DNA of 36,480 bases from Eubacteriales bacterium (GCA_045653865.1 JAZOMJ010000065.1:1-36480), one strand, 5' to 3'. Positions 1 to 36,480 are shown, counted from the first letter of the stretch. Notes: generated by a model from the letters alone, not told the origin. Made by a program: numbers and translations.

Positions 1-256
1 ACTTACGAGCGTAACGATTCCCGACTCCGTCACCACCATCGGCGTTTGGGCGTTCGAATATTGCTCCAACCTTACAAGTGTCACGATTGGCGACTTCGTC
101 ACCACCATCGACTATGAGGCGTTCGCATATTGCTCCAACCTCACCGATGTTTATTACACCGGTAGCGAGGCGGATTGGGCAAAGATAACGATTAGTTCCA
201 GCAATTCTTATTTAACAGATGCCACCATTCATTACAATTACACCCCCGAAGAATAA
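1..256 (+). CDS. 3' end of a BspA/TpLRR (LRR_5) leucine-rich-repeat protein, 5'-truncated by the window
   Basis: Frame starting at nt 2 reads LTSVTIPDSVTTIGVWAFEYCSN LTSVTIGDFVTTIDYEAFAYCSN LTDVYYTGSEADWAKITISSSNSYLTDATIHYNYTPEE*, stop TAA 254-256. Two 23-aa LxxIxIPxxVxxIGxxAFxxCxx repeats plus a typical C-terminal cap. Not in the ORF track because it is truncated. Confidence 0.9.
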   Translation, partial: LTSVTIPDSVTTIGVWAFEYCSNLTSVTIGDFVTTIDYEAFAYCSNLTDVYYTGSEADWAKITISSSNSYLTDATIHYNYTPEE

Positions 257-263
257 ATACATC

Positions 264-292
264 AAGCGAGCCGCATTTGCGGCTCGCTTTTT
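264..292 (+). terminator. Intrinsic terminator after the LRR gene
   Basis: AAGCGAGCCGC-ATTT-GCGGCTCGCTT running into a T run. Confidence 0.85.
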
Positions 293-312
293 CTATCATT
301 ATTACGCGATAT

Positions 313-593
313 CTCTGTATGTCATCCTGAGCTTGTCGAACTTTCACCGAGTGAAGAACGAGGTGAAAGCAAGGCGCCAAAGCGCCGCAGGGATCTCGTT
401 TAAAATCTCGGTGGCTTTTTGAGTCAATGTAACATTCACAACAAAAGCCATCCAAACTCGTTGCCATATCCCTTCGTCGCATTCGCGCCTCGGTTTTTGT
501 TCGGATCGTCGCCTGCGGCTCACTCCCTCGCAAAAACTTCGACTTCGGTCGGCGGTCGCACACGCCGCCCTGCGCTCAGAATGACATATAGAG
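313..593. repeat. Inverted-dimer palindromic intergenic element (REP/MITE-like, TGTCATYCTGAGC ends)
   Basis: 313-332 CTCTGTATGTCATCCTGAGC versus the reverse complement of 574-593 CTCTATATGTCATTCTGAGC (18/20). The halves also share GTCGAA(C/G)TTT and AGGCGC..GCG.CG.AGGGAT blocks. Confidence 0.7.
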
Positions 594-678
594 GGTATGT
601 TTGGTTATAAGCTTTTGTTTTGCACACTCTTATTCTCAACAAAACCCCTCAAAATTCGAAAAAAATTTTCTCTCCCTC

Positions 679-707
679 TTGCAAAGGGGATTTTTTTATG
701 TTATACT
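679..707 (+). promoter_or_regulatory. sigmaA-type promoter for the SAM riboswitch/metK
   Basis: TTGCAA (679-684), 17 nt spacer, TG-n-TATACT (702-707). Confidence 0.7.
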
Positions 708-724
708 ATACGTAATAAAATATA

Positions 725-842
725 TCTTATCAAGAGTAACGTAGTGACAGGCACGATGATGTTACAGCAACCTGCTTTTCCAAGTAAGGTGCTAAATCCT
801 GTTAGATGAGAGCCAAATGCTCCGTCTGTGCGGAGTTTTTTT
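725..842 (+). ncRNA. SAM-I (S-box) riboswitch, compact variant without P4, with terminator/antiterminator
   Basis: P1 TCTTATC(725-731)/GATGAGA(805-811); ATCAAGAG, GCAACC and GGTGCTAAATCC motifs; L2 ACAGG pairs with CCTGT (798-802); terminator GCTCCG..CGGAGT plus T run (819-842); directly upstream of metK. Confidence 0.9.
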
Positions 843-896
843 GTTGTCAAAAAGAGATATGTTTTAGAGAATAAACATATTTACGAGGAGTAAAAA

Positions 897-2087
897 ATGA
901 ACGAATTGAACAGAAAATTATTTACAAGTGAATCTGTTACCGAGGGACATCCCGATAAAATCAGTGATAAGATTTCGGATGCTGTCCTTGACGAAATGTT
1001 GCGTCAAGACCCTATGTCTCGTGTTGCTTGCGAGACCTTTTGCACCACGGGTCTTGTATGCGTAATGGGTGAGGTTACCACCCGTGCGGATGTCGATATT
1101 CAACGCATTGTTCGCGAAACCGTTCGCGAAATCGGTTACGACCGTGCAAAATACGGCTTTGACTGCGATAGCTGTGCTGTTATTATTTCTTTGCACGCAC
1201 AATCCCCCGACATTGCAATGGGTGTTGACAAATCCTTTGAAGCAAAGAACGGTGAAGCCGATGAATTCGACATCGGTGCCGGTGACCAAGGCTTGATGTT
1301 CGGTTACGCTTGCAACGAGACCCCCCAGCTGATGCCCCTGCCCATTTCTCTTTCGCACAAGCTGGCGCTCCGCCTGACCGAGGTGCGCAAGAACGGTACA
1401 CTTTCTTATCTGCGTCCCGACGGCAAAACCCAAGTTACCGTTGAATACGACGAGAACGGCAAGCCCGTTCGCGTAGATACCGTTGTTATTTCCTCTCAGC
1501 ACAGTGCCGACGTGAGCACCGAGCAAATACGTGAGGATATCAAGCGCGAGGTCATTCTGCCCATCATTCCCGCAGATATGATGGACGATGAAACCAAGAT
1601 TTACATCAACCCCACCGGTCGCTTTGTTGTAGGCGGTCCCGCAGGTGACACAGGTCTTACCGGCCGTAAGATCATCGTTGACACCTACGGTGGATATGCA
1701 CGCCACGGCGGCGGTGCTTTCTCGGGCAAAGACCCCACAAAGGTTGACCGTTCCGCTTGCTATGCGGCTCGTTACATTGCCAAGAACATTGTAAAAGCAG
1801 GACTTGCCGACAAGTGCGAGGTTCAGGTTGCATACGCCATTGGTGTAGCAAAGCCCGTATCGGTTCTCATCGATACCTTTGGCACCGCTCGCGTAGCAGA
1901 GTCCGCTATTGAAGCCAAGGTAGCAGAGCTTGTTGACCTGCGTCCTGCGGCAATCATCAAGAGATTCGATTTGCGTCGCCCTATCTACTGCCAAGTAGCG
2001 GCTTACGGCCACATGGGCAGAGAAGACCTCGACATTCCGTGGGAAGCTTGCGACCTCGTCGACGAACTCAAAACACTTTTGAAGTAA
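897..2087 (+). CDS. metK: S-adenosylmethionine synthetase
   Basis: [19 protein letters not shown] and GGGAFSGKD signatures; RBS GAGGAG; upstream SAM riboswitch. Confidence 0.98.
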
Positions 2088-2140
2088 TTTTGAAATTACA
2101 CCCAACAAAAGATTGAAAACTTTATAAGCAATGCGTTTTA

Positions 2141-2262
2141 GCCTCCCTTGTGTAAAGGGAGGTGGCGCGCGGAGCGCGACGGAGGGATTGTTTTTTGCTT
2201 GGTATAAGAACAATCCCTCAGTCAGCCTTGCGGCTGCCAGCTCCCTTTACACAAGGCAGCCT
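2141..2262. repeat. Inverted-dimer palindromic intergenic repeat (CCTTGTGTAAAGGGAG..GAGGGATTG family)
   Basis: Left GCCTCCCTTGTGTAAAGGGAGGTGGC..GACGGAGGGATTGTT (2141-2192) versus reverse complement of right GGCTGCCTTGTGTAAAGGGAGCTGGC..GACTGAGGGATTGTT (2209-2262). Confidence 0.75.
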
Positions 2263-2303
2263 TTTTTGTATGTAGACCAATTGCGTAAGAAAGGAGAGAA
2301 CAA

Positions 2304-4553
2304 ATGGCAGATTTTGATGCGAATTTTATGCAGGGGCCAATGGATGAAATTGGTCTTGTTAAGCTTTCGGGCAGTATCGAGCGCGTAATTTATGCAAACG
2401 ATGAAAACGGATACGCCATTTGCGATCTCGGCACCGATACCGACGAGCTTGTCACCATCACGGGCACGCTCCCCTACATTGGCGAGGGCGACCTCGTTAC
2501 GGTTTGGGGCAAGTGGGTACACAATCCCAAATACGGACGTCAATTTAAAGTAGAGCAAGCCGAAAAGCAACTGCCTGCCGACAAAGCATCCATGCTTCGT
2601 TATCTCGGTTCGGGAACCATTAAGGGCATCGGCCCCAAAATTGCACAGCGCATCATCGATGAATTTGGCGAGGAGGCGTTTGACGTCATTGAAAATCACC
2701 CCGATTGGCTTGCCGAAATTCACGGCATCACCCCCAAGCGTGCAAGGGCGATTTCCGAGGAGTTCAAAAACAAAGCGGGCATTCGTTCGGCAATGCTTTT
2801 CTTCCGCGAATATTTCGGAGCGGTGACCACGGTACGCATCTACAAAAAATGGGGCAGCAGTGCGGTGGACGTTGCCAAAAACAACCCCTATATGCTCTGT
2901 GAGGAGATTGAAGGCATCGGCTTTGAGCGTGCCGACCGTCTGGCTTCCAAATTGGGCATGGCGCCCGATTCTCCCGACCGTCTTGCCAGCGGTGTTAAGC
3001 ATCTGCTCACCACCAATGCGCATCAAAACGGGCACGTTTGCCTGCCGCGAGAGCAGTTGGTTGCAGGGGCGGCAAAGCTGCTCGAAGCTCCCGCCGAAGC
3101 GGTGGATGCGGCAATTTCTGCTCTCATCAGAGCCAAAAAGCTTTGCACCGTCTATTGGGATGGGGTGCACTACGTTTATGATAAACAATCCTTTGAGGAT
3201 GAAAAATACATTGCTCGCAAGCTGACACTGCTTGATAAGGTTTGCGAGGTGATGAACACCGAAAACATTGATGCCTTTATCAAGCGTGAGGAACGCGAGA
3301 GCGGCATGCAATACGCAAAAGAGCAACGTCGTGCTATTTTTGCCGCGCTGGAGAGCGGTGTTATGCTGCTCACAGGTGGTCCCGGAACGGGTAAAACCAC
3401 GGTTGTGCGCGCTCTGTTGCACATTTTTGACAGTATGGGGCTTCAAGTTGCCCTTTGCGCTCCCACGGGACGTGCGGCAAAGCGACTTTCGGAGTCGACC
3501 TCTTGCGAGGCAAAAACCATCCATCGCTTGCTCGAATACGGCGGCGGAGAGACGGGCGGTCACGCACACTTCCAACGAGATGAAAACAATCTGCTTGACG
3601 AGCACGCCATCATTGTGGATGAAGCATCCATGGTCGATAATGCGCTGATGGCATCTCTTTTGCGCGCCATCAAGCCGGGCGCAAGACTTGTCATCATCGG
3701 GGATGCCGACCAGCTCCCCTCGGTGGGAGCGGGCAACGTGCTTTGCGATTTGTTGCAAAGCGAAAAATTTGCCACTGTTCGACTCAACGAAATTTTCCGT
3801 CAGGCGCAACAAAGCCTGATTGTTACCAATGCCCACGCCATCAATCAAGGTCTTATGCCGCGTCTTGATGCAAAGGACAACGATTTCTTCTTTTTGCCGC
3901 GTGCCAACGACCGCGAAATTGCCGAAACCGTGGCACAGCTGTGCAGTATTCGTCTGCCGCGCACCTATGGAGAAATGGGCGTTAAGGGTGTGCAGGTCAT
4001 CGCTCCCTCTCGCAGAGGAGAAACCGGCACCGAGCATCTCAACGTGCTCTTGCAAAGTGTCCTCAACCCTGCAAACGACTATAAGCGTGAGTATAAATTC
4101 CGCGAGATCGTCTTTCGCGAAGGCGACCGCGTGATGCAAACCAAAAACAACTATGATCTTTACTGGGAGCGCGAGGACGGCTCCTGGGGCAATGGCGTTT
4201 TCAACGGTGATATTGGCACCATTCTGCGCATCGATCCCTCGGATGAGAAGATGCAAGTTGAATTTGACGACCGCGTTGCCGATTATGACTTTAATATGCT
4301 GGATGAACTCGAGCCTGCCTATGCCGTAACGGTGCATAAGAGTCAAGGTAGCGAATATCCGATTGTTGTGTTGCCCGTGGGGTCTGCCGCCGAAATGTTG
4401 CTCTCTCGCAACCTCTTTTACACGGCAGTTACCCGTGCGCAAAATATGGTCATTTTGGTGGGACGTGAAGAAAAAGTGCGCACCATGGTGGAAAATAACC
4501 GCCAATCGATGCGCCACACAGGTCTTTGCCGCATTTTGCGTGAGGTGGAGTGA
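2304..4553 (+). CDS. recD2: ATP-dependent RecD2/TraA-family SF1B DNA helicase
   Basis: HhH IKGIGPK, Walker A GGPGTGKT, APTGRAAKR, VDEASM, GDADQLPSVG, TVHKSQGSE, YTAVTRA. Confidence 0.95.
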   Translation: MADFDANFMQGPMDEIGLVKLSGSIERVIYANDENGYAICDLGTDTDELVTITGTLPYIGEGDLVTVWGKWVHNPKYGRQFKVEQAEKQLPADKASMLRYLGSGTIKGIGPKIAQRIIDEFGEEAFDVIENHPDWLAEIHGITPKRARAISEEFKNKAGIRSAMLFFREYFGAVTTVRIYKKWGSSAVDVAKNNPYMLCEEIEGIGFERADRLASKLGMAPDSPDRLASGVKHLLTTNAHQNGHVCLPREQLVAGAAKLLEAPAEAVDAAISALIRAKKLCTVYWDGVHYVYDKQSFEDEKYIARKLTLLDKVCEVMNTENIDAFIKREERESGMQYAKEQRRAIFAALESGVMLLTGGPGTGKTTVVRALLHIFDSMGLQVALCAPTGRAAKRLSESTSCEAKTIHRLLEYGGGETGGHAHFQRDENNLLDEHAIIVDEASMVDNALMASLLRAIKPGARLVIIGDADQLPSVGAGNVLCDLLQSEKFATVRLNEIFRQAQQSLIVTNAHAINQGLMPRLDAKDNDFFFLPRANDREIAETVAQLCSIRLPRTYGEMGVKGVQVIAPSRRGETGTEHLNVLLQSVLNPANDYKREYKFREIVFREGDRVMQTKNNYDLYWEREDGSWGNGVFNGDIGTILRIDPSDEKMQVEFDDRVADYDFNMLDELEPAYAVTVHKSQGSEYPIVVLPVGSAAEMLLSRNLFYTAVTRAQNMVILVGREEKVRTMVENNRQSMRHTGLCRILREVE

Positions 4554-5314
4554 TGTCACGAATGAGCTATTTGCGTGATTTGCTGTTTCCGCCCAAGTGT
4601 GCGGCTTGCTACACTTTGCTCGAATGGAAGTCTCCCACCGACGCTGCCGCTCCATCGCTTTGCTCTACATGCCTTGCCGAGTGGGAAAGCGAAACGCTTG
4701 AAACCTGCGGCATTTGCGCCCAAAAGGTATGCGAATGCACCTGTATGCCCGAGCGCATGAGAAAGGCAAAATGCGTAACGTTTTGCAAATTGGTGTATTA
4801 CGTTCCCACAAAGCGCACGCTTGTGCAAAACCGACTGATTTACCTCATCAAGCGCAAACATCACGATCGCGCCTATGCGTTTTTGGCAGAACGTCTTTCG
4901 GTGCTTATGAAAGACGTGATGCAAAAAGAGGGGCTTGCAAAAGAGGATATCATTGTCACATATCTGCCGCGCACGCGTCGAGCGCATTTGCAAAATGGCA
5001 TCGACCAAGCCGAAGGGCTTGCCTATCGCGTAGCCAAAAACTGCGGACTTTCAGCCAAACAACTTCTTTGCCGCACACATCGCGGTGAGGAACAGAAAAA
5101 GTTGACACCCACCGAGCGTATTCGCAACGCACGCGGCTCCATCGACTTCAAAAAGGGTGCCGATTGCAAAGACCGTGTGGTATTCTTGGTGGATGACATC
5201 GTTACTACCGGCAACGGAATGGCACGCTCTACAAAGCTTTTGCGCCACGCGGGATGCCGCGCGGTGTATGCATTTGCTATAGCATCCGACGTTTACAACA
5301 AAGATTTGCACTAA
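4553..5314 (+). CDS. comF: ComF-family protein (double zinc ribbon plus PRTase domain)
   Basis: LLFPPKCAAC..LCSTC..CGIC Cys clusters; VDDIVTTG PRPP-binding motif; TGATG overlap with the recD2 stop. Confidence 0.85.
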   Translation: MSRMSYLRDLLFPPKCAACYTLLEWKSPTDAAAPSLCSTCLAEWESETLETCGICAQKVCECTCMPERMRKAKCVTFCKLVYYVPTKRTLVQNRLIYLIKRKHHDRAYAFLAERLSVLMKDVMQKEGLAKEDIIVTYLPRTRRAHLQNGIDQAEGLAYRVAKNCGLSAKQLLCRTHRGEEQKKLTPTERIRNARGSIDFKKGADCKDRVVFLVDDIVTTGNGMARSTKLLRHAGCRAVYAFAIASDVYNKDLH

Positions 5315-5352
5315 TATCTTTTATCTATACTTTAGATTTTTTAGAAAAGATA

Positions 5353-5381
5353 TTGATTTTGCTGGAAAAATAATGTATAAT
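5353..5381 (+). promoter_or_regulatory. sigmaA-type promoter for mbl/mreB
   Basis: TTGATT, 17 nt, TATAAT. Confidence 0.7.
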
Positions 5382-5419
5382 AAAATCAAGGAACTGTAAA
5401 AAGAAAGGAGGATACGCTC

Positions 5420-6565
5420 GTGAAAAAGGCAGAACAAGCAAAAAATGCAGTCAATATTCGTCAAAACTCTGCGGCTCGTGCGCAAAAGCGCCCACGTCAG
5501 AGCCTTTTCGAGCGCGCAAAATCCTTTGTTCAAAAGTTCCAACTCAGCCGCAACATTGGCATTGACCTTGGCACCGCAACCGTTCTGGTTTACGTGCAGG
5601 GCAAGGGCATCGTTCTCCAAGAGCCCTCGGTGGTGGCAATTGACACCAACACCGACCGCATTCTCAAGGTGGGCATTGAAGCCCAACAAATGCTTGGCAG
5701 AACCCCCGGCAATATTGTTGCGGTAAGACCTTTGCGTGATGGCGTTATCAGCCAATACGAGGTCACTCTCAAAATGATTCAGTATTTCATTCGTCGCGCT
5801 TGCGGAAATCTCTTTTTCCAACCAAACGTAATGATTTGCATTCCCTCGGGCATCACCGAGGTAGAAAAAAAAGCTGTGCTCGATGCCGCACGTGAGGCAG
5901 GTGCACAAAAGACCTATTTGATTGAAGAACCCGTAGCCGCGGCGATTGGCGCAGGGCTCAACATTTATGCGCCCATTGGCAACCTTGTTGTCGATATTGG
6001 CGGCGGAACCACCGACGTAGCGGTTCTCTCGCTTGGTGGCGTGGTTGTGTCACGATCCACAAAAATTGCAGGCGACAAATTTGATGAAGCCATTATTCGT
6101 TACGTTAGAAGAAAATACAACGTGCTCATTGGTGAACGTACCGCTGAAGCAGTGAAAAAGCAGATTGGTGCCGTATATGACCATCCCGAAGCCGTACACG
6201 TAGAGGTTAAAGGAAGATGCATTCGCCAAGGACTCCCCAAGGTGATCACCATCAGCTCCAAGGAAATGATCGAGGCGCTGGCAGAACCTATCACCGCAAT
6301 TCTCGATGCCATTTGTTGGGTGATTGAAAACACACCGCCCGAATTGCTTGGCGATATTTTGCACAACGGCATTGTGATGACGGGGGGCGGAAGTCTGCTT
6401 TACGGCTTTGACCAGCTGGTTGAGCAAGTAACGGGAATTAAGACCCGTGTTGCCAAGGATGCCGTATCGTGTGTAGCGATTGGCACGGGCAAATCTCTTG
6501 ACAACCTTGACCTCTTGCCGGAGGGCGACATCAGCATCTCAAGAGATAAGAGAAGCCTCGTCTGA
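5420..6565 (+). CDS. mbl: Rod shape-determining actin homolog (Mbl/MreB family) with ~40-aa N-terminal extension
   Basis: IGIDLGTA, EPSVVA, RPLRDGVI, EEPVAAAIGAG, DIGGGTT, TGGGSLL; GTG start after AAAGGAGG. The mbl versus mreB assignment is tentative. Confidence 0.88.
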   Translation: MKKAEQAKNAVNIRQNSAARAQKRPRQSLFERAKSFVQKFQLSRNIGIDLGTATVLVYVQGKGIVLQEPSVVAIDTNTDRILKVGIEAQQMLGRTPGNIVAVRPLRDGVISQYEVTLKMIQYFIRRACGNLFFQPNVMICIPSGITEVEKKAVLDAAREAGAQKTYLIEEPVAAAIGAGLNIYAPIGNLVVDIGGGTTDVAVLSLGGVVVSRSTKIAGDKFDEAIIRYVRRKYNVLIGERTAEAVKKQIGAVYDHPEAVHVEVKGRCIRQGLPKVITISSKEMIEALAEPITAILDAICWVIENTPPELLGDILHNGIVMTGGGSLLYGFDQLVEQVTGIKTRVAKDAVSCVAIGTGKSLDNLDLLPEGDISISRDKRSLV

Positions 6566-6597
6566 CGCGAAAGCATAAAATTTTAGTGACCCTGTAA

Positions 6598-6916
6598 GAA
6601 AGTTTTGATCAAACTTTTTCAAAAGTTTGCGGGGGGGAGGGGCAGCGCCCCCCACTTGCGGCGCTTTTCTTTTTAATAGCTTTTTCTTTTGCGCCTATTT
6701 CGTCAAAAGAAAAAGCGGCAAACAAGTTTTCGCAAACAAACGAATGATTCGTTCACATAAACGCTTTACCCACTTTTTCTTTGCAAAAAGGAGGCGCAAA
6801 GAAAAAGTTAACAAAAACAGACGCCGAGGATTTGTTTCGCGTGTTGCGACACGCGACAAGGGCTACTCGCCCTTGACCTCGAAAACTTTTTGAAAAAAGT
6901 TTTATCAAAAACTTTT
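6598..6916. repeat. Inverted pair of ~120-150 bp related palindromic units (BIME/MITE-like)
   Basis: Left (6598-6718) AAAGTTTTGATCAAACTTTTTCAAAAGTTT..CTTTTTCTTTTGCGCCT..CAAAAGAAAAAGCGG versus reverse complement of right (6769-6916) AAAGTTTTGATAAAACTTTTTTCAAAAAGTTT..CTTTTTCTTTGCGCCT..CAAAGAAAAAGTGG. Confidence 0.75.
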
Positions 6917-6946
6917 CACAAAAAAGCCCTAAACTTTTCAAAATCC

Positions 6947-6971
6947 AAGACGGTGATCACTCACCGTCTTT
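6947..6971 (+). terminator. Hairpin, probable (possibly weak) terminator
   Basis: AAGACGGTGA-TCAC-TCACCGTCTT, with only a short T run. Confidence 0.55.
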
Positions 6972-7001
6972 ATATTACCCATTACCGAAAGGAATTTTAC
7001 T

Positions 7002-8444
7002 ATGTCCTATCTCATTCAAAATCGCAAGCCTGCATCTGTTTTCCGCTTTTTTGAGGAAATCTGTGCCATTCCGCACCCCTCTTATCACGAGGAGAAAATT
7101 GCCGACTATCTCTGCTCCTTTGCCGCAGAGCGTGGCCTCGAGTGCTATCGCGACAGCCTGCACAACGTGCTCATCAAAAAGCCCGCAACCCCCGATAGAG
7201 TAAACGATGCGCCCTTGATGTTCCAAGGTCACACCGATATGGTTTGCGTAAAAACTGCCGACTGTACCATCGATTTTATGAAAGACGGTCTCTCTCTTTA
7301 TATCGATGGCGACTTTTTGCGTGCCAAGGGCACCACGCTCGGTGCCGATGATGGCATTGCCGTAGCCGTTATGCTCGCACTCCTCGACGGTGAGCTTTCC
7401 TCTCACCCTGCTCTCGAATGCCTCTTTACCGCATCCGAGGAAGTCGGTCTCGATGGAGCCGAGGGCTTTGATTATTCTAAAATTTCCGCTCGCAAAATAA
7501 TCAATATGGATAGCGAGGATCTTGGTGTTATCACTGCAGGATGTGCCGGCGGTCTGCGCTCTACGCTCACCAAAACCTGCACGCAGGTTCCCTTTGCAGG
7601 CGAGTGCTTGACGGTGACCGTTGACGGTCTGTTTGGCGGACACTCGGGCGTGGATATTGCCTCCGGCCGTGCCAACGCCAACAAACTGATGGGACGTCTG
7701 CTCTCCAAGTGGCAAAAGGCAGAGGGCGTGGTGCATCTTGTTTCTCTCAATGGCGGTTCTAAGGACAATGCCATTGCCGCTATTTGTGAGGCGGTTATTG
7801 CTACCTCTAACGTCGAAGCAACCACCGCACTCTTGAACAACACCGCCGCCGAAATTGCCGCTGAATTGGCAAAAGACGATAAAAACTTTTCCCTCACCGT
7901 CTCTCCCACAAAAGCGCCCGAGACGATGTTCTCGGCAACCGATAGCGCACAACTGATTGCCATTTTGGCGGTTGTGGACAACGGCATTAAAGAAATGAAC
8001 TACAACATCAAAACGCTCCCCGAGTGGTCGCGCAATCTTGGTGTTATCACCACCGAGGGCAACGAGGTTGAACTCACATTCTCCTCTCGCTCGGCAATTG
8101 AGAGCCGTCTTGATGCTTCCATCGACGAGCTTGACACCTTGGCACTTATTACGGGTTGCACCGCCAAGCATTACAGCCGCTATCCCGGTTGGGATTATGC
8201 CCCCACCTCGCCCCTGCGCGACCTCTACGCGCGCGCCTACCGCGAGGTGACCGGCAAGGATGCCATCGTTGACGTTATCCACGCAGGTCTTGAGTGCGGC
8301 ATCATCGTCTCCAAGCTGCCCGATCTCGACGTTATCTCCGTTGGCCCCGATATGCGTGACGTCCACTCGCCCGACGAACGCCTCAACCTTTCTTCGGTAG
8401 AGACTTTCTGGAAAACAATTGAAAAGTTAATAGAACTTGTGTAA
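7002..8444 (+). CDS. pepD: Aminoacyl-histidine dipeptidase (peptidase M20C)
   Basis: IPHPSYHEE, QGHTDMV, GTTLGADDGIAVA, SEEVGL, GGHSG, HAGLECG, VHSPDE. Confidence 0.93.
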   Translation: MSYLIQNRKPASVFRFFEEICAIPHPSYHEEKIADYLCSFAAERGLECYRDSLHNVLIKKPATPDRVNDAPLMFQGHTDMVCVKTADCTIDFMKDGLSLYIDGDFLRAKGTTLGADDGIAVAVMLALLDGELSSHPALECLFTASEEVGLDGAEGFDYSKISARKIINMDSEDLGVITAGCAGGLRSTLTKTCTQVPFAGECLTVTVDGLFGGHSGVDIASGRANANKLMGRLLSKWQKAEGVVHLVSLNGGSKDNAIAAICEAVIATSNVEATTALLNNTAAEIAAELAKDDKNFSLTVSPTKAPETMFSATDSAQLIAILAVVDNGIKEMNYNIKTLPEWSRNLGVITTEGNEVELTFSSRSAIESRLDASIDELDTLALITGCTAKHYSRYPGWDYAPTSPLRDLYARAYREVTGKDAIVDVIHAGLECGIIVSKLPDLDVISVGPDMRDVHSPDERLNLSSVETFWKTIEKLIELV

Positions 8445-8448
8445 GGAT

Positions 8449-8493
8449 TGTGGGGAAAACTTTTTGAAAAAAGTTTTCCCCACACCCCTTTCA
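8449..8493 (+). repeat. Stop-proximal hairpin repeat, copy 1 (after pepD)
   Basis: TGTGGGGAAAACTTTTT-GA-AAAAAGTTTTCCCCACA followed by CCCCTTTCA; starts 4 nt after TAA. Confidence 0.85.
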
Positions 8494-8540
8494 AAAACTT
8501 CCTAACAAAAATATCAAAAAGGAACTTCAAAGAAACGGAT

Positions 8541-8659
8541 AGACAGTCGACGCGAGGTGAAACCTCGCTCTTGCTATCGCGAGCGGCTAGGCACCTCCAA
8601 GACCCTATCCGCTAAGAGGGTTGAGCAAAAACAAAACGAGCGACCATCGGTCGCCTGTT
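8541..8659 (+). repeat. Structured element, copy A (candidate ncRNA or small non-autonomous element)
   Basis: Core 8541-8624 matches the reverse complement of 14610-14692 with conserved stems and variable loops. Confidence 0.75.
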
Positions 8660-8714
8660 TTTCTATTTTCTTAATTCCGGACACAAAAAACTTTATAAAA
8701 AATAAAAACAAGCG

Positions 8715-8743
8715 TTGTTTTTTGACAAATTTTGTGATACAAT
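8715..8743 (+). promoter_or_regulatory. Extended -10 sigmaA-type promoter for the HAD-tldD operon
   Basis: TTGTTT, 17 nt, TG-a-TACAAT. Confidence 0.55.
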
Positions 8744-8773
8744 GATAAAGAAGAGAATTTTTGGAGGGATAAC

Positions 8774-9439
8774 ATGATCAAGGCGGTTTTGTTCGATATG
8801 GATGGCACCATTTTTGATACCGAGGCTATCTACCGTCGCGCGTGGATTCGTGCGGCGAAAGATGTTGGTTTCAATGTTGATATGGATCGCTTTTTTGAGC
8901 TTGTTTGCGGTCTCAACATGGCGGATATGACGGCTCTTGTTCATCACGTTTATGGCGAAGATGCACCCTTTGAAGAAGTGCGTGCCGGAAGACGTGTTTA
9001 CATCGAAGAAGATCTTGCCACCATCGGCTTGCAATTCAAGTCGGGCGCTCCCGAAATTCTGTATTCCTTAAAAGAGCAGGGCATACGCATAGCCCTTGTC
9101 ACCTCGTCGGGCAGACCTCTTGTCGACCGCTATTTGAAGATGTCGGGCTTGGAGGATGTTTTTGACGTCATTATGACAGGCGAGACGGTTGTGCACGGCA
9201 AGCCTCACCCCGAAATCTTTCTCGCCGCCGCCGCAAAGCTGGGCATTGACCCATCGCATTGCATGGTGGTGGAGGATTCGCCCAACGGCATTCGCGCAGG
9301 TCACGCGGCAGAAATGTACACCGTTATGGTGCCCGACCTGCACCCTTGCACCGAGGAGCTGCAATCGCTCCTGTGGCGCTGTTGCAACACACTCAGCGAT
9401 TTGCTCCCATTGATTGAAAAAGAAAACCAAACCACATAA
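8774..9439 (+). CDS. HAD-superfamily phosphatase (subfamily IA, beta-PGM/CbbY-like)
   Basis: FDMDGT, VTSS, GKPHPEIF, VEDSPNGI. Confidence 0.9.
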   Translation: MIKAVLFDMDGTIFDTEAIYRRAWIRAAKDVGFNVDMDRFFELVCGLNMADMTALVHHVYGEDAPFEEVRAGRRVYIEEDLATIGLQFKSGAPEILYSLKEQGIRIALVTSSGRPLVDRYLKMSGLEDVFDVIMTGETVVHGKPHPEIFLAAAAKLGIDPSHCMVVEDSPNGIRAGHAAEMYTVMVPDLHPCTEELQSLLWRCCNTLSDLLPLIEKENQTT

Positions 9440-9466
9440 ATTTTTGAAACAAGGAGAAAACAAACC

Positions 9467-10846
9467 ATGATTGCAAAAACATTGGCTGAAGAAGTACTTG
9501 CCGTCGCGATGAGCGGTGGGGCTGACTTTGTCGAGCTCTTTGGCGAGATTACTCGAAACAACAGCATGAGTATGGTGGACGGCAAAATCGACCGTGTCAC
9601 CGATAATTTGGTATCCGGCGTTGGCATTCGCGCATTTTTGGGAACCAAAACCGTATTCGCTTCTACCTCCGACACCTCTCGTGCAGGACTTCTCAAGTGT
9701 GCACGCTCTGTAGCCGTTGCTACGGGAGAGCTCCGCGCAGTTGAAAAAATTATTCTCAATGAGCGTATGTTCCCCAATATTCACCCTGCAAAAATCATTC
9801 CCACAAGTGTTGAGGCGCGCGTTCGTGCCGACCTCTTGCGTGCAGGTTGCTTTGCCGCAAAAGAGTATGATGCGGCAATCTCTCAGGTCAGCGGCTCGCT
9901 GGCAGGGGTTGACCACACCATTTTGGTTGCCAACACCGAAGGACTCTACACCACCGACCGCCACATCCGCACCCGTATGGCAATCTCCTCGGTTGCAAGT
10001 GCGGCAGGGGTTAACCAATCGGGTGGCGCCAGTCCCGGAGCGGGAATGGGCATGGAATTTTTCGACCTCGTCAATCCCGTTGACATCGGTCGCGAAGCAT
10101 CCCGTCAAGCTATGGTAAACTTAAAAGCCGATTACTGCCCTGCAGGAACCATGACCGTTGCCATTGAAAACGGTTTTGGCGGTGTTATTTTCCACGAGGC
10201 TTGCGGTCACTCGCTTGAAGCAACCTCGGTTGCCATCGGTGCGTCTCAAATGGCAGGCAAGCTTGGTCAGCAAATTGCAAACCCCAAGGTAACCGCCATC
10301 GACGACGGCACCATCCCCGGTGCGTGGGGCTCTGTCAACATCGATGACGAGGGAAATCCCACACAAAAGAATATTCTCATCGAAAACGGTATTCTCAAGA
10401 GCTATATGGTCGACCGCTTGGGCGCTCGCCGTATGGGCTGTGCTATGACCGGCAACTCCCGTCGCCAAAGCTACGAATACGAGCCTACCTCTCGTATGAC
10501 CAACACCTACATTGATAACGGCCCCGACAAAAACGAAGATATCATCGCATCCATCGAGAACGGTTTGTACTGCAAAAAGATGGGTGGCGGATCCGTTAAC
10601 CCCCTCACGGGCGCGTTCAACTTCTCGGTAGCCGAGGGCTATCTTGTAAAGAACGGCAAGATTTGCGAAGCAGTTCGCGGTGCATCCTTGGTTGGCACCG
10701 GTTCCGAAATTCTGCAAAACATCGATATGGTAGGTCAAAACCTCGAAAGAGCACAGGGTATGTGCGGCTCCTCCAGCGGTAGCGTTCCCACCGACGTAGG
10801 ACAACCCCTCATCCGTGTTTCTTCCATCACAGTAGGAGGTCGATAA
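9467..10846 (+). CDS. tldD: TldD metalloprotease subunit
   Basis: HEACGHSLE zinc motif, DDEG, RMTNTYI, C-terminal GMCG..SG..P..VGQP..TVGG. Confidence 0.93.
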   Translation: MIAKTLAEEVLAVAMSGGADFVELFGEITRNNSMSMVDGKIDRVTDNLVSGVGIRAFLGTKTVFASTSDTSRAGLLKCARSVAVATGELRAVEKIILNERMFPNIHPAKIIPTSVEARVRADLLRAGCFAAKEYDAAISQVSGSLAGVDHTILVANTEGLYTTDRHIRTRMAISSVASAAGVNQSGGASPGAGMGMEFFDLVNPVDIGREASRQAMVNLKADYCPAGTMTVAIENGFGGVIFHEACGHSLEATSVAIGASQMAGKLGQQIANPKVTAIDDGTIPGAWGSVNIDDEGNPTQKNILIENGILKSYMVDRLGARRMGCAMTGNSRRQSYEYEPTSRMTNTYIDNGPDKNEDIIASIENGLYCKKMGGGSVNPLTGAFNFSVAEGYLVKNGKICEAVRGASLVGTGSEILQNIDMVGQNLERAQGMCGSSSGSVPTDVGQPLIRVSSITVGGR

Positions 10847-10847
10847 A

Positions 10848-12188
10848 ATGTTATTTGAGCAAATGAAAAATGCGCTCATTGCCGCCGCAACAGAAGCGGG
10901 CATCGAGCAATATGAAATTTACTATCAAGTAGGCGAGAGCATCAGCGCCGAAACCCTCAAGGATGAAATCAGCGCATTTGCATCGAGCGTGAGCGGTGGC
11001 ATCTGCTTCCGTTGCATCGTTGGCGGCAAAATGGGCTACGCTTCCAGCGAGCTCTTAACCGAGGATGCCATGCAAGAGCTCGTTCAAAATGCAGTTGCGA
11101 ATGCGGCTTGCATCGATAACGATGACGAGGTATTCATTTTTGAAGGCTCTCCCGCATACGCAAAAATCGATGCAGGCGAGGTAAAGCTTGCCGATGCCGT
11201 TACCATTCGCGATACGGCTCTGCGCCTGCAAAAGGAAACCTACGCGCAAAGCGACAAGGTTGCCGACGGTACACAATCGGTGGCAATGTCCAGCGTGGGT
11301 GAGGTACGCCTTTATAACTCTCACGGATTGTCTCTTTCCAACCGTACGGGTATGAGCGGTGCCTATGCCGCCGCTGTTGTGCGTGATGGAGATGAAGCAC
11401 AAGAGGATTTTGATTTTATGGTTGGCGAAAGCTTTGACGAGGTGAAGGAAGCCGCGCAAAAAGCCGTTCGCGGAGCCCTGAACAAAATGGGGGCTTCCGT
11501 TGCTCCCTCGGGCAAGCAGAACGTTGTGTTCGACGGCAAGCAATTCCGTCAATTCTTGGCGGTATTCTCCTCGGCTTTCTCTGCAAAGAATGCGCAACTC
11601 GGTCTGTCGCTTTTGGCAGGCAAAGAGGGCGAGCAAATTGCGGCACCGTTCGTTAATATCATTGACGACCCGATGCGCGAGGGCTCTCCCATAAAGACCC
11701 CCTTTGACGGTGAGGGTGTTGCAACCGCACGCCGTGCCGTTGTTGAGAACGGTGTTCTCAAAACCATGCTCTATGACCTCACCACTGCCAAAAAGGCAGG
11801 CGTTATCTCTACGGGCAACGGTCAAAAGGGCAGTTACGCGGCTCCCGTTTCCATCGCTCCTTATAACTTTGGCATGATGGCAGGGGATTGCGACCTCGAC
11901 ACTCTGCTTTCGATGGCAGGCGAGGGCATTTATATCACCGAGTGCAAGGGCTTCCACGCAGGTGCCAATGCCGTAACCGGTGACTTCTCTATTGAGAGTG
12001 CGGGCTTTATGATCCGTGATGGCAAGCTTGCCGAGCCGGTAAAATCCTTTACCATTGCAGGCAACTTCTTCGAGCTCATCAAAAACATCGATACCCTTGG
12101 CAACGAGGTTCGTTGGGGTATTCCGTCAAGAACCACCTTTGGTGCTCCCGACGTGCTTGTGCGCGATATGAGCGTTGCGGGTAAATAA
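10848..12188 (+). CDS. pmbA: PmbA/TldE partner subunit
   Basis: PFDGEG, STGNG, GANAVTGDFS, TIAGN, no HExxH motif; 1 nt after tldD. Confidence 0.92.
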   Translation: MLFEQMKNALIAAATEAGIEQYEIYYQVGESISAETLKDEISAFASSVSGGICFRCIVGGKMGYASSELLTEDAMQELVQNAVANAACIDNDDEVFIFEGSPAYAKIDAGEVKLADAVTIRDTALRLQKETYAQSDKVADGTQSVAMSSVGEVRLYNSHGLSLSNRTGMSGAYAAAVVRDGDEAQEDFDFMVGESFDEVKEAAQKAVRGALNKMGASVAPSGKQNVVFDGKQFRQFLAVFSSAFSAKNAQLGLSLLAGKEGEQIAAPFVNIIDDPMREGSPIKTPFDGEGVATARRAVVENGVLKTMLYDLTTAKKAGVISTGNGQKGSYAAPVSIAPYNFGMMAGDCDLDTLLSMAGEGIYITECKGFHAGANAVTGDFSIESAGFMIRDGKLAEPVKSFTIAGNFFELIKNIDTLGNEVRWGIPSRTTFGAPDVLVRDMSVAGK

Positions 12189-12232
12189 TTGATTACAAAA
12201 TACACACATTTGCAGAAAGGAAGTGAAAGACG

Positions 12233-13675
12233 ATGCAGAAAAAACCACAAGAGCAGGATATTTTTATGAAAGAACGTGCAAAACAGAACGGCATTGCGTT
12301 TTCTCTATTTGCCCTCTTTTTGAGTCTTTCCTTCCTTGCCGCTGTTCCCGTGGCAATGCGCGTAACAGACACCAATACCGATACATTGTTGCAAAATTTG
12401 TTCCGCATTTGTACAAGTCCTTCCAAGCTTGTCACCGACTACTTTGCGGTGGGATGCTTGGCGAGCACCTTGCTCAATGCGGGAATTTGCGGTTTGGCGT
12501 GCAACTTTTTGATTCTCATCAGTGGCACAAGAGCCTCTTCCACAACCTTTGCGGCATATATTTTGGTTATTGCGCACTGCTTTTACGGCTTGAACCTTAT
12601 CAATATGTGGCCACCCTTTGTTGGCGTCATCATTTATTGTCTTGTTACAAAAAATCCTTTGCGCAAAAATTTGCACGTGGCAATGTTTGCAACGGCTCTC
12701 GCGCCTTTTATCAGCGACTTTTTGTTTTCTTATCCGCTTGGCGTTTATGTCAATGTGTTGGGTGTAAACGTCAACATTGTAGGCATTGCAATGTCTGTTT
12801 TGTTTGGCTTTGGTTCGGGCTTTTTGGTGCCGGCTCTTCTGCCGGGAACCACCGCTATGCACCGCGGCTACAATATGTACAAAGCAGGCTTGGCGCTTGG
12901 CATGTTCGGCATTTTTGTCTATTGCTTCCTTTACCAAACGCTTGGCATTGAGCCTGCGGCGGCAGTTGTTGAAGAAAACGCGCAGCATCCCGAGGGTGTC
13001 GGGCAGGTTTATTGGGGATTTATGAATATCTTTTTCATCATCCTCTTTAGCGTATGCGAGCTGCTCGGATTTTTTCTCAATAAATGCTCCTTCCGCAATT
13101 ATCGCCAACTGCTCGGGTGTACGGGCTACGGCCTCGACTTTGCCGACAAATTCGGCATGCCCGTTTGCTTTATCAACTTTGGCGTATATGGATTTTGCAT
13201 TTTGGCATATCTCAATTTGGTGTTCTTGTTGCCCGAAATTTTCCCGTTTTTACCGGCAGGTGTCGGTTTTACAGGCCCCACGGTAGGCGTTACTTTTGCG
13301 GCGCTCACCTTTTCGGCTGACGGACAGCACCCCAAAAACGTAGCTCCCATTGCATTGGGCTACACCATTTTGTTTGCCATCACCTGCGGCATTTGTGCCG
13401 TGAACGCTTTGGATATTCCCTGGACACTTTCCACCCAAGCCTACATCAACGGCTTGGCATTTGCAACCGGACTTTGCCCCATTGCAGGTAAATACGGTTG
13501 GAAGTGGGGCGTGGTGGCAGGACTTGTCAGTGCCATCATTTGCACCTCAACCGCGGCAATGCACGGCGGATTTGTCCTTTACAACGGTGGATTCAATGCA
13601 GGACTCACTGCCTTGATTCTCATTCCCGTACTCGATTTTTACCGCATCGAACCCATTCGCAGAGACGACGATTGA
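12233..13675 (+). CDS. Polytopic membrane protein, DUF1576-like
   Basis: Many hydrophobic segments with a two-fold internal repeat (ATALAP..MHRGYNMY / ATGLCP..MHGGFVLYNGGF), LVTDYF and GQHPKN motifs. Family recognised from memory. Confidence 0.75.
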   Translation: MQKKPQEQDIFMKERAKQNGIAFSLFALFLSLSFLAAVPVAMRVTDTNTDTLLQNLFRICTSPSKLVTDYFAVGCLASTLLNAGICGLACNFLILISGTRASSTTFAAYILVIAHCFYGLNLINMWPPFVGVIIYCLVTKNPLRKNLHVAMFATALAPFISDFLFSYPLGVYVNVLGVNVNIVGIAMSVLFGFGSGFLVPALLPGTTAMHRGYNMYKAGLALGMFGIFVYCFLYQTLGIEPAAAVVEENAQHPEGVGQVYWGFMNIFFIILFSVCELLGFFLNKCSFRNYRQLLGCTGYGLDFADKFGMPVCFINFGVYGFCILAYLNLVFLLPEIFPFLPAGVGFTGPTVGVTFAALTFSADGQHPKNVAPIALGYTILFAITCGICAVNALDIPWTLSTQAYINGLAFATGLCPIAGKYGWKWGVVAGLVSAIICTSTAAMHGGFVLYNGGFNAGLTALILIPVLDFYRIEPIRRDDD

Positions 13676-13705
13676 TTTTTTGGTTGCCCAAAAGAAAGGA
13701 ATAAA

Positions 13706-14527
13706 ATGTTTTTTCAAAAATTAAACCCTTATAAAACCTGCACCTGCCTGCTTTTGGCGTTGGTTTGCCTTTTGATGACGGGGTGCCTCAAGGCAGAAAG
13801 CCACCGTGATTTTCCCGAAACGTCAACTCCGCAAACCAACGAGCAACCGAGCATCGACGCCGGCACAAACGTTGATACCCGTCCGCGTGTGGCGCTCACT
13901 TATGACGACGGACCACACGAAAAATATCAGGATACTCCCAGTCGCACAAGACTCATCGTAGACGAGCTTGATAAATATGGCTATCACGCAACCTTTTTTG
14001 TAGTAGGAAACCGTGTTGACGGAACCGAATACAATGGTGGCGATGCAATGGTCTATGCCGCAAATCACGGGAATGAAATTGGCATTCACGGATATACGCA
14101 CAATGCTAATTATTCCACATGCTCGGATGAAGTTTTCGAATACGAAATGAATGAAACCTTGAAAGCCATTCAAAATAAACTTCCCGGGTATGAGGTTCGC
14201 GTGATGCGTCCGGTAGGTGGCGAAATTTCGAGCGAGCGTGTTACAACAACGCCATACGCTGTTGTGAACTGGAGCGTGGACACATTGGATTGGAAACTTA
14301 CCAGACCAATCGGTGATGAAGAAAGCATCGAAGAAATTGTCAACAATGCGCTCGAAAATATAAAGGATGGCGATATTGTTCTCATGCACGACATTCACTA
14401 CAATACATACGAAGCAACGGTTATCATTCTGCAACGCTTGAATGAAATGGGATTTAACGTAGTCACTGTTTCCGAACTTCTTGGCGACGATTTGCAACCG
14501 GGAAGGCTTTATACAAAAGCACCATAA
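13706..14527 (+). CDS. Polysaccharide deacetylase (CE4) lipoprotein
   Basis: Lipobox-like LMTGC; TYDDGP, HGYTH, RPVGG, DTLDW and LMHD motifs. Confidence 0.9.
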   Translation: MFFQKLNPYKTCTCLLLALVCLLMTGCLKAESHRDFPETSTPQTNEQPSIDAGTNVDTRPRVALTYDDGPHEKYQDTPSRTRLIVDELDKYGYHATFFVVGNRVDGTEYNGGDAMVYAANHGNEIGIHGYTHNANYSTCSDEVFEYEMNETLKAIQNKLPGYEVRVMRPVGGEISSERVTTTPYAVVNWSVDTLDWKLTRPIGDEESIEEIVNNALENIKDGDIVLMHDIHYNTYEATVIILQRLNEMGFNVVTVSELLGDDLQPGRLYTKAP

Positions 14528-14535
14528 GTACAAAT

Positions 14536-14565
14536 AGGGGGATAGCACGAGGCTATCCCTTTGTT
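14536..14565 (+). terminator. Terminator hairpin ending the HAD-tldD-CE4 unit
   Basis: AGGGGGATAGC-ACGAG-GCTATCCCTTT GTT. Confidence 0.65.
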
Positions 14566-14580
14566 ATTACTTTTATGGTG

Positions 14581-14692
14581 GACAGTCAATAGTAGCTCCT
14601 ACGATGTAATCAACTTTCTTAGCGGATAGGGTTAGTGGTCCCTAGCCGCTTGCGATAGCAAAAGCGAGGTCTTATCCTCGCGTCGACTGTCT
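14581..14692 (-). repeat. Structured element, copy B
   Basis: Reverse complement AGACAGTCGACGCGAGGATAAGACCTCGCTTTTGCTATCGCAAGCGGCTAGGGACCACTAACCCTATCCGCTAAGAAAGTTGA matches 8541-8624. Confidence 0.75.
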
Positions 14693-14741
14693 GTTTGTAA
14701 ACTAACGACTCTATTTTTTGACCCTTTGTGCAAGCGTTCTT

Positions 14742-14784
14742 GAAAGGGGTGTGGGGGAAACTTCTTGCAAGAAGTTTCCCCCAC
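14742..14784 (-). repeat. Stop-proximal hairpin repeat, copy 2 (after the PflX-like gene)
   Basis: Minus strand GTGGGGGAAACTTCTTGCAAGAAGTTTCCCCCAC followed by ACCCCTTTC; 13 nt after TAG. Confidence 0.85.
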
Positions 14785-14797
14785 GACAACGCTTCCC

Positions 14798-15670
14798 CTA
14801 AAAATCAGGTGTGTATTTACTTGTAGCAGATGTCAAGTCCTGCGAAAAGCCGTCAAAACCGAGGTCGGAGGCAACTTTTTGCACCGATTGGTACTCAAAA
14901 GTGGTGAGTCGGCGGTGCAGGTTGGGGTAGGGGGCATCCTCGGCAAATTCGGGGGTGTATTGCCCCATCAGGGAGAGCAAAAACGCATCGGTGCCAAACT
15001 TTTTAGAGAGAGCGGTGAGCAGATCAATCGAATCGGAGCGGCATCCCGGTAGGATGAGATGGCGCAGGATGACGCCGCGCAAAAGAATACCGTCCTCCGC
15101 GTAAAGGCGCGCGTCGCCCACTTGCCGCAGCATCTCGCCAACGGCGGGCATGGCAACCGAAAAATAATCGGGCGCCGAGGAATATGCCGCCGACACGGCA
15201 GGCGAAAAGTACTTCACGTCGGGCAAATAAACGTCTACAAGACCGTCGAGTGCGCGGAGAGATTCCACGCTTTCATAGGCACTGCTGTTCCACACAATGG
15301 GGATGTGCAAATGCGGCTTTGCACGCTCCAAAAGGCGGGCAAGCTGCAGGGTGTAGTGCGAGGGGGTGACAAGATTGATGTTGTGCGCGCCTGCATCTTG
15401 CAGACGAAGCATTGCATCCAAAAGGGCATCGTCATTCATTTTGCGGCCGACACCGCCGTGACTGATGGCGCGGTTTTGGCAGAATACGCAACGCAAATTG
15501 CAACCGCCAAAAAAGATGGTTCCCGAGCCGTTTTTGCCGCTGATGGGCGGTTCTTCCCAAGCGTGAAGCCCTGTGCGAGCAATCAAAAAATCATCGGGAG
15601 AGGCGCAAAAGCCGTAACGCTCCCCTTGGCGGTCTATTTGGCACTGACGCGGACATTGACGGCAAAGCAT
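14798..15670 (-). CDS. pflX: PflX-like radical SAM protein (PFL-activating-enzyme family)
   Basis: CRQCPRQC, HAWEEPPISG..GSGTIFF, CNLRCVFCQN (CxxxCxxC), HNINLVTP, RHLILPG, MGQYTP. Confidence 0.88.
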   Translation of the reverse strand: MLCRQCPRQCQIDRQGERYGFCASPDDFLIARTGLHAWEEPPISGKNGSGTIFFGGCNLRCVFCQNRAISHGGVGRKMNDDALLDAMLRLQDAGAHNINLVTPSHYTLQLARLLERAKPHLHIPIVWNSSAYESVESLRALDGLVDVYLPDVKYFSPAVSAAYSSAPDYFSVAMPAVGEMLRQVGDARLYAEDGILLRGVILRHLILPGCRSDSIDLLTALSKKFGTDAFLLSLMGQYTPEFAEDAPYPNLHRRLTTFEYQSVQKVASDLGFDGFSQDLTSATSKYTPDF

Positions 15671-15699
15671 GATGTTCCCCCCTTTTTCATTTTTCTTTT

Positions 15700-15770
15700 A
15701 TTGTACCACACTTTTTTCCAAAATACAAGAGGGGAAAATGCTTGACAGAATAGGGGATTTATGGTATAAT
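15700..15770. promoter_or_regulatory. Back-to-back promoters for pflX (-) and mntP (+)
   Basis: Minus strand TTGTAT(15728-15723)-17-TACAAT(15705-15700); plus strand TTGACA(15742-15747)-17-TG-g-TATAAT(15765-15770). Confidence 0.75.
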
Positions 15771-15811
15771 AGCAAAGCAAATAAAAACAGAAAGAAAAAC
15801 GGAGAGTTTCG

Positions 15812-16399
15812 ATGAACTTTGAATTTTTTATGATGAGTATTGCGCTTGGCGCAGGACTCGCTATGGATGCTTTTTCGGTGTCTCTCGCAAACGGACTGAA
15901 TGAACCCTGTATGGGAACACGCAAAATGTGTGGCGTGGCAGGCATTTTTTCGCTCTTTCAGTTTGCAATGCCGCTCATCGGTTGGGTTTGCGTGCACACC
16001 GTTATGCAATATTTTGCATTCTTTGGTAAGCTGATTCCTTGGATTGCGCTGGCACTCCTTGGCTACATTGGTGGCAAAATGCTCTATGAGGGCATCACTT
16101 GCAGAGAGGAAGAAGATTGCGGATGCACAAAAGTATGTCTTTCGGCATTGCTTGTGCAAGGCATTGCAACCTCGATTGATGCGCTGTCGGATGGCTTTAC
16201 CATTGCCGATTACGATTGGCTGATGGCGTTGGTTTGCTGTCTTGTTATCGCCGTTGTTACCTTTATTTTGTGCGCCATCGGTCTTTTGCTTGGCAAAACC
16301 TTTGGCACAAAGCTTGCGGGCAAGGCATCCATTTTGGGTGGCTCGATTCTTATCATCATTGGCATCAAAATCTTTATAGACGGTGTTTTCTTGGCATAA
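15812..16399 (+). CDS. mntP: Manganese efflux pump, MntP family
   Basis: GLAMDAFSVS, FQFAMPLIGW, ATSIDAL, GGSILIIIG. Confidence 0.9.
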   Translation: MNFEFFMMSIALGAGLAMDAFSVSLANGLNEPCMGTRKMCGVAGIFSLFQFAMPLIGWVCVHTVMQYFAFFGKLIPWIALALLGYIGGKMLYEGITCREEEDCGCTKVCLSALLVQGIATSIDALSDGFTIADYDWLMALVCCLVIAVVTFILCAIGLLLGKTFGTKLAGKASILGGSILIIIGIKIFIDGVFLA

Positions 16400-16465
16400 G
16401 AGCAGACGGGCAAAGGTTTTTGTTTGTATGCTATTGTGATAAAAAACAAAAAACAGGAGGTTCTT

Positions 16466-17269
16466 ATGGAACAATTTTTGAACTGGATCATCCCCATTTT
16501 GCAGGACGTAGGTCTCAAACTCTTGATTTCAATCATTATCTTCATCGTTTGTCGAATCATTATTAAGGCGATTGTTAAGACTCTGCGCAACGGCAAGACG
16601 GCTCAAAAAATGGAGCCCACAGTGGCACATTTCTTGGCAAATTTCGCTAACATTGTGCTCTATACCATTCTGATGGTCACTATCATTGCTATTTTGGGCG
16701 TACCAATGGCATCGGTTGTGGCGGCAATCGCATCCGCAGGCGTGGCTATCGGTCTTGCGCTGCAAGGCGCGTTGAGCAATTTTGCAGGCGGCATTATGAT
16801 TTTGCTCTTTCATCCTTTCCGTGTGGGCGACTATATCGAGGTTGACGGTTTTGCAGGTACGGTAGACGATATCGACGTTTTTTACACCTTTCTCAAAACC
16901 CCCGATAACAAAAATGTTACTGTTCCCAACGGCAGCATTATGAGCAATGAGGTTGTCAACTATTCCACTAACGGCACACGTCGCGTCGATTGGACTTTTG
17001 GCGTGGCATATGGTAGCGACATCGACCGTGTGAAAGAAATTCTCATTGAAGAAGCAAGCCGTCACGAGCTTGTGTTGAAGGATCCCGAACCTTTCTGCCG
17101 TTTGAGCGAGCAGGGAGATAGTTCTTTGATTTTCGTTTTGCGTGTATGGGTTGAAACTGCCAACTATTGGCAGGTAAAATTCGATGTTCTCGAGGCAGTT
17201 CACAAAAGACTTGCGGCAGAGGGTGTTGAAATTCCGTTCCCGCAAATGGATGTTCACGTAAAGCAATAA
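16466..17269 (+). CDS. mscS: Small-conductance mechanosensitive channel
   Basis: GVAIGLALQGALSNFAGG, PFRVGDYI, VPNG, GVAYGSD, EIPFPQ; ATG 16466 after GGAGG. Confidence 0.93.
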   Translation: MEQFLNWIIPILQDVGLKLLISIIIFIVCRIIIKAIVKTLRNGKTAQKMEPTVAHFLANFANIVLYTILMVTIIAILGVPMASVVAAIASAGVAIGLALQGALSNFAGGIMILLFHPFRVGDYIEVDGFAGTVDDIDVFYTFLKTPDNKNVTVPNGSIMSNEVVNYSTNGTRRVDWTFGVAYGSDIDRVKEILIEEASRHELVLKDPEPFCRLSEQGDSSLIFVLRVWVETANYWQVKFDVLEAVHKRLAAEGVEIPFPQMDVHVKQ

Positions 17270-17280
17270 TTGCAATATTC

Positions 17281-17319
17281 AAAATCTCCGTGCCAAAGCA
17301 CGGGGATTTTTGTTTTTTT
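17281..17319 (+). terminator. Intrinsic terminator after mscS
   Basis: AAAATCTCCGTGC-CAAA-GCACGGGGATTTT plus T-rich tail. Confidence 0.85.
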
Positions 17320-17352
17320 AGTGTTCTTTTCCCAAAAATTGTGTGTTCGCGG

Positions 17353-17381
17353 TTGACTTTGGAAATATATTGTGCTATAAT
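17353..17381 (+). promoter_or_regulatory. sigmaA-type promoter for the ABC exporter
   Basis: TTGACT, 17 nt, TG-c-TATAAT. Confidence 0.75.
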
Positions 17382-17433
17382 GTTATAATGTAAAATTTAT
17401 GATTAAATAGTGAAAGGAACTTTTGTAAGAACT

Positions 17434-19191
17434 ATGCTGAAAAAACTTGCAAAATGTGTGCGAGAATACAAAAAAGAAGCGATTTTGACGCTTTTGCTGA
17501 TGGTGGGTGAAGCAATTATCGAAACCCTCATCCCCTTTGTAACCGCCACGTATTTGATTAACAAAATCCAAGAGCAGGGCAAAAATCTGGATATGGGCTA
17601 CATCTTGGCTGTTGGCGGTGTTCTGGTGCTGATGGCGGTGGCATCGCTGACTTGCGGAGGCTTAGCAGGCTTTACGTCGGCACGTGCATCGGCAGGCTTT
17701 TCCAAAAATCTGCGCCACGATATCTTTAACAAGATTCAATCCTTTAGTTTTGGCAACATCGATAAGTTCTCGTCGGCATCTTTGGTAACACGTATTACCA
17801 CCGACGTGCAAAACGTGCAAATGTCCTTTATGATGATCATTCGTACGGCGGTTCGCAGCCCTCTGATGCTGATTTTCTCCATTTTCATGTCGGCATATAT
17901 GGGTGGATGGCTTGCCGCAACCTTTGTGGTTGTCATTCCCGTTCTCGGCGGTGGCTTGTATCTGGTCAGCCTCAAGGCAATGCCCGCATTCAAGCGCGTA
18001 TTCAAAAAATACGACCGACTCAACGAGTCCATCGAAGAAAACGTACGCGGTATGCGTGTTGTTAAGGGATTTTCGCGCGAGGAATACGAAAAAGAGAAGT
18101 TTGCAAATGCGGCAGACTCCATTTGCGAGGACTTTACCCGTGCAGAACGTATTGTAGCGCTCAACACACCCTTGATGAACTTCTGCATGTATTTCAACAT
18201 GGCGGTTGTTCTCCTGCTTGGTTCCTTTATGGCAATCAACGGCATCGGCGGTGTTAAGATCGGTCAAATTTCCGCGCTCTTGACATACGGTGTGCAGATT
18301 TTGATGTCCTTGATGATGCTTTCTATGATTTACGTTATGCTCACTATCTCCGCACAAGCCGCAAAGCGTGTGTGCGAGGTTTTGGATGAGGAACCCGATA
18401 TGCACGACCCCGAAAACCCCGTTACCGAGGTAAAGGACGGCTCTATCGATTTTGAAAACGTAAACTTCAAATATTCGCCACAAGCGCAAAAGTTTGCACT
18501 TTCCGATATCAATTTGCACATTGAGTCGGGTATGACCGTTGGTATCATCGGTGGTACAGGCTCGAGTAAATCCACACTTGTTCAGCTCATTCCGCGTCTG
18601 TATGACGTTACCGAGGGTTCGGTAAAGGTTGGCGGTGTAGACGTGCGCGATTACTCTATGGAAAGCTTGCGCAACAGCGTAGCCGTTGTTTTGCAAAAGA
18701 ACCTTTTGTTTGCAGGCACCATCAAAGAAAATCTGCGTTGGGGTAACCCCAATGCCACCGACGAACAAATTGAAGAAGCTTGCCGTTTGGCGCAAGCAGA
18801 CGAATTTGTGCGTTCCTTCCCTGATGGATACGACAGTATGATTGAGCAGGGCGGCACCAATGTTTCGGGCGGTCAAAAGCAACGTCTTTGCATTGCACGC
18901 GCACTCCTCAAGCAACCCAAAATTCTCATTCTCGACGACTCTACCAGCGCAGTTGATACCAAAACCGATGCGTTTATCCGCAACGGCTTTAAGTCCTACA
19001 TTCCCACAACAACCAAAATCATCATTGCACAACGCATCTCCTCGGTGCAGGATGCCGACCTGATTTTGGTAATGGAAAACGGCAAGATTGCCGATAAGGG
19101 AACCCACGAGGAACTCCTCAAGACCAGCCAAATCTACCGCGAGGTATATGAGCAACAAACCAACGGAGGTGACCAAGATGAACAAGTTTAA
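17434..19191 (+). CDS. Heterodimeric multidrug-type ABC exporter, subunit carrying the degenerate site (TM287/EfrA-like)
   Basis: TMD plus NBD; GGTGSSKST, VSGGQKQR, LDDSTSA (D for catalytic E), QRISS (Q for switch H). Start 17434 or 17410 is uncertain. Confidence 0.92.
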   Translation: MLKKLAKCVREYKKEAILTLLLMVGEAIIETLIPFVTATYLINKIQEQGKNLDMGYILAVGGVLVLMAVASLTCGGLAGFTSARASAGFSKNLRHDIFNKIQSFSFGNIDKFSSASLVTRITTDVQNVQMSFMMIIRTAVRSPLMLIFSIFMSAYMGGWLAATFVVVIPVLGGGLYLVSLKAMPAFKRVFKKYDRLNESIEENVRGMRVVKGFSREEYEKEKFANAADSICEDFTRAERIVALNTPLMNFCMYFNMAVVLLLGSFMAINGIGGVKIGQISALLTYGVQILMSLMMLSMIYVMLTISAQAAKRVCEVLDEEPDMHDPENPVTEVKDGSIDFENVNFKYSPQAQKFALSDINLHIESGMTVGIIGGTGSSKSTLVQLIPRLYDVTEGSVKVGGVDVRDYSMESLRNSVAVVLQKNLLFAGTIKENLRWGNPNATDEQIEEACRLAQADEFVRSFPDGYDSMIEQGGTNVSGGQKQRLCIARALLKQPKILILDDSTSAVDTKTDAFIRNGFKSYIPTTTKIIIAQRISSVQDADLILVMENGKIADKGTHEELLKTSQIYREVYEQQTNGGDQDEQV

Positions 19192-21172
19192 TCCTCCTAA
19201 AAATTTCAAGGGTGCTCCCAACGGCGCTCCCAACGGTGCTCCGCACTCTATGATGCGTCCTCCCAAGCGTAAGCTCAACGTAGGCGTTCTCAAGCGCTTG
19301 CTCAAAATGCTGTTTGGCTTCTATCCTGTTCTTCTCCCCATTTCCATCGTATGTATCATCTTCTGTGCCATTACTTCGGCAATTCCTGCTATCTTCCTCG
19401 AAAAGGTTATCAACGCCATTACGAATGCGTTAAATAACGGCTTGACGTGGGAGGTTGCAAAGCAGGATATCGTACCGCGTGTACTGGTTTTGCTTGGATT
19501 TTATATTGTGTCTATTATTGCCGTTACGCTCGAGACGCAAATGATGGCAGGCATTACCCAAGGCTTTTTGGGCAAAATGCGTAAGGCTCTGTTTGCAAAA
19601 ATGCAAAATTTGCCCATCAAGTATTTTGCCACCAACAAGCACGGCGATATTATGAGCCGTTACACCAACGATATCGATACGCTCCGTCAGCTCATCGGTC
19701 AATCTATCCCGACGCTCATCCGTGCAAGCGTTATCGTTATCAGCGTGTTCTTCATTATGCTGTATTACAGCTTGTATCTCACACTCATCCTCGTTTTGGG
19801 TGTTGTACTGATGATTACCGTAACCAAGTTCTTTGGCGGTAACTCCGCTCGCTTCTTTATGGCTATGCAAAAGGCAGTTGGTAAGGGAGAGGGCTTTGTG
19901 CAAGAAATGATGAGCGGTCAAAAGGTTGTAAAGGTCTTCTGCCACGAAGATGCCAGCCAAAAGGATTTTGACGAAATCAACCAAGAGCTCTTTGAGGTTG
20001 GCTACCGTGCAAACGCGTGCGCCAATATGCTCGGCCCCATCATTATGAACATTGGTAACGTGCTCTACACCATTTTGGCAATGGTTGGTTGCTTGTTCTT
20101 GGTTACCGACATTCCAAACCCCGGCATTCAAAGCCTTGTTAAGGGCGCTGTTGTTGCCATCGATGCAGGTATTATTGTATCCTTCCTTTCTATGGCAAAG
20201 CAGTTTACGGGCAACATCAACCAAGTTTCGCAACAAATCAACTCGGTTGTTATGGCTATGGCAGGTGCCGAGCGCGTATTCACGCTGATGGATTCCGACC
20301 CCGAAGTGGACGACGGCTACGTAACACTTGTAGATGCCGAAATCCTTTCCGACGGAACCATTCGCGAGGTTGACCACCACACCGGTGTGTGGGCTTGGAA
20401 GCATCCTCACAACGATGGCACCATCACCTACACGCAAGTTCGCGGTGACGTTCGTATGACCGACGTGGACTTCTCCTACGAAGAGGGCAAACCTGTTTTG
20501 CACGATATCAGCGTATTTGCCGAGCCCGGCCAAAAGGTTGCCTTTGTTGGCGCAACGGGTGCAGGTAAAACCACCATTACCAACCTTATCAACCGCTTCT
20601 ACGATATTGCCGACGGCAAAATCCGCTATGACGGCATCAATATCAACAAGATTAAAAAATCCGACCTGCGTCGCTCTCTCGGCATCGTTTTGCAGGATAC
20701 CAACCTCTTTACGGGCACGGTTCTTGATAACATTCGCTACGGTAAACTCGATGCTACCGACGAGGAGTGCATCGAAGCCGCAAAGCTTGCGGGCGCGCAC
20801 GATTTCATTACCCGTCTGCCCGAGGGATACAACACCGAATTGGCAAATAATGGCTCCAACCTTTCGCAAGGTCAGCGTCAGCTTATTTCCATTGCACGTG
20901 CCGCTGTTGCCGATCCTCCGGTTATGATTCTCGACGAGGCAACCTCCTCCATCGATACCCGTACCGAGGCAATTGTTCAAAGAGGCATGGATGCCCTGAT
21001 GAAAGGCAGAACGGTATTCGTTATTGCGCACCGTCTTTCCACCGTTCGCAACTCCGACGTGATTATGGTTCTCGACCACGGTCGCATCATCGAGCGCGGC
21101 AACCACGAAAAGCTGATTGCCGATAAGGGTCAATACTATCAGCTCTACATGGGCGCATTTGAACTGGAATAA
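19178..21172 (+). CDS. Heterodimeric ABC exporter, consensus subunit (TM288/EfrB-like)
   Basis: GATGAGKTT, LSQGQRQ, LDEATSS, HRLST; ATG 19178 after GGAGG, overlapping the upstream gene. Confidence 0.92.
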   Translation: MNKFNPPKNFKGAPNGAPNGAPHSMMRPPKRKLNVGVLKRLLKMLFGFYPVLLPISIVCIIFCAITSAIPAIFLEKVINAITNALNNGLTWEVAKQDIVPRVLVLLGFYIVSIIAVTLETQMMAGITQGFLGKMRKALFAKMQNLPIKYFATNKHGDIMSRYTNDIDTLRQLIGQSIPTLIRASVIVISVFFIMLYYSLYLTLILVLGVVLMITVTKFFGGNSARFFMAMQKAVGKGEGFVQEMMSGQKVVKVFCHEDASQKDFDEINQELFEVGYRANACANMLGPIIMNIGNVLYTILAMVGCLFLVTDIPNPGIQSLVKGAVVAIDAGIIVSFLSMAKQFTGNINQVSQQINSVVMAMAGAERVFTLMDSDPEVDDGYVTLVDAEILSDGTIREVDHHTGVWAWKHPHNDGTITYTQVRGDVRMTDVDFSYEEGKPVLHDISVFAEPGQKVAFVGATGAGKTTITNLINRFYDIADGKIRYDGININKIKKSDLRRSLGIVLQDTNLFTGTVLDNIRYGKLDATDEECIEAAKLAGAHDFITRLPEGYNTELANNGSNLSQGQRQLISIARAAVADPPVMILDEATSSIDTRTEAIVQRGMDALMKGRTVFVIAHRLSTVRNSDVIMVLDHGRIIERGNHEKLIADKGQYYQLYMGAFELE

Positions 21173-21191
21173 TCAAAAGGGAAGTGACGGT

Positions 21192-21695
21192 ATGAAAATT
21201 TCTATCGTTTCGAGTGCAGAGCTTCGCAAACAAGCCGCCACAGCGGTTGCGGTTCTCAAGGAGACCCAACGCACGGTGGCAACGGCAGAATCCTGCACAG
21301 GCGGACTGATTGCAAAGAGCATTACCGACATTGCAGGCAGTTCCGCAGTTCTCGCGGGCGGAATGGTGACCTATACCAACCGCATCAAAACCGATGTGCT
21401 GGGTGTAGATGCCGCCATTATCGAACAGCATACCGAGGTCAGTCACGCGTGTGCAAAAGCGATGGCAGAACGTGCAAAAGCGATGTTCGGCACCGACTAT
21501 GCACTCTCGGCAACGGGATATGCAGGACCCGGCGGCGGAACAGAAAAAGACCCTACGGGTACCGTTTATATTGGTATTGCAACGCCCAACGGAACGCGCA
21601 GTGAACGCATTACTGTCGAGAACGCAACACGCACACAAGTGCGAAATGCGGTAGCGCATTATGCACTGCAAATGTTGATGGATGAAATGAAATAA
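21192..21695 (+). CDS. pncC: Stand-alone CinA C-terminal domain protein (NMN deamidase, PncC-like)
   Basis: ATAESCTGG, AGSS, YTNRIK, ATGYAGPGGG, GTVYIG. Confidence 0.85.
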   Translation: MKISIVSSAELRKQAATAVAVLKETQRTVATAESCTGGLIAKSITDIAGSSAVLAGGMVTYTNRIKTDVLGVDAAIIEQHTEVSHACAKAMAERAKAMFGTDYALSATGYAGPGGGTEKDPTGTVYIGIATPNGTRSERITVENATRTQVRNAVAHYALQMLMDEMK

Positions 21696-21700
21696 TTTTT

Positions 21701-21741
21701 TGTGGGGGAACTTTTTGAGAAAAGTTCCCCCACGCCCCTTT
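21701..21741 (+). repeat. Stop-proximal hairpin repeat, copy 3 (after pncC)
   Basis: GTGGGGGAACTTTT-TGAG-AAAAGTTCCCCCAC followed by GCCCCTTT; 5-6 nt after TAA. Confidence 0.8.
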
Positions 21742-21831
21742 ATATCAAATTGCTACAAAACTTAATGAAATTTGGGTTGTCTTATTCGCGTGGCTTTTGT
21801 TCTGCGCTAAGTGAGACAGCCCCTTCGTTTT

Positions 21832-22869
21832 TTATTTCATCAATCTTTTTTTATCGCGTTCTATTTCAATGATGGCGGCATCATCGTCGCAATATCCCCA
21901 TTCGTCCTTGCAGCAGGTAATCATTCTGTCATAGGTTTGGGTCGCTTTTTCGGTATCGCCTAAAATTTCGTAGATGATGGCAATGCCGTGCAAAGCATCG
22001 GTAAAGCGCGGCTTTTTCTCCATTTCCCAAGCGCGCTCATAGCATTCAATGGCTTCTTTGTATTCGCATTTGCGTGCGTGGTACTGCGCGTATTCAAAAA
22101 CAAAGTCACAGTTTGTGCCAAATTGCTTTTCGGCATCTGCCATAATGGCATCGGCTTTTGCAACCTCAAACTCTGCCAAGGCAAAAGCCGCCTCATAAAC
22201 GGGCACCAATGCCGGCTTGTGGGCAGGGAGCGTTTTGTAGATTTCAAAATACTCTCGCGCCTCTTTTGTGCGGTGCTCGGCAATGAGATTGTCCATCACC
22301 TCGTAATAGGGAAGCGGCGTTTTTGGAGTGACGTTATCATTTTCGATCACACGTTTGTAAAAATCAATAACGGTTGAGCGGTTGTTAATGTTCCAATCCC
22401 AAGTCACCGCGCCCTCGGCTTTTTGCAAGAGCCATTGACATTCCTTGATTTCGGGAGCGAGCATAATCGCCTCGCGTGCGTATTTGCTGACTTTGCGAGA
22501 GTCGGAGAGGATGCGATGGTGATAGAGATGCGCGAGCAAACTCAACACCTTTCGTCTGTCGGTGTGCTCGTCGAGTTGGTTTTTCAAAAAGCTTTCATAC
22601 TCATAAAAGATATCGTTTGCGAATTCCTCTTCAATATCCAAGCGTTTTTCAATGCGAGAGAGCTTTTGGTCGACGGTGAGGTCGAATAGCTCGTCAATGG
22701 TTACGCCAAGCGCGGTAGCCAAGGCTGGCAAAAGAGAAATATCGGGCATCGTGGTGGCGGTTTCCCATTTCGAAACCGACTGCGCGCTAATGCTGAGCGC
22801 GCCTGCAAGTTGCTCTTGGGTGAGTCCTGCTTTGTAGCGGAGTTGTTTGATTTTGTTTCCAATTTCCAT
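21832..22869 (-). CDS. XRE-family HTH regulator with C-terminal TPR-like helical repeats
   Basis: IGNKIKQLR..GLTQEQLA..ISAQSVSKWE..PDISLLP..LGVTIDELF; TPR-like YKEAIECYERAWE and DALHGIAIIYEILGDTEKA; minus-strand promoter TTGATT(22942-22937)-17-TATAAT(22919-22914). Confidence 0.85.
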   Translation of the reverse strand: MEIGNKIKQLRYKAGLTQEQLAGALSISAQSVSKWETATTMPDISLLPALATALGVTIDELFDLTVDQKLSRIEKRLDIEEEFANDIFYEYESFLKNQLDEHTDRRKVLSLLAHLYHHRILSDSRKVSKYAREAIMLAPEIKECQWLLQKAEGAVTWDWNINNRSTVIDFYKRVIENDNVTPKTPLPYYEVMDNLIAEHRTKEAREYFEIYKTLPAHKPALVPVYEAAFALAEFEVAKADAIMADAEKQFGTNCDFVFEYAQYHARKCEYKEAIECYERAWEMEKKPRFTDALHGIAIIYEILGDTEKATQTYDRMITCCKDEWGYCDDDAAIIEIERDKKRLMK

Positions 22870-23023
22870 AGTGAATACCTCTTTTTTGTAAAACTCAAGG
22901 CCTTTGTGCTTTTATTATAGCACCAAACAAACAGAAAATCAACAACGCATTTTTAGAGTCAACTCGCAAAATAGGCGAGAAGAACGAACGAGTCCATTTT
23001 ATATATTTTTGTGCAAGAGTTCT

Positions 23024-23068
23024 TGAAAGGGGTGTGGGGGAAACTTCTTGCAAGAAGTTTTCCCCACA
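23024..23068 (-). repeat. Stop-proximal hairpin repeat, copy 4 (after aspartokinase)
   Basis: Minus strand TGTGGGGAAAACTTCTTGCAAGAAGTTTCCCCCACA then CCCCTTTCAAGAACTCTTGCAC; 14 nt after TAA; near-identical to copy 2 including the tail. Confidence 0.85.
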
Positions 23069-23082
23069 AACGCGTCCTATTT

Positions 23083-24405
23083 TTACTTCACAAATTCATT
23101 ATAAATAGCGGTCAACGCCTTTTCGAGGTCGTGTTCTTCCACGCCGATGATGATGTTGAGCTCGCTCGAGCCCTGGTCGATCATGCGGATGTTGATGCCT
23201 GCGTTGGAGATTGCCATAAACACGCGAGCAGCGGTACCTTTGGCTTTTACCATACCGCGACCAACAACTGCGAGGAGCGCAAGACCGTCCTCGATAACGA
23301 TGCTATCGGGATGCACACGCTTGTTAATGGAGGAGAGAATACGCTCACGCTTAAACTCATCCTTAATGCAAGCGGTCGAAACAACAATGCTCATGGTATC
23401 AACACCGGAGGGCAGATGCTCAAAGGAAACGTCATTGTCTTCAAGTACGTCCAGCACACGGCGGCCAAAGCCGATTTCGGAGTTCATCATATCCTTTTCG
23501 ATGTTGATAACCGAAAATCCGCGTCTGCCTGCAATACCGGTAATGATGTGTTCGCCATCATATTCCGAGGTGGCGGAAACAATCATAGTGCCGGGAGCGG
23601 AGGGCTCGTTGGTGTTGCGGATGTTGATCGGAATACCTGCATAGCGAACAGGGAAGATAGCATCCTCGTGCAAAACAGATGCGCCCATATAGGAGAGCTC
23701 GCGGAGCTCACGGTAGGTGATGGTCTTAATGGGCAGGGGATCGTCAACAATACGGGGGTCAGCCATCAGGCAACCCGAAACGTCTGTCCAGTTCTCATAG
23801 AGCTCTGCTTCAGCGGCACGCGCAACGATAGAGCCGGTAATATCCGAACCACCGCGACTAAAGGTTTTAATGGTGCCGTTGGGCATAACGCCATAGAAGC
23901 CGGGAATAACGGCATATTGATGCTTTTTGAGTTCCTCGCGCATCACAGCATTGGTCTTTTCTTCATCGAATGTGCCGTTTTCGCGGAAGTAGATAACCGA
24001 CTCGGCATCGATGAAATCAAACTTGAGGTATTTTGCAAGAATAAGGGAGTTGAGATACTCACCGCGGCTTGCGGCAAAATCCTGACCGGAGTAATGCTCA
24101 ATAGCGTTGCGGATGTAGTTCAACTCTCCGGAAATATCAAAGTCAATACCAAGGTCTTCGATAATGGAGTTATAACGCTCGCAAATCTTCTCGTAGTATT
24201 CACCAATGTTTTTGCCTTGGCGTACAAGCTCATAGCAATGGTAGAGCATATCGGTTACTTTGGTGTCCTCTTTAAATCTCTTGCCGGGGGCAGAGGCAAC
24301 CACATAGCGGCGCGCAGGGTCAGCCGCAACAATTGCGGCAACACGGCGGAACTGGTTGGCATCTGCCAAGGAAGAACCACCGAATTTAACAACTTTCATT
24401 TCCAT
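23083..24405 (-). CDS. lysC: Aspartate kinase (amino acid kinase domain plus two ACT domains; YclM/LysC-like)
   Basis: VVKFGGSSLA, VASAPG, SRGE, TFSRGGSDITG, WTDVSG, ADPRIV, ELSYMGASVLH; promoter TTGACA(24496-24491)-17-TATAAT(24473-24468). Confidence 0.92.
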   Translation of the reverse strand: MEMKVVKFGGSSLADANQFRRVAAIVAADPARRYVVASAPGKRFKEDTKVTDMLYHCYELVRQGKNIGEYYEKICERYNSIIEDLGIDFDISGELNYIRNAIEHYSGQDFAASRGEYLNSLILAKYLKFDFIDAESVIYFRENGTFDEEKTNAVMREELKKHQYAVIPGFYGVMPNGTIKTFSRGGSDITGSIVARAAEAELYENWTDVSGCLMADPRIVDDPLPIKTITYRELRELSYMGASVLHEDAIFPVRYAGIPINIRNTNEPSAPGTMIVSATSEYDGEHIITGIAGRRGFSVINIEKDMMNSEIGFGRRVLDVLEDNDVSFEHLPSGVDTMSIVVSTACIKDEFKRERILSSINKRVHPDSIVIEDGLALLAVVGRGMVKAKGTAARVFMAISNAGINIRMIDQGSSELNIIIGVEEHDLEKALTAIYNEFVK

Positions 24406-24537
24406 AGTTTGGGTTCCTTTCGTCTCACCGAGATTGTGAGATGGAGTCGAATTTCATTACTTACTATATTATACGAGAAAGTATGGCATTTGTCAAGAAG
24501 AAAAATGACAAAACCCGACGGAATTATCACAAAATAC

Positions 24538-24566
24538 TTGACAAATATTCTTTGTAGTGATATAAT
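24538..24566 (+). promoter_or_regulatory. Consensus sigmaA promoter for the T-box leader
   Basis: TTGACA, 17 nt, TG-a-TATAAT. Confidence 0.85.
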
Positions 24567-24581
24567 AATCAGTAATAATAT

Positions 24582-24831
24582 AAAGACATTGACCGAAAAC
24601 AAGTAGAAAGCCTTTGCGTGCACAGAGAGCTGTCGGGTGGTGCAAGACAGTGACGGGGGGCTTTTGAATACAGTTCGCGAGTTTCGTACCGATGCCAAAT
24701 GGAGGTAGGCTACGACGGGCAGCCCGTTACAGCGCGCAAAGTGGTTAGACTGCAAGGCAGTCAACAACAGAGGTGGTACCGCGGTATTTTCTCCGTCCTC
24801 TGCGCACGTCGCAGAGGGCGGTTTTTGTTTT
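24582..24831 (+). ncRNA. T-box riboswitch (transcriptional), probable Tyr (UAC) specifier
   Basis: GA motif, AGTA, AGAGAG and GGTGCAA stem I motifs; GAA-TAC-A at 24666-24672; CCGTTA (stem IIA/B); stem III GACTGC/GCAGTC; AGAGGTGGTACCGCG T-box (24769-24783); terminator CCGTCCTCTGCG/CGCAGAGGGCGG plus T run. Confidence 0.93.
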
Positions 24832-24852
24832 TTGTCGAAAAAGGAGAACAAC

Positions 24853-26487
24853 ATGACAATTATTGATTTGTTAAACCAAAATGCATCGCTTTACGAGGAT
24901 GAAACAGCACTTGTTGAAATCAACCCTTGCTTTGAGCCCGAAAGCCGCTTGACCTGGAAGGATTATTCCTTGATGCAACCCGAGCCCGGCAAGCCGTTCC
25001 GCCGCTCCTTAACTTGGGGCGAGTTCAATGCCAAGGCAAACCGTTTTGCAAACCTGCTTCTCACACGCGGATGCCGCCGTGGCGATAAGGTTGCCATTCT
25101 TTTGATGAACTCCATCGAGTGGTTGCCCATCTATTTCGGTATTCTCAAGGCAGGTGCCATTGTTGTGCCGCTCAACTACCGTTATGTGGCAGATGAAATC
25201 AAATATTGTCTGGAAAAGGCAGATTGCTCTATGCTTGTTTTCGGCCCCGAGTTTGTTGGCCGTATGGAGCAGATTTGCGACCGCTTGCCCGATGTAAAGC
25301 ATATGTTCTACGTTGGCGAGGATTGCCCCTCCTTTGCCGACAGCTACGATAAAATGATTGGCTACTGTGATGCACATGCACCCGAGATGCAAATTGAGGA
25401 GAGCGACGATGCCGCTATTTACTTCTCTTCGGGCACCACAGGCTTCCCCAAGGCGATTTTGCACGCACACCGCAGTCTCATTCACGCGGCACGCGTTGAG
25501 CACAACCACCACGGTCAAACCCACAACGACGTATTCCTCTGCATCCCGCCCCTTTATCACACGGGCGCAAAAATGCATTGGTTCGGCTCTTTGATGAGCG
25601 GTAGCAAGGCGGTTCTTCTCAAGGGAACACGCCCCGAGTGGATTTTCAAGGCCGCATCCGACGAGCGTTGCTCCATTGTTTGGTTGCTCGTTCCGTGGGC
25701 GCAGGATATGCTCGATGCCATCGATCGCGGTGACGTTAATCTCGAGGATTATGACCTCGATGCTTGGAGACTGATGCACATCGGTGCACAACCCGTTCCT
25801 CCCTCTCTCATTCGTCGCTGGCTCAAGATTTTCCCCAAGCACCAATATGACACCAACTACGGTCTTTCCGAGTCTATCGGCCCCGGTTGCGTACACCTTG
25901 GCGTGGAGAACGTCGAAAAGGTTGGCGCCATCGGCAAGGCGGGCTACGGCTGGCAGGTTTGCATCATCGACGAACATGGAAACGTGGTTCCTCGCGGCGA
26001 GGTTGGTGAGCTTTGCGTCAAGGGCCCCGGTGTGATGAAGTGCTACTACAAAGACAAAGACGCCACCGACGAAATTTTGCACGGTGAATGGCTCCTCACC
26101 GGAGACATGGCAATGGAAGACGCGGACGGCTTTATTTTCCTCGTTGACCGCAAAAAAGACGTTATTATCACGGGTGGTGAAAACATCTATCCCGTACAAA
26201 TAGAAGATTTTATCCGCAAGCACGACGCTGTTAAGGACGTAGCCGTTATCGGCTTGCCCGAGCCCCGTCTTGGCGAAATCGCCGCTGCCATCGTAGAACT
26301 CAAAGAGGGTTATACGATGACACAAGAGGAATTGGAACGCTTCTGCGCACCTCTCCCTCGTTACAAGCGTCCTCGTCGCATCATTTTTGCCGAGGTTCCG
26401 CGCAATCCTACGGGTAAAATCGAAAAGCCGAAGCTTCGCAGCATTTATTGTGGCGAGAGTCTTGTGGCACAGCAGATTGAAGGCTGA
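24853..26487 (+). CDS. Class I adenylate-forming acyl-CoA synthetase, substrate unknown
   Basis: YFSSGTTGFPK, PPLYHTG, YGLSE, TGD, DRKKDVIITGGENIYP, PRNPTGKI; ATG 24853 after AAGGAG. Confidence 0.92.
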   Translation: MTIIDLLNQNASLYEDETALVEINPCFEPESRLTWKDYSLMQPEPGKPFRRSLTWGEFNAKANRFANLLLTRGCRRGDKVAILLMNSIEWLPIYFGILKAGAIVVPLNYRYVADEIKYCLEKADCSMLVFGPEFVGRMEQICDRLPDVKHMFYVGEDCPSFADSYDKMIGYCDAHAPEMQIEESDDAAIYFSSGTTGFPKAILHAHRSLIHAARVEHNHHGQTHNDVFLCIPPLYHTGAKMHWFGSLMSGSKAVLLKGTRPEWIFKAASDERCSIVWLLVPWAQDMLDAIDRGDVNLEDYDLDAWRLMHIGAQPVPPSLIRRWLKIFPKHQYDTNYGLSESIGPGCVHLGVENVEKVGAIGKAGYGWQVCIIDEHGNVVPRGEVGELCVKGPGVMKCYYKDKDATDEILHGEWLLTGDMAMEDADGFIFLVDRKKDVIITGGENIYPVQIEDFIRKHDAVKDVAVIGLPEPRLGEIAAAIVELKEGYTMTQEELERFCAPLPRYKRPRRIIFAEVPRNPTGKIEKPKLRSIYCGESLVAQQIEG

Positions 26488-26502
26488 AAAAGGAGAACCG
26501 TT

Positions 26503-28251
26503 ATGAAAAAGTTAATGCTTGGCAACGCCGCCGTAGCGCAGGGCGCATACGAGGCAGGCGTACATCTTGTTTCCTCTTACCCGGGCACGCCCAGCACCGA
26601 GATTACCGAGTGCATGGCAACCTACCCTGCAGAAGAGGTATTTGTAGAGTGGGCACCCAACGAAAAGGTAGCCGCAGAGGTTGCCATTGGCGCATCCAAC
26701 GCGGGCGGCAGAGCCATGACCTGCTGCAAGCACGTAGGTCTTAACGTGATGGCAGACCCTCTCTTTACCAACAGCTACACCGGTGTTCACGGCGGTATGG
26801 TTTACTGCGTAGCAGATGACCCCGGTATGCATTCCTCGCAAAACGAGCAGGATTCTCGCCACTACGCAAGAGCGGCAAAGATTCCGATGCTCGAGCCCTC
26901 CGACTCTTTGGAGTGCCGCGACTATACCAAGCTCGCCTTTGATTTGAGCGAGCAGTTTGATACTCCCATTTTGATTCGCCTTTCCACGCGCGTTTCTCAC
27001 TCCCAAAGTCTTGTAGAGCTTGGCGAGAGAGAAGTACATCCCGTAAAGGAATACCAAAAGAACATTGCAAAGAACGTTATGATGCCTGCAAACGCCATCA
27101 AGCGTCACGTTGTGGTAGAAGAAAGAACCAAAAAGATTGCAGAATACGCCGCAAACTGTTCCTTTAACACGGTTGAAGATAACGGCAGTGATATTGGCGT
27201 TATCTCGGCAGGTATTGCTTATCAATACGCAAAAGAGGCTCTTGGAGATAAGGTCAACTACTGCAAGCTTGGCATTGTTTGGCCGCTTTCCGAAAAGCTA
27301 CTGGGGGATTTTGCCGCAAAGTGCAAAACCGTTTACGTTATCGAAGAACTCGATCCTTTCATTGAGGATGCTTGCCGCGCGATGGGCATTGACGTAAAGG
27401 GCAAGGAGCTCTTTACTATGCTTGGCGAGTATACTCCCTCTATGATTCGCAAGGTTGTTCTCGGTGAGGATGCCGCTCCCTTTGCTTCTCTTAAAGAAGC
27501 CATCCCCGGCCGTCCCCCTGTTATGTGTGCGGGTTGTCCGCACCGCGGCACATTCTACGTGCTCAACAAACTCGGTGTTACCGTTTCGGGTGACATCGGT
27601 TGCTACACCCTCGGTGCCGTTGCTCCTCTGGCGGCAGTTGATAGCACCATTTGTATGGGTGCATCTGTTAGCGCGGCACACGGTATGGCAAAGGTGCAGG
27701 GTAAGGAGTTTGCAAGCAAGCTCGTCTCTGTTATCGGGGACTCCACCTTTATGCACTCCGGCATTACCGGACTTGTTGACATCGTTTACAACAAGGGCAT
27801 CAACACCGTTCTCATCCTCGATAACTCTATCACGGGTATGACAGGACATCAAGACAACCCCACAACAGGCAAGACCATTCGCGGTGAGGCTACCCGTCAG
27901 GTAGACCTGATCAAGCTTTGCCAAGGCATTGGTGTTGAGAGAATTACGGTTGCCGATCCCTTTGACGTGAAGAATTTTGAAAAGGTTGTTAAAACCGAGC
28001 TTGCAACCGACGAGCCCTCGGTTATCATCGCGCAACGCCCCTGCGCGCTCCTCAAGAGCGTGAAATATTCGGGCAACTGCGTTATCACCGAAAAATGCCG
28101 CAAGTGCAAGCTTTGCATGAAGCTTGGTTGTCCTGCTATCAGCATCGACAAAAATAGCGGTGCGGTTCACATCGACACAACACAATGCAACGGTTGCGGT
28201 CTTTGCGTAGGTGTTTGCCCCTTTGGAGCAATTGAAAAGGAGGAGGCATAA
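26503..28251 (+). CDS. iorA: Indolepyruvate:ferredoxin oxidoreductase alpha subunit
   Basis: GNAAVA, YPGTPSTEI, NEKVA, KHVGLNV, SSQNEQD, CAGCPHR, GDIGCY, GDSTF.HSG, MTGHQ, two C-terminal 4Fe-4S motifs. Confidence 0.95.
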   Translation: MKKLMLGNAAVAQGAYEAGVHLVSSYPGTPSTEITECMATYPAEEVFVEWAPNEKVAAEVAIGASNAGGRAMTCCKHVGLNVMADPLFTNSYTGVHGGMVYCVADDPGMHSSQNEQDSRHYARAAKIPMLEPSDSLECRDYTKLAFDLSEQFDTPILIRLSTRVSHSQSLVELGEREVHPVKEYQKNIAKNVMMPANAIKRHVVVEERTKKIAEYAANCSFNTVEDNGSDIGVISAGIAYQYAKEALGDKVNYCKLGIVWPLSEKLLGDFAAKCKTVYVIEELDPFIEDACRAMGIDVKGKELFTMLGEYTPSMIRKVVLGEDAAPFASLKEAIPGRPPVMCAGCPHRGTFYVLNKLGVTVSGDIGCYTLGAVAPLAAVDSTICMGASVSAAHGMAKVQGKEFASKLVSVIGDSTFMHSGITGLVDIVYNKGINTVLILDNSITGMTGHQDNPTTGKTIRGEATRQVDLIKLCQGIGVERITVADPFDVKNFEKVVKTELATDEPSVIIAQRPCALLKSVKYSGNCVITEKCRKCKLCMKLGCPAISIDKNSGAVHIDTTQCNGCGLCVGVCPFGAIEKEEA

Positions 28252-28252
28252 A

Positions 28253-28822
28253 ATGAGCACGAAAAATATTATGATTGTAGGCGTTGGCGGACAGGGAACA
28301 CTCCTTGCCAGCCGTATTCTCGGCAATGCCGTTATCCAAAAAGGATACGACGTGAAGGTCTCCGAGGTTCACGGAATGAGCCAAAGAGGCGGTAGCGTTG
28401 TTACCTACGTTAAGTTTGGCGATGCTGTACACTCTCCCATCATCGATAAGGGCGAGGCAGACATCATCCTCGCGTTCGAATGTCTCGAAGCCTATCGCGC
28501 TCTCCCTTGGCTCAAAAAGGACGGCGTAATGATTGTCAACGATCAAGAAATCAACCCCATGCCAGTCATTACGGGTGCGGCTGACTATCCCGAAAATATT
28601 CAGGATAAGTTGTGTGAAGCTGACCATGTGATCTTTATCAATGCGCTTCATTTGGCGCGCAAGGCAGGAAACGTAAAAGCAGTGAACGTTGTTTTGATTG
28701 GTGAATTGGCAAAGAATACCGAAATTTCCTATGAGGAATGGGTAGATGCCATTAAAGCCACTGTTCCGCCCAAATTCTTAGAGGTAAACCTCAAGGCGTT
28801 TGATTTGGGCTACAATTTGTAA
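28253..28822 (+). CDS. iorB: Indolepyruvate:ferredoxin oxidoreductase beta subunit
   Basis: GVGGQG, SEVHGMSQRGGSV, NLKAFDLG; ATG 1 nt after the iorA stop. Confidence 0.95.
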   Translation: MSTKNIMIVGVGGQGTLLASRILGNAVIQKGYDVKVSEVHGMSQRGGSVVTYVKFGDAVHSPIIDKGEADIILAFECLEAYRALPWLKKDGVMIVNDQEINPMPVITGAADYPENIQDKLCEADHVIFINALHLARKAGNVKAVNVVLIGELAKNTEISYEEWVDAIKATVPPKFLEVNLKAFDLGYNL

Positions 28823-28881
28823 TCATCACATACGCGAAAAAATAAAATTTTACTCTGAAAATCGAAAGAAGGTACCATACT

Positions 28882-30192
28882 ATGAGCTTCCTCAATCGCG
28901 AAATTGAATGTATGCCCCGCGAGGAGCTGAAAAAAATCCAAAGCGAACGTTTGTGCCAAACGGTGCGCCACTGCTACGAGAACGTAGAGTGCTTCCGCAA
29001 CCGCATGAACGAAAAGGGACTGACCCCTGATGACATCCACGGAATTGAAGACATCCATTTGTTGCCGTTTTCTTACAAAAAAGATCTGCGTGATTATTAT
29101 CCTTACGGTCTTTTTGCCGTGCCGATGCAGGACGTTGTCCGTTTGCACGCTTCCTCGGGTACTACCGGCAAGAGAATTGTAGTAGGCTACACCAAAAACG
29201 ACTTGGATATGTGGGACGAATGCGTTGCACGTATGCTGACCGCCCTTGGTGTTACCAAAGATGATTTCGTGCAGGTTGCTTATGGCTACGGCCTCTTTAC
29301 CGGTGGTTTTGGCTTGCATGGCGGTGCACAAAAAATCGGTGCCACCATCATTCCCATTTCTTCCGGCAACACCGCAAACCAAATTCAAACCTTGATCGAT
29401 TTTGGCGCAACCGTGCTTTGCTGCACTCCCTCTTATGCCATGTACCTTGGCGAAGAGGTTGAGCGTCTTGGCGTAAAGGATCAGCTCAAGCTCCGCGTAG
29501 GCATTTTCGGTGCCGAGCCTTGGAGCGAAAATATGCGCCATCAAATCGAGGATAAGCTCGGGATCAAGGCATACGATATTTACGGTCTTTCCGAGGTTCT
29601 CGGCCCCGGTGTTTCGGGCGAATGCCCCGAGCAGGCAGGCATGCACGTTTGGGAAGATAACTTCTACGTTGAAACCATCGATCCTGATACGGGCGACGTT
29701 CTCCCCGAGGGCACTCCCGGTGAGTTGGTATTCACATCGCTCACCAAAGAGGCGTTCCCGGTAATCCGCTACCGCACAAGAGACATCTGCACCCTCATTC
29801 CCGAAACCTGCAAGTGCGGACGTACCCACATTCGCATGGGCAAGCCCGACGGACGTACCGACGATATGCTCATCATTCGCGGTGTCAACGTATTCCCGTC
29901 TCAAATTGAGGAGGTTCTTCTCAAGGTCAGCGGTGACCAAATCACCCCCAACTACCAAATTGTTGTTGACCGCGTCAACAACGTAGATACCTTTGATATC
30001 AACGTTGAGATGAGCGAAGCGTTCTTCTCGGATAATATCAAAGCAATCGAAAAACTCGAAAAGCGCATCACTGAAGATCTGCGCTCTATGCTTGGCATCA
30101 GCGCAAAGGTTCACCTGGTTAATCCCAAGTCCATCGTTCGCAGCGAGGGCAAGGCAAAGCGCGTAATTGATAACCGCAAGGGCAAAATATAA
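28882..30192 (+). CDS. paaK: Phenylacetate--CoA ligase family protein
   Basis: YPYGLFA, HASSGTTGK, YGYGLFTGG.G.H.G, GAEPWS, DIYGLSE, RYRTRD, GRTDDM.IIRGVNVFPSQIE, EGKAKRVID. Confidence 0.93.
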   Translation: MSFLNREIECMPREELKKIQSERLCQTVRHCYENVECFRNRMNEKGLTPDDIHGIEDIHLLPFSYKKDLRDYYPYGLFAVPMQDVVRLHASSGTTGKRIVVGYTKNDLDMWDECVARMLTALGVTKDDFVQVAYGYGLFTGGFGLHGGAQKIGATIIPISSGNTANQIQTLIDFGATVLCCTPSYAMYLGEEVERLGVKDQLKLRVGIFGAEPWSENMRHQIEDKLGIKAYDIYGLSEVLGPGVSGECPEQAGMHVWEDNFYVETIDPDTGDVLPEGTPGELVFTSLTKEAFPVIRYRTRDICTLIPETCKCGRTHIRMGKPDGRTDDMLIIRGVNVFPSQIEEVLLKVSGDQITPNYQIVVDRVNNVDTFDINVEMSEAFFSDNIKAIEKLEKRITEDLRSMLGISAKVHLVNPKSIVRSEGKAKRVIDNRKGKI

Positions 30193-30207
30193 GAGAGGAG
30201 AGAGATT

Positions 30208-30624
30208 ATGATTATTAAGCAATTGTCTGTATTTTTGGAAAACAAACAAGGTCGCATTTGTGCGGCAGCCGATCTTTTGGCGCAAAACAACATCAACATT
30301 CGTGCACTCTCCCTGGCAGATACCTCCGAGTTTGGTATTCTGCGCCTGATTGTAGATAAACCCGAGGAGGGCAAAAAGATTCTTACCGAGGCAGGATTGG
30401 TCGTTCGTGTAACCGACGTTCTTTCTCTCACAATGGATGACACCCCGGGCGGAACGCTTGGAGTTCTTCGTCTGTTGTCCGAGAGCGGCATTGGCGTTGA
30501 GTATATGTATGCGTTTGCCGGCAAGTCGGGCGCGGTTATGATCATTCAAGCCGAAGACCTTGAAGCGGCAGAGGGCATTTTGCAACGCGGTGGTTTCCGT
30601 CAAGCCGAAATCGAGGGTATCTAA
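30208..30624 (+). CDS. Tandem ACT-domain protein
   Basis: QLSVFLENKQG..INIRALSLADTSEFGILRLIV, D.PGG, EYMYAF; typical neighbour of paaK and ior genes. Confidence 0.9.
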   Translation: MIIKQLSVFLENKQGRICAAADLLAQNNINIRALSLADTSEFGILRLIVDKPEEGKKILTEAGLVVRVTDVLSLTMDDTPGGTLGVLRLLSESGIGVEYMYAFAGKSGAVMIIQAEDLEAAEGILQRGGFRQAEIEGI

Positions 30625-30653
30625 ACCTAAAGAAAATAAAAGAGGACAGTATT

Positions 30654-31361
30654 ATGTTGAAAATTTTAGGATTGGGAAATAGCTTTTCTTGGGATGCGAC
30701 AACCTATCTTGATCGTGTTGCAGGTGACCTTTACGTCCGCAATCTGCACATTGGTGGTTGCAGCTTGGAAATGCACGTTGATAAAATCAAAAACAAAAAG
30801 GCTTGGTATGAGTTCCAAGCACAAGGTGTTAAAATCGGTGAAGCAACTGTGAGTGCCAACGATATCATCGCAAGCGAGGATTGGGACTATATCACTGTTC
30901 AGCAAGTAAGCCACTATTCGGGCATGTACGAAACCTACGAGCCTCACCTGACAGAGGTGTTGGAGTTCATTCGCAAAACCTGCCCCAATGCAAAAATCAT
31001 TTGGCACCAAACTTGGTCTTATGCTAAGGATAGCACGCACCCCGGCTTTGCAAACTACAATCACAATCAAGAATTGATGTTCTCCAAAATTGAGGAGTGC
31101 TCGCACCGTGCCGTTAAGGAACACAATCTCGACGGCATCCTCGAGGTGGGCAAGGCAATTCAAACCCTGCGCCGCACCCTCACGCCCGACGGCACCGATT
31201 TCTGCCGCGACGGCTTCCACCTTTCCTACGATTACGGCAGATATGCCGCAGCATACGTTTGGGCAAAGTTCTTTGGTACCGAGATCACCGACTTTATGCC
31301 CGAGGGAGCAGACCCCGCACGCATTGCCGAAATTCGTCGCATCATCGACGAGCTTTCATAA
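30654..31361 (+). CDS. SGNH/GDSL-like hydrolase (DUF4886-like)
   Basis: KILGLGNSFS (Ser), WDYITVQQVS, HQTWSY, RDGFHLS (DxxH). Confidence 0.8.
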   Translation: MLKILGLGNSFSWDATTYLDRVAGDLYVRNLHIGGCSLEMHVDKIKNKKAWYEFQAQGVKIGEATVSANDIIASEDWDYITVQQVSHYSGMYETYEPHLTEVLEFIRKTCPNAKIIWHQTWSYAKDSTHPGFANYNHNQELMFSKIEECSHRAVKEHNLDGILEVGKAIQTLRRTLTPDGTDFCRDGFHLSYDYGRYAAAYVWAKFFGTEITDFMPEGADPARIAEIRRIIDELS

Positions 31362-31375
31362 AAGGAGAGGCTAAC

Positions 31376-32251
31376 ATGCTTTACACACTGCAAAACGATG
31401 TCCTGACCGTTCAAATCAGCGATATAGGAGCTGAAATTCATTCGGTTGTGCGCGACGGTTGCGAATATATGTGGGTGGGAGACCCTGCCTATTGGTCGTC
31501 TCACGCGCCCCTTTTATTCCCCGTATGCGGTAGGTTTTTTGAAGCCAAATACACCGCAAACGGCAATACCTATGAAATTCCCTGCCACGGTTTTATTCGC
31601 AAGGCACCCTTGGCGCTTGAGTGCATCAACAATACCTCTATCTGCTTCCGCGTAGAATCCACCGAGGAAACAAAAAAGCTCTATCCCTTTGACTTTGTGC
31701 TCAAAATTTGGCACATCCTTGAGGGTGAGAGCGTAACCACACGCTTTGAAATAGAAAACGCGGGAGATGTCACTCTGCCTGCAACCGTAGGCGGTCACCC
31801 CGGTTTCAACGTGCCTCTTGGTGGGGAAGGGGAATTTGAAGACTACTATCTCGAGTTTGGCAAAACCTGCTCGCCCAACCAAATCGGTATTTCGCCTCGT
31901 GGGCTCTTCACGGGCAAAATGACGGCATACCCTTTGGCGGATGGCAACAAATTGCCGCTCTCGCACAAGCTCTTTGAGGTTGACGGCGTGTTCCTTTCCC
32001 GTATGGATAGCACCGTCACGCTCAAATCGAACAAAACCACACGTGCAGTCACCTTAGAGTACCCCGATATGCCATATCTTGGCGTTTGGCACGCCGCCGC
32101 GTGCGAGGCACCCTTTGTGTGCATCGAGCCTTGGTGCGGGCTCCCCGGCTATGACGGAGAGATGGAAGACATCAACACGCGCCACGATATGTTCCACATT
32201 CTGCCCGGCAAAACGCAGGTCGCGCAGTTTAAAATGACCTTTCACGCATAA
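31376..32251 (+). CDS. Aldose 1-epimerase family protein (LacX-like)
   Basis: GAEIHS, W.GDPAYW..HAPLLFP, HGF.R, YPFDF, GGHPGF, FVCIEPWCG; ATG 31376 after AAGGAG. Confidence 0.9.
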   Translation: MLYTLQNDVLTVQISDIGAEIHSVVRDGCEYMWVGDPAYWSSHAPLLFPVCGRFFEAKYTANGNTYEIPCHGFIRKAPLALECINNTSICFRVESTEETKKLYPFDFVLKIWHILEGESVTTRFEIENAGDVTLPATVGGHPGFNVPLGGEGEFEDYYLEFGKTCSPNQIGISPRGLFTGKMTAYPLADGNKLPLSHKLFEVDGVFLSRMDSTVTLKSNKTTRAVTLEYPDMPYLGVWHAAACEAPFVCIEPWCGLPGYDGEMEDINTRHDMFHILPGKTQVAQFKMTFHA

Positions 32252-32281
32252 TCAAACAATCGATTGGAGAGGGAAGAGACA

Positions 32282-33694
32282 ATGAAGAAAATTTCTATTT
32301 TGCTTGCCATTGGCATTTTGTTGGGGCTTTTGCCGGGATGTGATGGTGGAGTCAAAACGCCTACTATTACCACAACCGAAGCAACTACACCAAGCGAAAC
32401 AACACCTGCTACAACCGAACCGGAGGAGACCACTTCTGCCGAAACCACACTCGAAGAGACCACTCCTGCACCGGAAGCGGACACCACACCAAAGAGTTTT
32501 CATCTTGAAATCGGCGATTCTATCGTTGTTATGCAGGGAGACGTTGGCGACAACGCGTGGGGACACTATCAGTTCCCGGGGCTTGCTTATACACTTGACG
32601 GAAACATTGTTGCCACTTGGAACTATACAAGCGACACCATTGGGGATTATTTGAACACAGTAAAACAAAAGGTCTCTACCGACGGAGGTCTTACTTGGAG
32701 TGCAGATGAAAGCTTGTGCTCCATTCCCGATAAATTTCAAATGTCTAACGGCAAGTATTTTACGGGATTTAGACGTGCCAACGCGCACTATGCAACTTGG
32801 CAAAACGAATACACCCCCGCTATGACGTGGGGAACAAATGACGGCTACAAACTCTTTTTTGCCGAGGATCTCCCCAAAAACGAGGATACCACCGTGTGGG
32901 CTTCCGAATATGATCCCACTACAGGCGAGACGGTAGAGTTTGAGTGCACCATCAACTGGCCGCACGCGGCTCTTACCGAGTTCCCAGGCGGTAATATCTA
33001 CCCTATGACACAAATGTTTAGTTTGAGCCAAGATAGCATCATTATTGTGGATGGTGTTATGTATTTGGCGATGTATTTCTATGGCTTTTATTCTTATTCT
33101 CCCACTAGAGAAACTGCAGTCAATAGCTATAGTAAATACTATTCTTGCTATGTATTCTCCTCCGAGGATAATGGACGCACGTGGAATTTTCTTTCACAAC
33201 TCACTCCCTATGGCACAAAGATCACCTTCTCCGAGGGACTTTGTGAGCCTTGCCTCAACATTATGCCCGATGGATCTATTGTGATTTTGATGCGTAGCGG
33301 AGGCCCCACAACAGGCGATAAAGGCTATCCCTGCTATTGGGCACGTTCTACCAATCATTGTGAGTCTTGGAGCGTTATTAAAAAGTTTGACGATATTGGC
33401 GTTCTTCCGCAAATGGTAACGCTTGGCAGTGGTGTCACCATCGCTACCTATGGCCGCCCCTATATGCGCATTCGCGCTACATCCGACCCAACGGGTAAAG
33501 CTTGGCAAAAGGCAGAAACCTTTGATATGTATTCCTGCGAGAATCAATCCTCTTGCTACTATACAGACCTGCTTGCTCTCGACGATACCCACGCACTCTG
33601 GATATATTCCGATTTTAAATATCCTAACGCCGATGGCGTTCCCGTAAAGTCAATTATCGTCCGTGTCATCACGGTTGTGTTTGATGGGGAATAA
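32282..33694 (+). CDS. Asp-box (BNR) sialidase-fold lipoprotein with Thr/Glu/Pro-rich linker
   Basis: MKK signal peptide plus LPGC lipobox; T/E/P linker; Asp-boxes STDGGLTW, SEDNGRTW, STNHCESW, SDPTGKAW; CEP..MRS and SCYY motifs. Confidence 0.8.
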   Translation: MKKISILLAIGILLGLLPGCDGGVKTPTITTTEATTPSETTPATTEPEETTSAETTLEETTPAPEADTTPKSFHLEIGDSIVVMQGDVGDNAWGHYQFPGLAYTLDGNIVATWNYTSDTIGDYLNTVKQKVSTDGGLTWSADESLCSIPDKFQMSNGKYFTGFRRANAHYATWQNEYTPAMTWGTNDGYKLFFAEDLPKNEDTTVWASEYDPTTGETVEFECTINWPHAALTEFPGGNIYPMTQMFSLSQDSIIIVDGVMYLAMYFYGFYSYSPTRETAVNSYSKYYSCYVFSSEDNGRTWNFLSQLTPYGTKITFSEGLCEPCLNIMPDGSIVILMRSGGPTTGDKGYPCYWARSTNHCESWSVIKKFDDIGVLPQMVTLGSGVTIATYGRPYMRIRATSDPTGKAWQKAETFDMYSCENQSSCYYTDLLALDDTHALWIYSDFKYPNADGVPVKSIIVRVITVVFDGE

Positions 33695-33702
33695 GGTGCT
33701 TT

Positions 33703-33747
33703 TTCGGGGGAACCCTTTTTGCAAAAAAGGTTCCCCCGAACCCCTTT
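33703..33747 (+). repeat. Stop-proximal hairpin repeat, copy 5 (after the Asp-box lipoprotein)
   Basis: TTCGGGGGAACC..GGTTCCCCCGAA followed by CCCCTTT; 8 nt after TAA. Confidence 0.8.
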
Positions 33748-33756
33748 GTATAAACG

Positions 33757-33790
33757 AAAAACCGCACCGTCAATAAAGACGGTGCGGTTT
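33757..33790. terminator. Likely bidirectional terminator between convergent genes
   Basis: AAAAACCGCACCGTC-AATAAA-GACGGTGCGGTTT. Confidence 0.85.
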
Positions 33791-33804
33791 GGTGTTTATG
33801 CGTT

Positions 33805-34416
33805 TTATTTTTGGGGATCCATATACTTCCAATAAGAAGCAATGTAATTGATGCCCGACCACAGGGTGAACACAAGCATCAGGACGGAGAGAACGAGGGA
33901 TGCAGGCAGATAGGTTGCGAATGCAGGGGGATTTGCAAGAGCGGCATAGATGGCGCGCTCGAGGATGCAAATGACTACGCACGCGATTTGCACGCAAGTC
34001 TTGATTTTGCCAAGAATATTGGCGGCAACCACGATGCCGGAAGAGCCCGAAACCACCAAACGAATGGAGGTTACTGCAAGCTCGCGGAAGATAACGATCA
34101 TCACCGTCCAAAAGAAAACAGTGGTGAAAATGCCGTTGACAGAGCCATCGCCCATCACCTTGTAAAGAATAACAAGGAGTGCGCCAATGACCATAAACTT
34201 ATCGGCAAGGGGGTCAAGGAACTTGCCAAAATCGGTAACAAGGTTGTATTTACGCGCAATTTTTCCGTCAAGCATATCGGTGAAAGCCGCCGCGCCAAAG
34301 AGCGCACAACCCACAAGGTTTGCCCAAAGTGCATCCGATGCCATCATTACAACAACAAACACGGGCACCATGCAAAGGCGCAAAACGCTGAGTTTATTGG
34401 GTAAATTCATTTTCAT
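33805..34416 (-). CDS. pgsA: CDP-diacylglycerol--glycerol-3-phosphate 3-phosphatidyltransferase
   Basis: NLPNKLS, TDMLDGKIAR..VTDFGKFLDPLADK, GKIKT; start reassigned to ATG 34416 after GAGG. Confidence 0.93.
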   Translation of the reverse strand: MKMNLPNKLSVLRLCMVPVFVVVMMASDALWANLVGCALFGAAAFTDMLDGKIARKYNLVTDFGKFLDPLADKFMVIGALLVILYKVMGDGSVNGIFTTVFFWTVMIVIFRELAVTSIRLVVSGSSGIVVAANILGKIKTCVQIACVVICILERAIYAALANPPAFATYLPASLVLSVLMLVFTLWSGINYIASYWKYMDPQK

Positions 34417-34426
34417 TTCATTTGCC

Positions 34427-35773
34427 TCACTTTCTTGTGACAATGTTGCCATAGAGGTCGTATTCTACAACGTCGCGCACCTTTACGCGAACAAACGAAC
34501 CGGGGGCAATACGCTGCTCACTGCGGAAGTAAACCTTGCCGTCAATTTCGGGAGCATCGGCAGAGCTACGTCCAAAGTGAACCTCGGCAACGGGGTCGAA
34601 GTCCTCGCAAAGAACGTCAACAATTTTGCCAATCTTCTCTTTGTTGAGTTCCTCGTTGATATCCATTTGCATACGCATCAGAATGTCCATTCTATCCTGC
34701 TTTACCTGCTCGTCGATTTGGTCGGGGAAATCGTATGCAGGGGTATCTTCCTCACGGGAGTAGGTAAACACGCCTGCGTGGTCGAATTTCGCCTCTTTGA
34801 CAAACTCGCAGAGTTCCTCAAAGTCTTCCTCGGTCTCGCCCGGGAAACCAACGATAAAGGTGGTACGAATGATGATTTCGGGGATTTCGCGACGGAGCTT
34901 TGCAACCACCTCGCGTACGGTTTTGCCGTCACCGTGGCGGTTCATGGCAGAGAGCATATGGTCGCTGATGTGTTGCAGGGGCAGATCGATGTATTTGAGA
35001 ATGCGAGGATTGTCGCGCATTTCAGCTACAAGCTCGTCGGTAATCTTATCGGGGTAGCAATACAGAATGCGAATCCACGGGATGGTGGTCGCTTCGGTGA
35101 TTTTGTGAAGCAGTTCCGCAAGTGCGTATTTGCCGTAGAGGTCGAGACCGTAGCGCGTGGTATCTTGTGCTACAATGGTGAGTTCACGCACGCCAAGAGA
35201 TTCGAGTTGCTTTGCTTCCTCGATGATATCTTCCATAGGTCTGGAGCGGAACTTGCCGCGAATGGCAGGAATGGCGCAATAGTTGCAACGGTTGTCGCAT
35301 CCCTCTGCAATTTTGAGGTATGCCGCATACTCGGGAGTGGTGAGCACGCGCTCACCGCCAAGACGGACGGTGTTGCAATCCTCGTGCGAGAAATACTTTT
35401 GCTTGGAGCCTTTCTTCTTTTTGGTGGTAACCGCCTCGATGGCTTCGACGATGTTGTGAATGCTACCAACGCCAAGAACGGCATCTACCTCGGGGAGCTC
35501 CTTGAAAATCTCCTCGCCGTAGCGTTCTGCAAGGCAACCTGTTACAATAATTGCTTTGAGCTTGCGATGCTTTTTGAGCCACGCGACGTCGAGAATATTA
35601 TCGATTGCTTCTTGCTTTGCACTTTCAATAAACGCGCAGGTGTTGACAATGATAACGTCCGCCTCGATATCCTCGGGGGTGATTTCATAGCCCGCCTGCA
35701 GCACCTCGTGCAGCATCACCTCGGTATCAAGTTGGTTTTTGGGGCAACCGAGCGATACAAATCCAATTTTCAT
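34427..35773 (-). CDS. rimO: Ribosomal protein uS12 methylthiotransferase
   Basis: SLGCPKN, NTCAFIESA, GCLAERY, EGCDNRCNYCAIP, D.PLQH, DAPEIDG, TRAM domain. Confidence 0.95.
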   Translation of the reverse strand: MKIGFVSLGCPKNQLDTEVMLHEVLQAGYEITPEDIEADVIIVNTCAFIESAKQEAIDNILDVAWLKKHRKLKAIIVTGCLAERYGEEIFKELPEVDAVLGVGSIHNIVEAIEAVTTKKKKGSKQKYFSHEDCNTVRLGGERVLTTPEYAAYLKIAEGCDNRCNYCAIPAIRGKFRSRPMEDIIEEAKQLESLGVRELTIVAQDTTRYGLDLYGKYALAELLHKITEATTIPWIRILYCYPDKITDELVAEMRDNPRILKYIDLPLQHISDHMLSAMNRHGDGKTVREVVAKLRREIPEIIIRTTFIVGFPGETEEDFEELCEFVKEAKFDHAGVFTYSREEDTPAYDFPDQIDEQVKQDRMDILMRMQMDINEELNKEKIGKIVDVLCEDFDPVAEVHFGRSSADAPEIDGKVYFRSEQRIAPGSFVRVKVRDVVEYDLYGNIVTRK

Positions 35774-35811
35774 ATGTTTCTTCCTTTGTGTTCTGAAATT
35801 TCTTCCCTATT

Positions 35812-35918
35812 ATTTTATCATATCCGCCGCCTTTTTACAAGACCTTTGCAAAAATTTTAGCCCTTTGGCAAAGAAAACGCAAAAAAGGCTTGCTTTTTTT
35901 CTTGAAAAATGATATGAT
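35812..35918. promoter_or_regulatory. Divergent promoters for rimO (-) and the isomerase gene (+)
   Basis: Minus strand TTGTAA(35840-35835)-17-TG-a-TAAAAT(35817-35812); plus strand TTGCTT(35890-35895)-17-TG-a-TATGAT(35913-35918). Confidence 0.6.
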
Positions 35919-35966
35919 ATAAACAGATAGAATGCCTATTTTACTCTCTTATAGGAGGACACATCT

Positions 35967-36480
35967 ATGCAAAAGAAGTACATTCCCGGCATCAACATTT
36001 TAGGCGGTGCCGCATATACCGTTCCCGAACAGTTGCAAATGCTAAAGCGCGTTGGTTGGGGCGGATTTTTTACCGGTTGGGACAAGACCCAAACAAAAGA
36101 CTGGGCGCTTGCCGCTGACCGTCTCGGTCTCATTTATCAGTCCATTCACTCTCCTTTTCGCGGTGTGCGCCATATGTGGTTTGCCGGTGACGAGGGCAAG
36201 AAAGTAACCGACGAGTTGATTGATTGTGTAAAGGATTGTCACGACAATCACATTCCCGTGATGGTTATTCATCCCTTTATCGGGTTTGAGGATCACGATC
36301 CCACCGAAATCGGTCTTGAAAACTACGCGCGCGTGGTTGACGTTGCCGATCGCCTTGGCGTTCGCCTCGGCTTTGAAAACGTAGAGGGTGAAGAATACCT
36401 CGCCGCTCTGATGGAGCGTTTTTGGGATTCTCCTGCCTGCGGTTTCTGTCTTGACACCGGCCACGAGCAATGCTACAACG
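35967..36480 (+). CDS. Sugar phosphate isomerase/epimerase (xylose isomerase-like TIM barrel), 3'-truncated
   Basis: RBS AGGAGG, ATG 35967; MQKKYIPG..QSIHSPF..VMVIHP..LGFENVE..GFCLDTGHEQCYN, open to the window end. Confidence 0.85.
   Translation, partial: MQKKYIPGINILGGAAYTVPEQLQMLKRVGWGGFFTGWDKTQTKDWALAADRLGLIYQSIHSPFRGVRHMWFAGDEGKKVTDELIDCVKDCHDNHIPVMVIHPFIGFEDHDPTEIGLENYARVVDVADRLGVRLGFENVEGEEYLAALMERFWDSPACGFCLDTGHEQCYN

Follow-up and report, generated by a model that had tools for sequence, protein, structure and literature searches.

A predicted tyrosine-sensing T-box ahead of an acyl-CoA ligase/indolepyruvate oxidoreductase operon suggests arylacetate salvage in a gut Clostridia bacterium

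Genes and leader RNA at the locus

The DNA analyzed here (the window) is a stretch of 36,480 nucleotides from a Eubacteriales bacterium (GCA_045653865.1, JAZOMJ010000065.1:1-36480), and all positions are counted from its first letter. The features considered are as follows:

24538..24566, plus strand: sigma-70 promoter of the leader (TTGACA, 17 nt, TG-TATAAT; 12/12 consensus, extended -10 TG)
24580..24803, plus strand: T-box leader RNA (Stem I, Stem II, IIA/B, Stem III, antiterminator), RF00230
24669..24671, plus strand: specifier codon UAC (favoured as Tyr) in the loop GAA-UAC-A-G, from sequence reading and orthologs
24774..24780, plus strand: T-box bulge UGGUACC, variable base U against discriminator A73, from the Rfam match and sequence reading
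24793..24831, plus strand: intrinsic terminator (12-bp stem, 5-nt loop, U-run; hairpin 24793-24821)
24853..26487, plus strand: AMP-forming acyl-CoA ligase, 544 aa (PF00501, PF13193)
26503..28251, plus strand: IorA, indolepyruvate:ferredoxin oxidoreductase alpha subunit (TPP, two [4Fe-4S]; TIGR03336)
28253..28822, plus strand: IorB, beta subunit (NF005325; PF01558)
28882..30192, plus strand: PaaK-like arylacetate-CoA ligase, AMP-forming (TIGR02155, PDB matches)
30208..30624, plus strand: ACT domain-pair protein, 138 aa (PF19571, 96.6 bits)

Both oxidoreductase subunits scored above the NCBIfam equivalog cut-offs (IorA, 710.4 bits versus 650.9 for TIGR03336, with Pfam POR_N, TPP_enzyme_C and Fer4; IorB, 288.2 bits versus 230 for NF005325, with Pfam PF01558 and an ATG at 28253 placed from the translation). 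The product of the fourth gene is close to phenylacetate-CoA ligases in the PDB (2y27, E 1e-135; 4r1l, E 4e-115), but its TIGR02155 score of 547.1 bits is under the equivalog cut-off of 646.3, and it is therefore termed PaaK-like. The first ligase has no NCBIfam equivalog and no family-level substrate assignment; its nearest PDB entry is FadD13 (3r44, E 4e-69), and we consider it a candidate (hydroxy)arylacetate-CoA ligase. No aminotransferase was found within the operon, while class I/II aminotransferases are encoded elsewhere in the genome.

The leader gave an RF00230 match at 24580-24803 on the plus strand with 112.3 bits (gathering score 93, E 3e-24), and since this match spans model positions 1-219 without truncation the T-box is of full length. 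It starts 14 nt after the end of the promoter, whose first base (24538) is also where a preliminary description of this DNA had begun the region. As read from the sequence, the specifier loop of Stem I sets AACAAGUA opposite GAAUACAG (5' AGUA and 3' GAA S-turn), and the AG bulge AGAGA and the distal loop GGGUGGUGCAAG are present. The antiterminator takes the form AGAGG[UGGUACC]GCGG...CCGUCCUCU with a 7-nt bulge. The terminator hairpin (24793-24821; 12 pairs, 9 of them G-C, about -24.8 kcal/mol, then a U-run) draws its 5' arm from the 3' strand of the antiterminator, CCGUCCUCU being used by both, so that the two folds are mutually exclusive. Across 26 orthologs, 94.7% of the cells in the lower and distal helices of Stem I are paired and 11 of 11 pairs changed on both sides; none of 500 shuffles matched the observed score, and slid controls gave 31-52%. 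By these features the leader is a canonical transcription-attenuating T-box riboswitch, for which tRNA-dependent antitermination is predicted. A look for RNA runs covering this stretch found none.

The preliminary description had claimed a complete T-box with a UGGUACC bulge before the gene order acyl-CoA ligase-iorA-iorB-paaK-ACT, with no aminotransferase in the operon, and had proposed an Rfam scan. That scan and the Pfam and NCBIfam matches bear these claims out, the fourth gene as PaaK-like only.

Codon register of the specifier loop

The specifier loop reads GAA (24666-24668), UAC (24669-24671), A (24672) and G (24673), after which comes the lower-stem strand UUCG (24674-24677). The preliminary description had assigned UAC (Tyr), had pointed out that a one-base shift would give ACA (Thr), and had suggested an alignment of specifier loops from orthologous leaders. 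This ambiguity is real for the window leader taken alone, because the G following UAC-A stands opposite an A, which breaks the top pair of the lower stem, and because Rfam's own alignment of this leader places ACA in the codon slot with the G as the following purine. Comparative data were thus needed to settle the register.

In the alignment, which was subsequently run, UAC and UGGU are invariant in 27/27 orthologous leaders, and UAC and the lower stem lie one spacer base apart in 23 of the 26 aligned leaders, where the second base after UAC is paired (pair 19-100 of alignment A4). The same layout of codon, one base and stem is found in control T-boxes of the lineage (thrS ACC-G, pheS UUC-A, ileS AUC-A, leuA CUC-G and trpB-like UGG-G). 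The spacer base after UAC is A in 16 leaders and C, instead of a purine, in 6, an observation that counts against the reading as a Tyr switch.

The bulge offers a second line of comparison. The trpB-like T-box of this genome carries UGGC, matching G73 of tRNA-Trp, which indicates that the bulge follows the discriminator base here. No tRNA-Tyr gene was recovered from this 82%-complete assembly; in all four relatives checked (G001, G008, G017 and G025) tRNA-Tyr(GUA) has A73. The tRNA-Thr discriminator is U73 in all three genes of this genome and in five relatives, and would mismatch the invariant UGGU of a leader sensing tRNA-Thr(UGU). In fact, within a single relative (G017) the thrS T-box has UGGA as opposed to UGGU in the ligase T-box.

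These data make it very unlikely that the specifier is ACA, read one base later, and that the switch senses tRNA-Thr. In the Rfam alignment the shifted codon does fall where the leuA, trpB-like and ileS controls have theirs, with a purine (G) before the stem, and the +1 register spells a Thr codon (ACA, ACC or ACG) in every ortholog. It would, however, place ACN directly against the stem, without a spacer, in 23 of 26 orthologs, an arrangement found in none of the controls, and it would keep the U ahead of AC invariant while the supposed wobble base varies. Moreover, no link of these operon genes to threonine is known. Overall, the invariant UAC and UGGU, the one-base spacer, A73 against U73 and the UGGA of thrS favour a Tyr over a Thr specifier, in line with the original assignment.

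The broken top pair, found in only 3 of the 26 aligned leaders (the window, L007 and L023), might also be taken as a sign that the leader is decaying or constitutive, the A.G mismatch atop the specifier stem having disabled tRNA sensing. We give this hardly any credence: the remaining conserved T-box elements are intact with an Rfam score well above the gathering score, and specifier loops of eight unpaired bases exist in working control T-boxes such as that of pheS. The mismatch is shared by the closest relative (L007, with a ligase 95% identical), which argues that this state is maintained.

Arylacetate salvage as the proposed function

The first ligase has 598 relatives. Of the orthologous loci whose sequence runs far enough past the ligase gene, 49 of 70 have IorAB next, as do 17 of 20 among those with a T-box. 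The T-box itself is present at only 26 of 76 assessable loci; an Rfam recheck of 11 non-hit loci, including two from Ruminococcus flavefaciens/albus, found no T-box, and the cultured Ruminococcus strains of the comparison set carry the ligase homologue with neither IOR nor T-box next to it. PaaK and ACT are paired at 30 loci and ACT stands alone at none, while PaaK lacks ACT in two loci that both end at the edge of the available sequence. In 11 T-box loci the order is leader, SSF symporter, ligase. An ortholog of this operon-internal symporter (59-76% identity) lies on another contig of the genome studied here, behind a second Tyr T-box (UAC and UGGU). Its best NCBIfam matches, PutP and PanF, are all under cut-off, and its substrate could instead be tyrosine itself. 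No T-box was found at tyrS of this genome, and in this assembly the Tyr T-boxes serve only the ligase/IOR operon and the symporter.

T-boxes activate genes under shortage of the cognate amino acid, and AMP-forming ligases favour thioester synthesis. In the mechanism we propose, transcription would start at the consensus promoter and, with tRNA-Tyr charged, the 12-bp terminator would form and stop it before the genes. An uncharged tRNA-Tyr would instead pair through its anticodon GUA with the UAC specifier of Stem I and through its free 3' end, A73-CCA, with the bulge UGGU, and the antiterminator thus stabilised would let RNA polymerase proceed into ligase-iorA-iorB-paaK-like-ACT. The cell may then take up an arylacetate, most likely 4-hydroxyphenylacetate since the sensor is Tyr, possibly also phenylacetate or indoleacetate, with the SSF symporter under its own Tyr T-box as the likely importer. 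The AMP-forming ligases would convert it to the CoA thioester, IorAB would reductively carboxylate the thioester with reduced ferredoxin and CO2 to the arylpyruvate, and a housekeeping aminotransferase would complete the amino acid. The preliminary description had proposed such a route from 4-hydroxyphenylacetate to Tyr, and had given the ACT protein a possible role in feedback control. We infer the reductive direction of IorAB from the starvation-type regulation and from the fact that the ligases are all AMP-forming. IOR is a reversible enzyme, which weighs against a fixed biosynthetic direction. The parts of the pathway seen, known here from the genes, are those for uptake, activation and IOR along with starvation-type regulation.

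The preliminary description had also suggested a check for loss of the shikimate and tyrA genes, and this came out negative. The genome has aroC, and although tyrA was not found in the 82%-complete assembly, the closest relative has the gene, as do 22 of 26 T-box genomes; hence no auxotrophy accounts for the switch, and the route would supplement de novo synthesis and not replace it. Overall, we consider it probable that a T-box reading tRNA-Tyr switches on the five-gene operon for a starvation-induced salvage of arylacetates that supplements de novo synthesis. This reading, with its regulatory and comparative basis, is well supported, and two observations strengthen it further. One is the second Tyr T-box before the symporter whose gene relatives carry within the operon. 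The other is that relatives have ligase-VOR-IlvE operons led by Ile and Val T-boxes: in G025 and G005 a ligase behind an Ile T-box comes first, followed by a Val T-box, a second ligase, VorB/beta/gamma and an IlvE aminotransferase. The first piece of such an Ile/Val operon, an Ile T-box with a ligase, is found on contig C17 of the present genome.

An opposite direction of the pathway, from arylpyruvate to arylacetyl-CoA, would make these genes catabolic, their induction on tyrosine shortage serving some other purpose such as rebalancing aromatic pools or producing reduced ferredoxin. Given how T-boxes act, arylpyruvate degradation under such a shortage would be counterproductive; furthermore, both ligases are AMP-forming so that thioester energy could not be conserved, the parallel Ile/Val operons finish with a biosynthetic-type IlvE, and the symporter belongs to the same regulon. 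On the other hand, the first description of IOR came from work on peptide fermentation (reference in PMC13285125), the B. thetaiotaomicron enzyme contributes to phenylacetate formation according to the available part of PMC13285125, and 50 of the 76 orthologous operons have no T-box. On balance, a catabolic role appears improbable.

A further possibility, unlikely in our estimate albeit less so than catabolism, accepts salvage and makes tyrosine just a sentinel: all three aromatic amino acids would be regenerated, the main substrates being phenylacetate or indoleacetate via the PaaK-like enzyme, or the first ligase would act on a different aromatic acid. The presence of two distinct ligases and the similarity of the PaaK-like enzyme to phenylacetate-CoA ligases are consistent with it, as are the acceptance of phenyl-, hydroxyphenyl- and indolepyruvate by IORs (in the accessible text of PMC13285125) and the placement of iorAB-paaK under tryptophan in the Geobacter genome paper (PMC2700814). 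However, the specifier is Tyr in each of the 27 leaders, never Phe or Trp, and four T-box loci (L021, L023, L042 and L073) keep ligase-IorAB while missing the PaaK-ACT module, which makes the first ligase the constant Tyr-linked part.

Returning to tyrosine-linked salvage, the usually "catabolic" ligase/IOR genes of a gut Clostridia bacterium are suggested to rebuild aromatic amino acids from the fermentation acids of other microbes. The Tyr T-box may further belong, as one branch, to a lineage-wide "acid-salvage regulon" of gut/rumen Oscillospirales-type Clostridia, in which Tyr, Ile, Val (perhaps Trp) T-boxes each gate a dedicated acyl-CoA ligase feeding a ferredoxin-dependent 2-oxoacid synthase (IOR or VOR), a generalization to which we assign about even chances. 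If true, the amino acid with the uncharged tRNA would be rebuilt from the matching fermentation acid of the neighbours, the substrate of each orphan ligase could in effect be read off the specifier codon, and the long-missing genes and control logic would be supplied for the reductive carboxylations that physiological work on rumen bacteria described in the 1960s.

Comparison with known systems

The founding Tyr-specific T-box is reportedly the tyrS leader of Bacillus subtilis (Grundy and Henkin). The window leader resembles it in the RF00230 fold, the UAC specifier, UGGU against A73, the terminator/antiterminator switch and the AGUA/GAA specifier loop. In contrast to B. subtilis, where the leader governs tyrosyl-tRNA synthetase, tyrS has no T-box here and the Tyr T-boxes govern the ligase/IOR operon and the symporter.

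In the 1960s Allison and co-workers are said to have found that rumen bacteria reductively carboxylate phenylacetate and branched-chain acids. The physiology in common is that of gut anaerobes using volatile and aryl acids to make Phe, Leu, Ile and Val. Our literature search found no definition of the genes and regulation behind the rumen reductive carboxylation, and no paper describing a link between a Tyr T-box and a ligase/IOR operon. The formation of Phe from phenylacetate by rumen cultures is stated in the available part of PMC7356843.

In Methanococcus maripaludis, aryl acids serve as precursors of aromatic amino acids via IOR (Porat et al. 2004, as cited in the available part of PMC4162585). 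Both routes have an IorAB family enzyme proposed to act reductively, from arylacetyl-CoA to arylpyruvate; the case in M. maripaludis is archaeal, lacks a T-box as far as that source tells, and has genetic and labelling evidence, whereas the evidence here is regulatory and comparative. A table of amino acid biosynthesis leaders in PMC2700814 lists Geobacter iorAB-paaK under tryptophan, likewise treating these genes as biosynthetic with a conserved 5' sequence ahead; in the accessible part of that paper this element is not called a T-box, and tryptophan, not tyrosine, is named.

Similar in gene content is the Bacteroides iorAB cluster (PMC13285125, 2026, in the part available), where IOR is also colocalised with a PaaK-type ligase. 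The IOR of B. thetaiotaomicron is reported there to make phenylacetate from Phe, and the discussion notes that the AMP-forming ligase suggests that the Bacteroides IOR may be biosynthetic. That cluster is presented, in the same part, without a riboswitch, whereas the operon described here adds a FadD-like ligase and a predicted sensor of amino acid starvation.

The T-box leader and the genes behind it

The preliminary description had placed a complete T-box directly before a ligase/IOR (indolepyruvate:ferredoxin oxidoreductase) operon, and this was confirmed at every element (bulge, antiterminator, terminator and promoter), the Rfam scan that it proposed returning a full-model match to RF00230 above the gathering score. 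As an RNA, the leader is a standard class I T-box with a textbook mechanism.

Features of the T-box operon and of its divergent neighbor in the window
24538-24566, + strand: promoter, consensus 12/12, extended -10
24580-24803, + strand: T-box leader RF00230, Rfam 112.3 bits (gathering 93), E 3e-24, 219/219 model positions, untruncated
within the leader, + strand: 5' side of the Stem I specifier loop, reading AACAAGUA
24666-24673, + strand: 3' side of the specifier loop, GAA-UAC-A-G, then lower stem UUCG
within the leader, + strand: AG bulge (AGAGA) and distal loop, both seen in the leader sequence
24774-24780, + strand: T-box bulge UGGUACC, by sequence reading
24793-24821, + strand: terminator, 12 bp, about -24.8 kcal/mol, then a U-run; shares the 3' strand of the antiterminator
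downstream of the terminator, + strand: ribosome-binding site, then ATG at 24853
from 24853, + strand: AMP-binding acyl-CoA ligase ("first ligase"), 544 aa, without equivalog; by sequence generic FadD13-like
next, + strand: IorA, TIGR03336, 710 bits, above cut-off
next, + strand: IorB, NF005325, 288 bits, above cut-off
next, + strand: PaaK-like ligase, TIGR02155, 547 bits, below the cut-off of 646; E 1e-135 to solved phenylacetate-CoA ligases
next, + strand: ACT domain-pair protein, PF19571
23083-24405, - strand: aspartate kinase, divergent to the T-box operon, NF006540, 566 bits
24468-24496, - strand: aspartate kinase promoter, consensus 12/12

The enzymes of the operon are members of known families, and profile matches reproduce the gene list originally read from the sequence, with the PaaK-like ligase falling below its equivalog cut-off. 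The operon indeed carries no aminotransferase, as stated before; four class I/II aminotransferase candidates (best match 261 bits) are found elsewhere in the home genome, from which the window comes. A complex prediction for the PaaK-like and ACT proteins (score 0.21, mark 0.32) counts neither for nor against their association.

Following the ACT gene after a gap of 29 nt are DUF4886, aldose 1-epimerase-like and BNR-repeat genes (30654-33694), and the first strong terminator past ACT lies at 33759-33790. These three genes were not counted as operon members because none of the 80 related loci has DUF4886 adjoining the operon. On the other side, an XRE-type HTH_3 and TPR-repeat protein (345 aa, 21832-22869, - strand) is encoded upstream of the aspartate kinase. 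Apart from the T-box, Rfam matches the window only at a SAM riboswitch (RF00162, 724-812, 68.9 bits) directly before metK (897-2087; TIGR01034, 587 bits).

The codon read by the specifier loop

A one-base shift in register would replace the Tyr codon UAC by ACA (Thr), a caveat of the preliminary description that proved to be genuine. Rfam aligns the window loop GAAUACAG ungapped, so that ACA occupies the codon slot and G becomes the next purine, and for this reason the window sequence by itself does not discriminate between the two codons. The slot is defined by three control T-boxes of the home genome (leuA, CUC; trpB-like, UGG; ileS, AUC), each having the codon plus one purine and then the stem, with the codon in all three at model positions 5-7 of the eight-position loop.

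The proposed alignment of orthologous specifier loops showed that both UAC and GGUGGUA are invariant in 27/27 leaders (the window and 26 orthologues). After the codon, 16 leaders have A, 6 have C, 3 have AG and 1 has AC (n=27, one leader, L043, being unparsed), the pyrimidine after the codon in 6 leaders setting a limit on the Tyr call. A register shifted by -1 (AUA, Ile) was rejected because it turns into UUA in the GAAUUAC leaders and is hence not conserved.

The position of the stem was assessed in a Stem I alignment of 26 leaders, from which the unparsable L043 was omitted and for which another leader (L049) was parsed visually. Run on a MAFFT alignment, RNAalifold found the distal hairpin only; the lower stem was then supplied by hand, so that both lower and distal helices were entered manually and their pairs counted. 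In these helices 94.7% of cells are paired, changes occur on both sides in 11/11 pairs and none of 500 shuffles equaled the observed score, while sliding the partners as a control lowered pairing to 31-52%. Decisive for the register is the pair formed by the base two after UAC with the A before ACAAGUA; it is standard in 23/26 leaders and broken only in the window, L007 and L023; the window has G where U is usual, giving an A.G mismatch. Since this pair is standard in 23/26 leaders, the ancestral loop layout is GAA-UAC-N-stem, like that of the controls.

The alternative that the T-box senses tRNA-Thr through an ACA specifier, as the Rfam alignment of the window would have it, is highly improbable. 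It is at odds with the stem register, which leaves UAC plus one base in those 23 leaders, and with the discriminator base: the three tRNA-Thr genes of the home genome each end in U73-CCA, and tRNA-Thr(UGU) has U73 in five T-box-bearing relatives too, whereas the invariant UGGU is complementary to A73. The tRNA-Tyr(GUA) carries A73 in four relatives, all where it was found; a further limit on the Tyr call is that the tally of 42 tRNA genes in the 82%-complete home assembly includes none for Tyr, Ile or Ala. In this lineage the bulge follows the discriminator, as shown by the trpB-like T-box, whose UGGC matches G73 of the home-genome tRNA-Trp. Furthermore, in one relative (G017) the thrS T-box shows ACC-G-stem with UGGA, as against UAC-A-stem with UGGU in the T-box of the ligase locus (L061). 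The orthologous leaders, the stem register, the discriminator base and the thrS control settle the register in favor of the original preference for Tyr over Thr, and the operon T-box very probably reads Tyr.

Distribution of the operon and reach of the Tyr regulon

Species-representative genomes contain 598 relatives of the first ligase, and the best 80 of these 598 loci were analysed, with gene order determined by tblastn. By nhmmer, a same-strand T-box was detected ahead of the ligase, or ahead of a symporter and the ligase, in 26/80 loci (26/76 of those with 350 nt or more of upstream sequence), and every T-box-bearing genome of this set is metagenome-assembled. No T-box was found by Rfam at the gathering threshold in 11 nhmmer-negative loci rechecked, including those of Ruminococcus flavefaciens YAD2003 and R. 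albus KH2T6, where no IOR adjoins the ligase homologue either. T-box control as a general trait of the operon was rejected on these counts; it is limited to some lineages. Some operons lacking it are nearer to that of the window (76-80% ligase identity) than many T-box-bearing ones. Upstream of 13 T-box-less loci no common alternative regulator was found, the neighbors (transporters, malic enzyme, response regulators, pyruvate kinase) being mutually unrelated.

IorA-IorB follow the ligase in 49/70 loci with at least 2.6 kb downstream, including 17/20 such T-box loci, and the full ligase-IorAB-PaaK-ACT set is present in 28/60 loci with 5 kb or more downstream. Both PaaK and ACT occur in 30 loci, PaaK alone in 2 (truncated end) and ACT alone in none. 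The first ligase is the constant partner of the Tyr T-box, because the PaaK-ACT pair is absent from four T-box loci that retain ligase-IorAB (L021, L023, L042, L073).

Two kinds of additional genes were seen among the relatives. A conserved ORF (about 220-230 aa, no match in Pfam), not found in the window, separates iorB from the PaaK-like gene in seven of them (L019, L033, L043, L053, L054, L060, L074). Three T-box loci have an Amidohydro_2 (PF04909) gene between symporter and ligase (L032:4684-5496, L039:2935-3723, L059:4708-5496); reversible aromatic acid (de)carboxylases belong to this superfamily.

The symporter, of the SSF sodium:solute type, stands between leader and ligase in 11 T-box loci. 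Its home-genome orthologue, with 59-76% identity to the operon-borne copies, is on another contig (C88) under its own Tyr-type T-box (L004:1458-1710, gene from 1843; UAC-A-C, UGGUAAC), and the same split symporter/operon arrangement is found in the closest relative, G001 (L104). Within the home assembly Tyr T-boxes serve only this symporter and the ligase/IOR operon; tyrS (contig C144) is without a T-box. The symporter could transport tyrosine itself. In total, acid-salvage genes account for 3/6 T-boxes of the home genome and 5/9 of G001, and one further T-box in each controls a stand-alone TrpB-like enzyme.

In the home genome (contig C16) this last unit consists of a Trp T-box (L002:1501-1748; UGG-G, UGGC) before the TrpB-like gene (1803-3176, NF009057, 679 bits). 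In the relative G005 (L124, contig C76), a Trp T-box (L107, UGG-A) precedes genes for an L-lactate/malate dehydrogenase-like protein, an ABC substrate-binding protein and an ABC ATPase, which may form another salvage unit, e.g. from indolelactate to indolepyruvate.

A loss of shikimate and tyrA genes, which the preliminary description had suggested looking for, was not borne out. In a survey of 50 genomes drawn from those of the 80 loci, TyrA (PF02153) is present in 22/26 with the T-box, in 23/24 without it, and in the closest relative, and its presence in 45/50 rules out tyrosine auxotrophy as an explanation for the switch. In the home genome aroC is present, prephenate dehydratase gives a weak, partial match, and TyrA was not found in the 82%-complete assembly. 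Since TyrA is kept in most T-box genomes and in the closest relative, the operon route would supplement de novo aromatic synthesis.

Direction of the pathway and comparison with known systems

T-boxes turn genes on upon uncharged cognate tRNA. At tyrosine shortage, uncharged tRNA-Tyr would thus switch on the T-box and the ligase/IOR operon would be expressed; a riboswitch firing only with uncharged tRNA-Tyr provides built-in regulatory evidence for the anabolic direction. A search for RNA runs covering the operon returned none, the one run flagged as possible RNA being probably DNA. Both operon ligases are AMP-forming by family and structure matches, and AMP-forming ligase chemistry favors thioester synthesis and cannot conserve thioester energy; IOR is reversible. 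We infer solely from the Tyr sensor that the first ligase may act on 4-hydroxyphenylacetate, a p-cresol precursor.

The new evidence that speaks most strongly for the salvage direction comes from a parallel operon in two relatives, G025 and G005 (L119 on contig C43 and L123 on contig C123, respectively). It opens with an Ile T-box (AUC-A) and an HTH-cupin-AMP-binding ligase, continues with a Val T-box (GUA-G or GUC-G) and another ligase of this type (both about 770-800 aa), and then encodes a 220-aa protein, the 2-oxoacid:ferredoxin oxidoreductase (VOR) subunits VorB (NF005507, 535 bits, above cut-off), beta and gamma, and the branched-chain aminotransferase IlvE (NF009897, 482 bits, above cut-off). 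In G001 both T-boxes and ligases are present up to the contig end (L125, contig C110), and in the home genome the first piece of the operon is cut by the end of contig C17 (L006:1501-1739, - strand). The 220-aa protein is dissimilar to the ~225-aa one intervening between IorB and PaaK (BLASTP E 8.4). Because a starvation switch, acid ligases, a 2-oxoacid:ferredoxin oxidoreductase and a transaminase occur together, these operons look sensible only as a means of Ile and Val synthesis from 2-methylbutyrate and isobutyrate. The aromatic operon is of the same design minus the transaminase. All in all, we consider salvage of aryl acids by reductive carboxylation, as initially proposed, to be the likely best explanation for the T-box/ligase/IOR operon.

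Routine annotation assigns IOR/PaaK clusters to amino acid catabolism, and the present analysis makes an argument for their re-annotation; the direction in which they operate in gut bacteria shapes models of production versus consumption of phenylacetate, 4-hydroxyphenylacetate and indoleacetate. The Tyr operon and the Ile/Val T-box ligase-VOR-IlvE operons offer specific gene candidates for the reductive carboxylations known from classic rumen work, and would convert 60-year-old rumen physiology into a testable gene-level model. The specifier codon would provide a simple rule for guessing ligase substrates, and leader, tRNA and ligase make a tractable test system.

The new part appears to be the link of the T-box to the ligase/IOR operon as a new regulon target. 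Our literature search found nothing joining a T-box with indolepyruvate and no T-box riboswitch tied to a ferredoxin oxidoreductase; comparative surveys, supplements and T-box databases may have listed such leaders earlier. In a Geobacter genome paper, a table of biosynthesis leaders assigns iorAB-paaK to tryptophan, and the paper's passages on this cluster do not link a T-box to paaK (PMC2700814). As to function, M. maripaludis is described as using aryl acids in a second aromatic amino acid pathway via IOR (Porat et al., cited in a passage of PMC4162585), and rumen cultures as converting phenylacetate to Phe (passage in PMC7356843). In a Bacteroides cluster, as in the window operon, IOR is found with an AMP-forming arylacetate-CoA ligase. 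The relevant passages (PMC13285125, 2026) report formation of phenylacetate by the B. thetaiotaomicron IOR and use the same AMP-forming argument for a biosynthetic role of IOR and ligase "similar to methanogenic archaea".
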